Shown: positions 1 through 64,000 of the stretch, piece by piece
Layout of the letters: every line of letters begins with the position of its first letter
Numbering within the stretch: position 1 is the first letter of the stretch
IMG/VR virus record: IMGVR_UViG_3300011242_000003
Location: 32,001-96,000 of that record
Direction: 5' to 3' (one strand)
Source: a virus
Lineage: Duplodnaviria > Caudoviricetes
Length of the DNA: 64,000 nucleotides
Translations under genes and position numbers: made by a program
The notes under the pieces: generated by a model
Told to the model about the DNA's origin: nothing
Databases searched by the model: none
The model's input: the letters and a program-made list of their open reading frames with translations, nothing else

Positions 1-1
1 C

Positions 2-604
2 ATAAACAACGATAAGGGTAGAAATTACGAGGATATAAACTTAAGAGCTATTAGAGATATAGATTTAGAATATGGTATGCTTGGACATAGTTTGATAGGT
101 TCTATTGATGCTAATAACTTAGAAAACGTAGTTACATCTAATGGGTATGGAGTTATTTTAAATTTGCCTGATGGATATAATAGTATTGACGATGCTATAT
201 CTCATGCTGAAGAAAATAGTGTTTTTGCAATACCAAACAATCTTGATTGTACTTATGGTGCTATTAATTTCAAAGAAAATGGATATGATGTTGATGATGT
301 AACAGAGTTAATAACTTCTGATGAAACCATATATAAAACTTATAACAAAGATAAATATAATCTAATAGCATTGGGTGGATGCGAAATGCCATATAATGAA
401 ATAGAGGATATAGAGGCTGAATTAAAAGAAAGAGAATTAAGAAAACCTAGAAATAGAAGAAATACAACATTCAATTTTAAATCAAGAAATCATAATCAGA
501 AAAATAATGATAACAAAGAGCCCAAAGAAGAAGTTAACACTTCATTTATTGATGATGATGATATTGATGCGTTATTTAATCCTGATAATTTTAGATTTAA
601 ATAG
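2..604 (+). CDS. Tubulin/FtsZ-like (TubZ/PhuZ-type) protein, 5'-truncated by window edge
   Basis: Frame is open from base 2 (INNDKGRNYEDIN..., like the tubulin-family IDNxK...IN segment); GSIDANNL resembles the T7 loop; charged C-terminal tail. Confidence 0.6.
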   Translation: MNNDKGRNYEDINLRAIRDIDLEYGMLGHSLIGSIDANNLENVVTSNGYGVILNLPDGYNSIDDAISHAEENSVFAIPNNLDCTYGAINFKENGYDVDDVTELITSDETIYKTYNKDKYNLIALGGCEMPYNEIEDIEAELKERELRKPRNRRNTTFNFKSRNHNQKNNDNKEPKEEVNTSFIDDDDIDALFNPDNFRFK

Positions 605-607
605 CTT

Positions 608-636
608 TAAGGGTAGTTAATGCTACCCTTATTTTT
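608..636. terminator. Intrinsic terminator between convergent genes
   Basis: TAAGGGTAG-ttaatg-CTACCCTTA followed by T-tract. Confidence 0.75.
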
Positions 637-649
637 ATATATTTATATC

Positions 650-1207
650 TCACATATCATATCCTAAATATCCCAACACTTTATCCTTATCAACTCCTAA
701 ACACATTCCAAGTATATCATCCATGTACCAATGTGATATATCTATATCTCTCTCATTTGCCCTCTGTAGCACTTTAAGAGCATCCTTAGTGTAATTGGAT
801 GTAGTGATGAATAAAGCTTGTTTAACCCCACTTGACAAACATGCTCCTAGCAATTTATTAATTTGTTCAGAAGATATATTATTTCCCTTAGAATACCTTT
901 TACATTCTACATAACACAATCCTTCACTAGTCCTTAATATAATATCTTTTCCAAAATCTCTAGTTGCAGGTGTCTTTGTTGCTTTAAACCCGTTAAATCT
1001 AAAAATATTAACCATAAATTCCTCAAATTCTTGTCCACTCATATTATATATAGCATATTCTACTATTGACTTATATTTATCATCATCTATTTTCTTTCTT
1101 TCTTTTTCAGGATATTCTTTTCTATATCTTATTCCATCAAAAATCATATAAATACTAGTAAAAACTAATATTCCTATTGCAATAGCAAATAGAATATTTA
1201 TATCCAT
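650..1207 (-). CDS. Membrane-anchored Mrr-like (Mrr_cat) restriction endonuclease domain protein
   Basis: N-terminal TM helix; MSGQEFEE, DFGKDII, VECKRY and FITTS motifs; AGGAGGTG RBS before ATG at 1207. Confidence 0.85.
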   Translation of the reverse strand: MDINILFAIAIGILVFTSIYMIFDGIRYRKEYPEKERKKIDDDKYKSIVEYAIYNMSGQEFEEFMVNIFRFNGFKATKTPATRDFGKDIILRTSEGLCYVECKRYSKGNNISSEQINKLLGACLSSGVKQALFITTSNYTKDALKVLQRANERDIDISHWYMDDILGMCLGVDKDKVLGYLGYDM

Positions 1208-1368
1208 ATTGTATGCACCTCCTGTAAACCCAATAATACAAATTGATATACTATAATTTAGTATTAACAATAAAATTATTTTTATTCTTTTGAAATTTTA
1301 GTCACAAATATGTACATATCACATATACATATAGTATAAAGATTAACAAAAGAAAGGACGATGCACAA

Positions 1369-1905
1369 ATGATATGGGCGATTTTAGTTCCAATAGTAGT
1401 ATGTATTCTAATATCTTATTTTACCACATCAATACTCTATAAAATAGTATTTCTTGGGTTAGGTATATTTATAGCTATTACAGTAGGTTTAACTTATATA
1501 AATAATTTACTTAAAGATAGTATAAATAAATCCAAAGAAATAAATAGTAATGAAGGAGGGAATAATAGTAACAAAAAGAACATCAAGAATAATATCAAGA
1601 AAGTCCAACAATTTAAACCAAAGGTAATTAAAAATAAAGATTATGACAACTTAGTTAATACATTAAAATTTTGTATGAAAAATAAGATATTGAATAGGGA
1701 ACAAATATTGAATTTTAAATCAGAAGTAAACAATCACTTAGGCAAAAACAAAAATCACTACACTTTTAAATTTGATAATGATTTACATGAGATTTACTGC
1801 AAAATAAAGCATAAATCATTAAAGAGTAAAGATTATCAAGAATTATTACAAGTTTTAAATACTTACAATAACAAAGGAGAAACACCATATGATAAATGTA
1901 GATGA
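1369..1905 (+). CDS. Hypothetical membrane protein (2 N-terminal TM helices)
   Basis: ORF with AAGGA RBS; hydrophobic N-terminus. Confidence 0.75.
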   Translation: MIWAILVPIVVCILISYFTTSILYKIVFLGLGIFIAITVGLTYINNLLKDSINKSKEINSNEGGNNSNKKNIKNNIKKVQQFKPKVIKNKDYDNLVNTLKFCMKNKILNREQILNFKSEVNNHLGKNKNHYTFKFDNDLHEIYCKIKHKSLKSKDYQELLQVLNTYNNKGETPYDKCR

Positions 1906-2266
1906 TTACCAAAAATCATTATGCTCAGAAATATTTAATTCAAAGTTTATTCAAAAATATATATCTAAGTACTGCAAAAATTGCGTATATGGGTACTTGG
2001 GTCATGAAAGTAGAACACACGAAACTGATTTAATTTTGAATAATATATATTATTCATTGATATTAGATTCAAAACAATTTAAATTTAAAAAACGTCATTT
2101 TATAAAATGGATATGTTCAAAATATGCTCGAAAGTTTATGAATATATGCGACTATTGCGAGGATTTTGAATGTAGTATTATAAGTGAAATTAATCTATTT
2201 GCCCATTATGAGAACAAAATAAAAATTAATTTAACTAAACTAAGGAGGAATTCAAAATGGAATTAA
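1889..2266 (+). CDS. Hypothetical protein
   Basis: AAGGAG RBS; overlaps upstream stop. Confidence 0.7.
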   Translation: MINVDDYQKSLCSEIFNSKFIQKYISKYCKNCVYGYLGHESRTHETDLILNNIYYSLILDSKQFKFKKRHFIKWICSKYARKFMNICDYCEDFECSIISEINLFAHYENKIKINLTKLRRNSKWN

Positions 2267-2469
2267 CAACAGGAAGTATATTAACAAACAGAAAGGTGCT
2301 AATCAATCATAAGGAATTTAGAAAAACCTTCATGAATAGATTAGCACATTCTCAAGAGTGTATAATTGAAACTATGGATACTCTAAGAGAAACTGTTGCA
2401 AGGTTAGTTTGTAATGCTTTATACTACATATTATTTTTTATGATAGTGTTAATGGCATATGGATATTAA
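2257..2469 (+). CDS. Small hypothetical membrane protein
   Basis: AGGAGG RBS; C-terminal hydrophobic helix. Confidence 0.7.
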   Translation: MELTTGSILTNRKVLINHKEFRKTFMNRLAHSQECIIETMDTLRETVARLVCNALYYILFFMIVLMAYGY

Positions 2470-2755
2470 CTTTGTATAATAGTTGATAAACAGAAGATTA
2501 AATATAAAGTATAAAGTACCTCCAACATAAGCGAAATTTTCTTTATATCAATTTAAAGGCGAAATGTCCATTGGACTTTACCTAGTAGCCCGTAGTGGTT
2601 GCATTTTGGTACGCCTGAATAGGAGATAACTCATTTTTATAAATTAAACCACCATATTTAATTTTTGAGTCTTATCTCCATCCCTCTACATATATCTTAA
2701 CCAAGTAATATTTAAATTATACAGTTGAGATAATTATTTTTATGGAGGATTTTTA

Positions 2756-4126
2756 ATGATAACAGAATTTTTATTGGCAGGAGCATTACAATTTGGATAT
2801 GTAAAAATAAACAAGATGATAAAGGAATTAAAATATAAAGAAGATTATAAGGCGTTTAATAGCTTATGTACAAAATATGATTTACCATACAAAATCATAG
2901 AAGCATCCCAAGAAGATTATGGAACAAAATTAGTTGTAAGCCTAAAAGGTGGTACTTTTACAAGCTTAGAAAAACATAGTGATGAATTACAAATAAATAC
3001 AGAATCTAAGATTGAGATTATACAAAATGAAAATATAAAAACTGCAACCATTTATATTCTTAAAAATAAACTCAATGATATAGATAATAAGTTTGAACCT
3101 GTGCTAGTTAAACCTAGTGAGGTTTATATAGGATTAGATAATAAATTTAATCACATGATAATTGATTTAAATGATTTTCCTCATTTGATTTGTAGTGGTT
3201 CAACAGGAGTAGGAAAGTCTGAAGAATTAAAACTTATATTGGCAAACTCTATAAAATCTAACAAAGACAATAATTTAAATATACACATATGCAATGTTGG
3301 ACACACTGGCGACTTTGATGATTTTATAAATTGTAAACAAGTTAAAAGTTTTTCACAAGAATATAAAGAAATACAGAAACAATTTGAATATATAATACAC
3401 ACTTATGATAATAGAATAGAAACTTTTAGAAGATATGGTGTGAAGAATATAAAACAATTTAATAAAAAATTTAAAAATAGTCCAAAGAAAATGCCAATAG
3501 TATTTTTAGTAATTGATGAAATAGCATCTTTATATCCAAACGGAGAATTTGACAAAGAGGTAGCTATAAAATCCGAATTATTCAATAATTTATGTGATAT
3601 GGGAAGACGTGTCCGTAAGGCAGGAATTTTCCTATTAGTTGGAATACAAAGACCGAGCAGACAAGTATTTAACCCTGAACTTAAACAAAATCTTAATATT
3701 AAATTAGGATTTAATCAAAATAACACAGCATCAAGTTTGGTTGCCATGGATAATGAAAAAGTTGCTAAAATAGGAAGACGTAATTTCTTAGTTGAATATG
3801 GATGTGAAGAACATTGGGCAAGAAGTTTATATATTGATGACAATATAATAAAAGAAACTATAAAAGATAGTGTAGTTAAGAATAGACAAACTTTAGATGA
3901 TTTCAATAGTTTCTTAAAAAATGAGAAATCTGAAAAACCAAAGAATAATAAATCAAAAAATAAAGCAATTCCAAGCAAGAAAACCAAAATAATAAATCTA
4001 TCAGATGAGGTTGCAACAAGTAAAATTAGTAAAGTTAAAAATGTAGAAACTATCAACAATGTTACTTATGAAGTTGATAATGGTAAAATATGTTTAAGAA
4101 TTAAAGAAAAAGTAAAGGAGGCTTAA
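2756..4126 (+). CDS. FtsK/SpoIIIE-domain ATPase
   Basis: PHLICSGSTGVGKS Walker A, LVIDEI Walker B, RKAGI and QRP motifs. Confidence 0.9.
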   Translation: MITEFLLAGALQFGYVKINKMIKELKYKEDYKAFNSLCTKYDLPYKIIEASQEDYGTKLVVSLKGGTFTSLEKHSDELQINTESKIEIIQNENIKTATIYILKNKLNDIDNKFEPVLVKPSEVYIGLDNKFNHMIIDLNDFPHLICSGSTGVGKSEELKLILANSIKSNKDNNLNIHICNVGHTGDFDDFINCKQVKSFSQEYKEIQKQFEYIIHTYDNRIETFRRYGVKNIKQFNKKFKNSPKKMPIVFLVIDEIASLYPNGEFDKEVAIKSELFNNLCDMGRRVRKAGIFLLVGIQRPSRQVFNPELKQNLNIKLGFNQNNTASSLVAMDNEKVAKIGRRNFLVEYGCEEHWARSLYIDDNIIKETIKDSVVKNRQTLDDFNSFLKNEKSEKPKNNKSKNKAIPSKKTKIINLSDEVATSKISKVKNVETINNVTYEVDNGKICLRIKEKVKEA

Positions 4127-4130
4127 TATT

Positions 4131-4313
4131 ATGTTTAATTTAGATTTAGCTATATTATCTGCTATAAATAATACGATAACTTATTGGTCTAGTATGTCAG
4201 GAATATTTAGTTTTATAAAATCTATAGCAATCATATCAATTGCCTCTGAAGGACTTCATCAAATGATAAAAATTAAGCGTGGTGATAAAAATGTATCTAA
4301 TGCAAAGAGATAA
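4131..4313 (+). CDS. Small hydrophobic hypothetical protein
   Basis: AAGGAGG RBS; coupled to flanking genes. Confidence 0.6.
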   Translation: MFNLDLAILSAINNTITYWSSMSGIFSFIKSIAIISIASEGLHQMIKIKRGDKNVSNAKR

Positions 4314-4896
4314 AGATATATTAAAATTTATAGAAAAGTATGGCAGTATAAACAAAATTATATGTGGTAATTTATATTTCAGTAAAAATAAAGATAGATA
4401 TTATTCAGCAAGTAGAAGATTAAAAATACTTTATAGAAATAAATTTCTCAAGAAGTATAAAAAAGATATGTATGAAGATATAATATATTATAGAGATAAG
4501 AAACCTTTAAAAGCTCATGATATTAAATTATTAGAAGTATACAGTTATCTTCATACATTGGGTAATATAAAACTATTTGAAAGAGAAAATGTAGTACAGT
4601 GTGGCAATAAGAAACGTAAAAACGATGGTTTAATTGAAATAGCAATACGAAAGGGGAGATATGAGTATACTTACCCTTTAATAATTGAAATTGATATGAC
4701 ACATGATACTAATTTTGATAAAATAAATGATATTTATAATAGCGGTCAATATCAAGATAAATATGATATTATGCCTATGATGTTAATTGTAAAAAGAGAT
4801 GATTTTCAAAAAAAGATATATCATGATAATGTTAATATAAAATACCTGCCTTGGAAGTTAAATGGGATAGAAGATATATTTATTGATGACGAATAA
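4291..4896 (+). CDS. Replication-relaxation (Replic_Relax) family protein
   Basis: QRDKDIL wHTH start, SRRLKIL, HD, DG and IEID (PD-(D/E)xK-like); typical partner of phage FtsK genes. Confidence 0.75.
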   Translation: MYLMQRDKDILKFIEKYGSINKIICGNLYFSKNKDRYYSASRRLKILYRNKFLKKYKKDMYEDIIYYRDKKPLKAHDIKLLEVYSYLHTLGNIKLFERENVVQCGNKKRKNDGLIEIAIRKGRYEYTYPLIIEIDMTHDTNFDKINDIYNSGQYQDKYDIMPMMLIVKRDDFQKKIYHDNVNIKYLPWKLNGIEDIFIDDE

Positions 4897-4917
4897 TGAA
4901 AACTTAATATTATCCTA

Positions 4918-4956
4918 ATAGAGTAAGTTGTTTATAGCAATTTACTCTATTTTTTT
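4918..4956 (+). terminator. Intrinsic terminator
   Basis: ATAGAGTAAGTTG/CAATTTACTCTAT stem plus T-tract. Confidence 0.75.
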
Positions 4957-5160
4957 ATATTTTAAATTTGTACATCTCATTTGTACAAACATTATTGTAC
5001 AAATTAAGGCTTGAACATATTGAGGATAGGTCATTAATTTAAAGCGATTAGTAATGGAAAGGTGGGCGAGAGTGGGAGCAATAGAATAATTAGTTGAAAA
5101 TCACTTAGGCAAAAACAGCCTGTACAATGTTTATTGTTTATCAATATGTTCAACTTCAAC

Positions 5161-5325
5161 GTCAAATGTAAGAAAACCATACCTAGAATTATTAAAAATC
5201 AAAACTGTAGGTATGAAAACCTTACATTTGACATTTACCTAGTGATACAAAACCATACCTAAAATGGTGCTAAACAATAAAGAATAATATAACAATAAAG
5301 AATCTATTAATAATAAAGAATCTTT
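5161..5325. repeat. Inverted and direct repeat cluster, candidate replication origin
   Basis: GTCAAATGTAAG (5161) / CTTACATTTGAC (5221) inverted repeat; AAAACCATACCTA twice; AAYAATAAAGAAT three times; next to the Rep-like gene. Confidence 0.5.
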
Positions 5326-5350
5326 CTATGCCTATAAATAGTCATAGAAT

Positions 5351-6211
5351 TTATAGCTTATCATACTCTTGTTTTAGTTGTCTTAGTTCCTCTCTTTCTT
5401 TATCAGTTATTTTATTTTCTTCTTCTTTCTTTTTTAATATATTTATTTTCTGCTTTAGTGATATTTTCTTTTTTACCTTATCTCTTGCTATAGGAGTTGA
5501 TTCTGTTATATTTTTCTCTTTTCTAATTTTTATCAATCTTCCTTCTAGTAGTTTTCTATCTTTGTATCTTGAAAAATATGTTGTTTCATTTTTTACTTTA
5601 TTGTCATTATATCCATATCCTGCATAGTCATGTTTTATTATTTCTATTTCATCTAACACTTTTAAGTATTTTAGGATTGTTGTTTCTGATAGCTGTAATT
5701 CTCTTGTCAATGTCTTTATTGCCATATAGCATAATTTATAATTTTCATCTTTTTCATTATTGTTAATACTTGCCATTATATATGCATATAGATTTATCAT
5801 TCCATATGTATCTACTTTATTATTGTTACAATATGTCATAATGGCTCTAATATCATCATCATAGACTATTGCGTACTCTGTAGGTACTAAATCATCTGTA
5901 GTATATATCAAATCATTTCTGCCTATATCTGTGGCTTGTACTCTATTAGAATCTTCTTCAACAGTATCATTATAATATTTTAATATATTATCTTGTTCAA
6001 GGTATATTAAAATATCTTTTATATTATTTATCTTTCTTGTGGAATTATTTGTTTGTCCTAATTTATTAGCTATCCATTGCAGAGTAAATATACATTGGTT
6101 CTTAACTGTTTTGTTCTGTGATAGCAATATCCATATTGTTAATTCCTTAGAAGTTAATTGTAAATCTCCTTTTATATATTCATTATTTATTATAGTAAAT
6201 TGTTGCTCCAT
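5351..6211 (-). CDS. Winged-HTH DNA-binding protein, putative replication initiator
   Basis: Two Rep-like wHTH segments (LTSKELTIWILL...; CYMAIKTLTRELQLSETTILKYLKVL). Confidence 0.55.
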   Translation of the reverse strand: MEQQFTIINNEYIKGDLQLTSKELTIWILLSQNKTVKNQCIFTLQWIANKLGQTNNSTRKINNIKDILIYLEQDNILKYYNDTVEEDSNRVQATDIGRNDLIYTTDDLVPTEYAIVYDDDIRAIMTYCNNNKVDTYGMINLYAYIMASINNNEKDENYKLCYMAIKTLTRELQLSETTILKYLKVLDEIEIIKHDYAGYGYNDNKVKNETTYFSRYKDRKLLEGRLIKIRKEKNITESTPIARDKVKKKISLKQKINILKKKEEENKITDKEREELRQLKQEYDKL

Positions 6212-6512
6212 GAATTTATTCCTTTCTGAATTGTTATATTTTAATTATATTTTTAATATTTTATTTTACTTAATTTAAGTTTATATGTTTTGTGAATATT
6301 TGTCAATGGATATTTAAATTTTATTTGCTATTGGTTTGTTTTAGATTATTTTGGAGTGTGAGTATAATATATAATGTTATATGGCTCAAATATCAATTCT
6401 AAGAGGTTTTATGAATTTGCAATACAATTTATCCTTGTGTAGATTTAAATTAGTTATGGATTGAATTAGAGTAGTTTTATATAGGGTATATGGTTATATA
6501 TAATAATAAATA

Positions 6513-6548
6513 AAAAAGAGTAGAACATTAAATTAATTCTACTCTTTT
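6513..6548 (-). terminator. Intrinsic terminator (probably bidirectional)
   Basis: AAAAGAGTAGAA...TTCTACTCTTTT hairpin flanked by A/T tracts. Confidence 0.7.
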
Positions 6549-6747
6549 AATATGTTTAAATTTTATATTATTAACACCATTTATTGTACCATGCTGAGTT
6601 AAATTTACGTGCTTTTTCAAATTGATATTGCCTAATATCATAATCTTTATTCTGCTTTCTTTTTTGTAACATTTTATATGTGTATTCTGCTTTTTGTTTA
6701 TTGGTAAGTATTTGAGGTTTATATGTATTTACATCATCAGATGACTT

Positions 6748-7254
6748 TCAATTATTATGTTTTAAATCTGCTCTTTTTCTTAATTTTTCATGATTAGGAT
6801 ACCATGAATCTATGCCTTTCATTGCTACGTCATAATTTCTTTTTCTAGTTGTTGATATTTTTGCACCCATACCATATCCATTTTTAAGAAATTTATATAA
6901 ATCTAATATGTATACTCTAAAATACTTATTTACAGACTCCTCATCGTAGTCTAATATATGAGATACTCTATTTTTACAAGCCTGATTGAGTTGTTGTCTT
7001 TGTTCGTCTGTAATTTCTTCATTAAGTTCTAAATTGTCAAGTCTTCCAGAAATACTTGATACAGTGCCGTCTAGTCCACTGAGTTGTTTAGCTAGTCCAC
7101 CTATTAAACTACCTTGTTGATTTATTTTAGCCATCATAACCTCTATGTTTTGGGCGTTGCTATTAGCAATTTGAATAGCATTATTAGAAAGTTGAATACC
7201 GCTCCCTATAACTTGTTGTATTTGTTCCATTGTCATTATTTGTTGATTTTCCAT
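6748..7254 (-). CDS. ORF6C-like phage regulatory/antirepressor-domain protein
   Basis: Coiled coil, then ITDEQRQQL...RV...Y...KRNYDVAMKGIDSWYP pattern. Confidence 0.55.
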   Translation of the reverse strand: MENQQIMTMEQIQQVIGSGIQLSNNAIQIANSNAQNIEVMMAKINQQGSLIGGLAKQLSGLDGTVSSISGRLDNLELNEEITDEQRQQLNQACKNRVSHILDYDEESVNKYFRVYILDLYKFLKNGYGMGAKISTTRKRNYDVAMKGIDSWYPNHEKLRKRADLKHNN

Positions 7255-7287
7255 TTTTATTCTCTCCTTTAATTTTAATATTTTATT

Positions 7288-8439
7288 TTATATATATTTT
7301 TTCATATTCATTTTTACGGCTGTTGCCCAATCTTCAATCAATTGTACTGCTTTTATATATGAATCTTTTTCATATTTTGGTAATTCATTTATATGCTCTG
7401 ACAACCAAGCCAATCCTGCTACGCTTTCAAAAAAAGTTTCTACTTTTGCACAAAACATTAAAGCGTTATCTTGTAATTTTTTTGCATATTTTTCTGTTTC
7501 TGATGTGTTTTTAATAGATTTAAGTTCTTCTTCAAGTGATTGTAATTTATTTAGTTTAATGTCATAATCTCTTTTTAAATTGTTGTAATATGTATCTTTG
7601 TTTTTGATTTCATTTTTTAAATTATTATAATCATTAGGTATAATTTCTTTTTCAACTTCTATAATAGGTCTATTTTCAAGTTCTCTTTTAAGATTATTTA
7701 TTTCATCTTGTAGTTTAGTTTGTTTGCTAATTTCATTTACTAATTTAATATTTTTATCTTCTAATTGTTTCTTCTCATTAATCAACTCTTCTGTAGCCTT
7801 TTGTGTAAGGGTTTTAATCTTATCACGACCTATTTCATTAAAGAACTTTTCTTGTTCTTCTTGTGGCATTTTAGCCCATATTTTATATCCCACAGTTGCT
7901 TTCATAGAGCCTGATTCAATTAGTGATTGAAGTTCAGGGATAAGGTCATTAAGTTTTTTGTAGTTTAAATATGTACTTCTATCCATTTCCATATCACTCG
8001 CTATAGTTGTTTGAGTTTTTCCAATTGTAGAATTATTCAACAATTGGGGATTTCCTCTCTGAATTCCATAAATTCTCTCCAATTCATTTATACATTTTGC
8101 CATTTTCATAGGATTTACATTGCCAACACCTCTTTGCATAATGTTTGTACATATTAAGTCTTCTAGTATCATGTCATCTTTTGGTGTACCTGTGTTGTCA
8201 TCAAAATCTTTATAGTGTGTTACTCTACAAGGTACTTCTAATATACCAAGTTCTTTACAAGCTCTAACTCTTTGATGTCCACTTACTATTATTAAATCTT
8301 GTGTAACAACTACACCTTCCACTACTCCTCTCCTTATTATTGATTTTTTAAAATCTTCCCATTTATCTCCAACTATATTGTCAAAGAACTCATTATTTCT
8401 TGGATGATTTTTTAATGTTGAAATTTCAATCATTTGCAT
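7288..8439 (-). CDS. ParB-like N-terminal domain protein with HTH and coiled coil
   Basis: LKNHPRN, IVSGHQRVRA ParB motif, NIMQR, TQTTIA..M.M.RST HTH. Confidence 0.85.
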   Translation of the reverse strand: MQMIEISTLKNHPRNNEFFDNIVGDKWEDFKKSIIRRGVVEGVVVTQDLIIVSGHQRVRACKELGILEVPCRVTHYKDFDDNTGTPKDDMILEDLICTNIMQRGVGNVNPMKMAKCINELERIYGIQRGNPQLLNNSTIGKTQTTIASDMEMDRSTYLNYKKLNDLIPELQSLIESGSMKATVGYKIWAKMPQEEQEKFFNEIGRDKIKTLTQKATEELINEKKQLEDKNIKLVNEISKQTKLQDEINNLKRELENRPIIEVEKEIIPNDYNNLKNEIKNKDTYYNNLKRDYDIKLNKLQSLEEELKSIKNTSETEKYAKKLQDNALMFCAKVETFFESVAGLAWLSEHINELPKYEKDSYIKAVQLIEDWATAVKMNMKKYI

Positions 8440-10760
8440 TTTCTAAATTCCTTCTTTCTTTTTATTTATTTAATATTTTGTTTTACTAACTCTATATACT
8501 AATAATAACTTGTGCAAAATTAAATGTCAATAGTTATTTTAATATTTAATATTTTATTTTGCTTAAACTTAGATTACATTAATTATAATGTTATGTCAAT
8601 ATATTTTTAGAATTATTTTAAATTTTTATTCTACCATTTATATAGGGTATGGTTATATTAGGTACTTAATTATTTTATATTGTAAAATATACCCCCCGTA
8701 TATGGGTTATTTATTTTTTATGTTGTTTTAATAATATGTGGTATGTAATGGTAAATTATAGTAATTTATTATTAAAAGTTATAAATATTATAAAATTCAA
8801 TTTAGAGTCATACGATGGTCAGTAGTCGGTGACTCTATTTTTATTTGTATTATTAGGATGGTTTTACATGGTGTAAAGCTAGTGTTTTCAATAGGTTGAG
8901 TGTGTTTTGAATAGTGGTATTTTAGTGTTTACTGATTTCGAGTGATTGATGTTGTAATAGTATCATCGGGTAAAGTGTAGTAATATCAATGGTTTGAGAG
9001 GATTTAGAAGTTGTTTTTAAGGAATTTAAGGGTATTTTGAGATATTTGAAATTGTTAGGAATGGCATGAATAGGGGATTTATACGAAGTGATTTACGAAT
9101 GAAAATAGGGTAAAATAGAGGTGTTTTGTGAATTTTAGGAGTTTTTGTGGGAGATTTTTGAAAATTTTATGGTGTGTAATTTTTTATAAATTTGAATTAA
9201 TGTTTGTGTTTTTATGGTAAATATTGGGTTATTTAATGGAAATTTTTAACGTTCGTGGTTTGATTGGGAATTATGCATGATATAAAGTGTTAGCGAACAT
9301 TCATTCCCACAAACATCCGTTCAATATGTAAACTAACCCCCGTACCCTAGTGATAGAGCCATTCTCTTAACTCTGTATAATACTATATTATACGTACTTA
9401 AGCAGTAAATATCTACCATTTATACAAACTTTGTAACATATGTTACCATTATATCAGTTCTGCTCTCAGAATATACACATAATCAATAACTATTATTACT
9501 TAAAAATATGTATCATGAATGGCTACAAATGGCTTGAATACGTACATTGCGAGGGGTTGGAGGTCTGAAAGTTCGGATTTAAGGATGGAAGTTTATGGTA
9601 ACACTTAACTACTATGTATAACAAGGTATATCATTATATGATATAGTTAATGTAATACTGTTACTCTTAACTACTACGATAGATGGAGTAATTAACTACA
9701 TAGAGTAATACAACTTACTACTATACATAGTATTAAATACTACATGATACACTATAATACACCACTTAACTATATCACATTATTACGATATAAAAAAATA
9801 TATGTAATACACTAAACCATATAACATAATACCAATTAATACATTACGTAGTTATCAATACTACATACACGCTATAACATAATACATCTGTTTAGTATGC
9901 ATATACTATACCTAAAGTTTACACATACTAAACAATAATAAGTATACTATTACTAAACTATTAGTTTATATATATTAAACATACTAACAACTATATACAC
10001 TTACTTACTATATCATATACAACACTATCTAATAACTATTACTAACTATTACTATCATTAATCAATACAACATATAACAACTACATAACATTATACATTA
10101 ATAGATATCAACTATCAATAAACAAACAATAACATATCCATATCAAACACATCCAACTAACAATAATAAACAAACACAAACAATATTATCTGCTCTCAGC
10201 CATCCAAACAAACTCCACAGATATTACAACAGTACGATTACCTATCCATCCAATAATCCAATTGAGAACATACTCATACAAACGATGTATACAACCTAGT
10301 AATACACTCATTCTCATAACATTATCAATTACAATTACTCTCAACTAATAATTCTAAATGAGAATAGCACTAAAAACACTATAAAAAGTACAATATTTAA
10401 TATATTATTCATTATAATGACTACACTTATCACTACTCAATCATCTAATATTAATACACGAACTATATTACAATATGACTTACTAATGTACGTATAATAA
10501 TATTATTCCTATTATTAATAAATCAAATACTATCTATTAGGAATTATAATAAACAAAATATTAAATTAGTGGAATATATTATAATAATATGATACAATAA
10601 TGTATATGGGTATTTTTATATTCTAACACACAATTATAGGAGGTGGAAACATTGCAGTAAATTAATACTAAGCAGAGTAATATATTAAATAATATGGGGA
10701 ATTGAGTTCCTTATATATAATATATTATAGTTGGAAGTGATTTCCCCATATTAAAAAGGA
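8440..10760. other. 2.3-kb non-coding divergence region with G/T-to-A/C strand skew switch (candidate genome end, packaging or origin region)
   Basis: No ORF of 60 aa or more; G/T-rich about 8740-9295, A/C-rich about 9300-10500; flanking genes diverge from it. Confidence 0.55.
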
Positions 10761-10761
10761 G

Positions 10762-11490
10762 GTGATTATTATAAAATTAAATAAAGAAGAATTGTCTAGT
10801 ATATTAGGTATAACAAAGGAGAGTTTAAAAAAGATAGAAACTAAAGGACAACTTGAACAGAGATTAAATGCTAAAGGTTACATATTAAAAAATAGACTTA
10901 AAGAAGGTAGAAATATATATTACATAATTGAATTAGAAAATGAGAACAAAGAGGTGTATTCTAATATGTGTGAATATGTGTATAATGTTAAAAAAGAAAC
11001 GGAATTTACAAAATATTTTACTGTAAGAACTTCCACAAATGGCAATGAACTATTTCCTTTAAATTGTGCAGACATTGGAGAAGTTGCAAATGTAAGTTCT
11101 AAAACAGTTAAAAAATGGGATAATACATTGGAAATCAAAGACATAATAAGGAAAGATGGATTCTATTATTTTTCTATGGAATTAGAAACTAAAGAAATTA
11201 AAATGTGTTCTAAACAAGAGTATTTGAATTTTTGGAAGAATAAAGCGTTATTAAGTGCTTTAAATTCTTTGCAAATAAGATACATAAAGGGAGAAATTAC
11301 ATTAACGGAATTACAATTGTCTTCTATTGATATAGGTAATATTACTATGGCAGTAAAAGGAAAGTATTATTATAGAACTAAAAAATATGCAACGAACAAA
11401 GACAACAAATTATACATAGATACACTTGAATTAATTAAGGCGTTATATGGGAATAAAGATATAACAATTGAATATGAACTGATAGAGTAA
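10762..11490 (+). CDS. Putative DNA-binding protein
   Basis: AAGGAGG RBS; HTH-like segments; preceded by AATATGGGGAA/TTCCCCATATT inverted repeat at 10691-10752. Confidence 0.65.
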   Translation: MIIIKLNKEELSSILGITKESLKKIETKGQLEQRLNAKGYILKNRLKEGRNIYYIIELENENKEVYSNMCEYVYNVKKETEFTKYFTVRTSTNGNELFPLNCADIGEVANVSSKTVKKWDNTLEIKDIIRKDGFYYFSMELETKEIKMCSKQEYLNFWKNKALLSALNSLQIRYIKGEITLTELQLSSIDIGNITMAVKGKYYYRTKKYATNKDNKLYIDTLELIKALYGNKDITIEYELIE

Positions 11491-11521
11491 AATATTAAAT
11501 AGAGAGAAGGAATATAAAACA

Positions 11522-12190
11522 ATGAGAGGTATTTATAAAATTATAAATAAAACTACAAATAAGATTTACATAGGTGAGAGTTTAGATATATTGAGAAGAT
11601 GGGAAGAACATAGAAATAATTTAAATAACAATAAACATCATTCATATAAGCTACAACAAGATTGGAATACATATGGACAAGATAATTTTGATTTTAAAAT
11701 TGTATCTGTATTAGATGAATCAATTACTAATTATATAGGCAAATATATATGTGTCATATTTGAATACGTATATATAAATAAATATAACACTATAGAAAAT
11801 GGTTATAATGTAGAAAACACTTTACAATGTGTAGTAAATAAAACTAAGTCAATTACAAACAATATTGAAAAGGATTATGGTATTTGTAAAAGATATTGTA
11901 ATATGTATAAGAATGGAGAGATTATTAACAAGGATGGCATTATATTTATTAATAAATATTCTTTTAAAGATATCAACAAGGAATTAAATATAAGTAATGA
12001 AAAGGGAAAAGAATATTTTACATATAGTAGTTTTTATAGTGGCATCACTAAAAAGGTATTAAAAGAAGAAAAGTGTATAAATGGCATAATAACAAATAGC
12101 AATTATACCTATACAAAATTTACATATGAATTATACAAAAACATATTAAAAGAGATTAGAGAAGTTTTAAAAAATAAAAGTAATAAATGA
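11522..12190 (+). CDS. GIY-YIG endonuclease
   Basis: GIYKI...IYIGES...RRWEEH...E..YI..YN motifs. Confidence 0.9.
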   Translation: MRGIYKIINKTTNKIYIGESLDILRRWEEHRNNLNNNKHHSYKLQQDWNTYGQDNFDFKIVSVLDESITNYIGKYICVIFEYVYINKYNTIENGYNVENTLQCVVNKTKSITNNIEKDYGICKRYCNMYKNGEIINKDGIIFINKYSFKDINKELNISNEKGKEYFTYSSFYSGITKKVLKEEKCINGIITNSNYTYTKFTYELYKNILKEIREVLKNKSNK

Positions 12191-12755
12191 TAATTATATA
12201 ATATTATTATCAACTTAAAGAGTATGGAATTATATCACATACTCTTTATTTCACATTCCTTCACTTTTTAAAAACTTTAAACGTACAAATACATATCTTT
12301 ATAAAAATCCAATTGATAACACTCTCTTAGAATCCATCCTCTATAATGCAGTAATATCAACATTTACAAGGATTTTACACAATTCAATTATCAATTAGAA
12401 TTATTATCACTTGATAAAATCATGTATTTTCTAATATTTTGACTCTGAAAAGCTATAAAATTGACTATAATTACACTCATATAAACTAATATATTAAATT
12501 ACCTTAAATTATGCAAGATTCAATAATCTACTTGCAAATGAAGGAATTATATTTTCTCTTGCATATGAAATATTATATTGAATAACTTGCAATTGTTTGT
12601 AATGGCAACAGTATTAGTACTATTGATAAATACAATAGTTAGTATTACAAACTATAATAAATAATATATTAAATTATATATACATTATTAATAATTTATA
12701 GTATTATATTAGTAGGATATAAATTATTAATAATGATTTTTGGAGGATTAAGAAA

Positions 12756-13304
12756 ATGAATATATTAAAAACAATAACAACTATAACACTATCTTTAAGC
12801 ATATTAAATCCATTCAACAATACAAATAATACAGAATCTAATTACAACATAACCATACCAACTCCACAAAATGAGATAGTACAAACAATAGAAAACTACT
12901 CCAATTGTTACACACAAGACCTAAAAACTAATGAAGACTTACAAGAATATGCAACTCAATTCCTAGAAGATAATTATAATATAGAATTAAACATTCCAGT
13001 AACATTTAAATCTATAGATAGTAATATACTAGGGGCGTTCTATTATAATAAAGACACTAATAAACCGATTAAAATAGTTATAAATAACTTAATGTTAGCA
13101 GACAATAATTATTGTAGCCACGATATAGAAAGAACTCTAATTCATGAATGTACACATCTAGCATTAAATATATTGAATCAAGATTTCAAAGATGGTCAAG
13201 AAAGTTTTGAAAATGAAAATTATAAATTAGGTGGCAGAAGCAACGATATAAATACAAAAGCTAACTATCTAAATAGTAAAATAATGGTTAAATGTTGTAA
13301 TTAA
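12756..13304 (+). CDS. Putative exported SprT-like zinc metallopeptidase
   Basis: LGAF segment and TLIHECTH (HExxH); N-terminal signal-like stretch; terminator at 13304-13332. Confidence 0.75.
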   Translation: MNILKTITTITLSLSILNPFNNTNNTESNYNITIPTPQNEIVQTIENYSNCYTQDLKTNEDLQEYATQFLEDNYNIELNIPVTFKSIDSNILGAFYYNKDTNKPIKIVINNLMLADNNYCSHDIERTLIHECTHLALNILNQDFKDGQESFENENYKLGGRSNDINTKANYLNSKIMVKCCN

Positions 13305-13781
13305 AGAATAGTATAACTTACTATTCTTTTTTCTTTTGCTCCAGTATCAACAAACAATATAAAATTCACATTTTAACTGTGTATTATTGTAGATATAACG
13401 TTATTTGCTCCATATACGCTCATAGTTACATTTTAAAGTTATAAAGGTATAAACAAGATAATAACAGATAAAACACGTTATAATTGATTTTGTGACTATG
13501 TTATTTTAGATTACAATATATTATCTACATAAAACTTACTAAAACAAGCCTACAATAACTCTATACACTCCATATTGCCATTTTAACGCCACTTAGCACG
13601 ATTAAGGGTTAATTACATTACCAACTCGATTAAAACGTGTTAGATGTCATTTTACGAACACAATAAATATTAACAACTATACATATTTTGTTTACAATTT
13701 ATTAACTTTACAATATATATAACATAGTTTATAATTATAAGTGTAGAGGAGATATAAAACTTCTACATTACTACATAAAAC

Positions 13782-13837
13782 TTACTAAAACAAAATATTA
13801 AAAAGTTGTTGACATTAGTTAAGTATAGTAGTAAAAT
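13782..13837 (+). promoter_or_regulatory. Sigma-A promoter with upstream phage operator motif
   Basis: TTGACA (13809)-17 bp-TAAAAT (13832), preceded by AAAATATTAAA. Confidence 0.7.
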
Positions 13838-14357
13838 AAAGATAGTTAAACAAGTCATTACATAAAATCAAAAGAATTTATCAAAAATATTATATTAAAT
13901 TAGGTATCAAATTCGATACTACTGCATATAATATAATATAATATATAGATAAATAAGAAGTTCTTAGAAAAGTAAATAGTGTAGATACACACGAGACAAG
14001 TACACCGTAACATTTTATGTTATGCTAGTTTAGAAAAGTAAGAAAGTAGAAAAAATAGTAAAACCAAACTAAAGTAAAATAAATCTTAAAAGAGTGTATT
14101 CAAATTTAAATAGTAAATCAATGAATTGAAATATTAAGAGTATAAAACCTAACCGACATTTAATTAGAGCAGTAAATTATACTAATCTTACAAACTGCAT
14201 AAGCGACTAGTAATATTAATATATAGCCAGTTAGTGCGACTTGCTAAGTTATTTATAACTTATATGTTTTATACTCTTATCTTAACTAGTGTAAATATGT
14301 TACAATGTTTATAGTAATTAAGATTTAAAATTTAATTATGAAAAGGGGTTATGAGTT

Positions 14358-14675
14358 ATGAAATTTTATTATAAAAATAACGGAGAATTAAAAGGGGAAC
14401 TTAAGAGTGTATTCTGTAGTGATTATAGTATAGAAATTAGACTACTACATTGTCAAAATAGAAAAGCAATAAGCACAGATTTAGAAATTAATGTTTTAAA
14501 TAAAGATGGAGATTATGTAGATACGTTTATCCATAGTACTATTAAATCCGAGGGAGATTATGATAGTGTTATAGATTATAACACAAACGAATTTGAAAGT
14601 GTTAAAAAGAAACTTTACAAATATTTAGATACACATTTTCATAACGTTAAAATCATTGAAGATTGTGAAGGATAA
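14358..14675 (+). CDS. Hypothetical phage protein
   Basis: ORF with RBS in early-gene array. Confidence 0.7.
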   Translation: MKFYYKNNGELKGELKSVFCSDYSIEIRLLHCQNRKAISTDLEINVLNKDGDYVDTFIHSTIKSEGDYDSVIDYNTNEFESVKKKLYKYLDTHFHNVKIIEDCEG

Positions 14676-15070
14676 GGAGGAGTAAAATCCTTCCAAAGTA
14701 CATAAAATAAGACTTTTAAGTTAAAAATTGTTAGGATTTATAAGTAGAAAAAATTTATAAATCCTATAGAGTTTTTAAATAAACAAATATATTAAAAATA
14801 AAACTGATATTTTAAAGGCTATTTATAGCCTTGTACATATTAAACTAGTTGGATAAATTAGTTTAAACGTAGTTTCTATAGGTTAATCTAAAAAATCTAT
14901 AATACAGATGAATAAAAAATACTAAAAGGTTATACTATTAATGTGAAGAACTAAAGAAAAATTAAGTAAAATAAAATATTAAAAAGACTAGACAAAAATA
15001 TAAAAAGTATGCTATAATGAATTATAAGATAAATCAAGAAAAAATATTAAATGTAAAGGGGTAATACAAA

Positions 15071-15361
15071 ATGTTAGAAAAAATATTTAAAATGTTTATA
15101 AATGGAGAAAGAGAAAAAAGAGAAAATTCAACTTTATACTATGGTATGGCATCTAGCAGTGATTTATTTTATCACAAGTGTAAAGAGTATGGTTTTGCTG
15201 ACGTAGAATATAACTACTATCAAGTAGCACTGTGTAATGATGAAATGTTAGCAACTATAAGCTATACTGAAGGCGATGTATACCTAGAGGTGTTCAATAG
15301 TAAAGAATCTTACTTAGAAGGCAAAGAAAAATTCATTAACTGGTATAAAGAAAATTGTTAG
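15071..15361 (+). CDS. Hypothetical phage protein
   Basis: AAGGGG RBS; promoter at 14989-15018. Confidence 0.7.
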   Translation: MLEKIFKMFINGEREKRENSTLYYGMASSSDLFYHKCKEYGFADVEYNYYQVALCNDEMLATISYTEGDVYLEVFNSKESYLEGKEKFINWYKENC

Positions 15362-15449
15362 AAATAATATATTAAATAGTCGTTAATAGCAAACGGAGAT
15401 TTGCAACGGCAATACATAATAAAATAATAAATATAAAGGGGTAGTTAAA

Positions 15450-16019
15450 ATGAAAAATAAATATATAATTGAACAAATGGCAGAGTCAAGATGGTTTTAC
15501 ACATTTACAGAAGCAAATAAAAAAGGTGAAAAATTAATAATTGAATTATCAAAATGTGAAGATAACACTTCAAAAAATTCATTACCTAAACTTTGGAAAC
15601 AACATGGTTGCATTGACAGAGTTTTGGAAAATTATTGGAGTATTAACACCTATGTTAAAGATACTGAAGGAAATAGTTATGGTATGTATAATCCACAACA
15701 TAAACTAACAGAAGATAGAAAAAGGGAAGTTATAAATTTTGAATGGATGTTTGAAGCAACAGAAGAAAATAAGGAGAAATTAATAAATGAAGTGTATAGG
15801 TTATTTTCCTCAGCTAAGGGAGAAACTGCTACAGAAGAGAAAAAGAGAAATATAAAAGAATATGCAATAAAAAATAATATAGATATATATAAAACAATAC
15901 CTCGAGGATGGAGCAAGTCAAATTATTGTCTAACTGCTCCAATAGGGACAATTTGGATAAATAATAATAAATCATTTAAAAGCGGATGCAGAAAACAAAG
16001 TATATTGCTTGTAGGTTAG
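15450..16019 (+). CDS. Hypothetical phage protein
   Basis: AAGGGG RBS; 189 aa. Confidence 0.75.
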   Translation: MKNKYIIEQMAESRWFYTFTEANKKGEKLIIELSKCEDNTSKNSLPKLWKQHGCIDRVLENYWSINTYVKDTEGNSYGMYNPQHKLTEDRKREVINFEWMFEATEENKEKLINEVYRLFSSAKGETATEEKKRNIKEYAIKNNIDIYKTIPRGWSKSNYCLTAPIGTIWINNNKSFKSGCRKQSILLVG

Positions 16020-16123
16020 TTTTAAATATAGTTATATAAAATATTAAAAGCCTTTAAGTATTACAGAGATAATACAAGGCTAGTACATAATTAATAAGAA
16101 AAAATTTAAGGAGTTGTTTATAA

Positions 16124-16363
16124 ATGAAAGATATAAAAGTTATAAAAACAAATGGAGATTATTTCTTTACTAAAATCAACGGAACTGAAGAGGATATTAT
16201 AAATCATTATAATGATAATAACTTTTTAAGTTCAAATGATGACCAAATTAAAGAGGTCACTATAATATTAAAGGGTAAAGAAACTGGATTTCCAGGATGT
16301 AAACAAAGAGATATAATATATCAATTCACATATAATGATAAGGCACAATGTTATTTATATTAA
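16124..16363 (+). CDS. Hypothetical phage protein
   Basis: AAGGAG RBS. Confidence 0.7.
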   Translation: MKDIKVIKTNGDYFFTKINGTEEDIINHYNDNNFLSSNDDQIKEVTIILKGKETGFPGCKQRDIIYQFTYNDKAQCYLY

Positions 16364-16395
16364 GAAAAAATAAAGTATGTAGGAGTGAATGAGAT

Positions 16396-16683
16396 ATGAA
16401 TAAATTTAGAATACCAATAGTAAAATCAAGGGTAGATATAAATGATGTTTTTATAGATAATGGCTATATTAGAAAGCCTTTTGAAGATGTTTTTAAAAAT
16501 TATGATAAAGCAATTGATTTTTTAAAAAACAATAATGTAAAAGCATCTTTTCACAATGTATTTATAAAAGACAATCATATAGCATTATTTAGTAATTGGG
16601 AGGGCAACGAATATAATCAAATGGTTAAAAATCCACACTATATAGAAGCGTATGACATTACACAAATACAAATATATTTATAA
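16396..16683 (+). CDS. Hypothetical phage protein
   Basis: AGGAG RBS. Confidence 0.7.
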   Translation: MNKFRIPIVKSRVDINDVFIDNGYIRKPFEDVFKNYDKAIDFLKNNNVKASFHNVFIKDNHIALFSNWEGNEYNQMVKNPHYIEAYDITQIQIYL

Positions 16684-16706
16684 TCAAACAAATTAAAAGG
16701 CTGATT

Positions 16707-16763
16707 TTAAGTGAAATAAAATATTAAAAATGTATTGACAATGTGATTAATATAGTATAAAAT
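16707..16763 (+). promoter_or_regulatory. Sigma-A promoter with 22-bp operator
   Basis: TTAAGTGAAATAAAATATTAAA, then TTGACA (16735)-17 bp-TAAAAT. Confidence 0.75.
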
Positions 16764-17265
16764 TAAGGTAGTTAATAAAATATTAAATTAATATAAAGCG
16801 AGGTAATAATAATATTATATTGTGTAGATATTAGAGAAAAGAAAACAGGAAATACAATTAAAACAATTTTAGAAACAGAAATTCACGAAGAAGCGTGGAA
16901 TGTTGTAAATGAATATAGTGAAGAATACGGAATATATTTAACAATTGCAAAAGAATATCCAAAGGAAAAATATTTTCTTGATGTTTATAATAAAGAAAAC
17001 TAATAAAATATTAAAGGAGCATGAGAAAAAATGTTAATTAGTCAAGAAGGAAATTTATTCATTATATCCAGTAATGGAGTCATAACAACTAGCAACAAAA
17101 ATAAAGATATGGCTATCAAGTGCCATAAACGTAAATTACAAGTGTTGAAATGGTTGCATGTAATATAACATACATAGAGAAAAAATGCTTTAGAAGGCAT
17201 ATGAGAGAGTTTAAATGGGTATTGGAAAAATAGTATATAAGAAAAAAATAAGGAGTGAATAAGGT

Positions 17266-17829
17266 ATGAAAAAGGGATGGGGCTATGGTAAACAATCCAT
17301 GTCATTAAATGATAAAATCAAAAATGGTAAGGTATTAAAATTTGAAAATAATAATATGAAAGTATATGAATATATTTTAAATGCTTCAGCTCATACTTAT
17401 TTTAAGGATATTACAATAAAATATATTAACAATTTAAACACTAAGAAAAAAACAATAGTATTAAATGGATTATATAAATCAATAAATTATGATTGTAGTA
17501 AATGTAAAAATCAAAATGAATTATTTGAATATGTGGCTAATACATTAATTGATTTATATATCAGAGAAAATTCTAAATTAGAAGATGATTATTTTCAAGG
17601 CAAAGAAAATTATATGTATTGCATAAAAAACATGAATTATATTGATTCTTTAAATAATAATGAATTTACAAAGTTTATAAATAAATTTTTTAATACAATA
17701 TCAGAATTTAAAATGGAAACTAGGAGAAAAATTTGGAATGATATTTACAAAGATATTTTTAATAGAAGTGAATATCAAGATGAAGATATAGTAAATTTAC
17801 ATTGTAAATATATTGAATTATCACAATAA
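17266..17829 (+). CDS. Hypothetical phage protein
   Basis: AAGGAG RBS; 187 aa. Confidence 0.7.
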   Translation: MKKGWGYGKQSMSLNDKIKNGKVLKFENNNMKVYEYILNASAHTYFKDITIKYINNLNTKKKTIVLNGLYKSINYDCSKCKNQNELFEYVANTLIDLYIRENSKLEDDYFQGKENYMYCIKNMNYIDSLNNNEFTKFINKFFNTISEFKMETRRKIWNDIYKDIFNRSEYQDEDIVNLHCKYIELSQ

Positions 17830-17866
17830 AATGTATGTTTTATTTAATTAAAAAGGAGTGTTTTGA

Positions 17867-18076
17867 ATGGAAATAATAACAGAGAATAAAGGGTATAAAT
17901 TTAGTGAATTAAGCACAGAAGCAAAAGAGAGAGCAAAGCAAGACTATTATGACGGGATAGATAATGGTGACAGTTGTGAACAATTTGAAGTAATGTTTAG
18001 TGATAAAGAATATTCTGAGTTGTCAGATGGAAATGATTATAAATACTATGAAGACGGAGAATTGAAAAACAGTTAA
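17867..18076 (+). CDS. Hypothetical phage protein
   Basis: AAGGAG RBS; YKFSELSTEAKERA. Confidence 0.7.
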   Translation: MEIITENKGYKFSELSTEAKERAKQDYYDGIDNGDSCEQFEVMFSDKEYSELSDGNDYKYYEDGELKNS

Positions 18077-18109
18077 AAGAAAAAAATAAGTAGTATGGAG
18101 GAATAGGAA

Positions 18110-18331
18110 ATGGAAAAATATTTAAAACAATTAAAGGAATATATGAAATATAATAAATTAGAAAATAGTTTAATACATGAGAATTTTAAAAAAGCTTTTA
18201 TAAGTGAGGATTTTCATAATATGTATTTAGATTCTAAGACTTATCCAGCATTAAAACAACAAGTATGGAAATTAATGTGTCAATATCAAAATGAATTTTC
18301 TAATAAATATATAAAACCTTGGATATGGTAA
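18110..18331 (+). CDS. Hypothetical phage protein
   Basis: GGAGG RBS. Confidence 0.7.
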   Translation: MEKYLKQLKEYMKYNKLENSLIHENFKKAFISEDFHNMYLDSKTYPALKQQVWKLMCQYQNEFSNKYIKPWIW

Positions 18332-18371
18332 TAAAATAAAAGAATAAATTTATAAGTATAAGGAGGAAAAA

Positions 18372-18584
18372 ATGAAAAGAGGTTTTCAAAAGGGAACTGT
18401 GTGTTTCTTTGTAAATGAAAATAAAGAATTAACAAATTGCCAAATATCTTTAGACAAACATAGGCAACTAGAAATAGGAGATATATTTATGTTTAATGAG
18501 GATTTCAAAAACTTCAATCATATACCTATGGTTGTCGTTGGCTTTGCAGATATATTTCCATTAATAGTTGAAGTAAATATATAA
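18372..18584 (+). CDS. Hypothetical phage protein
   Basis: AGGAGG RBS. Confidence 0.7.
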   Translation: MKRGFQKGTVCFFVNENKELTNCQISLDKHRQLEIGDIFMFNEDFKNFNHIPMVVVGFADIFPLIVEVNI

Positions 18585-18617
18585 AACAAGTGATTTAAAT
18601 GATATATAAGAAAAATT

Positions 18618-18683
18618 AAGCCGAAACTACTCTTCAATAGAGTAGTCAATATAAGATGATAACTTATATTCTGATGATTGGTA
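18618..18683 (+). ncRNA. Hammerhead ribozyme (type II topology)
   Basis: GCC-GAAA, stem III CTACTCT/AGAGTAG, GTC triplet (18645-18647), stem I AATATAAG/CTTATATT, CTGATGA core (18671-18677), then TTGGT. Confidence 0.8.
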
Positions 18684-18706
18684 AATCAAAATATTAAATA
18701 AAGGAT

Positions 18707-18901
18707 GTGCAAATTATGAAACCTAAATATATATGTCAGCTAAATCAAGCCATACAAGAAAAAACTAAGTCAAAGGTAATAAACTACCTTGAAGGAATTG
18801 AGAAGGGGTTAGCGTTCAAATTAGACGATTTTGGAGTACCTAACATAGACAATATAATGAATGATAGTATAAGTAATTTAGAAAATATGATTTATGAATA
18901 G
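18707..18901 (+). CDS. Hypothetical phage protein
   Basis: AAGGA RBS; follows the ribozyme. Confidence 0.6.
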   Translation: MQIMKPKYICQLNQAIQEKTKSKVINYLEGIEKGLAFKLDDFGVPNIDNIMNDSISNLENMIYE

Positions 18902-18922
18902 AGAAAAAATTTTAAGGATGGT

Positions 18923-19327
18923 GTGTTAATAATGACAAATGAATGTTTGAAAATTATAGAAAAATTAAAAGTTTTGGATAAAATAAAAATAATAAAAACA
19001 GATTTTTACAGTATTAAGAATAACGATAATATGTTTGAAGAAATAGTTGATAATAGGGCGAAATTTTTGGAATTTAACGGAGAGCAAATTCTTTATGAAA
19101 TAGGATTAACTAAGGCAGTAAATGAATTAATCGAAATGTTTGAAGGTTGTAACTCATATGAGGAAGCGAGAGATAAAATTATTGAATTTGGTGGAAAAGA
19201 TTTGTTTTCAGAAGAGAATGGATACTGTATAACAAAAGGCACAACAGGACACCTATATACTGGATGGTGTGTTATATATGGTAATAACGAGGATAAGGCT
19301 ATTTATTGGGATGTAAGATGGTATTAA
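18923..19327 (+). CDS. Hypothetical phage protein
   Basis: ORF track; RBS. Confidence 0.7.
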   Translation: MLIMTNECLKIIEKLKVLDKIKIIKTDFYSIKNNDNMFEEIVDNRAKFLEFNGEQILYEIGLTKAVNELIEMFEGCNSYEEARDKIIEFGGKDLFSEENGYCITKGTTGHLYTGWCVIYGNNEDKAIYWDVRWY

Positions 19328-19374
19328 AATCATGGATTTATTTGGTAAGAAAAATATTAACTAGAGGTGAAACA

Positions 19375-19590
19375 ATGAGCAATAAGAAAAAATTTTTATT
19401 AACTTATGAAGAACTATATAAAATATTTCAGCGTGGATACTGCACACAAGAGGAGTTTAATCTATTAAGTAACTCTTATATAGTAAAGGAGATAAGATTT
19501 GTTATAGAGGACTTAGAGAGCATTAAATGGTATATTATCAAAGATGAACTAGAAAATGAGTATAGTATCTATGTAAAGGATGATATATAA
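19375..19590 (+). CDS. Hypothetical phage protein
   Basis: GAGGTG RBS before ATG at 19375. Confidence 0.65.
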   Translation: MSNKKKFLLTYEELYKIFQRGYCTQEEFNLLSNSYIVKEIRFVIEDLESIKWYIIKDELENEYSIYVKDDI

Positions 19591-19601
19591 GAAAAAATTA
19601 G

Positions 19602-19660
19602 TTACGTAGAATAAAATATTAAATTAAGTGTTGACATAATATAGAAAAGTATGATAGAAT
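19602..19660 (+). promoter_or_regulatory. Sigma-A promoter with operator
   Basis: Operator 19602-19623, TTGACA at 19631, TGnTAGAAT. Confidence 0.7.
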
Positions 19661-19710
19661 TAATTATAAGGTTGGTAGAGAAAAAATAAGTATAAAGGGG
19701 ATATGTAAAG

Positions 19711-19917
19711 ATGATGTATGTTAATAAAAATACTGGTAAGAAATTAACAGAAAAACAATACAATGAATTACTTCATAGAGAAAATTTAGACGCTTGGGAA
19801 AATAATTTAAATGTAATAGTAGAGGAATTTAAAGAAGAGGGGAAAAGTTTTGAAGACTATGAAAAATATATGACTGATACTTATTGTGACTTAGATTTTG
19901 AAATAGTAGAAGAATAG
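19711..19917 (+). CDS. Hypothetical phage protein
   Basis: AAGGGG RBS. Confidence 0.7.
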   Translation: MMYVNKNTGKKLTEKQYNELLHRENLDAWENNLNVIVEEFKEEGKSFEDYEKYMTDTYCDLDFEIVEE

Positions 19918-19952
19918 TATATAAAGAAAAATAATTATAGGGGTGTATTAAG

Positions 19953-20216
19953 ATGAACGAATATACATTAGACCATATAACTAAAGAAAATGATAAATGG
20001 TTTGCAGAAATAAAAGATGAGAACAACAATGCTGAACACACTGGTGATATATATGGATGGGAAGGAATGAGCTATTCTTCATTAAAATGTATATTAAGTG
20101 AATATTATAATATAGACATACCTAAAATAAAGGAATTAAAGATTTTAAAGAAAACTTCAAATAGGGTTATATATGTTTTAAATCATAAAGGAGGATATAT
20201 AGAATGTTTAAAGTAG
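19953..20216 (+). CDS. Hypothetical phage protein
   Basis: AGGGG RBS. Confidence 0.7.
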   Translation: MNEYTLDHITKENDKWFAEIKDENNNAEHTGDIYGWEGMSYSSLKCILSEYYNIDIPKIKELKILKKTSNRVIYVLNHKGGYIECLK

Positions 20217-20381
20217 TAATAATGTCTTATGAAGATAGTAAAATAATAAAAGAATTTGAATCCTGTCAAAGTGAAAGAACTGCCGAAACAATAGAAAGAG
20301 GAATTAATATAAATTTAAATCATGATGAATATTATACTGAGATAGTACCAGTTGATTAGAGAAAATTAGTTATAAGAGGAG

Positions 20382-21068
20382 TTGTGTAAAATGGAATGGA
20401 AAATAGAAGAATTAAAACTATATAATCAAAAGAGTGGATTGTTTTTGGGTAAAGAAAAAATTTTTGATTATGAGTCCAAAGCAACAAGAGAAGAAAAAAT
20501 TGCTTTTATAGACAATTTGACAGATGGCAAACTTAGTTACCTATTAGATTTAATTGATAAATTTAATACAGATAAAGAGGATTTACCTAAAAATAATTGG
20601 GGTTATGTAAAAACAGTATCATTAAAGGCATGGATTAATAGAAATGATACAAAATATGAACGTAAAGTAATAGATGATAAATATACTATTGGAGAGTATA
20701 ACTTGTTAGGCACAAAGAGAAATATTGATTCTAATTACAAGGGAACTTATGATACTTATGAAGATTTAGTGGATGAATTATTCCATAGACAATTAAAGAA
20801 GTGTGAATTAGCCGAGAAAGAGTGGTTTTTAGAACATGATGAGTATAGTGTATTAAGAAAAAAATTCAAAGGTAAAATGGAAAAATACAGTACAACATTT
20901 GGTATTCATATCGGTTGGAGTAGTGAAGGGAATATATATGTATATGATAAGGATAGTAAGAATAAAAGAGATATAACTATAGATGAATTGAAAGAATTAT
21001 TAGCCAAATATGAAAAGCTAGACAGATTAGTTGAGAAATTAACAGCAGAAACAAATATAAAGTATTAG
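20382..21068 (+). CDS. Hypothetical phage protein
   Basis: GAGGAG RBS; 228 aa. Confidence 0.75.
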   Translation: MCKMEWKIEELKLYNQKSGLFLGKEKIFDYESKATREEKIAFIDNLTDGKLSYLLDLIDKFNTDKEDLPKNNWGYVKTVSLKAWINRNDTKYERKVIDDKYTIGEYNLLGTKRNIDSNYKGTYDTYEDLVDELFHRQLKKCELAEKEWFLEHDEYSVLRKKFKGKMEKYSTTFGIHIGWSSEGNIYVYDKDSKNKRDITIDELKELLAKYEKLDRLVEKLTAETNIKY

Positions 21069-21105
21069 TTAAAATAAAATGAAAGATTTAAAAGGGGTGT
21101 AGTAA

Positions 21106-21300
21106 ATGTTAAATAATGATAAAATAACCTGTAAATACTGCAATAGTAAAATGCATTTTGAAGGAGATGAACTACAAGATGATGATTCCTTAGTTTATCA
21201 CTTTTATTGTGAAAATTGTGAAACGGAACATGATATAACTCATTGTACAGATGGAAGTATATTATATGAGTGGGATAAAGGGAAGAGTTTGTATAAGTAA
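21106..21300 (+). CDS. Small Zn-ribbon protein
   Basis: CKYC...CENC. Confidence 0.65.
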   Translation: MLNNDKITCKYCNSKMHFEGDELQDDDSLVYHFYCENCETEHDITHCTDGSILYEWDKGKSLYK

Positions 21301-21334
21301 AAATTTTCATGAAAGATTTAAGGGGGATTTAGTA

Positions 21335-21565
21335 ATGAATAGAGGAGATTTAACTTGTGAATTAAAAAGGATTAAAAGCAAATTAAAAGAATCAAGAAGA
21401 ATTGAATTAGATAAAGAGTATGAGGGTTTTTTGGAATCATTAGAAGAGTTGATAGATGAAGGTGTATTAAATAAAGAACAATATGATATAATTTCAGAAA
21501 AGATAAAAGATAGTTTGATGTATGGAATCCATACAGTGGTAGGAAATTATAATGATTTGATATAA
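21335..21565 (+). CDS. Hypothetical phage protein
   Basis: AGGGGG RBS before ATG at 21335. Confidence 0.65.
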   Translation: MNRGDLTCELKRIKSKLKESRRIELDKEYEGFLESLEELIDEGVLNKEQYDIISEKIKDSLMYGIHTVVGNYNDLI

Positions 21566-21632
21566 GAAAAAAATATCTGATAACGTCTAACTAGATTTTG
21601 TACATATTATAAATATACAACAAAGAAAAAAT

Positions 21633-21905
21633 ATGTACTATTGGAGGGATATAGTGAAAGTAGATTTAATCAAGGATAAACAAGTTAAAGGAATGTTTCT
21701 CTTGGCAGTAACCGAGGGTACAGATATATTAGCAAAAACAGATATTGAATTTAATGTTAATGGTAAAGAAGTAAGTTTTGAGAATCTTATAAATGCAATA
21801 AATAAAAACCTCAATGGAATCTTAGATGAAAAAGTAAATCAACTAGTTAATAAAAAGATAGATAATTTCATGGATAAAGTATGCAAAATCAGGGAAGAAA
21901 TATGA
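21633..21905 (+). CDS. Hypothetical phage protein
   Basis: ORF track; start may be the downstream GTG after GGAGG. Confidence 0.65.
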   Translation: MYYWRDIVKVDLIKDKQVKGMFLLAVTEGTDILAKTDIEFNVNGKEVSFENLINAINKNLNGILDEKVNQLVNKKIDNFMDKVCKIREEI

Positions 21906-21929
21906 TATAAATAATTAGGAGGAATAAAA

Positions 21930-22187
21930 ATGGTTGAATTTGAAGAATTTGTTAAAAATGATTGGGTCACAGATTTAAAGAAAAGAGCAAACTTGACATT
22001 AAAAAATAATATAAGATTAGAAGAATATCAATACTATAACACTAGAACTGATAAGATAATGTTTGTGACCATATGTGAAGGGAAGGTAATATATGATATG
22101 TCTGATGAATTAATGAATAATGTATTTGAACTATTTCTTGCCAATTTAAGAGATATTGGAATTAATTTAAAAAAGAATAAGGAATAA
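21930..22187 (+). CDS. Hypothetical phage protein
   Basis: AGGAGG RBS. Confidence 0.7.
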   Translation: MVEFEEFVKNDWVTDLKKRANLTLKNNIRLEEYQYYNTRTDKIMFVTICEGKVIYDMSDELMNNVFELFLANLRDIGINLKKNKE

Positions 22188-22468
22188 ATACATTATTTTA
22201 ACAGTGGTTAAATGGCTTCAGAGAGAGCGTACCACGGTACATAATATAAATACCTATTAGGAAAAAATAAGTTGTTACAAGTCAAATAAGATGTATATAG
22301 GGGGTGTTAAGCATGAGAAAAGTATCTGAAATAATTAGAAGCCAAGCAACCACAGAGTTCAAACATAAACGTCAAGATGTTATAAGAAAAACCTTAGATA
22401 AACATAAAGGCAAAGAAAACTTTCAAGAAATATTAAATCTATATATGTAAAGTAAAATATTAAATAAA

Positions 22469-22654
22469 ATGGAGGATATAACAATGGATATAGCATGGGG
22501 AGATATATTACAAATGTTAAAGATTTGGAGTGCTTATATAGGCTTATATGGAGTTCTAGGAGTATCTGTGATAGCAATAGGATTATTAATACATACTAGG
22601 TTGACTAAGGATACAAGTTGTAATATTAAGTTATTAAGAAAAATTTTATCGTAA
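22469..22654 (+). CDS. Small membrane protein
   Basis: Single TM helix; GGAGG RBS before second Met. Confidence 0.6.
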   Translation: MEDITMDIAWGDILQMLKIWSAYIGLYGVLGVSVIAIGLLIHTRLTKDTSCNIKLLRKILS

Positions 22655-22688
22655 GTAAAGTAAAATATTAAAAATAGGGGGAATAAAA

Positions 22689-23441
22689 ATGAGGGAGAAG
22701 AAATTCACAGAATATATTATTCAAACTACATCTGTTGTAGGAGAAGTAGAAACAATTGAAGTAACTGGCATTAACAAAAGTAATTATAAAGAAATGCTAG
22801 AAGTATACAGAGATGTAAAAGAAGATTACAAAGACATATCTTGTAAAATAGACTTCATAGGAAAAAATGATGATGGGCAAGTAAAAGTATTATGGAGCAA
22901 AAACAATATAAATAATGAGCCTAAGGAATATAAGGAGAAAAGTTTTCAAGATATTGTAAGTGAGTTTTTAAATGCCACTGAAGAAAAAATAAATCAATGT
23001 AACTACGAAATATCAAAACTAGACAAAGAAACTTCAAATACTTTACACAAAATAGAATTGGTTGAGTTTGGAGATTGGGATACACAAGATGAACTTAATC
23101 AAGAAAAAATTAAGTTGGTAGATGAATTAATACCAATACTAAGCGAAAGAAGAGAATTTAAAGAAGAATTAAAATCAATAAACCAATCAAATATAATAAA
23201 TATGTCAAAGTCAATTTGTCAATCAATAAAAGATAAACAAAAGGTTAAAAATAAAAAATATACATATGAGAAAATAGTGAATGAAAAATCAAATAAAATT
23301 ATAGAAGTATCTTATAAGAATGATAAAGACAGAATAAGAATAACTTCCGCATTAAAAAGAAAATATGGAACTGTTAATATAGATGAAAGCAGAAAAATAA
23401 TTTGTGCTTATGTGAAGCGAACAGGAAAGAAAGCAATATAG
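22689..23441 (+). CDS. Hypothetical coiled-coil phage protein
   Basis: GGGGG RBS; 250 aa. Confidence 0.75.
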   Translation: MREKKFTEYIIQTTSVVGEVETIEVTGINKSNYKEMLEVYRDVKEDYKDISCKIDFIGKNDDGQVKVLWSKNNINNEPKEYKEKSFQDIVSEFLNATEEKINQCNYEISKLDKETSNTLHKIELVEFGDWDTQDELNQEKIKLVDELIPILSERREFKEELKSINQSNIINMSKSICQSIKDKQKVKNKKYTYEKIVNEKSNKIIEVSYKNDKDRIRITSALKRKYGTVNIDESRKIICAYVKRTGKKAI

Positions 23442-23456
23442 TGAGGTGAAATTAAT

Positions 23457-23732
23457 ATGGAGAAAAAGTATCAATGTAGACAATGTAATCAGATGCTAGA
23501 CCAAAAATTTTATTATAAAGATGATAGAACAGCAACAGGGTTAAAAGGAATCTGCAAACATTGTCTAAGGGAAAATTATTTAGCTAATAGAGAAAAAAGA
23601 ATAAAATATCAAACGCAATGGAATTATGAAAACGCAGACAAAGTAAGAGAGTATCAAGATAGATATAGAGATAGACAAGGTTATCAAGTAAAAATCAACT
23701 ACTACCAAGAAAAAATTAGTGTAAACGCATAA
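23457..23732 (+). CDS. Zn-ribbon protein resembling the N-terminus of phage HNH nucleases (no nuclease domain)
   Basis: CRQC...F..D.....G....CKHC. Confidence 0.6.
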   Translation: MEKKYQCRQCNQMLDQKFYYKDDRTATGLKGICKHCLRENYLANREKRIKYQTQWNYENADKVREYQDRYRDRQGYQVKINYYQEKISVNA

Positions 23733-23821
23733 ATTAATTAAAACAAAATATTAAATACCTATTGTAATTATTATGTAAATATAGTACAATGTATATATAA
23801 AGGAAATGAGGCGGAGATACT

Positions 23822-24778
23822 ATGAAAGAAATATTAAATAAATATGAGAATTATTTGAGAACACAAGGAAGAAGCGAGAATACAATAAAAAACTATTGTT
23901 GTGATTTAAATAAATTTATCAAATATTTTGAAGAAGTAAAAGGTCAAGGAGATGTATTTTACTCAATTTCTGTTATAGATTTAATGGAGTATGTTAATTA
24001 TATTAAATTTCATTGTGGGAAAAACAATACAGAAGCAAACCCCAAAACAATTAATCGAAATATATCCACTCTTAAAAAATTTTATGAGTGGATGAAAAAA
24101 TGTAATATTATACATTATAATGATATGAAAGAGATAGAATTTGTGTCTACTCCAAAAAATCAAAGTGTAATTTATATGGATTTAGATGAATCTAAATGTT
24201 TTATGAGAAGTGTTATTACTGGTCAAGAAAAGAAAGAAAGATGTTCAGATTTTGCAGGAGCAAGAGATGAATTAATGTTTAAAATATATCTTGATAGTGG
24301 ATTAAGATGTGAAGAACTTTTAGATGTTAAATTAAATGACATATACTTGAAAAAGAAAATGATAAAAATTAGAAGTGGTAAGGGTGACAAAGAAAGATAT
24401 GTTCCTATAACAGATAAAACTATAGAACTATATTATAAGTATATGAAAGTTAGAGAAAAAAGAAATAAAAATAATTCTGATTATTTAATATTAAATAATA
24501 GAGGTGGACAAATGTCTAAAAGCGGTGTGTTGAAGTTAACTAAGTATTATGCTAAAAATTCACAATTAAATTCAGAATTAGCAGAAAAGATTACTCCTCA
24601 TAAACTTAGACATAGCTTTGCAACAATACAAAGTGATTTAGGTACGCCAATATCAACGATAAGCAAAACGTTAGGACATTCAAAAATTGCAACAACTCAA
24701 AATATATATATACATTTAGACACTGAAAAAATGTTAAACGCCACTAGAGAAAATTCAAAAGCTCTGGATAACTATTGA
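23822..24778 (+). CDS. Tyrosine recombinase/integrase (XerC/D-like; positional YopP equivalent)
   Basis: N-terminal SAM-like domain; full catalytic set GLR, GKGDKER, HKLRH, LGH, IY. Confidence 0.92.
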   Translation: MKEILNKYENYLRTQGRSENTIKNYCCDLNKFIKYFEEVKGQGDVFYSISVIDLMEYVNYIKFHCGKNNTEANPKTINRNISTLKKFYEWMKKCNIIHYNDMKEIEFVSTPKNQSVIYMDLDESKCFMRSVITGQEKKERCSDFAGARDELMFKIYLDSGLRCEELLDVKLNDIYLKKKMIKIRSGKGDKERYVPITDKTIELYYKYMKVREKRNKNNSDYLILNNRGGQMSKSGVLKLTKYYAKNSQLNSELAEKITPHKLRHSFATIQSDLGTPISTISKTLGHSKIATTQNIYIHLDTEKMLNATRENSKALDNY

Positions 24779-24800
24779 CGAGTAGGTATTAGGGTACTAA

Positions 24801-25043
24801 CTAGTACCCTTTTTCAATACTATTTTGTTTGTACTTACAGTTATCACAAAATTCAAAGATTTCATATGGACTTACTTCTAGGGCGTTCATTATTTTCAAG
24901 AAGGTATGTAAGGTAATAGAGCTATTATCTGTATTATTTTCGATTTTTGATACGTAACTTCTATCTACGCCAACTTTACGAGCAAGTTCAACTTGTGAAA
25001 TACCTTTATATTTTCTAATTTCTTTTATCTTAAATTTTATCAT
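24801..25043 (-). CDS. XRE-family HTH transcriptional regulator
   Basis: IKEIRKYKGISQVELARKVGVDRSYVSKIEN; GAGGTG RBS before ATG at 25043. Confidence 0.9.
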   Translation of the reverse strand: MIKFKIKEIRKYKGISQVELARKVGVDRSYVSKIENNTDNSSITLHTFLKIMNALEVSPYEIFEFCDNCKYKQNSIEKGY

Positions 25044-25289
25044 ACGTTTACACCTCAAGAAAAATATATATTTATTATTCTACATTTTCAAGTGGTAATT
25101 ATATACAATTAAAAATATTATAAAAAGTAATGCAATTCAATATAAATAAAATGTAGTAATATGGTGGTAAAATGATTAACTATATAAAATATTGAAAATA
25201 GTCATAAAATGTTTAAATGTTCCTGTCAGTCACGCTTTTACATGGTATGATTAGTATAACAAGTATTTTAAATATTTTTTAACAATCTC

Positions 25290-25340
25290 TTGATTTTATA
25301 AATCCATGGGTATATAATGGAAATACAGGAACGAATGTTC
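25290..25340 (+). promoter_or_regulatory. Sigma-A promoter with LexA (SOS/Cheo) box
   Basis: TTGATT-17 bp-TATAAT (25290-25318); GAAC-GAAT-GTTC at 25329-25340. Confidence 0.7.
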
Positions 25341-25376
25341 TTATATTATTAAATAAAATAAAAAGGAGTTGTCAAG

Positions 25377-25691
25377 ATGGGGGAAGAGAAGTTTATAACA
25401 ACAGAAGAAGAAAATTTATTGGAATTAGAATTATTTCTGATTGAATGTTATGAGAATGGAGGGTTAAGTATTAGAGGGGAATGTGTTAATGCTGAAAACA
25501 ATATAGACTACATATTTGACATGGAATACAATATATATAATAGGAATAATAAAGATATAATATTAAAAATATATAATGACACACAAGTTTTTTATGTTGA
25601 GATAAAGAATTATATTAAAAATATAAAAAATACAGAAAATGGCTTGATAATTAACAGTGTTATTGGTAAAATAGAACTTGAGAGTATATAA
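25377..25691 (+). CDS. Putative SOS-inducible hypothetical protein
   Basis: AAGGAG RBS; LexA box upstream; terminator at 25699-25727. Confidence 0.7.
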   Translation: MGEEKFITTEEENLLELELFLIECYENGGLSIRGECVNAENNIDYIFDMEYNIYNRNNKDIILKIYNDTQVFYVEIKNYIKNIKNTENGLIINSVIGKIELESI

Positions 25692-25734
25692 ATAGTTTAA
25701 AGATAGTCATTTTTGACTGTCTTTTTTGATTATT

Positions 25735-25776
25735 TTTAATATTTTACTTGACATATGGGTATACTATGAGTATAAT
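25735..25776 (+). promoter_or_regulatory. Consensus sigma-A promoter of the repressor operon, with reverse-oriented operator core
   Basis: TTTAATATTTT, then TTGACA (25748)-17 bp-TATAAT (25771). Confidence 0.8.
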
Positions 25777-25822
25777 ATATAATATAAGAAGAAATTATAT
25801 TAAAAATAAAGGGGAAAATATT

Positions 25823-27214
25823 ATGGAAAAGTTTGAAACGCCAAAGAAGTTAATAATTGAATATAAAAAAATATTAGAAGATGAAAAATACTTCAATGAC
25901 ATAAATTTAATAAATCATTTAAGTAGTGCCTTTGCGACAAAGGGATTGCCAAGAGATATTCCTAATAAATTATTCATGGAGTTAACCACGTTAGACCAAC
26001 TAACAGAAATTGAACTAATATGGCTTACTAAAAGTTTGTATGAGTACGAAAAGAAAGTATTTGAAAGCTTTGAACCGATTAGACATTTTAGTGATTTAAA
26101 AATAATAGATGCAGAACAATATGTTGCAAAAGAAGTATATACTGACAAAATAGTATTTGAAAATATTACTAAAGTTAATGATTTTTGTTATATTAGTGGA
26201 TTTACAAAAGCTACAGATATTGCAATTTATAAAAAATCAGAGTTATTTTCTTATGAATTTGACACACAAAGAGAAGGTAAAATAAAAGAAATTGGCACAA
26301 AAGGAGCATTTGTAAAAGAAGTATCTTTAAATGCAGAGTCGGTAGTTAAAATTGGTGAAATGATTTATGATAATAAATATATTCCTGATACTTTAACGAT
26401 GAACGTGCCTTTACTCGGAGATGGCAATAGACCTCTTATAGATTATGATGAAGATAAAAGAACTTTAACAATTACACCGAATTATAATACATCTTCCAAA
26501 AGAGTGACTATATGTAATACAACTGATGGTTGGCATAGAACAAACGGAAGTGAATACGCTTATGATAAGAAAATAAAAGAGGGTAAAGACCCTAATACAA
26601 TTAAAGGTGGATTTGCAGTAATTATCACTTTAATGACTCCGAAACAAGCAAGAGAACATTTTGAAAGAATTAACACCTATAATCCTATTAGTGAAAATTA
26701 TTTAAAAACATTTAAAACAAGCAATGAGTCTAAATTTATTGAGGCTTTAGTAGATTATAATGATAGCAAAAATATATTCAATAATAATGTTTTGAGAACT
26801 TATGAGGAAACAAAGGCATTTAATAAATTAACCTATTATACTTTATTGCAAGATGCCATAAAACAAACAGACATTGATGTTACTGAGTTTCTTTCGGAAG
26901 CAGAAGAACTTCCTAAAATAGTGAAATTCATTACTAAATTTATTGATTATATAGGAGAAACTGAGTTTAAAGATAGTAATAATAAGTATAAAGATATTAA
27001 AGAAAACACTAATTTGTTAGATATGAATATATTTATTGGATATTTTGTTATTGCAGATATGATAAAATCAGAAAATGAAATAAATAAATATGTAATAGCA
27101 TTAGCAAATAAACTAAATAATGATGTAGTAAAAGAAGATTTAAGACAAATGGGATTAAACAATAAGCACTATTCAGCTAAAAAAATAGCAGATTACTTTA
27201 AAGATTTATTTTAG
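25823..27214 (+). CDS. SPbeta YopQ-like protein (DndB/ParB-like DGxHR domain)
   Basis: TQR and DGWHR motifs; lies just upstream of the MrpR-like gene; AAGGGG RBS before ATG at 25823. Confidence 0.6.
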   Translation: MEKFETPKKLIIEYKKILEDEKYFNDINLINHLSSAFATKGLPRDIPNKLFMELTTLDQLTEIELIWLTKSLYEYEKKVFESFEPIRHFSDLKIIDAEQYVAKEVYTDKIVFENITKVNDFCYISGFTKATDIAIYKKSELFSYEFDTQREGKIKEIGTKGAFVKEVSLNAESVVKIGEMIYDNKYIPDTLTMNVPLLGDGNRPLIDYDEDKRTLTITPNYNTSSKRVTICNTTDGWHRTNGSEYAYDKKIKEGKDPNTIKGGFAVIITLMTPKQAREHFERINTYNPISENYLKTFKTSNESKFIEALVDYNDSKNIFNNNVLRTYEETKAFNKLTYYTLLQDAIKQTDIDVTEFLSEAEELPKIVKFITKFIDYIGETEFKDSNNKYKDIKENTNLLDMNIFIGYFVIADMIKSENEINKYVIALANKLNNDVVKEDLRQMGLNNKHYSAKKIADYFKDLF

Positions 27215-27230
27215 AAAGGAGTAGGTAAAC

Positions 27231-28316
27231 ATGGAAAGACGTTTTGAAGTTCATAGTTTAGAGGATGAAGGTAGATTAAATAAAGAAGAATTAAGTAAAT
27301 TAGAAAATAGTTTCAAATCAGAAAGCATTTATATTGAAAATGAAGAATTTCTTAAATCTAAGGTTAAATACTTGTTTGATAACTACGACCATGAAAATAC
27401 GTTAGGTGTATATTGGAGAACATTTAAAAATTATATATTAACACCAGAGATTGACCTTGGTAAAAATATATATGAATTTACAAGCAATGAAGTAGAACAA
27501 ATGATGTTATCTATTCCTGCACCACGTAATGTAAAAAATACTATTTATAGATTAGCAAATTTATATATTGATTGGGCATTAAAAATAGAAAAACTAGCTA
27601 TGAGAACAAATCCGTTTGACCCATTTACGGCAGATGATTTATTAATAGTAAATAAAAAAGTTATTCAAAATGAATATATGAGTATGGATGATGTTTTCGA
27701 TATGGCTATTATTTCAGATAAAGAAGGAGTGCCATATCAGAAAATCATAGTATTTATACTAGGAAGATTGGGACTTTATGGCAAAGAAGGTTCATATTTA
27801 GCTGACCTAAGAAAAACTCATATAAATAGAGAAACTAACACTATATCAATAGTTGATGATATGACAGGTGAAATATTATCTCAAATTCCTGTTACAGATG
27901 AAAGAGTATATTATTGGTTAGAGTGTGCTGAGAATGAGACACAATACGATTATAGACCTTATATAACAGAAAATAATGTAGCAAGACGTGGAGCAGAGTT
28001 AGTATTCATAGAGTCTGATGGTAGAGTTTTAAAAAGCTATAATAAAAAATATGATAGAGTTCTCAAAGGTAATTTATATAATGCACTAAAAGAAATTTTT
28101 AGAATCAATGATAGAAAACTAATGGGATTTAAAAAACTTGTAAGATGTGCTAAGTTTGACCAATTAGATAAAAGGCTAAAAGACAACGGTAAATTGACCG
28201 TTACAGACGTTCAAGAAGTTCAGAGGATGTATGAGCCTACCTCAACCTATTCAAGCTATTACACGCTAAAACAGGACTATGAGAGTTATAACCCTAATAT
28301 TAAGATAGAGAAATAA
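27231..28316 (+). CDS. MrpR/YopR-like master repressor (degenerate tyrosine-recombinase fold)
   Basis: E..LGKNIYEFT..E N-domain, YIDWA, NPF; GLYG in place of the catalytic GxR; no HxxR; synteny with the YopQ-like gene; terminator at 28302-28330. Confidence 0.65.
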   Translation: MERRFEVHSLEDEGRLNKEELSKLENSFKSESIYIENEEFLKSKVKYLFDNYDHENTLGVYWRTFKNYILTPEIDLGKNIYEFTSNEVEQMMLSIPAPRNVKNTIYRLANLYIDWALKIEKLAMRTNPFDPFTADDLLIVNKKVIQNEYMSMDDVFDMAIISDKEGVPYQKIIVFILGRLGLYGKEGSYLADLRKTHINRETNTISIVDDMTGEILSQIPVTDERVYYWLECAENETQYDYRPYITENNVARRGAELVFIESDGRVLKSYNKKYDRVLKGNLYNALKEIFRINDRKLMGFKKLVRCAKFDQLDKRLKDNGKLTVTDVQEVQRMYEPTSTYSSYYTLKQDYESYNPNIKIEK

Positions 28317-28351
28317 TCTCTATCTTTTTTATTTATTAAAAAAATATAAAA

Positions 28352-28508
28352 TTAAGTGAATAAAAATATTAAATTGTGTTGACAATAGTAATAAGATACT
28401 ATATACTAATATTTGTGAGGCAGATATATCAAATATTCACAGTCAAACAAAATTAATTAAAATAAAATATTAAAAAGTATTGACTTAGCTGAATATATGG
28501 TATATACT
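28352..28508 (+). promoter_or_regulatory. Tandem sigma-A promoters, each with a 22-bp operator, driving the mazF-TPR-peptide operon
   Basis: Operators at 28352 and 28453; TTGACA (28379)-17-TATACT and TTGACT (28480)-17-TATACT. Confidence 0.75.
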
Positions 28509-28546
28509 TGTAAATATAGTAAATAAATATTAAGGGGTTTTAGAAA

Positions 28547-29224
28547 ATGGTAAGAATGGATTTAGAAGAATTAAAGAAGTTAAAAAGGGGTATGGAAGAA
28601 GAAAGAAATAAACTTAGGGTAATAAGAACAATTAGAAGAGGAGATATTTATTGGTGTGATTTGGGAGATGCAAAATCTAAAGATGATAATGGAATAAAAG
28701 AAGAAGGAGAACAGGCAGGTAAAAGACCTTGTTTAATAGTACAAAACGATATCGGAAATAAATATAGTCCTACAGTAATTGTTATACCAATAAGTTCGAA
28801 AATAGAAAAATGTAAACAACCAACACATACACTAATTACTAAAGAGGATTGCCAAAGTCTTTATAAAGATAGTTATTTGGTGGGAGAACAAATTAATACT
28901 ATAACTAAAAACAAATTAGGCGACTACATAGGTCACGTAATGAATGATAAAATAATTAAAGCAATGAAGATAAGTTTAGGTTTACAAAGGATTACTACTG
29001 AAAAAGAAGATGTTTTAATAAATAAAGTTAAACATTTAAAAGAGCTTGAAATAATGATTTCAATGATGTTAGATAAATCAAATAATATTATAACTGATTT
29101 TATTAAACAGTTTGTAGATGATAGACATAATTTACTACTTGATATTAAAGAATATTGTAATAGAAACAATATGAATTTACATTACTATTATAAAAAAGAA
29201 GAATACATTAAGATAGCAATATAA
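28547..29224 (+). CDS. mazF: PemK/MazF-family endoribonuclease with N- and C-terminal extensions
   Basis: RRGDIYWCDL, EQAGKRPCLIVQNDIGNKYSPTVIVIPISS, DS..GEQI.TI.K..L; about 80 aa extra helical C-terminus. Confidence 0.88.
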   Translation: MVRMDLEELKKLKRGMEEERNKLRVIRTIRRGDIYWCDLGDAKSKDDNGIKEEGEQAGKRPCLIVQNDIGNKYSPTVIVIPISSKIEKCKQPTHTLITKEDCQSLYKDSYLVGEQINTITKNKLGDYIGHVMNDKIIKAMKISLGLQRITTEKEDVLINKVKHLKELEIMISMMLDKSNNIITDFIKQFVDDRHNLLLDIKEYCNRNNMNLHYYYKKEEYIKIAI

Positions 29225-29254
29225 TATTTAAGAGTGTAGATGGGGGAGTAAAAA

Positions 29255-29851
29255 ATGTTAAACATTGATAATGATAGAATAAGTGTATGCACTTGCTTTG
29301 GGGACGGTGAATATGAAAAAGGACGAAAGAAATTATTTGTAATGTATAATACAAAGCTAAAAAAAATAAATAATATTGAAGATATAAGATTTATAATTCA
29401 CAATCTTGCATGGGTTGAATATTATTTAAAAAATATAGAAAGTGCTAGAAAATATTCAACTCAAATAAAAAATATATTTGAAGAAAATGATGCTTATATT
29501 AAAAATTATCCTAGTGAATATTGTAAAATATTAGATTTATACAATATTTCGCATACAGGTATAATTTCTATGGATGAAAAAATAAATCTATATAAGGAAA
29601 CATATGCCATTTACTGTAAAACGGGTTCACCAGACAGATATATGGCACTACATAATATTTATGACTTAAAAAAAGAATATTACAAAATACCTAATCTTTT
29701 AAAGGAAATGCTTTCAAATATAGGAGAACATCAAAATTTTGTATCAGAGTTTTTAAAAGATTTAGAAGAAAATGACAAGCAATCTTACGAAGAATCCCTA
29801 TTAATAATAGAGGAGTTTAAATTGAGCAATGCTTCTATAACTAGTTTATAG
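29255..29851 (+). CDS. TPR-like helical protein, putative RRNPP-type peptide receptor lacking HTH
   Basis: Helical repeats (IIHNLAWVEYYLKNIESARKY; ALHNIY); directly upstream of a secreted peptide gene. Confidence 0.6.
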   Translation: MLNIDNDRISVCTCFGDGEYEKGRKKLFVMYNTKLKKINNIEDIRFIIHNLAWVEYYLKNIESARKYSTQIKNIFEENDAYIKNYPSEYCKILDLYNISHTGIISMDEKINLYKETYAIYCKTGSPDRYMALHNIYDLKKEYYKIPNLLKEMLSNIGEHQNFVSEFLKDLEENDKQSYEESLLIIEEFKLSNASITSL

Positions 29852-29888
29852 AAGATTGACTATAGATATACTAAAGGAGGAAATTAAC

Positions 29889-30077
29889 ATGAAAAAAACA
29901 ACAAAGAAAACAATTTTAATTTTAGGAGGTATGGCATTAGTATTATCATTAATCATTATGCCAATGGCAAAAGGTGAAGGACAAGGTAGTTGGGGTATGG
30001 AGGATTATAGACCATTTGGCACAGGAGAAGGTCAGGGAAGTTGGGGTATGGAATTGCCAACATATTTTAACCGTTAA
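29889..30077 (+). CDS. Secreted signalling pro-peptide with two GEGQGSWGME repeats
   Basis: AAGGAGG RBS; basic-plus-hydrophobic signal peptide; 62 aa; duplicated decapeptide. Confidence 0.8.
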   Translation: MKKTTKKTILILGGMALVLSLIIMPMAKGEGQGSWGMEDYRPFGTGEGQGSWGMELPTYFNR

Positions 30078-30105
30078 GTAAAAGAACATAGACATAATAT
30101 TTACT

Positions 30106-30132
30106 AGAGTAGGAGTCAAAGCCTACTCTTTT
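30106..30132 (+). terminator. Intrinsic terminator closing the mazF-TPR-peptide operon
   Basis: AGAGTAGG-agtcaaag-CCTACTCT followed by T-tract. Confidence 0.8.
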
Positions 30133-30163
30133 TAGAATAATATATTAAATGAGGAGAGGTTGA

Positions 30164-30769
30164 ATGGGAAGAATAAAAGATAATATAATTATTATATATG
30201 ATAATTATGCGGAGATGGTAGTAGAAAGCAAAGGAAACATATATAAAGCGTTAATAGACAAAGAAGACATAAAAAGAGTAGATAAATATAAGTGGTGGTT
30301 GTCATGCAATGGTTATTTAATGACGGATACATATGATGGTGACTATAAAAACAGATATACCATTCACAGATACATATTAAACGTTGATGATAGAGAGATT
30401 CTAGTAGACCATATTAATAGAAATAGATTAGATAATAGAAAATGCAACTTAAGAAAAACAACACCTACTGGAAATAGCATCAATAGGTCAGTACAGAGTA
30501 ATAATAAATCAGGAATAATAGGTGTATCATGGAGTAGAAAACTTAATAAATGGGAGGTTAGAATTAAACTTCATGGAAAGAAGAAATTTATAGGATACAC
30601 TAAAGATTTAGAAGAAGCAACAAGAATGAGATTACAAGCTGAACTAGATATATTTGGAGAAGAGTATGCACCACAAAGACATTTATTTGATAAATATAAT
30701 ATACATACAAGAAATTCAGAAAAATATGATTTAAAATACGAAGATGAATTTAATGAACAAATCAAGTAA
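30164..30769 (+). CDS. HNH endonuclease with AP2 domain (homing-endonuclease type)
   Basis: VDHINRNRLDNRKCNLR, then SGIIGVSW..KW..RI AP2 motif. Confidence 0.9.
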   Translation: MGRIKDNIIIIYDNYAEMVVESKGNIYKALIDKEDIKRVDKYKWWLSCNGYLMTDTYDGDYKNRYTIHRYILNVDDREILVDHINRNRLDNRKCNLRKTTPTGNSINRSVQSNNKSGIIGVSWSRKLNKWEVRIKLHGKKKFIGYTKDLEEATRMRLQAELDIFGEEYAPQRHLFDKYNIHTRNSEKYDLKYEDEFNEQIK

Positions 30770-30862
30770 AATAATATATTAAATATACTTTATAATAATA
30801 TGATGATATGTTATTATTAATACATAAGAACAGCACTATTAAAACTAAGAGTTTAAGAGGAG

Positions 30863-32086
30863 GTGATTAAAATAAAAATATCAAGAGTAGAAAGACATAA
30901 TATTTTAAGAGCAAATCCCTTGTGGAATGAATTAGATAGTCTATGTTTTAAATCCAAAAATCTATATAATTATGCTAATTATATAATGCGACAAAGCTTT
31001 ATAAATAAACAGGGTATTATTAAGTATGGTGATTTAACATATCAATTAAAACATAGTGAACCTTTTAAAGACTTAGGAAGTAATTCCTCACAACATGTTT
31101 TAAAAATGTTATGCAGAGATTGGAAATCGTTTATGGAATTGCTAAAGATGTATAATAAGAATCCAAATAGCTTATTAGGAAGACCTAAACTACCACATTA
31201 TAAAAATAAAAATGGTAGACATATATGTATCTTGACTAATTGGCAATCACAAATTAAAGATGGATATTTATTCTTTGCATTTAAACCTTTGAAGCCTTTT
31301 AATAATAAAATTAAAACTAAAACAAAAGGAAAACATATGCAAACTAGAATTATACCTAAAGGTGTTTGTTATATATTAGAGATAGTATATGAAATTGAAG
31401 TACCTGATATAAAAGAAGAATCTAAAAATATTTCTAGTATTGATTTAGGGATAAACAACTTTGTAACTTTATCAAATAATATTGGTGCAAAATCAATTAT
31501 TATTAATGGCAAGGGGATTAAATCTTATAATAAATACTGGAATAAGCAAGTTGCAAAATATAGAGCATTAGCAAAAATTAACAATGCTTTAGATTGGAGT
31601 AAAACTTTAGAAAGGTTATATAATCAAAGATACAATAAAATGGAATATTGGATGCATAAGATAAGTAAAGAAGTTATTAATTATTGCATAGCATTAAATA
31701 TTGATACTTTAGTTGTAGGATTGAATAAAGAGTGGAAACAAGAAAGTAAAATGAATAATATAGTAAATCAAACTTTTATTCAAATTCCATATGATAATTT
31801 AATTAATAAACTAAAGTACAAATGTGAAAATGTAGGGATTAAATTTATAATCACAGAAGAAAGTTATACGAGTGGTACATCATTTTTAGATAATGAATTA
31901 CCAATAAAAGAGAACTATAATAAATCAAGACGAGTTAAAAGAGGTTTATTTAAATCCAATAATGGTATGTTGATAAATGCTGATTTAAATGGCAGTTATC
32001 AGATAATGAAAAAAGTATTTCCAAATGCTTTTACAAATGGGATAGTGGGTGTAGATTTACATCCTGTAGTGATTAATTGTTATTAA
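30863..32086 (+). mobile_element. tnpB: IS200/IS605-family (IS1341-like) TnpB RNA-guided nuclease, no TnpA
   Basis: RuvC motifs SIDLGINN, EESYTS, NADLNGSYQI; right-end-like hairpin AATGGATT/AATCCATT at 32108-32127. Confidence 0.88.
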
Positions 32087-32167
32087 TTTAATAGTTAATG
32101 ATTATAAAATGGATTGAAAAATCCATTAAATTGAGATTTTTATTCGATTTGAAAGGGGTGATTAAAC

Positions 32168-32473
32168 ATGGATGATAAGAAAAAAGTAAAAGAATTTGTG
32201 AATTATATATGTAATTGGATTGAGTATGAATATAAGACTAAAAATAACATAAGATTCAGTTATGATTTAAGAAATGATAGAATGTCCTGCATAATAGCTG
32301 ACAAAGGCATAGAAAAAAGAATGTCTAAAGAATTATATAAAAGATTAAGAATTAATTCCGCAGTCAGCTATATACAAACTGCATCTGTAAATGAGTATCC
32401 TGATGGAGAAATAAAAATTAAATTAATATTAAATGATTGGAGGGATAAAAATAATGTGGGCAGAATTTTGTAA
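32168..32473 (+). CDS. Hypothetical protein
   Basis: GGGGTG RBS. Confidence 0.7.
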   Translation: MDDKKKVKEFVNYICNWIEYEYKTKNNIRFSYDLRNDRMSCIIADKGIEKRMSKELYKRLRINSAVSYIQTASVNEYPDGEIKIKLILNDWRDKNNVGRIL

Positions 32474-32666
32474 TGTATATAGTCCAAATGCTGAAAGAAA
32501 AAGAAAGGAACAAGAAATTTATAATAATACAGCATCCCATCTCAACAAAGCAGTACAGGAATTAAAGAAAATAAATTGTCAATGTACAGAGGATGACTAT
32601 TGTGACAGATGTTGTTTGTTAGATGATGTACAAAGCTTACTATTTGATGTAAATAAAAAAATATAG
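32454..32666 (+). CDS. Small Cys-rich hypothetical protein
   Basis: GGAGG RBS; CxC...CDRCC. Confidence 0.65.
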   Translation: MWAEFCNVYSPNAERKRKEQEIYNNTASHLNKAVQELKKINCQCTEDDYCDRCCLLDDVQSLLFDVNKKI

Positions 32667-32681
32667 AAGGAGAAATTTATA

Positions 32682-32951
32682 ATGGTTAAGTTAAAAGGAA
32701 TAAAAACAGAGGTACAAGACATTATTATAGACGTTGATGACAAAGAATTAATGAGAGCTATAAGAGAAAGAATTGGAGTAGAAGATAATGTTTTAAATGA
32801 TAAGGAAGATGAAATAGGATATTGGAGAGATGAAAGCTCAGAGCGTTCTAATTATTGTAATTGGGTATGGCATAGAGTATCTAAGAATAAAAAGGAAATA
32901 AAAGTATTACAGGCTATAAAAGTTGTTGAAGAATACATAGGAATATTTTAA
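32682..32951 (+). CDS. Hypothetical protein
   Basis: AAGGAG RBS. Confidence 0.7.
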   Translation: MVKLKGIKTEVQDIIIDVDDKELMRAIRERIGVEDNVLNDKEDEIGYWRDESSERSNYCNWVWHRVSKNKKEIKVLQAIKVVEEYIGIF

Positions 32952-33557
32952 AGGAGGAAATACAATGACTAAATTAGAATTAAGTGAAGAAATAGGAGAT
33001 TGTCATATAAGAGCAACATATGATTTAGAACGTTTGGGTAGAAAAGATATTACAAATGTTACGGACTATTGTATTGATGAAGTTATAAGAGAATTAGAGA
33101 AAATGAGAACTTTTGTAAAACAATATAACAGTATAAAGCGATAAGAGGAGGAAATAAAAATGAATGTTAGAAGTAATGTAACTGTAAATATAGAATTAAC
33201 ATTAAATGAAGTAGATGATTTATTATCATTAATTAGATATATAGATGGAGAAAATTTAAACTCGGCTATGTTAAATTTAAAAACTAACATATGTGATAGT
33301 TTACTAGCATATTTAAATAAATATGATGAGGAGTTATAACTCCATTAAAATAAACTTTTTATGAGGTTATTTGTATATGTTATGAAAGGAGTAAAGATAA
33401 GATATGACCAAAACAGAATTAAATGAAGAATGTATAAAACATGGTACTTGTAAAACGTGTCAGTATAAAGAGTGGAAGACTTATGGGGAGTAGGGTTGCT
33501 CTGTTAAGAATGAAGATTTAGAAGAAGAAAATAATTAAAACAAAAGGAGATATAATA

Positions 33558-33857
33558 ATGGGAGTTAAAGAAGGAGTAGATTATACAAGTGATGAAATAC
33601 TAAAAGAAATATATGATTGTGCTATGGATGTATTTTATCATGGAATAGCAGTACCAGATGATTGTCACCCTTGTGGATGGTCATGGATTGATTTTAACAT
33701 AGTAGATGATATATTGACTTATGAATTTGAACAGGATGATATTAATGACAACCTTGGTGATTCTAAATATGTTGGGAATACGTTAAGGGAAATATTAATA
33801 AAAACAGAAGGTAAATTTTTATTTGAAATTAATACATTTGTGAATTGGGAGGGTTAA
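33558..33857 (+). CDS. Hypothetical protein
   Basis: AAGGAG RBS. Confidence 0.7.
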   Translation: MGVKEGVDYTSDEILKEIYDCAMDVFYHGIAVPDDCHPCGWSWIDFNIVDDILTYEFEQDDINDNLGDSKYVGNTLREILIKTEGKFLFEINTFVNWEG

Positions 33858-33858
33858 T

Positions 33859-34086
33859 ATGGAGAACACTAGAAAATGTGAAACCACACCTGTTATAAAA
33901 CCATGTAAGATAAATGAAAAAGAAACAAAGACAAGAATAGTTAAATCTAAGTGTATGGCAGATATGTTAGTATGGTTAGGGTTTGAGTATGAAAAAGGCG
34001 AAGAAGGGTATATTTTTGAGAGAACTTATACGTTTGATAATGCATGGAAAGATATACATTATTTAAGGCAGTGTTATAGAAAATAA
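33859..34086 (+). CDS. Hypothetical protein, paralog of 59237..59410
   Basis: Shares RIVKSKCMADMLVWLGFEYEKGEEGYIFERTY with the second copy. Confidence 0.8.
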   Translation: MENTRKCETTPVIKPCKINEKETKTRIVKSKCMADMLVWLGFEYEKGEEGYIFERTYTFDNAWKDIHYLRQCYRK

Positions 34087-34130
34087 TTATTAATAAATAA
34101 AAATATTAAAATAAGTAAGGGGATATAAAA

Positions 34131-34724
34131 ATGGAGATTAGAAAAGAAGATTTAGAGTTAAGAATTTCAAGAAATGCGATAGAAAGATACAAAAATTATG
34201 TTAAAGGAAACTTTGATGAAGATTACAAACTATTAAAATTAAAACTAAGAAGGAACTGGATATTAGGAAAAACAATAGAATTAACAGAGGAAACGGAAAC
34301 TAGAAACTATGGGAATTTAATATTGGAGAGAAACATTGAAAACAATGTACTTACTAGGCTGTTCAACTCAAGAAAAAAATCAGTGTGTTTTAATGATGAC
34401 ATACAAGAGAGTAAAAAGTATAAAAAAGAAGTTGAGGACATTCTAGGAATTACTAGATTAAAAGGTGAAAATAACGCCGACATTGATGGATGCACATTGA
34501 GTGATAGGGCGTATAGATATTACATAAAAGAAAATGATACATATTTAAGTTATGAACAATTGTTAAAAATAGCTACAAATGTTATTACAGAAGGAATTAA
34601 GCTAAGAAGTTTTAATGATAAGGTTATATATCAACTAGATAATATTAAAGTAACTGTTACATTAAGAGAAGATATCTGTGAGATTACAAATATTATGGGA
34701 TTGGATGGTGAAATTAATGAGTAA
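34131..34724 (+). CDS. Hypothetical protein with two internally similar domains
   Basis: LRISRNAIERY / CTLSDRAYRYY repeats. Confidence 0.7.
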   Translation: MEIRKEDLELRISRNAIERYKNYVKGNFDEDYKLLKLKLRRNWILGKTIELTEETETRNYGNLILERNIENNVLTRLFNSRKKSVCFNDDIQESKKYKKEVEDILGITRLKGENNADIDGCTLSDRAYRYYIKENDTYLSYEQLLKIATNVITEGIKLRSFNDKVIYQLDNIKVTVTLREDICEITNIMGLDGEINE

Positions 34725-35319
34725 AACACAATGTATAATTTTGGTTGGTTGCTCAAGTGTTGGAAAGGATAGGCTGTTATCAGAAGTTTTAAAAGCAAAT
34801 AAAAATATTAAACCAATAATAAGTCATACGTCAAGACCAATACGAGATTGTGAAGTTGATGGACGAGAATATCACTTTGTTGATGATAGAACAATGTTAC
34901 GCATGATAGAGAATGATGAATTTGTAGAAACTAGAAGTTACAGTGTTGCTAATGGTGACACTTGGCATTACGGTATAAGTAAAAATGCAGTAAAAGAAGG
35001 ATGTAATATAACTATTGTAGATTATCAAGGATTAAAGGAGTTTGAGAAATACATAAAATCAATAGATGGTAATATAGTGTCAATATATTTGGATTGTCCT
35101 CTTCAAATAAGGCTACAGAGAAGTTTAAATAGGGAACATAACCTAACAGATGATAAGTGTTTAGAAATCTGTAGGAGGGCTTTAGATGACAATGAGAATG
35201 TGGCTATAGCAAAAAATTATTGTACTGTGTGTTTAAATAATGAAACTGAAGCAAATCTAACTAATAATGTATATTTTATAGATGCGTTAGCTAGAGGTAT
35301 GATGAGAGGTGATAACTAA
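34717..35319 (+). CDS. gmk: Guanylate kinase-like protein
   Basis: GCSSVGKD P-loop, SHTSRP.R..EVDGREYHFV, HYG. Confidence 0.88.
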   Translation: MSKTQCIILVGCSSVGKDRLLSEVLKANKNIKPIISHTSRPIRDCEVDGREYHFVDDRTMLRMIENDEFVETRSYSVANGDTWHYGISKNAVKEGCNITIVDYQGLKEFEKYIKSIDGNIVSIYLDCPLQIRLQRSLNREHNLTDDKCLEICRRALDDNENVAIAKNYCTVCLNNETEANLTNNVYFIDALARGMMRGDN

Positions 35320-35528
35320 TGAAATATTATACTACTTTGGAAATGGTAGCAGAATTGTTTAAAAATCCTAATAAGAAATTTTCTAGGGTCGGAGACAAGG
35401 TCTTTAAAGTTAGCATGACAACTAGAGGATATATAGTACAAACTGTTCATGATTTCTCAATGGAAATGCCCATAGGTTTGTACATACATGAAATATGGGT
35501 AGAAGATACAGAGGAGTGTGAAGAATAA
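35319..35528 (+). CDS. Hypothetical protein
   Basis: GAGGTG RBS; coupled. Confidence 0.65.
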   Translation: MKYYTTLEMVAELFKNPNKKFSRVGDKVFKVSMTTRGYIVQTVHDFSMEMPIGLYIHEIWVEDTEECEE

Positions 35529-35731
35529 ATGATTATAGATTATAAAGATAAGATAAGAGAATTATACAATAATACATATATAGATAAAGAAAGAAAAGAT
35601 AAGATGTTTAATAAATTAACTCAATGGCTACAAAATGATATGGATAAGAATCTTATTTTAGATGATGAAGAGGTGGACGAATAAAATTCAAGTTTTAAAG
35701 GAAATAAAATATTAAATAAGGGGGAGATGCA

Positions 35732-37021
35732 ATGTTTAATAATATAGAATCAGATGGTAAGTTACAATTTTATCCTACGGAGAAATCAGAAACATATAGA
35801 ATATTAGCATTACTTTCTAATAGACCTAGAATTAAAAGTGAGAAAAGAGAAGATTTTATAGAAATATACGGAAAGGATAAATATTATAAATTATTTGATG
35901 AGGTAGGACATGATAAGTTTTATTATAATATATTTGAAGAATTACTTCAAAAGGAGCAACATAATTTAATTGATAAATATATTAAATGTAATTTAGGTTA
36001 TCAAGACAATAATAAAATAGTGGTTGCTGATTTATTTGCAGGAGAAGGTAAATGGTTAAAACTATTTAAACAATTATCAAACTGTGGAATCCTTATTGGA
36101 AATGAATTAGAAGAAAATCGTTATAATACAATGATAGAAGATAATTTAATAGATTATAATTACAACTTAGCATTTGAGGAACTGCAATTACCTAAAAAGA
36201 TTATAAATATAATGTTATTTAATCCTCCTTATGGTATTAGTAACGGAGAAGCAAATGTAAGAAGATATTTAAGAATGACGTTAGAAAGAGATTTGATGGT
36301 TAAAAATGGTATTATTGTAATGGTAATAAAGAAAAGAGATGCTTTATTATGTGCTGATTTAATGGCTAAATATTTTAATTCTGAGTTATTATCATATAAA
36401 GTTCATGAAGAAGAATTTGATAAATGGGGTCAACTTGTAATATATGCAAAATTAAACGATGCTCCATTGGATTTAACAAATGCTACTGATGTTGCTAAAT
36501 ACAAACAAAACAAAGAAATTATAGAGAATATAATAAATGCTGATATGGAATTTGATATAGATTTATATAATTATTTCCACTATCACAATTGGAAAGAAAA
36601 CGATATTAAAAAAGCATTTGAAGATTTTAAATATATTCAGAATAATCAACAGTATATATCAAATATTCATGATAAAGCGTGGAAATGGATATTAAAAGAT
36701 ACAGAAATTAAAGATTTAAGCGAAGAAATAATCACCATTCCTAAAAATCTTAAAAGTGGAGAATTAGCAAATGTTATAGCTAGTGGAAAAATAAACGGTG
36801 AATTATCTTTAGAAAATAATACAGGAAAGCATATAGCTGTCGGTGGTGTAAAGACAGTTAAAACAGAAAGGAATATATTAGTAGATGATAAGAAGTCAGG
36901 GCAACAAGTAAATAAGCTAGAAACGACTATTCAATCTATACCATATTTAAATCTACTAATAAATTACAATGGTAAAATGAAAATTAAAGAACTAAAAGAC
37001 GTTTCAGAAAGTGGGGAGTAA
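35732..37021 (+). CDS. Amino-type DNA methyltransferase (DUF6094-like)
   Basis: QFYPT, DLFAGEG (motif I), FNPPYG (motif IV). Confidence 0.85.
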   Translation: MFNNIESDGKLQFYPTEKSETYRILALLSNRPRIKSEKREDFIEIYGKDKYYKLFDEVGHDKFYYNIFEELLQKEQHNLIDKYIKCNLGYQDNNKIVVADLFAGEGKWLKLFKQLSNCGILIGNELEENRYNTMIEDNLIDYNYNLAFEELQLPKKIINIMLFNPPYGISNGEANVRRYLRMTLERDLMVKNGIIVMVIKKRDALLCADLMAKYFNSELLSYKVHEEEFDKWGQLVIYAKLNDAPLDLTNATDVAKYKQNKEIIENIINADMEFDIDLYNYFHYHNWKENDIKKAFEDFKYIQNNQQYISNIHDKAWKWILKDTEIKDLSEEIITIPKNLKSGELANVIASGKINGELSLENNTGKHIAVGGVKTVKTERNILVDDKKSGQQVNKLETTIQSIPYLNLLINYNGKMKIKELKDVSESGE

Positions 37022-37023
37022 TT

Positions 37024-39579
37024 TTGATACCATATATTAGGAGTTCAGGGAGTAATACAATAACTTGTAATTGTGACCTTGCGATATTAGATGATAGAAA
37101 ATTGGTATTATTATCTTTAGTTGATTATAATATTAGAACCAAAAAGATAATTTCAGATATAATTAAAGAAGGATATTATAGCAATCTTCAACTAGAAGAT
37201 AGAGACGATAACACTTTTGTTAAAGAACTTCGTTATTATGATAAATACAATTTTAAAAGTGACAGAGTGGGGGAATTAACACATACTATTGTAAAAAATA
37301 AAAATATAGATGATTATATTATTGATTGGAATAATAATGGAAAGATTAAATCGGTAGTAAACTATATTAGAAATAAACATTTTTTACCTATAACAGAGGA
37401 AATAGTTGAAAATATCATTGAAAAACAGAGTAAATATCACACTGTGATAGATGAAGTCGATGTATATACTAATAATCCTCATTTTAAAGATGTTAAATGT
37501 TATAAAATCAATATACATAGTTTCAAACAAAAGCTTGAGTGTTTAGATTTACAAGGTAATGATGATAATTTTAATTGGGATGAAATAGAAACAATAGAAG
37601 ATTATATTTTTAGCTTTTTAAATCCTATTAAGTCAAAAATACAACAAACTGTAAAATCATTATATAATAAAAACAATATAACTCAAGGAATATTTAATGG
37701 TGATAAAAAACCATTTGAAGGGCAAATACCTATAATTCAAAGTGGAATAGAAGTATTAAAAAGAGATAAGTTTATATATATGGGTTGTGATATGGGTTGT
37801 GGTAAAACTGTGATGGGTGTAAAGATTAATCATAATTATATTAAAACTAAAAAACAAAATTATACAACATTAGTAGTAGCCCCTGCGATAACATTATCAC
37901 AATGGAAAGAAGAAATTAAATCTAGCACAGATGATAATATTAAAGTTGTTATAATTAGAAAAACTGAAGATTTTATAAAATGGTATAACAATAAAGAAGT
38001 AAATAAAACTCCTACTTATTTGTTAATCGGCAAAGAAACTTTCAAATTAAGCTATGCAAAAGAACCTAATTATATTAAATCAACAAAATACATAGAAAGT
38101 AAAGAACTAGATGATTATTATAAAAGAAATGGATATTATACTTTACGTGATTATATGTATATTACTAAGAAAAGAAAGAAAAATGTATTAACTTGTCCTG
38201 ACTGTGGAAAAGCCCTATCAAACCCTAACAGAACCACAGAAGATGTATTCTTTGAAGAAAAGGATTTTAAGAAACCGAATAAGGGAAATTATAAATGTAC
38301 TCATTGTGGATGTGTTTTATGGTCGGCTATTTATAATAAAACAAAGAAAACGAGTGTTATTGATTTTATTCATAGAAAAGGAATTATATTTGATAGTGTT
38401 ATATGTGATGAAATGCATGAGTCTAATAATTCGTCATCTATTATAGGAGCATCCATAAGAACTCTTATAAGAAATCACGCTAAAAAAGTTATAGCATTGA
38501 GTGGAACTTCTAACAATGGCTATGCTTCAAGCCTACATAATTTTTTAATGGGGGTATGTCCTAGAAAATTAAAGTCAGATGAATGTTTAGATGTTAAAGA
38601 TTTTGTTCAAAAATATGGCACTTTACAGGCAGTAACTAATATTAATGATGAAAAAAGAAGTTATTATAGCAGAGGAAAATCTGAAATAAAAGATAGTGAT
38701 TTTAAAGAAATAGAAGGTATAAACCCAGTAGTATTTACAAAATATTTGGCAAGTAATTTTATTTTTGCTACATTAGATGACTTAAGTGAGAATTTACCAC
38801 CATTAAAGGAAGAGTATATTTCAATAAAGCCTACAATCAATCAAAAGAATGGCGAGTTTAAATTATTTGAAGATATAAAAAAACAAAATAGTTTTAATGC
38901 AAAAATGTATGTTGATAGTATAATAAAGCATTACATCAACAATCCTTTTGAGTGGAAAAGTATTCCTATAACAAACAATGAAGGAATGGAAGTTGATATT
39001 CAGCCTAGTAATTTATGCCTAGACATCCTACCTAAAGAAGAAAAACTAATAGAGTTGGTTAAAAAAGAATATTCTGAGGGAAGAAAAGTTTGGATATATA
39101 CAGAATTTAACAATGGTGGAGAATATATGAATGGAGAGAAACTACCTAATAGATTAGAGAGTATATTAAAAAACCAAGGATTAAAAGTATTTCAACTAAA
39201 AGCAAGTGTAAGTACATATGATAGAAAAGATATATTAGAAAAGAATAAAGATAAATATGATGTGTTTATCAGTAATCCTAGAATAGTTAATGTAGGTATT
39301 AACCTTCAATTTTGCCCTACTTATATATTCTATATGCCTAGTTATATGGTTAATATAGTTTCTCAGGCAAGTAAAAGGGGATATAGAATTAATAGTACCT
39401 TAGAAAATAGAATATACCATATGTATTATAAGGATACATGGGAAGACATTATTATAAAAAGATTCCAGAGAAAACTTGCAGAAAGTAAAGCTATCAATGG
39501 ACAATTTGAGGTGGTTTTAGAAAACGATGAGATTAGAACGGCATCTCAATTTAGCAGTAAATTAAAAGTTAGTATATAA
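37024..39579 (+). CDS. SNF2-family helicase with Zn-finger insertion
   Basis: DMGCGKT, CDEMHE, LSGT, GINL, QASKRGYRIN; CPDC...CTHC insert. Confidence 0.88.
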   Translation: MIPYIRSSGSNTITCNCDLAILDDRKLVLLSLVDYNIRTKKIISDIIKEGYYSNLQLEDRDDNTFVKELRYYDKYNFKSDRVGELTHTIVKNKNIDDYIIDWNNNGKIKSVVNYIRNKHFLPITEEIVENIIEKQSKYHTVIDEVDVYTNNPHFKDVKCYKINIHSFKQKLECLDLQGNDDNFNWDEIETIEDYIFSFLNPIKSKIQQTVKSLYNKNNITQGIFNGDKKPFEGQIPIIQSGIEVLKRDKFIYMGCDMGCGKTVMGVKINHNYIKTKKQNYTTLVVAPAITLSQWKEEIKSSTDDNIKVVIIRKTEDFIKWYNNKEVNKTPTYLLIGKETFKLSYAKEPNYIKSTKYIESKELDDYYKRNGYYTLRDYMYITKKRKKNVLTCPDCGKALSNPNRTTEDVFFEEKDFKKPNKGNYKCTHCGCVLWSAIYNKTKKTSVIDFIHRKGIIFDSVICDEMHESNNSSSIIGASIRTLIRNHAKKVIALSGTSNNGYASSLHNFLMGVCPRKLKSDECLDVKDFVQKYGTLQAVTNINDEKRSYYSRGKSEIKDSDFKEIEGINPVVFTKYLASNFIFATLDDLSENLPPLKEEYISIKPTINQKNGEFKLFEDIKKQNSFNAKMYVDSIIKHYINNPFEWKSIPITNNEGMEVDIQPSNLCLDILPKEEKLIELVKKEYSEGRKVWIYTEFNNGGEYMNGEKLPNRLESILKNQGLKVFQLKASVSTYDRKDILEKNKDKYDVFISNPRIVNVGINLQFCPTYIFYMPSYMVNIVSQASKRGYRINSTLENRIYHMYYKDTWEDIIIKRFQRKLAESKAINGQFEVVLENDEIRTASQFSSKLKVSI

Positions 39580-39817
39580 ATAAATTAACAACTTTAAATG
39601 AAATAAAATATTAAAACTAAATAGCATAACTTATAATTCCTTTGCATATAATATCTATGTAAAGGAATTATTTATTTTTAATTTAAGTGAAATAATATAT
39701 TAAATTTACTTGACTTTAAGTGTGTACAGTATTATACTAATATTAACAGATAATAAATGACTAGAAAATGTGTAAATGGTATAATAAAATGATACTTAAA
39801 TCAAAGGAGAGATATTT

Positions 39818-40036
39818 ATGGGAAATGTAAGGACTTGTATACGTGGTAGAATTAACGATTCAGGAACTTGTGATTGTGACCTTCATTTTAGTGATTTAAA
39901 AATTGACTATGCCAACTATCAAGAATGTTGGGATTGTGAAGATTACGAATCTTGGGATGATGATTTATTTGAAGATGAAGACGAGCATGATGCAAATGAA
40001 GAACTTGGAGAAGAAGATACTTATTTTGAGAATTAA
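39818..40036 (+). CDS. Small Cys/acidic hypothetical protein
   Basis: AAGGAG RBS; promoter TTGACT at 39710. Confidence 0.65.
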   Translation: MGNVRTCIRGRINDSGTCDCDLHFSDLKIDYANYQECWDCEDYESWDDDLFEDEDEHDANEELGEEDTYFEN

Positions 40037-40108
40037 TAATAAAGGGGAGTAATCCCCTGTGTACATATAAATCTTATCTTTTAATTGGTAATATAAGGAG
40101 GATGGGAA

Positions 40109-40650
40109 ATGAAATATAAAGATGTAATAATTCCCTTTGTTGAAAAAGGTGATTATGAGGTTAATATAGGATTAAATTATTTAGAAACCGTATTAAAAGA
40201 ATATGAAGAGGATTATGGATTAGAATTAAATCCTGATTTTCAGAGAGGGCATGTATGGACAGAAGAACAGCAAACAGCATATATGGAATTCTTTTTAAGA
40301 GATGGTGTTACTGCTAGAGTTATTTATTTTAATTGCCCATATTTTATGAATGGTTCAATTGATGATTATAATAATGGGAAATATGAAATGCCTATGCAAT
40401 GTGTAGATGGATTACAAAGATTAACTTCTATAAGAAGATTTTTAAATAATGAAATTCCTGTATTTGGATATTATTTAAATGATTTTGAGGATAAAGATAA
40501 GCTATTAAAAAAATGGGACTTAGATTCAATGTTAATAATCTTAAAACTAGAAAAGAAGTCTTAAGGTGGTATTTGGACTTTAATGCTGGTGGTACGGTTC
40601 ACAGCAAAGAAGAGATAGATAGAGTTAAAAAACTATTAGAAGAATGTTAG
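40109..40650 (+). pseudogene. DUF262 (ParB-like) protein split by a -1 frameshift in an A7 tract
   Basis: LNPDFQRGHVW and VDGLQRL in frame 0; the -1 frame from about 40513 reads MGLRFNVNNLKTRKEVLRWYLDFNAGGTVHSKEE to TAG at 40650. Confidence 0.7.
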
Positions 40651-40662
40651 GAGGAATAGTAA

Positions 40663-41055
40663 ATGAGTAGAAATTTAAAATTAACAGTAGGACAAAAAGT
40701 AGCTGTAAAAATAGAAGACAATAGCAACGCATCAAGATATGTAGATATGAGTTTGGAGAATATGGATAAATGGTGTTTTGAAGGAGAAGTTACAAAAGTC
40801 GGAAGAAAATATATAACTGTAAAATTTATGACATATAAGGAAGAACAATTTTCTATAGAGGATAACTATAGGCAAAAATATACTTGGGGTGGTGCAGATT
40901 ATAAATTGTATTTATCAAAAGAAGAAGCTATAGAAGAAATAGAGGCGGAAATATTTTACCGTCAGGTTAAATATGAATTTGATTCATACAAAAACAATTC
41001 AAAGTTTACATTAGACCAATTAAAAAGAATTAAGAATATTATTAAGGAGGAATAG
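40663..41055 (+). CDS. SH3-like beta-barrel phage protein
   Basis: LTVGQKV...EGEVTKVGRKYITV. Confidence 0.7.
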   Translation: MSRNLKLTVGQKVAVKIEDNSNASRYVDMSLENMDKWCFEGEVTKVGRKYITVKFMTYKEEQFSIEDNYRQKYTWGGADYKLYLSKEEAIEEIEAEIFYRQVKYEFDSYKNNSKFTLDQLKRIKNIIKEE

Positions 41056-41238
41056 AATATGAATAATAAAATATTATTAACATACACCCACATAAAAGGT
41101 TATGATACGTACGATTGGTTTGACTCAATAGATGAGGTTAATGAATTTGTTATGACTTCTAGTATAGTTCAAGCATTAATAGAATGTGTTGACTGTTCAT
41201 TAGCTAAATCAATACCATTAGAAGGGTTGGGAGATTAG

Positions 41239-41439
41239 ATGGAGAAGATTTTTAGATACCACAGAATATATTCATACGGAGAGTTAGAAGATAATTATTT
41301 AATAAAGGCAAATTCAAAACAAGAAGCAATTAATAAATTATATAACTTAAGAGTTAAATCGGGTATGTATAAACCAGAAGTCAAAGAAGAGTATATGATT
41401 GAAGTTAATTTTAACAAAGATATTGCCGATTTATGGTAA
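41239..41439 (+). CDS. Hypothetical protein
   Basis: GGGAG RBS. Confidence 0.65.
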   Translation: MEKIFRYHRIYSYGELEDNYLIKANSKQEAINKLYNLRVKSGMYKPEVKEEYMIEVNFNKDIADLW

Positions 41440-41469
41440 TAACCAATAAATTCTAAATTTTAAGAGGAA

Positions 41470-41721
41470 GTGATAATAATGAACGTTTATGTATTATATG
41501 GAAATGATATGTTCGACAAAGAAGGTAATTGTAGTGTGGATAAAGAGTATATAGCTAGTAATGAGAGTTATTCTAATGAACGATTTAAAGAAATATGTGC
41601 TAGAGCAAAAGAAAATTGCAAGAAGAAGTACAATGAAGTATCTTTATATTATATGGTTGAAATTTTAATTAATTTATATGGATTTGAAAAGATTAATATT
41701 AGGAGTGGATATGAATTATAA
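41470..41721 (+). CDS. Hypothetical protein
   Basis: GAGG RBS. Confidence 0.65.
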   Translation: MIIMNVYVLYGNDMFDKEGNCSVDKEYIASNESYSNERFKEICARAKENCKKKYNEVSLYYMVEILINLYGFEKINIRSGYEL

Positions 41722-42032
41722 ACAAGATAATGTGATTACAGTAGCCGATAAGAGGGAATTCTTGTTTAAACTTACTGGTGACTGGAATTCGTTTGTTTTA
41801 AATGAAGAAGAAGTTAATATGATATTTAATATAATTGATAATAAGACTAAAAGAGAGGTGAAATAAAGATGGAATGGTATAATGATTGTGAATATAAATG
41901 TGATGACTGTGAAGTAACTTTTAAAGCTTATTGTACTGAAGATGTTAGGGATGTTAGTTTTTGTCCATATTGTGCCAGTAGAAATATAGAACCTATTGAC
42001 GAAAGAGAAGAATAAATAAATTAATAAGGAAA

Positions 42033-42221
42033 GTGATTAATATGAAAGTTGAATTAGAAAAGAATGGCTACTGCAATTTTTGTGGTGAGCAAAATAACAA
42101 TGAAGCAATTACACCTAAAAATGTTTTATATTTTAAAAGAGGACTAAGTGGTGGATTGGGTGCTACTATATGTAAAGAATGTTTAAAAGAACTAGTATTA
42201 AAAGGCGAAGAATTATTATAA
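42033..42221 (+). CDS. Small Zn-finger protein (ClpX-C4-like)
   Basis: CNFC...ICKEC. Confidence 0.6.
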   Translation: MINMKVELEKNGYCNFCGEQNNNEAITPKNVLYFKRGLSGGLGATICKECLKELVLKGEELL

Positions 42222-42298
42222 AATATGTAATTTAAAGGATATGAAATCCAATATATGTACAAAATAACAAATGATAAAATATAATATAATGAGAAAGG

Positions 42299-44029
42299 TT
42301 GATAACATTGAAAAGAGAATCAAACAAGAAAATAATAATAAGTTTTATAGTTGCAATTATATTTATTATTATTTCATTTGCAATAATTAAAATGAACAAA
42401 CAAGATATTCCGTCTATGAATTATTTAGAGTTTTTAAACAAAGCAAATAACAAACAAATCGAGCAGGTGAAAATTAATTTAGATAAGGACGTATTCAAAA
42501 CTAAAGATACTAACGGCAATGAATATCTCGTTAATAATCCCAAATATGATGATTTTAAAAAAGATTTATTGTCTATGAATATTAATGTCAAAGAAATAAA
42601 AGGGTTTGATAAAGATACGTTTATTGATATATCAATAATTGCACTTTTACTTATTGTAATATCATCAAGTGGTGCATTTAAGCAAATAAAATCTATCGAT
42701 AGAGATATAACCAATAATAAAGTTCCTAAAGATATAAGTTTTAAAAATGTAGCAGGATTAACAGCCATAAAAAAAGATATGGATACAATAGTTGATTTTA
42801 TGAAAAACCCACAAAGATATGTTGAAAAAGGTGCAGAAATGCCGAGAGGGGCGATATTATATGGTGAACCAGGAACAGGTAAAACACTTCTTGCTAAGGC
42901 AATAGCAGGTGAAGCAGAAGTTCCATTTTTGAGTGTTTCGGGGTCGGAATTTGTTGAATTATTTGTTGGGCAAGGAGCAAAGAGAGTTAGAAAACTATTT
43001 CATGACGCTAAGGTCAAAGCCCCTTGTATCATATTTATAGATGAAATTGATGCTATAGGTAAGACAAGAGGTAAAGGAGGTACTGCGGGTAATAATGAAT
43101 TGGAACAAACGCTTAATCAATTATTAATTGAGATAGATGGGTTTAATAGTTCGTCAGGTATATTTGTTATAGGTGCAACTAATAGACTAGATACCTTAGA
43201 TAGTGCATTACTTAGACAGGGGAGATTTGACAAACATATTTGTGTACCCTTGCCTTCAACTCCTGAAGAAAGATTAGAAATAATAAAAATGTATTCTAAT
43301 AATAAACTATTTGCCGAAAATGTTGATTTTAATAGTATGGCTAAACAAACCATTGGTTTTAGTCCTGCCGATATAAAATCATTATTAAATGAAGCCACAC
43401 TTATTTCGGTACAACTAAACAAACAACTTGTTGATAGGGAATGTATAGATAAAGCCATATTTAAGAAAGCATTAAAAGGTCACGAAGGAGAAATAAATAA
43501 CAGGGGAAAAGACGAATTAAAACTTATTGCATATCATGAAGCAGGTCATGCAATAACTGCCAGAATATTAGGTATGGATGTTCCTAAGGTTACAATAATA
43601 CCTTCTACAAGTGGTGCGGGAGGAGTTACATTTATAACTCCTAACAAAATTAATTTATTATCAAAAGAAGAAATTGAGAATAATATTATGGTGAAATATG
43701 GCGGTAGAAATGCCGAAAGAATATTATTGAATAATGATAATAAAGTTACGACTGGTGCTGAAGCAGATATAGAATCATCAACTAAACTAATTATGTCAAT
43801 GATAACACAATATGCAATGATTTCAGATTTTGGTATGTTGAATATGTCAGTGATTAAATGTGATAACGATATGATTATAAATAAAGCAATAGAAATATCT
43901 AATGAATTAAATAAAAAATCGTATCAAATATTAATAAACAATATAGACAAATTGGAACAAGTGGCAAATGCACTTATAGAAAAAGAAACAATATCAGGTG
44001 AAGAATTGGATAGAATTATTAAGATTTAG
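42299..44029 (+). CDS. ftsH: ATP-dependent zinc metalloprotease FtsH
   Basis: Two TM helices, [11 protein letters not shown] pore loop, [29 protein letters not shown]. Confidence 0.95.
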
Positions 44030-44075
44030 AATTTAGTGTATGGTTGTGGGTAACCCTTAACCCTCTTAAAATGAG

Positions 44076-44258
44076 GTGATATTTATGAAATTTAATACTA
44101 TTGAGGAATTAATGGATTGCCAGAAAAACGAATTGACTAATATTATGAGAGAAACGATAGATGTTGAATTAAGCGAAATATATAAAAGGAATCCTATTAA
44201 AGTATTGAAAGAAATATACGGTGTTGTAGAAGAGAATGAGGATATTAGAAGATTTTAA
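44076..44258 (+). CDS. Hypothetical protein
   Basis: GAGGTG RBS. Confidence 0.6.
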   Translation: MIFMKFNTIEELMDCQKNELTNIMRETIDVELSEIYKRNPIKVLKEIYGVVEENEDIRRF

Positions 44259-44271
44259 AGGAAGTGATTGA

Positions 44272-44523
44272 ATGACTAATTATGAAACATTTCAATTGGC
44301 AGAAGATATTAAGAACCTTGATATGTGTTACGTTGGAAAAGATAATAAATTGCATAAAATAAAAAGTGCATATGAATTAAACCATGATTTGGTTATTGTT
44401 AACAATATGGTCACAAGTGAAGAATATATTTCTAATAATAACCAAGATAATATCATTTTAAGCAAGGATTCACTAGTAAGTGGATTTAAAGTTACAATTA
44501 TTCCAAAACAAAAGTTATTATAA
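44272..44523 (+). CDS. Hypothetical protein
   Basis: AAGGA RBS. Confidence 0.65.
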   Translation: MTNYETFQLAEDIKNLDMCYVGKDNKLHKIKSAYELNHDLVIVNNMVTSEEYISNNNQDNIILSKDSLVSGFKVTIIPKQKLL

Positions 44524-44583
44524 AAGAATTATTTTAAGTGGTAATTTGTAGATAAGGTGAATTTGAAATAAGGAGGATTTTTT

Positions 44584-44874
44584 ATGGAATATTATTTTGA
44601 GCATCCTGTTATTACAGGTATTGTGCCAGTAGATAATAAGGAGTTAATAGAACAACTTAATAATATGGAACTAAAAGTGGGACTGGAAATAAAATTTAAA
44701 AACACACCACCTGTTTATATTAAATCAATAGAAGACGGTATGGTCATTTTAAGCAAAGACAAAGGTGAACTATCAGCTTGTTGTAATTCCCCAGTAAAGA
44801 GAAGTCCTAAGTTAGCAGGGTATAAACCCTATTGCATAAGATGTAATAAGGAATGCGAAATTAAGAGTAGTTAG
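44584..44874 (+). CDS. Hypothetical protein with C-terminal Zn ribbon
   Basis: SACC...CIRC...C. Confidence 0.7.
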   Translation: MEYYFEHPVITGIVPVDNKELIEQLNNMELKVGLEIKFKNTPPVYIKSIEDGMVILSKDKGELSACCNSPVKRSPKLAGYKPYCIRCNKECEIKSS

Positions 44875-44918
44875 GTTCACAATACAAGGACAAAGCGAAC
44901 TAAACAGGAGGTGGAACA

Positions 44919-45167
44919 ATGAATAAGTTTCCAATACTCAATTCTGAACCGAAAGAATATATTCCGTTAGATGTAGCAAAATCACATGAAAAACAAGCAA
45001 TTATTAATCATGGTCAAACATTGGAACGATTAGCGGAGCGTGGCGGTCTTGATTGGGTTGAAATGTTATTTGTCTTAGAAGATAAAAATTATGATTTTCA
45101 TACTAAATTAACTGAAATGTCTGCAAGAACTAAAGTATTAGAAATGGTTAGAAAAAGTAGTACGTAA
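44919..45167 (+). CDS. Hypothetical phage protein (NHGQTLERLAERGGL motif)
   Basis: AGGAGG RBS; conserved-looking motif. Confidence 0.75.
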   Translation: MNKFPILNSEPKEYIPLDVAKSHEKQAIINHGQTLERLAERGGLDWVEMLFVLEDKNYDFHTKLTEMSARTKVLEMVRKSST

Positions 45168-45237
45168 TTCAAGTATATTATAGTATAAAGACACATTAAA
45201 TCATTAATTATAAGATAATAGAGGAGGAGAATGTATT

Positions 45238-45555
45238 ATGGAGAATAATAAAAATTTTTTCACATTAGGAGCAGATGCAAAGAAAAGATTGGATGATAAA
45301 AATATAAATCACACTAACATATGTCTTACAGAGGATGAGGTTAATGAGTTAAAAACACAACGAGAAAAAGTGGATGTTTTATACAAGAAAATTCATAAGA
45401 AACAACTTATTTCAGAAAAAGATATTGTTGATTTGAATACTAAAGATATGGTGCTTTTATTAAATATGTTAGGGCAGGATATTAAAAAATTATACAATAA
45501 AGTTGTACTAGATAATAAACCAGAAGAAAACATTATTGGTGTGGATATCCTATAG
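45238..45555 (+). CDS. Hypothetical protein
   Basis: GGAGG RBS. Confidence 0.7.
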   Translation: MENNKNFFTLGADAKKRLDDKNINHTNICLTEDEVNELKTQREKVDVLYKKIHKKQLISEKDIVDLNTKDMVLLLNMLGQDIKKLYNKVVLDNKPEENIIGVDIL

Positions 45556-45611
45556 TTAATGTTCACTATTAACACATTAAAACAATAATTCTATAACAAA
45601 AGGAGAAGAAT

Positions 45612-45929
45612 ATGAGCAATTTTAAACTAGAATTAGCTAATGAATTTGAAGAAGAGTCAAGTAAAAAGAAATTTATAGAAATGATGAAAGATAAAACTTC
45701 TAAAACACAATTTTTTAATTTTTTAAAATCAAGACAATACCAAAATCTAATAAAAGACATTGACTCAGACCAACTAGTAGAAGATTTTACAAAGGCAATG
45801 GATGAAGGTTTTACGCTAGATGAAATAATGAAACAATATGAAGAATATCAAGCAACTGAGATGACTTCTGAACAAGTGGAAGAACGTAGAGCCGAAATTC
45901 TAAGGAGTGGGAAAAAATTATTACAATGA
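45612..45929 (+). CDS. Hypothetical protein
   Basis: AAGGAG RBS. Confidence 0.7.
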   Translation: MSNFKLELANEFEEESSKKKFIEMMKDKTSKTQFFNFLKSRQYQNLIKDIDSDQLVEDFTKAMDEGFTLDEIMKQYEEYQATEMTSEQVEERRAEILRSGKKLLQ

Positions 45930-45999
45930 GAATGTTAGAAGTGCTATTGATTAAATTAAATGGTAGAAATGTTATTGAAACATAAGAGAGGAAGAATAG

Positions 46000-46272
46000 A
46001 TGATGTATGAGAATATAAAAGAAAGAATAAAATCAATGAGTGTTAATGAATTAAATCATTTTAGAGTACTTAATACATTATACAAAATAGAATTTAAATT
46101 ATTTGAAATAGGTAATATTGAATTTTTAGCTGTTAGTGGTGGTGGAGTTGGTTTATTAACATTTTCTAAATGTCAGGTAGACAATGATATTGATTATGTA
46201 ATAGATGAAATTAATAAAAGTGCTTTTAAGGGACTTGATTTAAATATAGAAGATAGTTTATGGCTTGATTAA
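46000..46272 (+). CDS. Hypothetical protein
   Basis: GAGG RBS. Confidence 0.65.
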   Translation: MMYENIKERIKSMSVNELNHFRVLNTLYKIEFKLFEIGNIEFLAVSGGGVGLLTFSKCQVDNDIDYVIDEINKSAFKGLDLNIEDSLWLD

Positions 46273-46309
46273 ATTAATCATTTTATAGGTATAAATTGGA
46301 GATGAATTT

Positions 46310-46492
46310 ATGAAATCTGAAAAAGAGATAAGAGAAGAAATTGAAGCAACAAAAAGAACGATGAGTAATTATAGAAAAGCATTTAAGGAAGGTAAAATTA
46401 CAAAAGATATTTTAAAAAGCAATATACTTGATTGTAATGCAACTGTTGACGCATTGCGATGGGTTCTGGGTGAAAACGATAGATATGATTAA
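46310..46492 (+). CDS. Hypothetical phage protein (MKSEKEI...ALRWVL)
   Basis: GGAG RBS. Confidence 0.65.
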   Translation: MKSEKEIREEIEATKRTMSNYRKAFKEGKITKDILKSNILDCNATVDALRWVLGENDRYD

Positions 46493-46545
46493 TTTTAAAT
46501 TCAAATAAATTTATAGAAAAAGAGAATTAATGACGAGGTGAAATA

Positions 46546-46839
46546 ATGAATAAATTTACTGATAAACAAATAGAAAATTTTACAAAAGAACTAGTAGAGG
46601 TAAACGTAAATATATGGTCGGCATTATGTTCTTGTGAGGATTTAATGTCCAATGATATTATAAAATATTTAAAAACTAACGAAGATGAAAGTTTACTTAA
46701 AATAATAGCACAAAAATTTGATAAACTATCCGTCAACAGTGATACTGAATTTGCAGAGCCTGAGTTAAACGATGGTATGTTGGCTGATTTTGAACAATTG
46801 GGCAAAGATATTAATAGATATAGAGAGGGTGATATTTAA
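46546..46839 (+). CDS. Hypothetical protein
   Basis: GAGGTG RBS. Confidence 0.7.
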   Translation: MNKFTDKQIENFTKELVEVNVNIWSALCSCEDLMSNDIIKYLKTNEDESLLKIIAQKFDKLSVNSDTEFAEPELNDGMLADFEQLGKDINRYREGDI

Positions 46840-46840
46840 T

Positions 46841-47266
46841 ATGAAATCTATGCCAAAAGAGATAAAACAAAAACTTAGAAGAATAAGCAAACTTAATAAA
46901 GAGGTGAGCGATTTATCGAGCGAAGTGTATGATATTTTAGAAGGATATGGTATAAATATGGATGACTTTGATGATTACACTGAGAATGAGAATTTCGTTG
47001 CAGTTATAAATGGTGGAGAAGATAATATTGAAGATTATATCAAAGAGATTGAAAAAGCATTTTTGAAGGTTTTAAATAAAAATAATATCATTAAGGAAAA
47101 GGGTAGATACATTCCATGCTGTTATAATTGTAAAAATAATGATTTTCCAAGTAATTTTAATCGCAAAGGCTATGATGTTGATGGGTATAGATTTATTTGT
47201 AAAAATTGTGGAGAAGTACTACGGTTAACCAATGAAGAGTATAATGAATTAGGTATCAAAGAATGA
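46841..47266 (+). CDS. Hypothetical protein with C-terminal Zn ribbon
   Basis: GAGGG RBS before ATG at 46841; CYNC...CKNC. Confidence 0.7.
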   Translation: MKSMPKEIKQKLRRISKLNKEVSDLSSEVYDILEGYGINMDDFDDYTENENFVAVINGGEDNIEDYIKEIEKAFLKVLNKNNIIKEKGRYIPCCYNCKNNDFPSNFNRKGYDVDGYRFICKNCGEVLRLTNEEYNELGIKE

Positions 47267-47385
47267 CAATAAATTGAAGGTTTTAACTGTAAAATTATAG
47301 GAATAATTTTCAATATGTTTTAAATCATAATCATTTGGTGTATAATATATTAATGATTATATAAAAACAAGGACGGTGCTTACAA

Positions 47386-49305
47386 TTGAAAGATATATGT
47401 AAGGCAGATGGGTGTGTAGGGGAAGTTGAGAAAAATGGTTATTGCAATAAACATATTCAACAAATTAAAAAACATGGTAGATTAACTCCAGAACTCGAAA
47501 GAGGAAAAATAAGTACCCTTAATAAGTGTTTAGTAGAAGGCTGTGATAAAAATGTATACGCAAAGGGGTATTGTCAAAGGCATTATCTACAAATAAAAAA
47601 ATATGGGAAGATAGTTTCTGTTGCCAACCGATATAATAAAAACAAAAATAAAATCTGTAAAGTTGAAGGATGTAATAATGACTCTTTTGCAAAAGGATAT
47701 TGTCAAAAGCATTATGGTCAATTGAGATATAGTAAGAGAATTAAAGATGGAAGAGTGTTGGAAAGCAAAGACAAACCCATGCCAAAAAGTAAGGTTAATA
47801 CATGTTTGGTTAAAAATTGCAATAATGAGATTTATGCAAAAGGATATTGCCAGAAACACTATTTCCAATTGTATAATTATGGCAAGGTTATGGGGGAAAA
47901 GGGAGAAGTCGAGCCGAAAACTTGTATCGTTAAAAACTGTAAAGAAATAGTTTTCAAGGAAGGGTATTGTAAAAGTCATTATGAAAAGTTTCAATCTTAT
48001 AATGATTTTGGTGAAGAAGGTAGCAACAAATGTAGAGTAAAGGGATGTGATAGAGAGCAACACTCGAAAGGATTCTGTAGTTTTCATTACGCTCATTTTA
48101 AGCAATTTGGTGAAATATTATATGTAACCCCACAAAGAAAAAAGGGAGTCTCAAAGAATGAACACTATAAAAAATATTGGTTAGGTGAGAATAAATTGGA
48201 TAAGAATAGTCAAACTGAACAGAAACTAAAGAATGACAAAAATATTGAAATACAAGAACCATCTTTAACTAAAAATAATGATAAAAAGATATGTTTAGTA
48301 GAAGGTTATAATGATACAGCAAAATCAAAAGGCTATTGTGACAAGTATGAATATAAAGATGATTTGGCTAAAAATAAAAACATGGATAATACAGAAATAA
48401 AAAAACAAGATGTCAAAGATGTAAATATGGAATCCAAGGAGGCTTATAGAAAATGCTCAGTAGAGGGGTGCAATGGAAAACATAAAGCTAAAGGTTATTG
48501 CATATATCATTACAACCAGTTTAAAAGACATGGGAAAATATTAGACAACACAAAGGAATCATTTAATAAGGAAATTAAATATTGTCCTGTAGAAGGCTGT
48601 ACTAATACTGTCACGACAAAAGGATATTGCCAGAAACATTACTACAAGTTTAAGACTTATGGAAATCCACTGCAAGAAAATAAATCACAAAGGGGTAGAA
48701 AATGTTCAATAGAAGGTTGTAATGAAAAACATAAAGCCAAGGGATATTGTGACAAACATTATCATCAATATAAATCACGCTTGTTAAAAGCTAGTCGTGA
48801 ACCTAAAGTCAAAGTAGAAAAACCTAAAGTTAAAGTAGAAAAACCTAAAGTTAAAGTAGAAAAACCTAAATATTGTAAAGTTCAAGATTGTAATAATGTT
48901 TTATTTATTAGAGGGTATTGTATGAAACACTATAAACAAATAATGAAATATAAAAGGATTTTGAGTGAAGAAGAAGTTTTAAAAATAAAACATCTAAAAT
49001 GTATGAAGGACGGATGTTTTAATAAGGTATTCCACTTGGGTTACTGTGAAGAACATTATAATGAATACTATTGTGGAGATGATAATAAAATGAATATAAA
49101 TGATAATGCAGACAATAATCATGATGATAATCACGCAGAGGCTATAGGGAACAATAATATTATCTGTAATAAATGTAGAAAATTAATTGATGATGAACAA
49201 GTTTCCACTGTTAATTTTAAGCCATTCAATACAGATAATATAGAATTAAAATTATGCAATAAATGTTCCAATAGCTTAATAAAATGGATGCTAAGAGTAG
49301 ATTAA
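47386..49305 (+). CDS. Protein with 12 tandem C-x4-C-x9-C-x2-H Zn-finger-like repeats and a C-terminal C4 ribbon
   Basis: Repeats such as CLVEGCDKNVYAKGYCQRHY (11 intact, 1 degenerate); CNKC...CNKC at the end. Confidence 0.85.
   Translation: MKDICKADGCVGEVEKNGYCNKHIQQIKKHGRLTPELERGKISTLNKCLVEGCDKNVYAKGYCQRHYLQIKKYGKIVSVANRYNKNKNKICKVEGCNNDSFAKGYCQKHYGQLRYSKRIKDGRVLESKDKPMPKSKVNTCLVKNCNNEIYAKGYCQKHYFQLYNYGKVMGEKGEVEPKTCIVKNCKEIVFKEGYCKSHYEKFQSYNDFGEEGSNKCRVKGCDREQHSKGFCSFHYAHFKQFGEILYVTPQRKKGVSKNEHYKKYWLGENKLDKNSQTEQKLKNDKNIEIQEPSLTKNNDKKICLVEGYNDTAKSKGYCDKYEYKDDLAKNKNMDNTEIKKQDVKDVNMESKEAYRKCSVEGCNGKHKAKGYCIYHYNQFKRHGKILDNTKESFNKEIKYCPVEGCTNTVTTKGYCQKHYYKFKTYGNPLQENKSQRGRKCSIEGCNEKHKAKGYCDKHYHQYKSRLLKASREPKVKVEKPKVKVEKPKVKVEKPKYCKVQDCNNVLFIRGYCMKHYKQIMKYKRILSEEEVLKIKHLKCMKDGCFNKVFHLGYCEEHYNEYYCGDDNKMNINDNADNNHDDNHAEAIGNNNIICNKCRKLIDDEQVSTVNFKPFNTDNIELKLCNKCSNSLIKWMLRVD
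48800..48870 (+). repeat. 21-bp in-frame tandem repeat (KPKVKVE x3)
   Basis: AACCTAAAGTYAAAGTAGAAA three times plus a partial copy. Confidence 0.9.
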
Positions 49306-49333
49306 ATAAGGAGTTAATGACTATTGGATAGAG

Positions 49334-50821
49334 GTGATAATTTTGAAACAAACGATGAAAATAAAAGAAAAATCTTATGATAATAGAGAGAATAATATGG
49401 ATGATTTTTTAAAAAAGAAAAAACTTCTTCAGGAACAATTTATAAAAAATACAACGAAATCATCACAGAAAATTTTACAAGTTGAAAATGAGATTAGTTC
49501 TGATAATTTACAGATTGAGACATATAAGCAAGAATTAATTAATATTAAAAAAGAGAATTTAAAATTAAAAAAAGAAAACAAGTTTAAAGATAAAAAAGTT
49601 GAAGATAAAAACAGGGAAGTTTATAAATATAAAATAAAAATGGCAAACTTAAATGAAAAAATTAAAAGTTTAGAAAGTGAAAATAAATCCATATTAGAAA
49701 CAAACTCTGAGTTATTAACTAAAAATGAAAAGATAAGAGATGAGCAGAGTTATTACAATAATAAGATATTGGAATTAAATAATCTTGTAAAAACATTAGG
49801 GGAATCAAATTTATTAGAAGAAAATAATAATTTAAAAACATCGTTGCAGGAATTAAAATTGAAAAATAACACCTATATTGAAACAATAGATAGTTTTAGA
49901 GTGGGTATAGAACGTAAGAATAATATTATTAAAAAGTTGAATGATTCAGACAATAAAGAAATTATAAAAACATTAAGGGAAAAGATAAAAAATCAAAAGC
50001 ATGTTATTGTAACATTAGAGGAGAGATTAAAAACTCTTCAGAGCCAATCATTAAAAGATAGTCTTGTTAAAAGATTTATTGTATTTTTTGATAAACTAAA
50101 AGATAGTTTTAAAAAATCAGTAAAGAAAGATAATGTTGACGATATTAAGCCAACTAATAAAATTGACATAGATACAAAAGAACCTGTTATAAAAGAATAT
50201 CAATATGGGATACTTGAAAAATATGCAAATAGATATATATTTAAAAATGTAAATGGAAAAGAATATTTGATATTAAAGAATAATGATAGTATAGTTAAAT
50301 CCATGAAAAAGAATTTAGGAAATCCATGTATGGCAAGTATAACAACAAAAGATGAAGCAATAATTGAAAGAATATATAATAAACAAAATAAGTATATTGA
50401 TGAAATGGTTGGTGATAGATTAGTTAAAGGTAAATCTGTTATGAATAAAATTAGAGATGATGAAGAGAAAGAGCAATTTGTTATATCAACAGAAAAAGAA
50501 TATAAAATATTGATAATAGGCTCTCTTTATAAAAACAAATATGTAAAGGCTTTATCAGATGTTGGCATTGAAAATATAGTATGGTTTGATTCATATGAAA
50601 ATGGAATTCCACGATTAAAAGAATTACTTAAGAGCAGTGATATTGTGCTGTGTTGCACTTCTCATTCAAGACATGGAACTAGTGAGCTTTTAAAAACTTT
50701 AAAATTGGAAGACAAGAATAATCCATTTAAATATAATATTGTAAAAGATGATAATGTAGATAATATTATATCAAGAGTTAGGTTCGTTATTAGTAGTTTA
50801 GATAGCAATTATAATTATTGA
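49334..50821 (+). CDS. Long coiled-coil protein with C-terminal DUF2325-like domain
   Basis: Heptad K/E/N-rich region; KILIIG...SDIVLCCTSHSRH. Confidence 0.7.
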   Translation: MIILKQTMKIKEKSYDNRENNMDDFLKKKKLLQEQFIKNTTKSSQKILQVENEISSDNLQIETYKQELINIKKENLKLKKENKFKDKKVEDKNREVYKYKIKMANLNEKIKSLESENKSILETNSELLTKNEKIRDEQSYYNNKILELNNLVKTLGESNLLEENNNLKTSLQELKLKNNTYIETIDSFRVGIERKNNIIKKLNDSDNKEIIKTLREKIKNQKHVIVTLEERLKTLQSQSLKDSLVKRFIVFFDKLKDSFKKSVKKDNVDDIKPTNKIDIDTKEPVIKEYQYGILEKYANRYIFKNVNGKEYLILKNNDSIVKSMKKNLGNPCMASITTKDEAIIERIYNKQNKYIDEMVGDRLVKGKSVMNKIRDDEEKEQFVISTEKEYKILIIGSLYKNKYVKALSDVGIENIVWFDSYENGIPRLKELLKSSDIVLCCTSHSRHGTSELLKTLKLEDKNNPFKYNIVKDDNVDNIISRVRFVISSLDSNYNY

Positions 50822-50842
50822 TATGAGAAAGAGGTTTATAAA

Positions 50843-51106
50843 ATGGTAGTAGTAAATTGTGGAGTAGAACAATTAATGCAGATGATAGAAGAACAGGACG
50901 TAGAGGTTGTTATGATTAATTATTTATTATCTCCTGACGGAAAGATTTGTAATAATTATACGATAATGAATGTGGAGAAGGGTAGCAAAGTTTGGTTTGA
51001 AAATTGTTTAATTGTTTATAGGAAGATGGTAAAAGATGAAAAGGCTTACCCTATGTTTGGTACGATTGTTTATGATGAAGCTGAAATTAAAAGGATAAAT
51101 GGTTGA
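50843..51106 (+). CDS. Hypothetical protein
   Basis: GAGG RBS. Confidence 0.7.
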   Translation: MVVVNCGVEQLMQMIEEQDVEVVMINYLLSPDGKICNNYTIMNVEKGSKVWFENCLIVYRKMVKDEKAYPMFGTIVYDEAEIKRING

Positions 51107-51234
51107 GAATAAATTCGCAATTTTAAAAGGGAATACTTCTCTTTTAAATAAATCAATAGAATAAAATATTAAAAATAGTGTTGACAATATATAGAATCAG
51201 TGGTAATATTAATATTGTAAGGGAGATGATGAAA

Positions 51235-51696
51235 ATGAGTAGAATTAAAATCTCAATGAATCAAAGCAGTAGTGGATGGAATACACTTATGAAAAAATAC
51301 TATATAAGCTTTCAAGTAACAAAAGATAATGAAGAGTTTTATCATGTATTTTTAAATCATGGGAAATTTAATGAAGAAGATACTGTGTTTATCAGTCTTT
51401 TTAAGTTGGCAGATGAAGAATTCTTAATAGAAAACAATATTGATTATATAGTTGATAAAGACAATAATATAATACCAATTGGCATTATTGATTTTCAACA
51501 ACAGGATAAGAGATGTTGTGAAGATGTGTTTCGATGTATTGTTACAAGTAAAGATGAATTGTATAAATGTAATGAAATTATAGACAATATAGTTAAGGCA
51601 ATTAAGATAAAATATAAAAGTGAAAAATTCATAGATATGTTTAATACAAGCAAACATAATTCAATTAATTTAGTTAAAGAAATAGGCTTAGAGTAA
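51235..51696 (+). CDS. Hypothetical protein
   Basis: Promoter TTGACA at 51181 with operator; GGGAG RBS. Confidence 0.7.
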   Translation: MSRIKISMNQSSSGWNTLMKKYYISFQVTKDNEEFYHVFLNHGKFNEEDTVFISLFKLADEEFLIENNIDYIVDKDNNIIPIGIIDFQQQDKRCCEDVFRCIVTSKDELYKCNEIIDNIVKAIKIKYKSEKFIDMFNTSKHNSINLVKEIGLE

Positions 51697-51783
51697 TAAC
51701 TAATTACACAAAAGATAAACCTCTTTTGAGGTAAGTTAAATCAATAAATAAATATGTACTAATATAAAGCATATAGAGGTGAA

Positions 51784-52167
51784 ATGATGATATCAAAAAT
51801 AATATGGAAAATCATGAGACATTTTGAAGATAAGTTAACTGTATATATAATTCAAGACGAGTATAAAAATAACAGAATTTTTATTCCAAATAAAAAACAA
51901 AGTGAATGGAAAATATCTTATGTGGAAAAAACAAATTATGGAGTAGAGATATCTGGTAATATGTTATATGATGATTTTATATATAAAATTATACCTATGA
52001 AACCATATAATTTTTATAATACATACCCCGATAAAGAAAATAATTCAGTTTATAAACTATATGGGAAATTAAGAGAACAGTATAAACCAAATGCAAAAGA
52101 ATGTATTAATATGGTTTCAAATTTTCTATTTTTTATTATAGGTTTAATAATAGGAATTATTTTTTAA
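51784..52167 (+). CDS. Hypothetical protein with C-terminal TM helix
   Basis: GAGGTG RBS. Confidence 0.7.
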   Translation: MMISKIIWKIMRHFEDKLTVYIIQDEYKNNRIFIPNKKQSEWKISYVEKTNYGVEISGNMLYDDFIYKIIPMKPYNFYNTYPDKENNSVYKLYGKLREQYKPNAKECINMVSNFLFFIIGLIIGIIF

Positions 52168-52253
52168 TAATCAAATAAAACAAATATTTTAAAAGGATAA
52201 TATATTAAATTTAAGGAGAAAATATGGATTTAATCGTGGGAGAGTGAGATTAT

Positions 52254-52646
52254 ATGATTAAAGGATTGGGAACAGAACACTATTCAGTAAAACAAAATGA
52301 ATTAGCTAGTAATTTTGTAGACTTGCATTGGAAAGAAGATGACAGCTATAGCACTATACCTATTGAAGATTTAGATGAGATTGTAGAGCTAATTCAAAGT
52401 TATAAAAAATATGTATTAAAAGAAACTCCTAAATATCCATTCATGGAATGTACAAACAAATGGATGACTAAAAATGGAGAAGAATTAGAGTTAGCAAGTA
52501 TGACTAGAAAACACTTAAAAAATTGTAAATCAATGATAGAAAGTATCTGCCATGATGAAAAGTTAAATGCAACAGATTATATTATATATAATAATATAGT
52601 AGAGGAATTAAATATCAAAAATATGGAACGATTTAATAGATATTAG
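52254..52646 (+). CDS. Hypothetical phage protein
   Basis: W.TKNG....L..M...HL.N motif. Confidence 0.7.
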   Translation: MIKGLGTEHYSVKQNELASNFVDLHWKEDDSYSTIPIEDLDEIVELIQSYKKYVLKETPKYPFMECTNKWMTKNGEELELASMTRKHLKNCKSMIESICHDEKLNATDYIIYNNIVEELNIKNMERFNRY

Positions 52647-52659
52647 AGGTGAAAAGTAA

Positions 52660-53076
52660 ATGGAATTTATAAGTGCAGAAGAATTTTTAAAACAGCCTGT
52701 AGAAGTCCGAGAAGTATTTATAGAGTGGTGGAAGCCGAGTGTGGGAGATTTATATTGTAATTTGTATAATGGTCAGCAGGACAATATTTTAGTTGTAAAT
52801 AATGTTCAGTTAGAATTATTTAAGACATTTTCAAATGATATTAAAAGATATGGAGTGATTTTATTCACAGAAGGTCAGCTTAGAAAGCTTATTGAGGATA
52901 AGACAGGATATCATTTAGAAATTTCAGCAGAAATTGGGACAGGACGTTATGTAGCTGATTTCTACAAAAATAATAAATCTAACAGATGCGGAAGAAAGAT
53001 GATTAAAACACTGGAAACGGATTTACTTCAAGCATATTGGGAAATAGCTTGTGAGATAGCAAAGGAGAGCATATAA
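52660..53076 (+). CDS. Hypothetical phage protein
   Basis: WWKPSVGD...LFTEGQL..IE. Confidence 0.75.
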   Translation: MEFISAEEFLKQPVEVREVFIEWWKPSVGDLYCNLYNGQQDNILVVNNVQLELFKTFSNDIKRYGVILFTEGQLRKLIEDKTGYHLEISAEIGTGRYVADFYKNNKSNRCGRKMIKTLETDLLQAYWEIACEIAKESI

Positions 53077-53109
53077 AAAGTAAATTTTAAGCGAATTGGA
53101 AGTGATATT

Positions 53110-53319
53110 ATGGAATTAAAATTAAGTTGTGTTTGTTGTGGAAACACAGAGTTTTCCACGGAAATGGGGATAATAACAACTAATTTAACCAATGATTGTT
53201 CACATACACATAATGTAAATATAGTAAAAGATAATAAAATTATATGTAGTAAATGTGGATTAGAAGACTATATTAAAAATTTAGAAATTAAAATTTGTTA
53301 TCAAGAGGAGTGTGAATAA
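53110..53319 (+). CDS. Small Zn-ribbon protein
   Basis: CVCCG...CSKCG. Confidence 0.65.
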   Translation: MELKLSCVCCGNTEFSTEMGIITTNLTNDCSHTHNVNIVKDNKIICSKCGLEDYIKNLEIKICYQEECE

Positions 53320-62141: not shown

Positions 62142-63152
62142 ATGGGATTTCAAAAAGCAAGAAGAGAAGATATTTGGATAAAATCATTAAGCATAGCACC
62201 TTCAGGAGCAGGTAAGACATACTCAAATCTAAGATTAGCTACAGGTGTTGCAAAGGCTATAAAGGAAGCCACAGGGGAAGAGGCGAGAATAGCATTTATA
62301 GAAAGTGAATCTAAAAGGTCTACATATTATGCAGATGAGTTTGATTTTGATATGTTAGAAATTAAAGCACCATTCACACCTGAAAAGTACATAGACGCAA
62401 TAGACGAAGCAATAGATGGTGGATATAAAATATTAGTTATAGATTCATTATCTCATGAGTGGAATGGAAAGGGTGGATTATTAGAAGTACATTCAAATAT
62501 GCCTGGAAATTCATATACTAACTGGTCTAAGATAACACCTAGACATGAAAAATTCACAGATAAAGTTATTGATTCACCTATACATATATTTGCAACCGTA
62601 AGAGGAAAGGATAAGTATGTTCTTGAAGAACAAAACGGAAAGCAAGTACCAAGAAAAGTAGGAGTAGGATATCAACAAAGGGATGATTTAGAATATTTAT
62701 TCACAGTAGCATTTACTTTAGAACAAGATACACATTATTTTAATACTGTTAAAGATAATACACATTTATTTGAAGATAGACATGAGATAATTACGGAAAA
62801 AGATGGAGAATTGTTATATAAGTGGGCAGTAGGAGGAGATGTGAAAGCTAAGAAGGCAGAGTTAGAAAAAGCCAAAGAAGAAGCAAAAGCTAAAATAGCA
62901 TTAAACGCAGAAGATGAAGCTAAAAAAATGGCTGATGAAGTAGAAAAGAAAAAGAAGAAACAGCAAAATAAATTGTCTTTAGATGAATTAAAAGCAGACA
63001 TACTTATTAAATGCAAAGAGTTATCAGACAATGGGAAAAGAAGTGATGTAATATCAACGCTTAAAGAATTAAACTCTAGCCCAAATCCTAATGATATAAC
63101 AAGTAAATCAGTAGCAGAAAAAGTTATAGAAGCGTTTGAAAAATTAGCTTAA
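62142..63152 (+). CDS. AAA_24 / Sak4-like P-loop ATPase
   Basis: APSGAGKT, VIDSLSHEW, LEYLF. Confidence 0.8.
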   Translation: MGFQKARREDIWIKSLSIAPSGAGKTYSNLRLATGVAKAIKEATGEEARIAFIESESKRSTYYADEFDFDMLEIKAPFTPEKYIDAIDEAIDGGYKILVIDSLSHEWNGKGGLLEVHSNMPGNSYTNWSKITPRHEKFTDKVIDSPIHIFATVRGKDKYVLEEQNGKQVPRKVGVGYQQRDDLEYLFTVAFTLEQDTHYFNTVKDNTHLFEDRHEIITEKDGELLYKWAVGGDVKAKKAELEKAKEEAKAKIALNAEDEAKKMADEVEKKKKKQQNKLSLDELKADILIKCKELSDNGKRSDVISTLKELNSSPNPNDITSKSVAEKVIEAFEKLA

Positions 63153-63210
63153 ATTAAAAATAGCCCATGTCTTGTATAGGATGTGGGCTTATATTAAAGT
63201 AGGTGATAAA

Positions 63211-63660
63211 TTGAAATGTAGATATTCTTATTGTAAACACAACAATGAAGTTAATAAAGAGGATGCTGTAAAAGAAGGTAATTCTTATTATCATAAAGAT
63301 TGTTTAAAAGAAAAGCAATTAAAATCTGAAATAGAGAGTTATTTTCTAAGTAATATGCCCTCTACTACAATGCAGTTACTTAGAAAAGTTATTAAGCAAC
63401 TTATACATGAAAAACATTATTCTGCCGAATATGTATTATTTGTATTAAAATATATAAAAAACAATAATAAACCTATAAACAATCCTTTTGGGTTGATAAA
63501 TTATTGTGGAGATAACAGAATATATACTTTATTTAATAAACAAGAAATAAATAAGAAATTTAAAGAAATAGATATGGGTACAGAATATATACCAAAAGAA
63601 GAGTCAGAGGTTAAATTTACTTACAAAAATAGCAATAAGAAGATTACAGATATAATATAG
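63211..63660 (+). CDS. Zn-binding replication-module protein (possible helicase loader)
   Basis: AGGTGA RBS plus TTG; CRYSYC...HKDC; sits before dnaB. Confidence 0.55.
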   Translation: MKCRYSYCKHNNEVNKEDAVKEGNSYYHKDCLKEKQLKSEIESYFLSNMPSTTMQLLRKVIKQLIHEKHYSAEYVLFVLKYIKNNNKPINNPFGLINYCGDNRIYTLFNKQEINKKFKEIDMGTEYIPKEESEVKFTYKNSNKKITDII

Positions 63661-63671
63661 GTGGTGATTTA

Positions 63672-64000
63672 ATGAAGATTAATGATATTAAAAAATTTGA
63701 AAAGTTATATAAAATAGAATTACCTAGAGACGATATATCTGAAACAGGAGTAATCGGGACAATATTAGTTCATCCAGAATTTATTTATACTACTGAATAT
63801 CTTAAACCTAATCAGTTTTATAATAGAGAATTGGCGTGTATATATCATATAATTAACAATCTTATGGGTAAGGGAATTACAGAGATTGATAATTTTATGA
63901 TATTGACAGAAATAGAAGGAAATAAAGGATTTAAAAATATTATAAATGAATATGAGGATATATCTAGGGACATATGTGGATGGTTAGATAGTTTAAGACT
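63672..64000 (+). CDS. dnaB: DnaB-like replicative helicase, N-terminal part (3'-truncated)
   Basis: SETGVIGTILVHPEF...LKPNQFYNRELACIY..I..L..KG...ID. Confidence 0.8.
   Translation, partial: MKINDIKKFEKLYKIELPRDDISETGVIGTILVHPEFIYTTEYLKPNQFYNRELACIYHIINNLMGKGITEIDNFMILTEIEGNKGFKNIINEYEDISRDICGWLDSLR

Follow-up and report, generated by a model that had tools for sequence, protein, structure and literature searches.

Peptide communication between phages is known as arbitrium and as phage Rap-Phr, in both cases from Bacillus phages. In phage phi3T, arbitrium acts through the host MazF ribonuclease, which it reaches only indirectly, and a high peptide level leaves MazF active and favors lysogeny (PMC10769878); the link between arbitrium and host MazEF was already given correctly in the initial annotation of the locus described here. 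In phage Rap-Phr systems, tandem pheromone copies and C-terminal tails have been documented (PMC11343458). The Qsr-Qsp systems of Clostridium have Trp-containing pheromones near the propeptide C-terminus, and in QspB (AEPTWGW) the mature peptide is internal and followed by a tail (PMC7376267). The criteria of RRNPP_detector are a propeptide of 10–100 aa, exported by Sec (as judged by SignalP) or of the short hydrophobic peptide (SHP) type, and a receptor of 250–500 aa with peptide-binding TPRs, the two being encoded by adjacent genes (PMC10075063).

The locus compared here with these systems lies in a 64,000-nucleotide stretch (the window) of the 146.8-kb record of a large Clostridium-type phage. 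It is a self-contained operon, in which two tandem near-consensus promoters are followed by mazF-long, a TPR gene, a propeptide gene and a terminator, a second terminator hairpin marking its upstream edge (Table 1). On balance, we favor the reading that a peptide sensor of the Rap/Phr kind controls the MazF encoded by the phage itself, the purpose probably being the lysis-lysogeny decision. Our literature search found no published description of such a MazF/TPR/propeptide system.

Table 1. Features of the operon and of the lysogeny region that precedes it (positions in the window).
Feature	Position	Strand	Evidence or description
Xre/Cro-type HTH gene, head of lysogeny region	24801..25058	-	Pfam HTH_3 1.4e-15
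YopQ/SroE-like gene, precedes repressor	25748..27214	+	phrog_5732 3.9e-32
MrpR (YopR/SroF)-like integrase-fold repressor	27231..28316	+	Pfam MrpR_N_CB 2.6e-8; phrog_5830 1.6e-22
Terminator hairpin after mrpR, upstream edge of the unit	28302..28326	+	10-bp stem and T-run
Promoter-like site P1, TTGACA-17-TATACT	28379..28407	+	11/12 consensus positions
Promoter-like site P2, TTGACT-17-TATACT	28480..28508	+	10/12 consensus positions
MazF-long (PemK/MazF endoribonuclease), 225 aa	28547..29224	+	PF02452 7e-24, residues 30-137
TPR-only candidate peptide receptor, 198 aa	29255..29851	+	AF2 pLDDT 91.8, TPR fold matches
Sec-type propeptide (predicted), 62 aa	29889..30077	+	sequence read; strong AAGGAGG ribosome-binding site
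Repeat 1, GEGQGSWGME	29973..30002	+	protein identical to repeat 2
Repeat 2, GEGQGSWGME	30024..30053	+	protein identical to repeat 1
Terminator hairpin closing the operon	30106..30134	+	8-bp stem, 8-nt loop, UUUUU

The initial annotation had described this unit, directly after an MrpR-like repressor, as two operator-bearing promoters, a MazF/PemK gene with about 80 aa of extra C-terminal helix and no MazE, a TPR-like protein lacking an HTH, a secreted repeat peptide and a terminator. All three genes, their position behind the repressor and the terminator were recovered, and so were the features claimed for each product, as described below. Both promoters are likewise present, but the operators are not borne out: a conserved AATATTAAA box lies upstream of each −35 without any sign of being an operator, and neither this box nor a box in the leader forms a recurrent regulon motif within the window. 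P1 and P2 are contained in a 60-nt duplicated block, the copies being 101 bp apart. The pair is kept in the close relatives L002, L003, and L006 (L numbers denote related loci), and P2 is conserved also in L009. The closing terminator has a predicted RNA fold of −11.9 kcal/mol (z = −2.4), and a consensus scan missed it because its T-run comprises just five T, followed by A and G.

The unit occupies a fixed place in the lysogeny region, directly after homologs of YopQ and MrpR. An MrpR-like gene is found directly upstream of MazF-long in L002, L003, L006, L019, L020, L022, L023, L032, and L035, and placement directly after the YopQ/MrpR pair holds in about ten lineages; across the loci the upstream partner of the unit is constant, whereas the downstream genes vary. 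The divergent HTH gene at the head of the region is also present in L020, L022, and L023. The YopQ/SroE-like gene has the same position in phage c-st, where the YopQ homolog is annotated as CST029. The same YopQ/MrpR neighborhood flanks arbitrium in SPbeta-like phages.

MazF-long has a PemK/MazF fold domain (PF02452, scoring 84.6 bits where the cut-off is 23.1), and it extends beyond the span of this domain, which ends at residue 137 of 225, by about 28 residues at the N-terminus and about 80 at the C-terminus. It consists of an N-terminal helix, the nuclease domain (approximately residues 28–150) and a C-terminal helical hairpin (approximately 152–206); phrog_35650 covers its full length, and phmmer matched it to the S. 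aureus and B. subtilis MazF/EndoA structures (1e-21). The AF2 model of MazF-long is poor, with a pLDDT of 53 from six sequences and of about 78 for the C-terminal hairpin. When the C-terminal extension alone was searched for, only three close relatives were found in addition to the protein of the window. In the alignment, the columns containing the GxRP Arg, I-S-S, PTH, and EQ are conserved as in host MazF, and Arg60 (GKRP) and Ser83 (PISS) fall opposite GVRP and AIT in both S. aureus MazF and the Clostridium host MazF. The positions compared are the catalytic Arg25 and Thr48 of B. subtilis MazF, and by this alignment MazF-long keeps the canonical catalytic positions. The host genomes have a short, canonical MazF of their own, which the phage nuclease domain closely resembles.

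No ORF of at least 30 aa that could encode MazE is present in the 230-bp leader, and the whole 146.8-kb record has no match to PF04014, the search covering MazE of the AbrB type; MazF-long is the only PemK match in the record. UACAU, the sequence cut by MazF of Bacillus and Staphylococcus but perhaps not by MazF-long, occurs 213 times on the sense strand of the phage genes, compared with 160 ± 11 under codon shuffling. As it is not depleted, the phage genes give no sign of self-avoidance.

The whole chain of the TPR protein is modeled as a TPR superhelix of 11 helices, and neither Pfam nor the fold model reveals an HTH. Its top Foldseek and VIA matches are all TPR proteins, the highest Z being 14.1. 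Among them are PlcR (Z 13.6) and, at Z 11–12, the Rap proteins RapH, RapI, and the phi105 Rap, but kinesin light chain scores as high as PlcR or Rap, so these fold matches are generic. In the Rap structures, the part that the model matches is confined to the TPRs (chain residues about 90–290). Searches of BFVD and ESM-Atlas by fold returned generic TPR proteins only, a profile search against PDB sequences returned only noise, and Pfam, NCBIfam, PHROGs, and PADLOC contain no family for the protein, with Pfam TPR HMMs matching a few family members below threshold. The family that we assembled has 61 representatives, nearly all of 160–230 aa, and no relative longer than 402 aa was found. A relation to RRNPP receptors was found at the profile level, where the family aligns with the TPR region of a 466-aa HTH+TPR Qsr-like regulator (hhalign, 95.4%, E 1.7e-8); the gene beside this regulator is then followed by a Qsp-type peptide ending in ...SYSPMLGW. 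By profile comparison, the TPR family is related to an HTH-bearing, Qsr-like RRNPP receptor.

The 62-aa ORF reads as a secretion-type propeptide, with the n-region MKKTTKK followed by an 18-residue hydrophobic core, and contains GEGQGSWGME twice, the two copies differing by five synonymous changes in 30 nt. In relatives the propeptides are 17–70 aa in length. All propeptides that we read by eye have a K/R-rich n-region, a hydrophobic core of 15–18 residues and a c-region of small residues, and the secreted part would comprise only about 15–35 residues, without Cys or a lipobox. In one clade, SHP-like hydrophobic peptides of 17–20 aa, which still end in W-G, take the place of the propeptide. 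The repeats are identical in protein sequence in all seven two-copy propeptides, with 3–7 synonymous differences between them in five of the seven, one in L033, and none in L032. Judged from these sequences, the propeptide core is under purifying selection. The cores seen (GEGQGSWGM, GEGKPGWGT, GDGLPEWGM, GKQSWG, DKGMWG, GGSWG, GGWG, D(M/K)WG, IDPPIA, and ILNPW) follow the receptor phylogeny across loci, as expected from the co-variation of receptor and peptide that the initial annotation had envisaged, the core changing with receptor clade between xWG, IDPPIA, and ILNPW.

The gene order of the unit recurs in every related locus examined (about 30 in the comparison set), so the unit is more than a chance arrangement. 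The TPR gene begins 11–30 nt after the end of MazF-long in 15 of 15 distinct phage-type lineages (the window, L002, L003, L006, L009, L016, L017, L019, L020, L022, L023, L032, L033, L035, and L010, the last being counted though only the end of its upstream gene is visible), down to 25–30% identity; this operonic arrangement is stated for MrpR-type phage loci with enough flanking sequence. With the exception of L023, its near-copy L024, and L035, the loci have a small ORF after the TPR gene, either of the Sec type or short and hydrophobic, and wherever it occurs the two genes are adjacent or overlapping. The three genes, which the initial annotation had treated as one system, are indeed co-conserved beside MrpR over this range of divergence. 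By contrast, four loci, three of them in Clostridium cibarium and the fourth L031, have the TPR and peptide genes without an adjacent MazF, and one of the C. cibarium loci is on a small, high-coverage, plasmid-like contig. This MazF-less clade is nested inside MazF-linked clades and thus looks derived. It indicates that the TPR protein can work without a linked MazF-long, which complicates a pure "antitoxin" role; in these loci the TPR protein perhaps has the host MazF, or something else, as its target. In phage c-st, MazF-long lies next to YopQ/YopR and a TPR gene is missing; CST028 was considered as a diverged TPR partner and rejected, as it does not look all-helical and was missed by the family profile. 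Among 50,697 GenBank phages, blastn and tblastn found no match to the operon, the TPR protein or two distant family members. Neither IMG/VR nor the GTDB species genomes yielded a relative when searched with an alignment of the close family, and two further single-protein scans of viral contigs gave no matches.

Single proteins that combine the two domains were also found. Seven PemK+TPR fusion proteins of 312–332 aa occur in five of approximately 388 Clostridiaceae genomes, and each fusion gene is followed by a Sec-type propeptide gene, in some cases with an IDPP-type core shared with the unfused locus L032. The fusion genes lie a few kb from the integrases of integrated elements and not beside MrpR. 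These fusions, each with its secreted peptide, provide independent genomic support for a functional link between MazF and the TPR protein, although the catalytic Arg column reads His in the fused forms, which therefore may not be RNases.

In the reading that we favor, the propeptide would be exported by Sec and cut outside the cell, and short peptides holding the S-W-G(-M) core, two per precursor, would be re-imported and dock on the concave face of the TPR protein. Since the TPR protein lacks a DNA-binding domain, it would work like Rap proteins, through contact with another protein. This partner would be MazF-long, probably contacted through the extra helical hairpin, which would replace the covalent link of the fused forms. 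As long as peptide is missing, MazF-long would be kept inactive by the TPR protein, in place of an antitoxin, and at high peptide, when many cells are infected or lysogenic, the TPR protein would release MazF-long, which would cleave RNA and push the infection towards lysogeny. This proposed sign mirrors phi3T arbitrium, where the host MazF stays active at high AimP. Least certain in the mechanism are the direction in which the switch works and its final output, lysis-lysogeny or density-dependent defense; under the proposed sign, constitutive peptide in lysogens would keep MazF free, and the sign may therefore be the reverse.

The same wiring of peptide, TPR protein, and MazF might instead serve a prophage-encoded, density-dependent abortive-infection or superinfection defense mounted from the lysogen, rather than the phage's own lysis-lysogeny decision. 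The strong sigma-A-type promoters and bracketing terminators beside a repressor gene form a classic "moron" layout, MazF toxins are established defense effectors, and the location of the fused forms near integrases of integrated elements, away from MrpR, fits as well. In addition, host MazEF acts as a phage defense in the phi3T work (PMC10769878). We nevertheless regard this as rather unlikely, as the unit matches no PADLOC defense model and its strict post-YopQ/MrpR placement in about ten lineages, with variable genes downstream but not upstream, suits a component of the switch better than a freely shuffled moron. It is quite unlikely, in our view, that the TPR protein and peptide form an autonomous Rap/Phr-like cassette acting on a host protein (e.g., MazF/MazE, or a sporulation or competence regulator), with MazF-long as an independent gene that its extension controls and that is adjacent through a shared accessory slot behind the repressor. 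The MazF-less loci, including that on the plasmid-like contig, do resemble the Rap-Phr cassettes of Bacillus plasmids and phages, c-st has MazF-long without a TPR gene, and the host MazF would offer a target very similar to the phage nuclease domain; however, in phage lineages MazF-long and the TPR gene are never apart, keeping their short spacers over very deep divergence, the MazF-less clade looks derived, and the two folds are fused in seven genes that retain the peptide.

It is also conceivable that no signaling is involved, the TPR protein being an ordinary antitoxin or a STAND/Avs-like sensor of phage proteins, and the small ORF an unrelated product that is never re-imported, such as an exclusion or immunity factor or a secreted or membrane accessory. 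TPR domains sense proteins in many defense systems, and three loci lack the small ORF. This account is very improbable given the short secreted part with a duplicated core kept identical through synonymous change only, the change of the core with receptor clade, the clade in which short hydrophobic peptides with this W-G at their end stand in for the propeptide, and the relationship of the receptor family to RRNPP receptors of the Qsr type, whose pheromones likewise have Trp near their end.

Taken more broadly, the peptide-gated MazF that we favor could represent a new class of peptide communication, in which a TPR-only receptor gates a phage-encoded ribonuclease toxin, where other receptors have a transcription factor or a phosphatase-type regulator as their output, through a non-covalent or a single-chain MazF-TPR pairing, for lysis-lysogeny or abortive defense; we put this forward tentatively, as a possibility to be taken seriously. 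In such a class, the pairing would be non-covalent in MrpR-type Clostridium phages and single-chain in integrated elements, the outcome would depend on the density of related phages, and the four components of arbitrium (AimR, AimX, host MazE, and host MazF) would be collapsed to two proteins. If true, large temperate Clostridium phages would have an independent peptide language, and a quorum peptide receptor would, for the first time, be seen to control a toxin directly, at the post-transcriptional level and with no binding to DNA. The switch would be a minimal one of two proteins and one peptide, or of one protein in the fused form, and hence easy to reconstitute and engineer. Since the pherotypes have diversified (xWG, IDPPxx, ILNPW, and others), cross-talk between phages can be tested directly. 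The reading would also mean that a receptor class of about 200 aa is excluded by the 250–500-aa filter of current RRNPP pipelines, and the census of peptide signaling in Firmicutes and mobile elements would therefore be incomplete.

Against the RRNPP criteria, the 62-aa propeptide is within the size range, the receptor and propeptide genes are adjacent (37-nt spacer in the window), and the candidate receptor has, by fold, TPRs of the peptide-binding type; at 198 aa it is shorter than the range for receptors, so published screens would have dropped it, and it lacks an RRNPP effector module, be it an HTH or the Rap three-helix bundle. Like arbitrium, the unit pairs a phage-encoded, secretion-type propeptide with a TPR-type candidate receptor, lies beside YopQ/YopR (Sro/MrpR) repressor genes and, as proposed here, has a MazF RNase as its downstream effector. 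However, AimR has about 380 aa and an HTH and acts on aimX transcription, whereas the TPR protein is about half as long and lacks a DNA-binding domain. MazF belongs to the host in arbitrium and is controlled via the small proteins AimX and YosL, whereas here it is phage-encoded, extended, and in the same operon as the TPR domain or even fused to it. AimP provides a single C-terminal hexapeptide, in contrast to a core of about 6–10 residues, often duplicated and followed by a C-terminal tail. Neither Pfam nor the PDB-sequence profile search detected similarity of the TPR protein to AimR, and no aimX-like element was identified at the locus.

With Rap-Phr, the unit shares an HTH-less TPR protein, a predicted Sec-type propeptide gene immediately downstream, tandem copies of the (candidate) pheromone with C-terminal tails, and carriage on phages and small plasmids, and the binding of a target protein by a receptor that is switched by imported peptide is what we propose here. 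Rap proteins, however, are longer (about 375 aa), combine seven TPRs with a three-helix bundle at the N-terminus that is missing here, and act on Spo0F, ComA, and similar regulators with no link to a toxin; the present family is Clostridium-associated and half the size, and no relationship to Rap was found at the sequence level. The likeness to Qsr-Qsp lies in the clostridial setting, the Trp-containing core and the profile-level homology of the TPR region, but Qsr receptors exceed 400 aa, carry an Xre HTH and 6–8 TPRs, and regulate transcription, with no link to MazF. As in MazEF, the MazF endoribonuclease would be neutralized by a co-encoded protein, although there is no MazE and the candidate neutralizer is encoded downstream, has a TPR fold and lacks a DNA-binding domain; the cognate MazE of type II MazEF, of the AbrB or RHH type, is encoded upstream of the toxin and autoregulates the operon. 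In E. coli, the contested idea of an "extracellular death factor" holds that an NNWNN peptide enhances MazF. A Trp-containing quorum peptide is thus proposed to modulate MazF there as here, but here the peptide comes from a gene of its own that encodes a putative signal sequence, a candidate receptor is dedicated to it, and it would not act on MazF directly. Overall, the comparison suggests a cell-to-cell signaling system that is wired to a toxin rather than to DNA.

The elements listed for 28352-30132 in the initial annotation were confirmed. The window covers bases 32001-96000 of an IMG/VR virus record (146.8 kb, 27% G+C, estimated completeness 79%), which carries a unit located, as had been proposed, directly after an MrpR-like repressor gene matching MrpR_N_CB upstream of the leader, and the predicted terminator is present at its end as a hairpin followed by UUUUU. 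All three genes, encoding a long MazF/PemK (MazF-long), a TPR-only protein and a propeptide, are preceded by a good ribosome-binding site. Both promoters fall within a duplicated 60-nt block, with the copies 101 bp apart. They had been described as operator-bearing, of which only the promoters stood: a conserved AATATTAAA box lies 5' of each -35 in the window and close relatives, but it does not recur as a motif elsewhere within the window. The two-promoter layout with its interval is common to the related loci L002, L003 and L006. Because about 70 nt with an inverted repeat separate P1 and P2, P1 might yield a short leader or small RNA ahead of P2. The gene 3' of the unit differs among relatives (HNH, pRha, ORF6N, Bro/ANT).

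Features of the unit (window positions) and of related loci (L-prefixed handles)
Feature	Location	Details
MrpR/YopR-type integrase-fold repressor gene	27231-28316	Pfam MrpR_N_CB 2.6e-8; phrog 'integrase' 1.6e-22
Terminator hairpin at end of MrpR gene	28302-28326	
Promoter P1	28379	near-consensus sigma-70-type, TTGACA-17-TATACT; in 230-bp leader
Promoter P2	28480	near-consensus sigma-70-type, TTGACT-17-TATACT; in 230-bp leader
P1-P2 interval	28408-28479	~70 nt
Short inverted repeat	roughly 28405-28441	TGTGA...TCACA
MazF/PemK gene	28547-29224	225 aa
TPR-only protein gene	29255-29851	198 aa
Propeptide ORF	29889-30077	62 aa
Operon-closing hairpin	30106-30134	8-bp + UUUUU
HNH endonuclease gene	30164-30769	immediately 3' of operon; phrog_99 1e-36
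IS605 OrfB/TnpB-like gene	30863-32086	3' of operon; PF01385 6e-20, Cas12f1-like TNB 4e-8
CST027, phage c-st	L014:3989-4651	NC_007581 22935-23597; 220-aa long MazF
Tandem Qsr-like HTH+TPR regulators	L034:60-2058	
32-aa peptide gene	L034:379-477	ends SYSPMLGW
TPR genes without adjacent MazF	L025:161-806; L026:4980-5637; L027:4998-5637	Clostridium cibarium
TPR gene without adjacent MazF	L031:1483-2138	another Clostridiaceae genome
Fusion gene	L036:904-1902	peptide tail contains GGGG
Fusion gene	L037:1486-2484(-)	peptide tail contains GGGG
Fusion gene	L049:1078-2016	peptide with three (I)DPPM units
Fusion gene	L050:1483-2421(-)	peptide end VDPPMP
Fusion gene	L051:1096-2043	peptide ...PIVWSIKxPQVxK
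Fusion gene	L053:1495-2442(-)	peptide ...PIVWSIKxPQVxK
Fusion gene	L054:1111-2070	peptide ...PIVWSIKxPQVxK
Peptide core	window, L003, L010	GEGQGSWGM(E), two copies
Peptide core	L007, L009	GEGKP(G/S)WGT
Peptide core	L006	EDGKPGWGME
Peptide core	L002	GDGLPEWGMT
Peptide core	L017	GKQSWG, two copies, second one C-terminal
Peptide core	L020	DKGMWG, two copies
Peptide core	L022	KSGGSWG, C-terminal
Peptide core	L016	hydrophobic 18-aa peptide, end GGWG
Peptide core	L032	IDPPIA, two copies
Peptide core	L033	ILNPW, two copies

The TPR protein matches no family in Pfam, PHROG, NCBIfam or PADLOC. Its earlier description as TPR-like without an HTH is upheld by a model built with eight homologues (11 helices, pLDDT 91.8), for which all top structural matches are TPR proteins, and no DNA-binding domain is present. 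The best of these matches, tied with others, is the kinesin light-chain TPR in complex with a Trp-acidic cargo peptide, at Z 14.1. PlcR bound to PapR scores Z 13.6 (rmsd 2.9 across 166 residues, the alignment covering the TPRs that follow the HTH), and the Rap structures RapH, RapI, peptide-bound phi105 Rap and pLS20 Rap score Z 11-12. Since generic TPRs tie with them in Z, RRNPP membership is not proven by fold alone. As a curiosity only, the candidate pheromone core SWGME, like the W-D/E kinesin cargo, has an acidic residue after its Trp. Among 1.8 billion representatives, a profile search returned 61 relatives, nearly all of 160-230 aa, which defines by sequence a family whose members are short and made of TPRs only. 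Those with names belong to Clostridium cibarium or unclassified Clostridium, and several members lie on contigs of 130-150 kb. At profile level the family is related to the TPRs in the C-terminal part of an Xre-HTH+TPR regulator of 466 aa (hhalign 95.4%, E 1.7e-8, 167 columns). The peptide that follows the paralogue adjoining this regulator ends in SYSPMLGW, with the Pro(-5) and Trp(-1) that mark the Qsp pheromones of Clostridium acetobutylicum (PMC7376267). At L034, an apparently degenerate peptide remnant lies 3' of the second receptor gene.

Residues 28-153 of MazF-long align to experimental structures of MazF/EndoA from S. aureus and B. subtilis (E about 1e-21). Arg60 and Ser83 stand in the columns that hold the catalytic Arg and Thr in Bacillus MazF, and the PTH and EQ motifs are present, as they are in the short, canonical MazF that Clostridium hosts carry. 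Outside this core are ~28 N-terminal residues (a helix) and ~75 C-terminal residues, the latter a helical hairpin (152-177 and 184-206, pLDDT about 78) in an otherwise poor AF2 model. The C-terminal extension noted earlier was thus recovered, as was the lack of MazE: there is no ORF in the leader and no PF04014 match in the whole record, in which MazF-long is the sole PemK gene. Long phage MazFs already form a full-length family, phrog_35650. Another long MazF, CST027 of phage c-st, lies just 5' of YopQ/YopR homologues, and neither a TPR gene nor a secreted peptide adjoins it. Because CST027 sits there without a TPR gene, long MazF seems to occur regularly in the MrpR-type lysogeny region of large Clostridium phages.

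The propeptide, initially annotated as a secreted repeat peptide, has the predicted export features (MKKTTKK and an 18-residue hydrophobic core) followed by KGEGQGSWGME-DYRPFGT-GEGQGSWGME-LPTYFNR. Both decapeptides have the same amino-acid sequence despite five synonymous differences, and four other two-copy propeptides of relatives likewise have identical repeats with 3-7 synonymous differences, which indicates that the peptide unit is under selection. Tandem pheromone copies with C-terminal tails are known in phage Rap-Phr propeptides (PMC11343458), and in QspB the mature pheromone is internal with a tail behind it (PMC7376267).

The anticipated three-gene synteny is kept from the close family down to members of 25-32% identity. 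In the close family (60-84% identity, all from metagenomes), every contig with sufficient flank has the order MrpR, MazF-long (211-220 aa), TPR (196-198 aa) and propeptide (44-62 aa). Distant members have HTH(-), small ORF, YopQ-like, MrpR, MazF-long, TPR and peptide, with MazF-TPR spacers of 11-30 nt in eight of them (L017, L019, L020, L022, L023, L032, L033 and L035). The peptide core differs by receptor clade among the loci compared (e.g., GEGQGSWGM(E) versus IDPPIA versus ILNPW); L023, its near-copy L024, and L035 lack a peptide ORF.

Fusion of proteins that are elsewhere separate neighbours is classical genomic evidence of a functional, usually physical, link. Among ~390 Clostridiaceae species genomes, five contain a total of seven PemK+TPR fusion genes (312-332 aa), three of them in one genome (G283). 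Their PemK domain (Pfam 7e-11) is joined to a TPR domain matching the family profile (E 3.8e-7, hhalign 86%), and a Sec-type propeptide lies directly 3' of all seven. An IDPP-type core also occurs at the unfused L032, therefore linking the two architectures. The helical hairpin of MazF-long is missing from the fused proteins, which fits the idea that it serves as a non-covalent docking element. Because the catalytic Arg column is His in all fused forms, their MazF-fold domain may be catalytically inactive or work by a changed chemistry. The fused genes are close to ordinary integrases, and none is beside MrpR.

Clostridium cibarium (Sa3CVN1) has three paralogous TPR genes with 100%, 64% and 63% identity to the TPR-family protein P0013. 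Each of the four TPR genes without adjacent MazF is followed by a hydrophobic peptide of 17-20 aa with a D(M/K)WG end, its reading frame overlapping the stop codon. One C. cibarium copy is on what is probably a small plasmid, a 6-kb contig with 393x coverage and a relaxase-like ORF; this resembles the carriage of Rap-Phr cassettes by Bacillus plasmids. This clade looks derived, as in the TPR-protein tree it is nested inside MazF-linked clades and sister to L016, which has MazF-long plus a short hydrophobic peptide. Its existence shows, at the level of gene content, that receptor and peptide are the apparently indivisible core of the system, and that the receptor can presumably function without linked MazF-long; perhaps these receptors act on the very similar host MazF.

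In the best-supported reading, the unit follows a Rap/Phr-like logic but has a new output: the propeptide would be exported and processed to short peptides with a W-G core, which would return into the cell and bind to the TPR-only receptor. Because it lacks a DNA-binding domain, the receptor is proposed to act through protein contact, touching MazF-long in place of the absent antitoxin. Peptide would then free MazF; Rap-Phr is the analogy behind this proposed sign, together with phi3T, in which host MazF stays active at high AimP and lysogeny is favoured (PMC10769878). The unit's place immediately behind YopQ/MrpR speaks for involvement in the lysis-lysogeny decision; the main alternative is that the output is density-dependent defence of the lysogen. 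Overall, the interpretation as a MazF-gating peptide switch is partly supported, with all genomic predictions borne out.

The RRNPP signature comprises five criteria, including a receptor of 250-500 aa (PMC10075063). The unit shows three of them (small propeptide, TPR receptor and adjacency), and the peptide sequence features fit a fourth, secretion, whereas the receptor has only 198 aa and carries no known RRNPP effector module. Because of this length and missing module, the unit does not belong to arbitrium, Rap-Phr, PlcR/Qsr or canonical MazEF, and full-text literature searches found no description of a module of MazF, TPR receptor and secreted peptide. It is partly supported as RRNPP-like peptide signalling whose output, the new element, is a toxin, and is most like Rap-Phr in logic and most like arbitrium in genomic position and MazF connection.

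Follow-up and report, generated by a model that had tools for sequence, protein, structure and literature searches.

Relation to known peptide communication systems

Communication of phages by peptides has been established experimentally mainly in Bacillus, by arbitrium and by phage-borne Rap-Phr. The arbitrium of SPbeta/phi3T (AimR-AimP-AimX) acts through the MazE-MazF of the host (PMC10769878). Both Rap-Phr and NprR-NprX have documented multi-copy propeptides (Even-Tov et al. 2016, PMC5199041), and doubled autoinducers are also found more widely in RRNPPA systems (PMC9765709). The program RRNPP_detector requires receptors of 250-500 aa with TPR HMM matches, and the validated receptors of this type have 285-473 aa (PMC10075063).

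Here we describe a phage unit of three genes: a long MazF-like RNase, a TPR protein of 198 aa and, as the last gene, a 62-aa peptide precursor that carries the decapeptide GEGQGSWGME twice. The window, by which we mean the whole stretch of 64,000 nucleotides that was analysed, corresponds to positions 32001-96000 of a 146.8-kb IMG/VR virus record (CheckV completeness 79%) and has ~26% G+C throughout. Most probably the unit is a miniature cassette for phage peptide communication, of a new kind, and our literature search found no description of a MazF-TPR-peptide phage cassette. We regard it as fairly probable that the precursor and the TPR protein are an RRNPP-like signal-receptor pair in which the receptor has no HTH. 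What is novel is the receptor family and its proposed wiring to a MazF of the phage; the repeat as such is commonplace in propeptides of this sort.

When the cassette is placed next to the RRNPP(A) definition, the propeptide of 62 aa falls inside the range of 10-100 aa, and it lies beside the receptor gene, 37 nt away on the same strand, an adjacency found in 14/14 lineages. The receptor, however, has 198 aa (196-215 aa in relatives) against the 250-500 aa of the definition. Formally, the cassette departs from two of the five RRNPP_detector criteria, the receptor length and the TPR HMM match, although the TPR fold of the receptor model is clear. Since large-scale detectors need receptors of that size together with TPR HMM matches, they would miss a TPR family of ~200 aa.

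The likeness to Rap-Phr consists of a receptor without HTH that is proposed here to act by protein contact, an adjacent propeptide predicted to be of the Sec type, an intragenic duplication of the putative autoinducer, carriage on a mobile element and a receptor model that matches RapI, RapH and phi105 Rap. There are also clear differences. Rap is a protein of ~380 aa built from an N-terminal 3-helix bundle and ~7 TPRs, whereas the cassette receptor has no bundle, and neither Pfam and NCBIfam nor a profile search against PDB sequences gave a sequence-level Rap match for it. Mature Phr and AimP peptides are C-terminal, whereas the motif of the cassette comprises 9 residues at the N-terminal end of the pro-region. 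In addition, the Rap-Phr model has the copies diverge after duplication, and the copies of the cassette stay identical. A preliminary description of this DNA had likened the precursor to multi-copy precursors of the Phr/AimP type. This comparison is borne out as far as the multiplication of the motif within one propeptide goes, but not in the placement of the motif, and the partner is not of the Rap or AimR type but an undescribed TPR-only protein.

With arbitrium the cassette shares a phage-encoded peptide, predicted to be secreted, and a TPR receptor located beside a YopP/Q/R (MrpR)-type lysogeny block, as well as a MazF-family RNase that we propose to be part of the circuit. In contrast, AimR is an HTH+TPR protein of ~380 aa that controls aimX, while the cassette receptor has neither an HTH nor an antiterminator. 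Pfam, NCBIfam and PHROGs do not link the TPR protein to AimR, and no aimX-like gene was identified at the cassette. Furthermore, the peptide shows no relation to AimP, the phage itself encodes the MazF, in an extended form and probably in the same operon, and the host would be a low-GC clostridial-type organism instead of Bacillus.

A third resemblance, to ComR-ComS (XIP) and Rgg-SHP, appears in distant members of the TPR family, which are accompanied by leaderless ORFs of 17-20 aa with acidic and Trp-containing C-termini (DMWG, DKWG, EMWG); the C-termini of GAS ComS include SAVDWWRL and EFDWWNLG (PMC4162386). A 466-aa HTH+TPR regulator from a clostridial-class genome (L027), which is related to the window receptor but a different protein, has a weak ComR_TPR match below the Pfam cut-off. 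The window pair differs from these systems in its 62-aa precursor of predicted Sec type and in its receptor without HTH.

The precursor gene and its doubled motif

The precursor gene (P0001) occupies 29889-30077 on the plus strand, and its homologues P0002 and P0003 are found at the equivalent position. The 62-aa ORF is a real gene. A strong ribosome-binding site, AAAGGAGG, can be read directly at 29873-29880 (+), 8 nt upstream of the ATG. Coding on the reverse strand was considered and rejected, as the pattern of synonymous and non-synonymous changes fits the plus frame only. On the 3' side of the gene an 8-bp hairpin followed by TTTT (30106-30133, +) is a weak terminator candidate: the fold of 30078-30145 has -12.4 kcal/mol (z = -2.7), and a terminator scan that requires five T did not report the hairpin.

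By simple rules the N-terminus of the precursor is predicted to be a Sec-type signal. A heuristic script places the signal peptide at residues 1-29 (29889-29975, +), with a charge of +4 within the first nine residues, a 15-residue hydrophobic core in the h-region ILILGGMALVLSLII (mean hydropathy 2.9) and the -3/-1 site AKG|E. The same script gives an n-region charge of +3 or +4 and a mean h-region hydropathy of 2.3-2.9 for the Sec-type precursors overall, and finds the x-x-G|[ED]G site kept in 6/7 relatives. The predicted site coincides with the very start of the first repeat copy, where the -3/-1 rule makes the first G the probable -1 position for cleavage by signal peptidase.

The two copies of GEGQGSWGME are located at 29973-30002 and 30024-30053 and are separated by the linker DYRPFGT (30003-30023); the tail LPTYFNR (30054-30074) follows, all on the plus strand. 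Reading and script agree on five differences between the copies, each in a third codon position and each silent, exactly as the preliminary description had it. In simulation, five random substitutions in 30 nt are all silent with P = 4.5e-5 at equal rates and P = 8e-5 when transitions are weighted threefold.

Purifying selection on the peptide and an old duplication had been proposed from these five changes, and the alignment of homologous precursors now argues for both. Two metagenomic homologues, 77% and 72% identical to the window precursor, keep both copies of GEGQGSWGM exactly, while the signal peptide, the linker and the tail vary among the three doubled-motif lineages. Over both copies and all three lineages at least 11 synonymous changes stand against 0 non-synonymous ones. 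According to Nei-Gojobori counts, the 18 core codons have pN 0.00 and pS 0.5-0.8, the rest of the precursor gene has pN ~0.19 and pS ~0.4, and the linker, whose length is 8 vs 6 residues between lineages, has pN 0.1-0.5 (up to 0.49) and pS 0.2-0.8. Judged from these counts, both motif copies are under selection on the peptide. The Gln codon is CAA in copy 1 and CAG in copy 2 in each of the three lineages. Therefore, the duplication predates their split, and the copies have not been homogenised but have evolved separately since then. One correction applies to the unit that is conserved: the repeat is invariant, but it has 9 residues and not 10, as the tenth is N in copy 1 of one lineage; thus the invariant cores are 29973-29999 and 30024-30050. 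In the tail, the penultimate Asn is the only residue invariant across the alignment of seven Sec-type precursors.

A side observation concerns the DNA of the repeats. In the window, L002 and L008 precursors the pS inside the two cores (0.5-1.0; 29973-30050 in the window) exceeds that of the rest of the gene (~0.4), with small numbers, and the Gly codons alternate between GGT and GGA from copy to copy within each lineage. It could be that the dissimilarity of the copies at the DNA level is itself selected, against slippage or recombination.

The TPR protein and the peptide ORFs of its family

The candidate intracellular peptide receptor is the 198-aa TPR-only protein encoded at 29255-29851 (+), which was characterised with AF2, Foldseek and VIA-align. 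An exhaustive HMMER search yielded ~30 representative relatives, nearly all of 196-215 aa, and the resulting alignment was used for the AF2 model (pLDDT 95.5), an all-helical repeat of 11 helices without an HTH. The protein has no signal sequence or membrane helix. Foldseek matched the model to the TPR domain of kinesin light chain (KLC) and to RapI with TM ~0.7. VIA-align gave Z 13.9 for KLC2 with a Trp-acidic peptide (PDB 3zfw), Z 13.3 for PlcR-PapR (rmsd 2.9 over 166 residues), Z 11.9 for RapH, Z 11.8 for RapI and Z 11.4 for phi105 Rap with peptide. Helical repeats often reach Z-scores of 12-15, and the fold match therefore does not single out RRNPP receptors. The aligned part of RapH and RapI is residues ~95-300. 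As modelled, the protein has the fold of a peptide-binding-type TPR solenoid, which does not mark it as an RRNPP member. The kinesin structure, among the best structural matches, has a groove that reads a short Trp-centred cargo motif with acidic neighbours; this protein is eukaryotic and has no demonstrable homology to the receptor, hence it serves only as an analogy for the reading of a WG/acidic motif. A receptor without a DNA-binding domain must act by protein-protein contact.

Neither the TPR protein nor the precursor belongs to a family in Pfam, PHROGs or NCBIfam, Pfam gave no significant TPR HMM match for the 198-aa protein, and the profile search against PDB sequences returned non-significant TPR/PPR matches only. 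Searching GenBank phages with the TPR protein (tblastn) gave no match, the only matches of the cassette in a blastn comparison with phages and plasmids were unrelated HNH or PemK fragments, and a profile search of viral and genome contigs with the close alignment found no relatives. The genome survey detected the family in 2/399 genomes searched at class level and 4/293 at family level. By hhalign the family matches the C-terminal TPR half of the HTH+TPR regulator mentioned above with a probability of 94.9%.

A small peptide ORF lies 3' of the TPR gene in all 14 lineages with readable downstream DNA, and thus the family is paired with small peptide ORFs throughout. Thirteen of the 14 ORFs contain a Trp-Gly element, which has an acidic residue within the five preceding positions in 12/13; the exception is an ORF ending in GGWG. 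Behind each TPR orthologue at 60-65% identity there is an ORF of 44-48 aa, of predicted Sec type, with one motif copy directly after the signal peptide (GDGLPEWGM, EDGKPGWGM, GEGKPGWGT, GEGKPSWGT). Of the window precursor these relatives preserve little beyond G[ED]Gxx.WG[MT]. In six lineages, with TPR proteins of 26-31% identity from metagenomes and two bacterial genomes, the ORFs are leaderless and end in [DE][MK]WG or GGWG; they are situated 3' of the receptor gene or overlap its 3' end, each with a GGAGGTG site of its own.

Some of the leaderless cassettes have features worth recording. A clostridial-class genome of 4.3 Mb (G001) harbors three paralogous cassettes of a ~200-aa TPR protein and a leaderless MFNF...D[MK]WG peptide (L022, L023 and L024), one of them on the same contig as a relaxase and MobC. 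The cassette L025, from genome G190, adjoins a serine recombinase. In L022-L025 the peptide ORF overlaps the last codons of the receptor, and its ribosome-binding site is within the receptor gene.

A distant relative with the complete arrangement is a prophage region of another bacterial genome (L026, G666:C110), where a long MazF, a TPR protein and a precursor follow one another in this order on the reverse strand (1489-3551). Its MazF is 35% identical to that of the window, including the C-terminal extension, its TPR protein (202 aa) is 30% identical, and its Sec-type precursor of 53 aa carries IDPPIA twice, the second copy being C-terminal. To judge by its sequence, L026 is an independent replicate of the MazF-TPR-doubled-precursor design. 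As the doubled motif is a different one, the doubling of the presumed signal arose at least twice in the TPR family, as one would predict for a repeated unit that is itself the active product. The suggestion that the repeat marks the functional core of the precursor is strengthened by this distant case, by the single-copy relatives that keep the motif and by the constant position of the gene 3' of the TPR protein. The L026 region also contains an MrpR-like C-terminus.

The MazF gene, the proposed circuit and its alternatives

The cassette is preceded by an SPbeta-type lysogeny block. A tyrosine integrase (23822-24778), a phrog_5732 protein and an MrpR-like gene are arranged upstream of it in the order of the SPbeta repressor block, and the order is the same in relatives. 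The MrpR-like gene, the last of the block, encodes an MrpR/YopR-like recombinase-fold repressor candidate (27231-28316, +; Pfam MrpR_N_CB, E=2.6e-8; phrog_5830 integrase); homologous loci also have MrpR_C_cat. A terminator-like hairpin with a 10-bp stem and a T-run (28302-28326, +) ends the upstream operon. Downstream of it a consensus scan located two promoter-like sites on the plus strand, TTGACA-17-TATACT (28379-28407, 11/12) and TTGACT-17-TATACT (28480-28508, 10/12), which are consensus matches only.

The long MazF/PemK-like RNase (28547-29224, +; PF02452, E=7e-24; phrog_1936 and phrog_35650) has 225 aa, arranged as an N-terminal helix, the MazF core and a C-terminal helical hairpin of ~85 residues (AF2 model pLDDT 75.8). 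The MazF keeps the conserved catalytic Arg and Thr of its family: in the MazF alignment R60 is invariant and T76 near-invariant; we take these residues to be the equivalents of R25 and T48 of B. subtilis MazF. A mazE-like antitoxin gene was not found: the plus strand has no ORF of at least 30 aa in 28317-28546, and the gene after MazF is that of the TPR protein. The gaps within the unit are 30 nt between the MazF and TPR genes and 37 nt between the TPR and peptide genes, and the hairpin with its TTTT run comes after. In every related phage examined the long MazF comes after the MrpR-like gene, and in most of these phages a TPR relative is next, a partial one (86.5% probability) and a truncated one included.

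After the long MazF of L032, the 158 nt of sequence that remain contain no TPR gene, which is uninformative. In L030 the long MazF is followed by the truncated TPR relative of 104 aa (5641-5955), which corresponds to the N-terminal half only (91.6% probability) and leaves no space for a peptide gene; it may be a "deaf" or constitutive version.

The surroundings contain other genes of interest. Two genes after the precursor there is a TnpB/IS605 OrfB-type gene (30863-32086; OrfB_IS605 and Cas12f1-like TNB), and syntenic relatives such as L002 have no gene of TnpB size at that site; from this comparison the gene looks like an insertion in this phage. The window also encodes a ParB-like partition nuclease (7288-8439, minus strand) and an FtsK/SpoIIIE-like protein (2756-4126, +), which, taken with the integrase, are a hint of a phage-plasmid or of an otherwise unusual mode of maintenance. 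A 576-aa AAA+ protein matching phrog_30773 is encoded at 42299-44029 and a 639-aa protein with seven HNH-type stretches at 47386-49305.

For the cassette we infer the following course of export, cleavage, import, binding and MazF output. Sec would carry the precursor out of the cell, and cleavage by signal peptidase behind Gly29 (AKG|E) would free a pro-peptide of 33 residues carrying (G)EGQGSWGM twice. Trimming by extracellular proteases would yield two identical short signals from each precursor, with Trp-Gly at the core, and an oligopeptide permease would re-import them. Once in the cytoplasm, the signals would bind in the groove of the TPR protein, as in quorum sensing of the RRNPP type, and the receptor would act by contact with another protein, for which the co-transcribed long MazF is the most likely candidate partner. 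In this way the density of the phage or of lysogens would feed into the lysis-lysogeny decision.

The last part of this course is the most tentative. That MazF is the output of the signal-receptor pair is a possibility to which we give well under even chances; it is plausible because arbitrium works through the host MazF (PMC10769878). With the same reserve one may imagine the 198-aa protein as a peptide-gated antitoxin or regulator of the extended MazF. By means of the doubled secreted motif the phage population would in that case adjust the activity of MazF and, through it, the choice between lysis and lysogeny. Such wiring, should it exist, might amount to an arbitrium-like logic assembled from unrelated parts in clostridial-type phages, leading from signal to toxin without a transcription factor, which we put forward as a conjecture. 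Moreover, the MazF output is not universal, since the bacterial cassettes of TPR and WG peptide have no MazF adjacent and one long-MazF locus has no TPR gene within 158 nt.

The same facts bear on another explanation, that the peptide and the TPR protein do signal, but to an output other than MazF. The TPR protein would then sequester a different phage regulator, such as the product of the downstream gene or the MrpR-like repressor, and MazF would belong to the lysogeny block as a constant component of its own. Besides the bacterial cassettes and the loci where the long MazF is accompanied by a truncated TPR relative or by none within 158 nt, this idea draws on the gene 3' of the precursor in single-copy relatives (L014, L015, L016/L017), which is of the antirepressor type (Phage_pRha, ORF6N or Bro-N+ANT). 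In the window clade, though, the gene at this place is HNH/AP2 endonuclease-like and not an antirepressor, and the adjacency of MazF and TPR persists down to 30-35% identity. On balance we consider this explanation unlikely, but not to be neglected.

It could also be argued that the signal is not a trimmed peptide, and that the whole pro-peptide of ~33 residues is a bivalent ligand, which joins two TPR molecules or raises the avidity for one. This would agree with the long-kept identity of the copies, where the Rap-Phr model expects divergence after duplication, and with the independent doubling of a different motif in a second lineage. However, the variation of the linker in sequence and length means that the spacing is unconstrained, the single-copy relatives and the leaderless ones of 17-20 aa have one motif, and the import of a 33-mer would be unusual. 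We consider it unlikely that the two copies act as one ligand.

It is improbable that the small protein is a membrane-anchored or secreted effector, i.e. an exclusion factor, a small toxin or a bacteriocin-like peptide, for which the TPR protein would serve as chaperone or provide immunity. Its N-terminal hydrophobic segment and the toxin gene next to the cassette would suit such a role, but the focus of selection is a polar, Gly-rich 9-mer that is not part of this segment, and the leaderless relatives share the WG end only. Neither is there any adjacent gene for a transporter, for modification or for an immunity-type membrane protein, and the TPR protein lacks a signal sequence or membrane helix. 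A RiPP or bacteriocin was rejected separately, because neither here nor in relatives does a gene for a modifying enzyme, a transporter or immunity lie next to the cassette.

Finally, short Gly-rich repeats arise easily, but a chance repeat or a recent tandem duplication of no special function has a practically negligible probability and is refuted by the silent-change simulation (P ~5-8e-5) and by the fact that three lineages conserve both copies, their synonymous sites being saturated and their codons specific to each copy.

If the reading of the cassette as a signal-receptor pair is true, there is a whole class of TPR-only receptors of ~200 aa whose accompanying peptide genes are tiny and encode either Sec-type products or leaderless ones with a WG end, and this class would span clostridial-type phages, prophages and plasmid-like contigs. 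Its phage branch has the receptor and a MazF RNase in one operon beside repressor genes, and the link between arbitrium and MazF could be tested there in a simpler and self-contained system. The doubled, strictly conserved motif is an immediate candidate ligand for synthesis.
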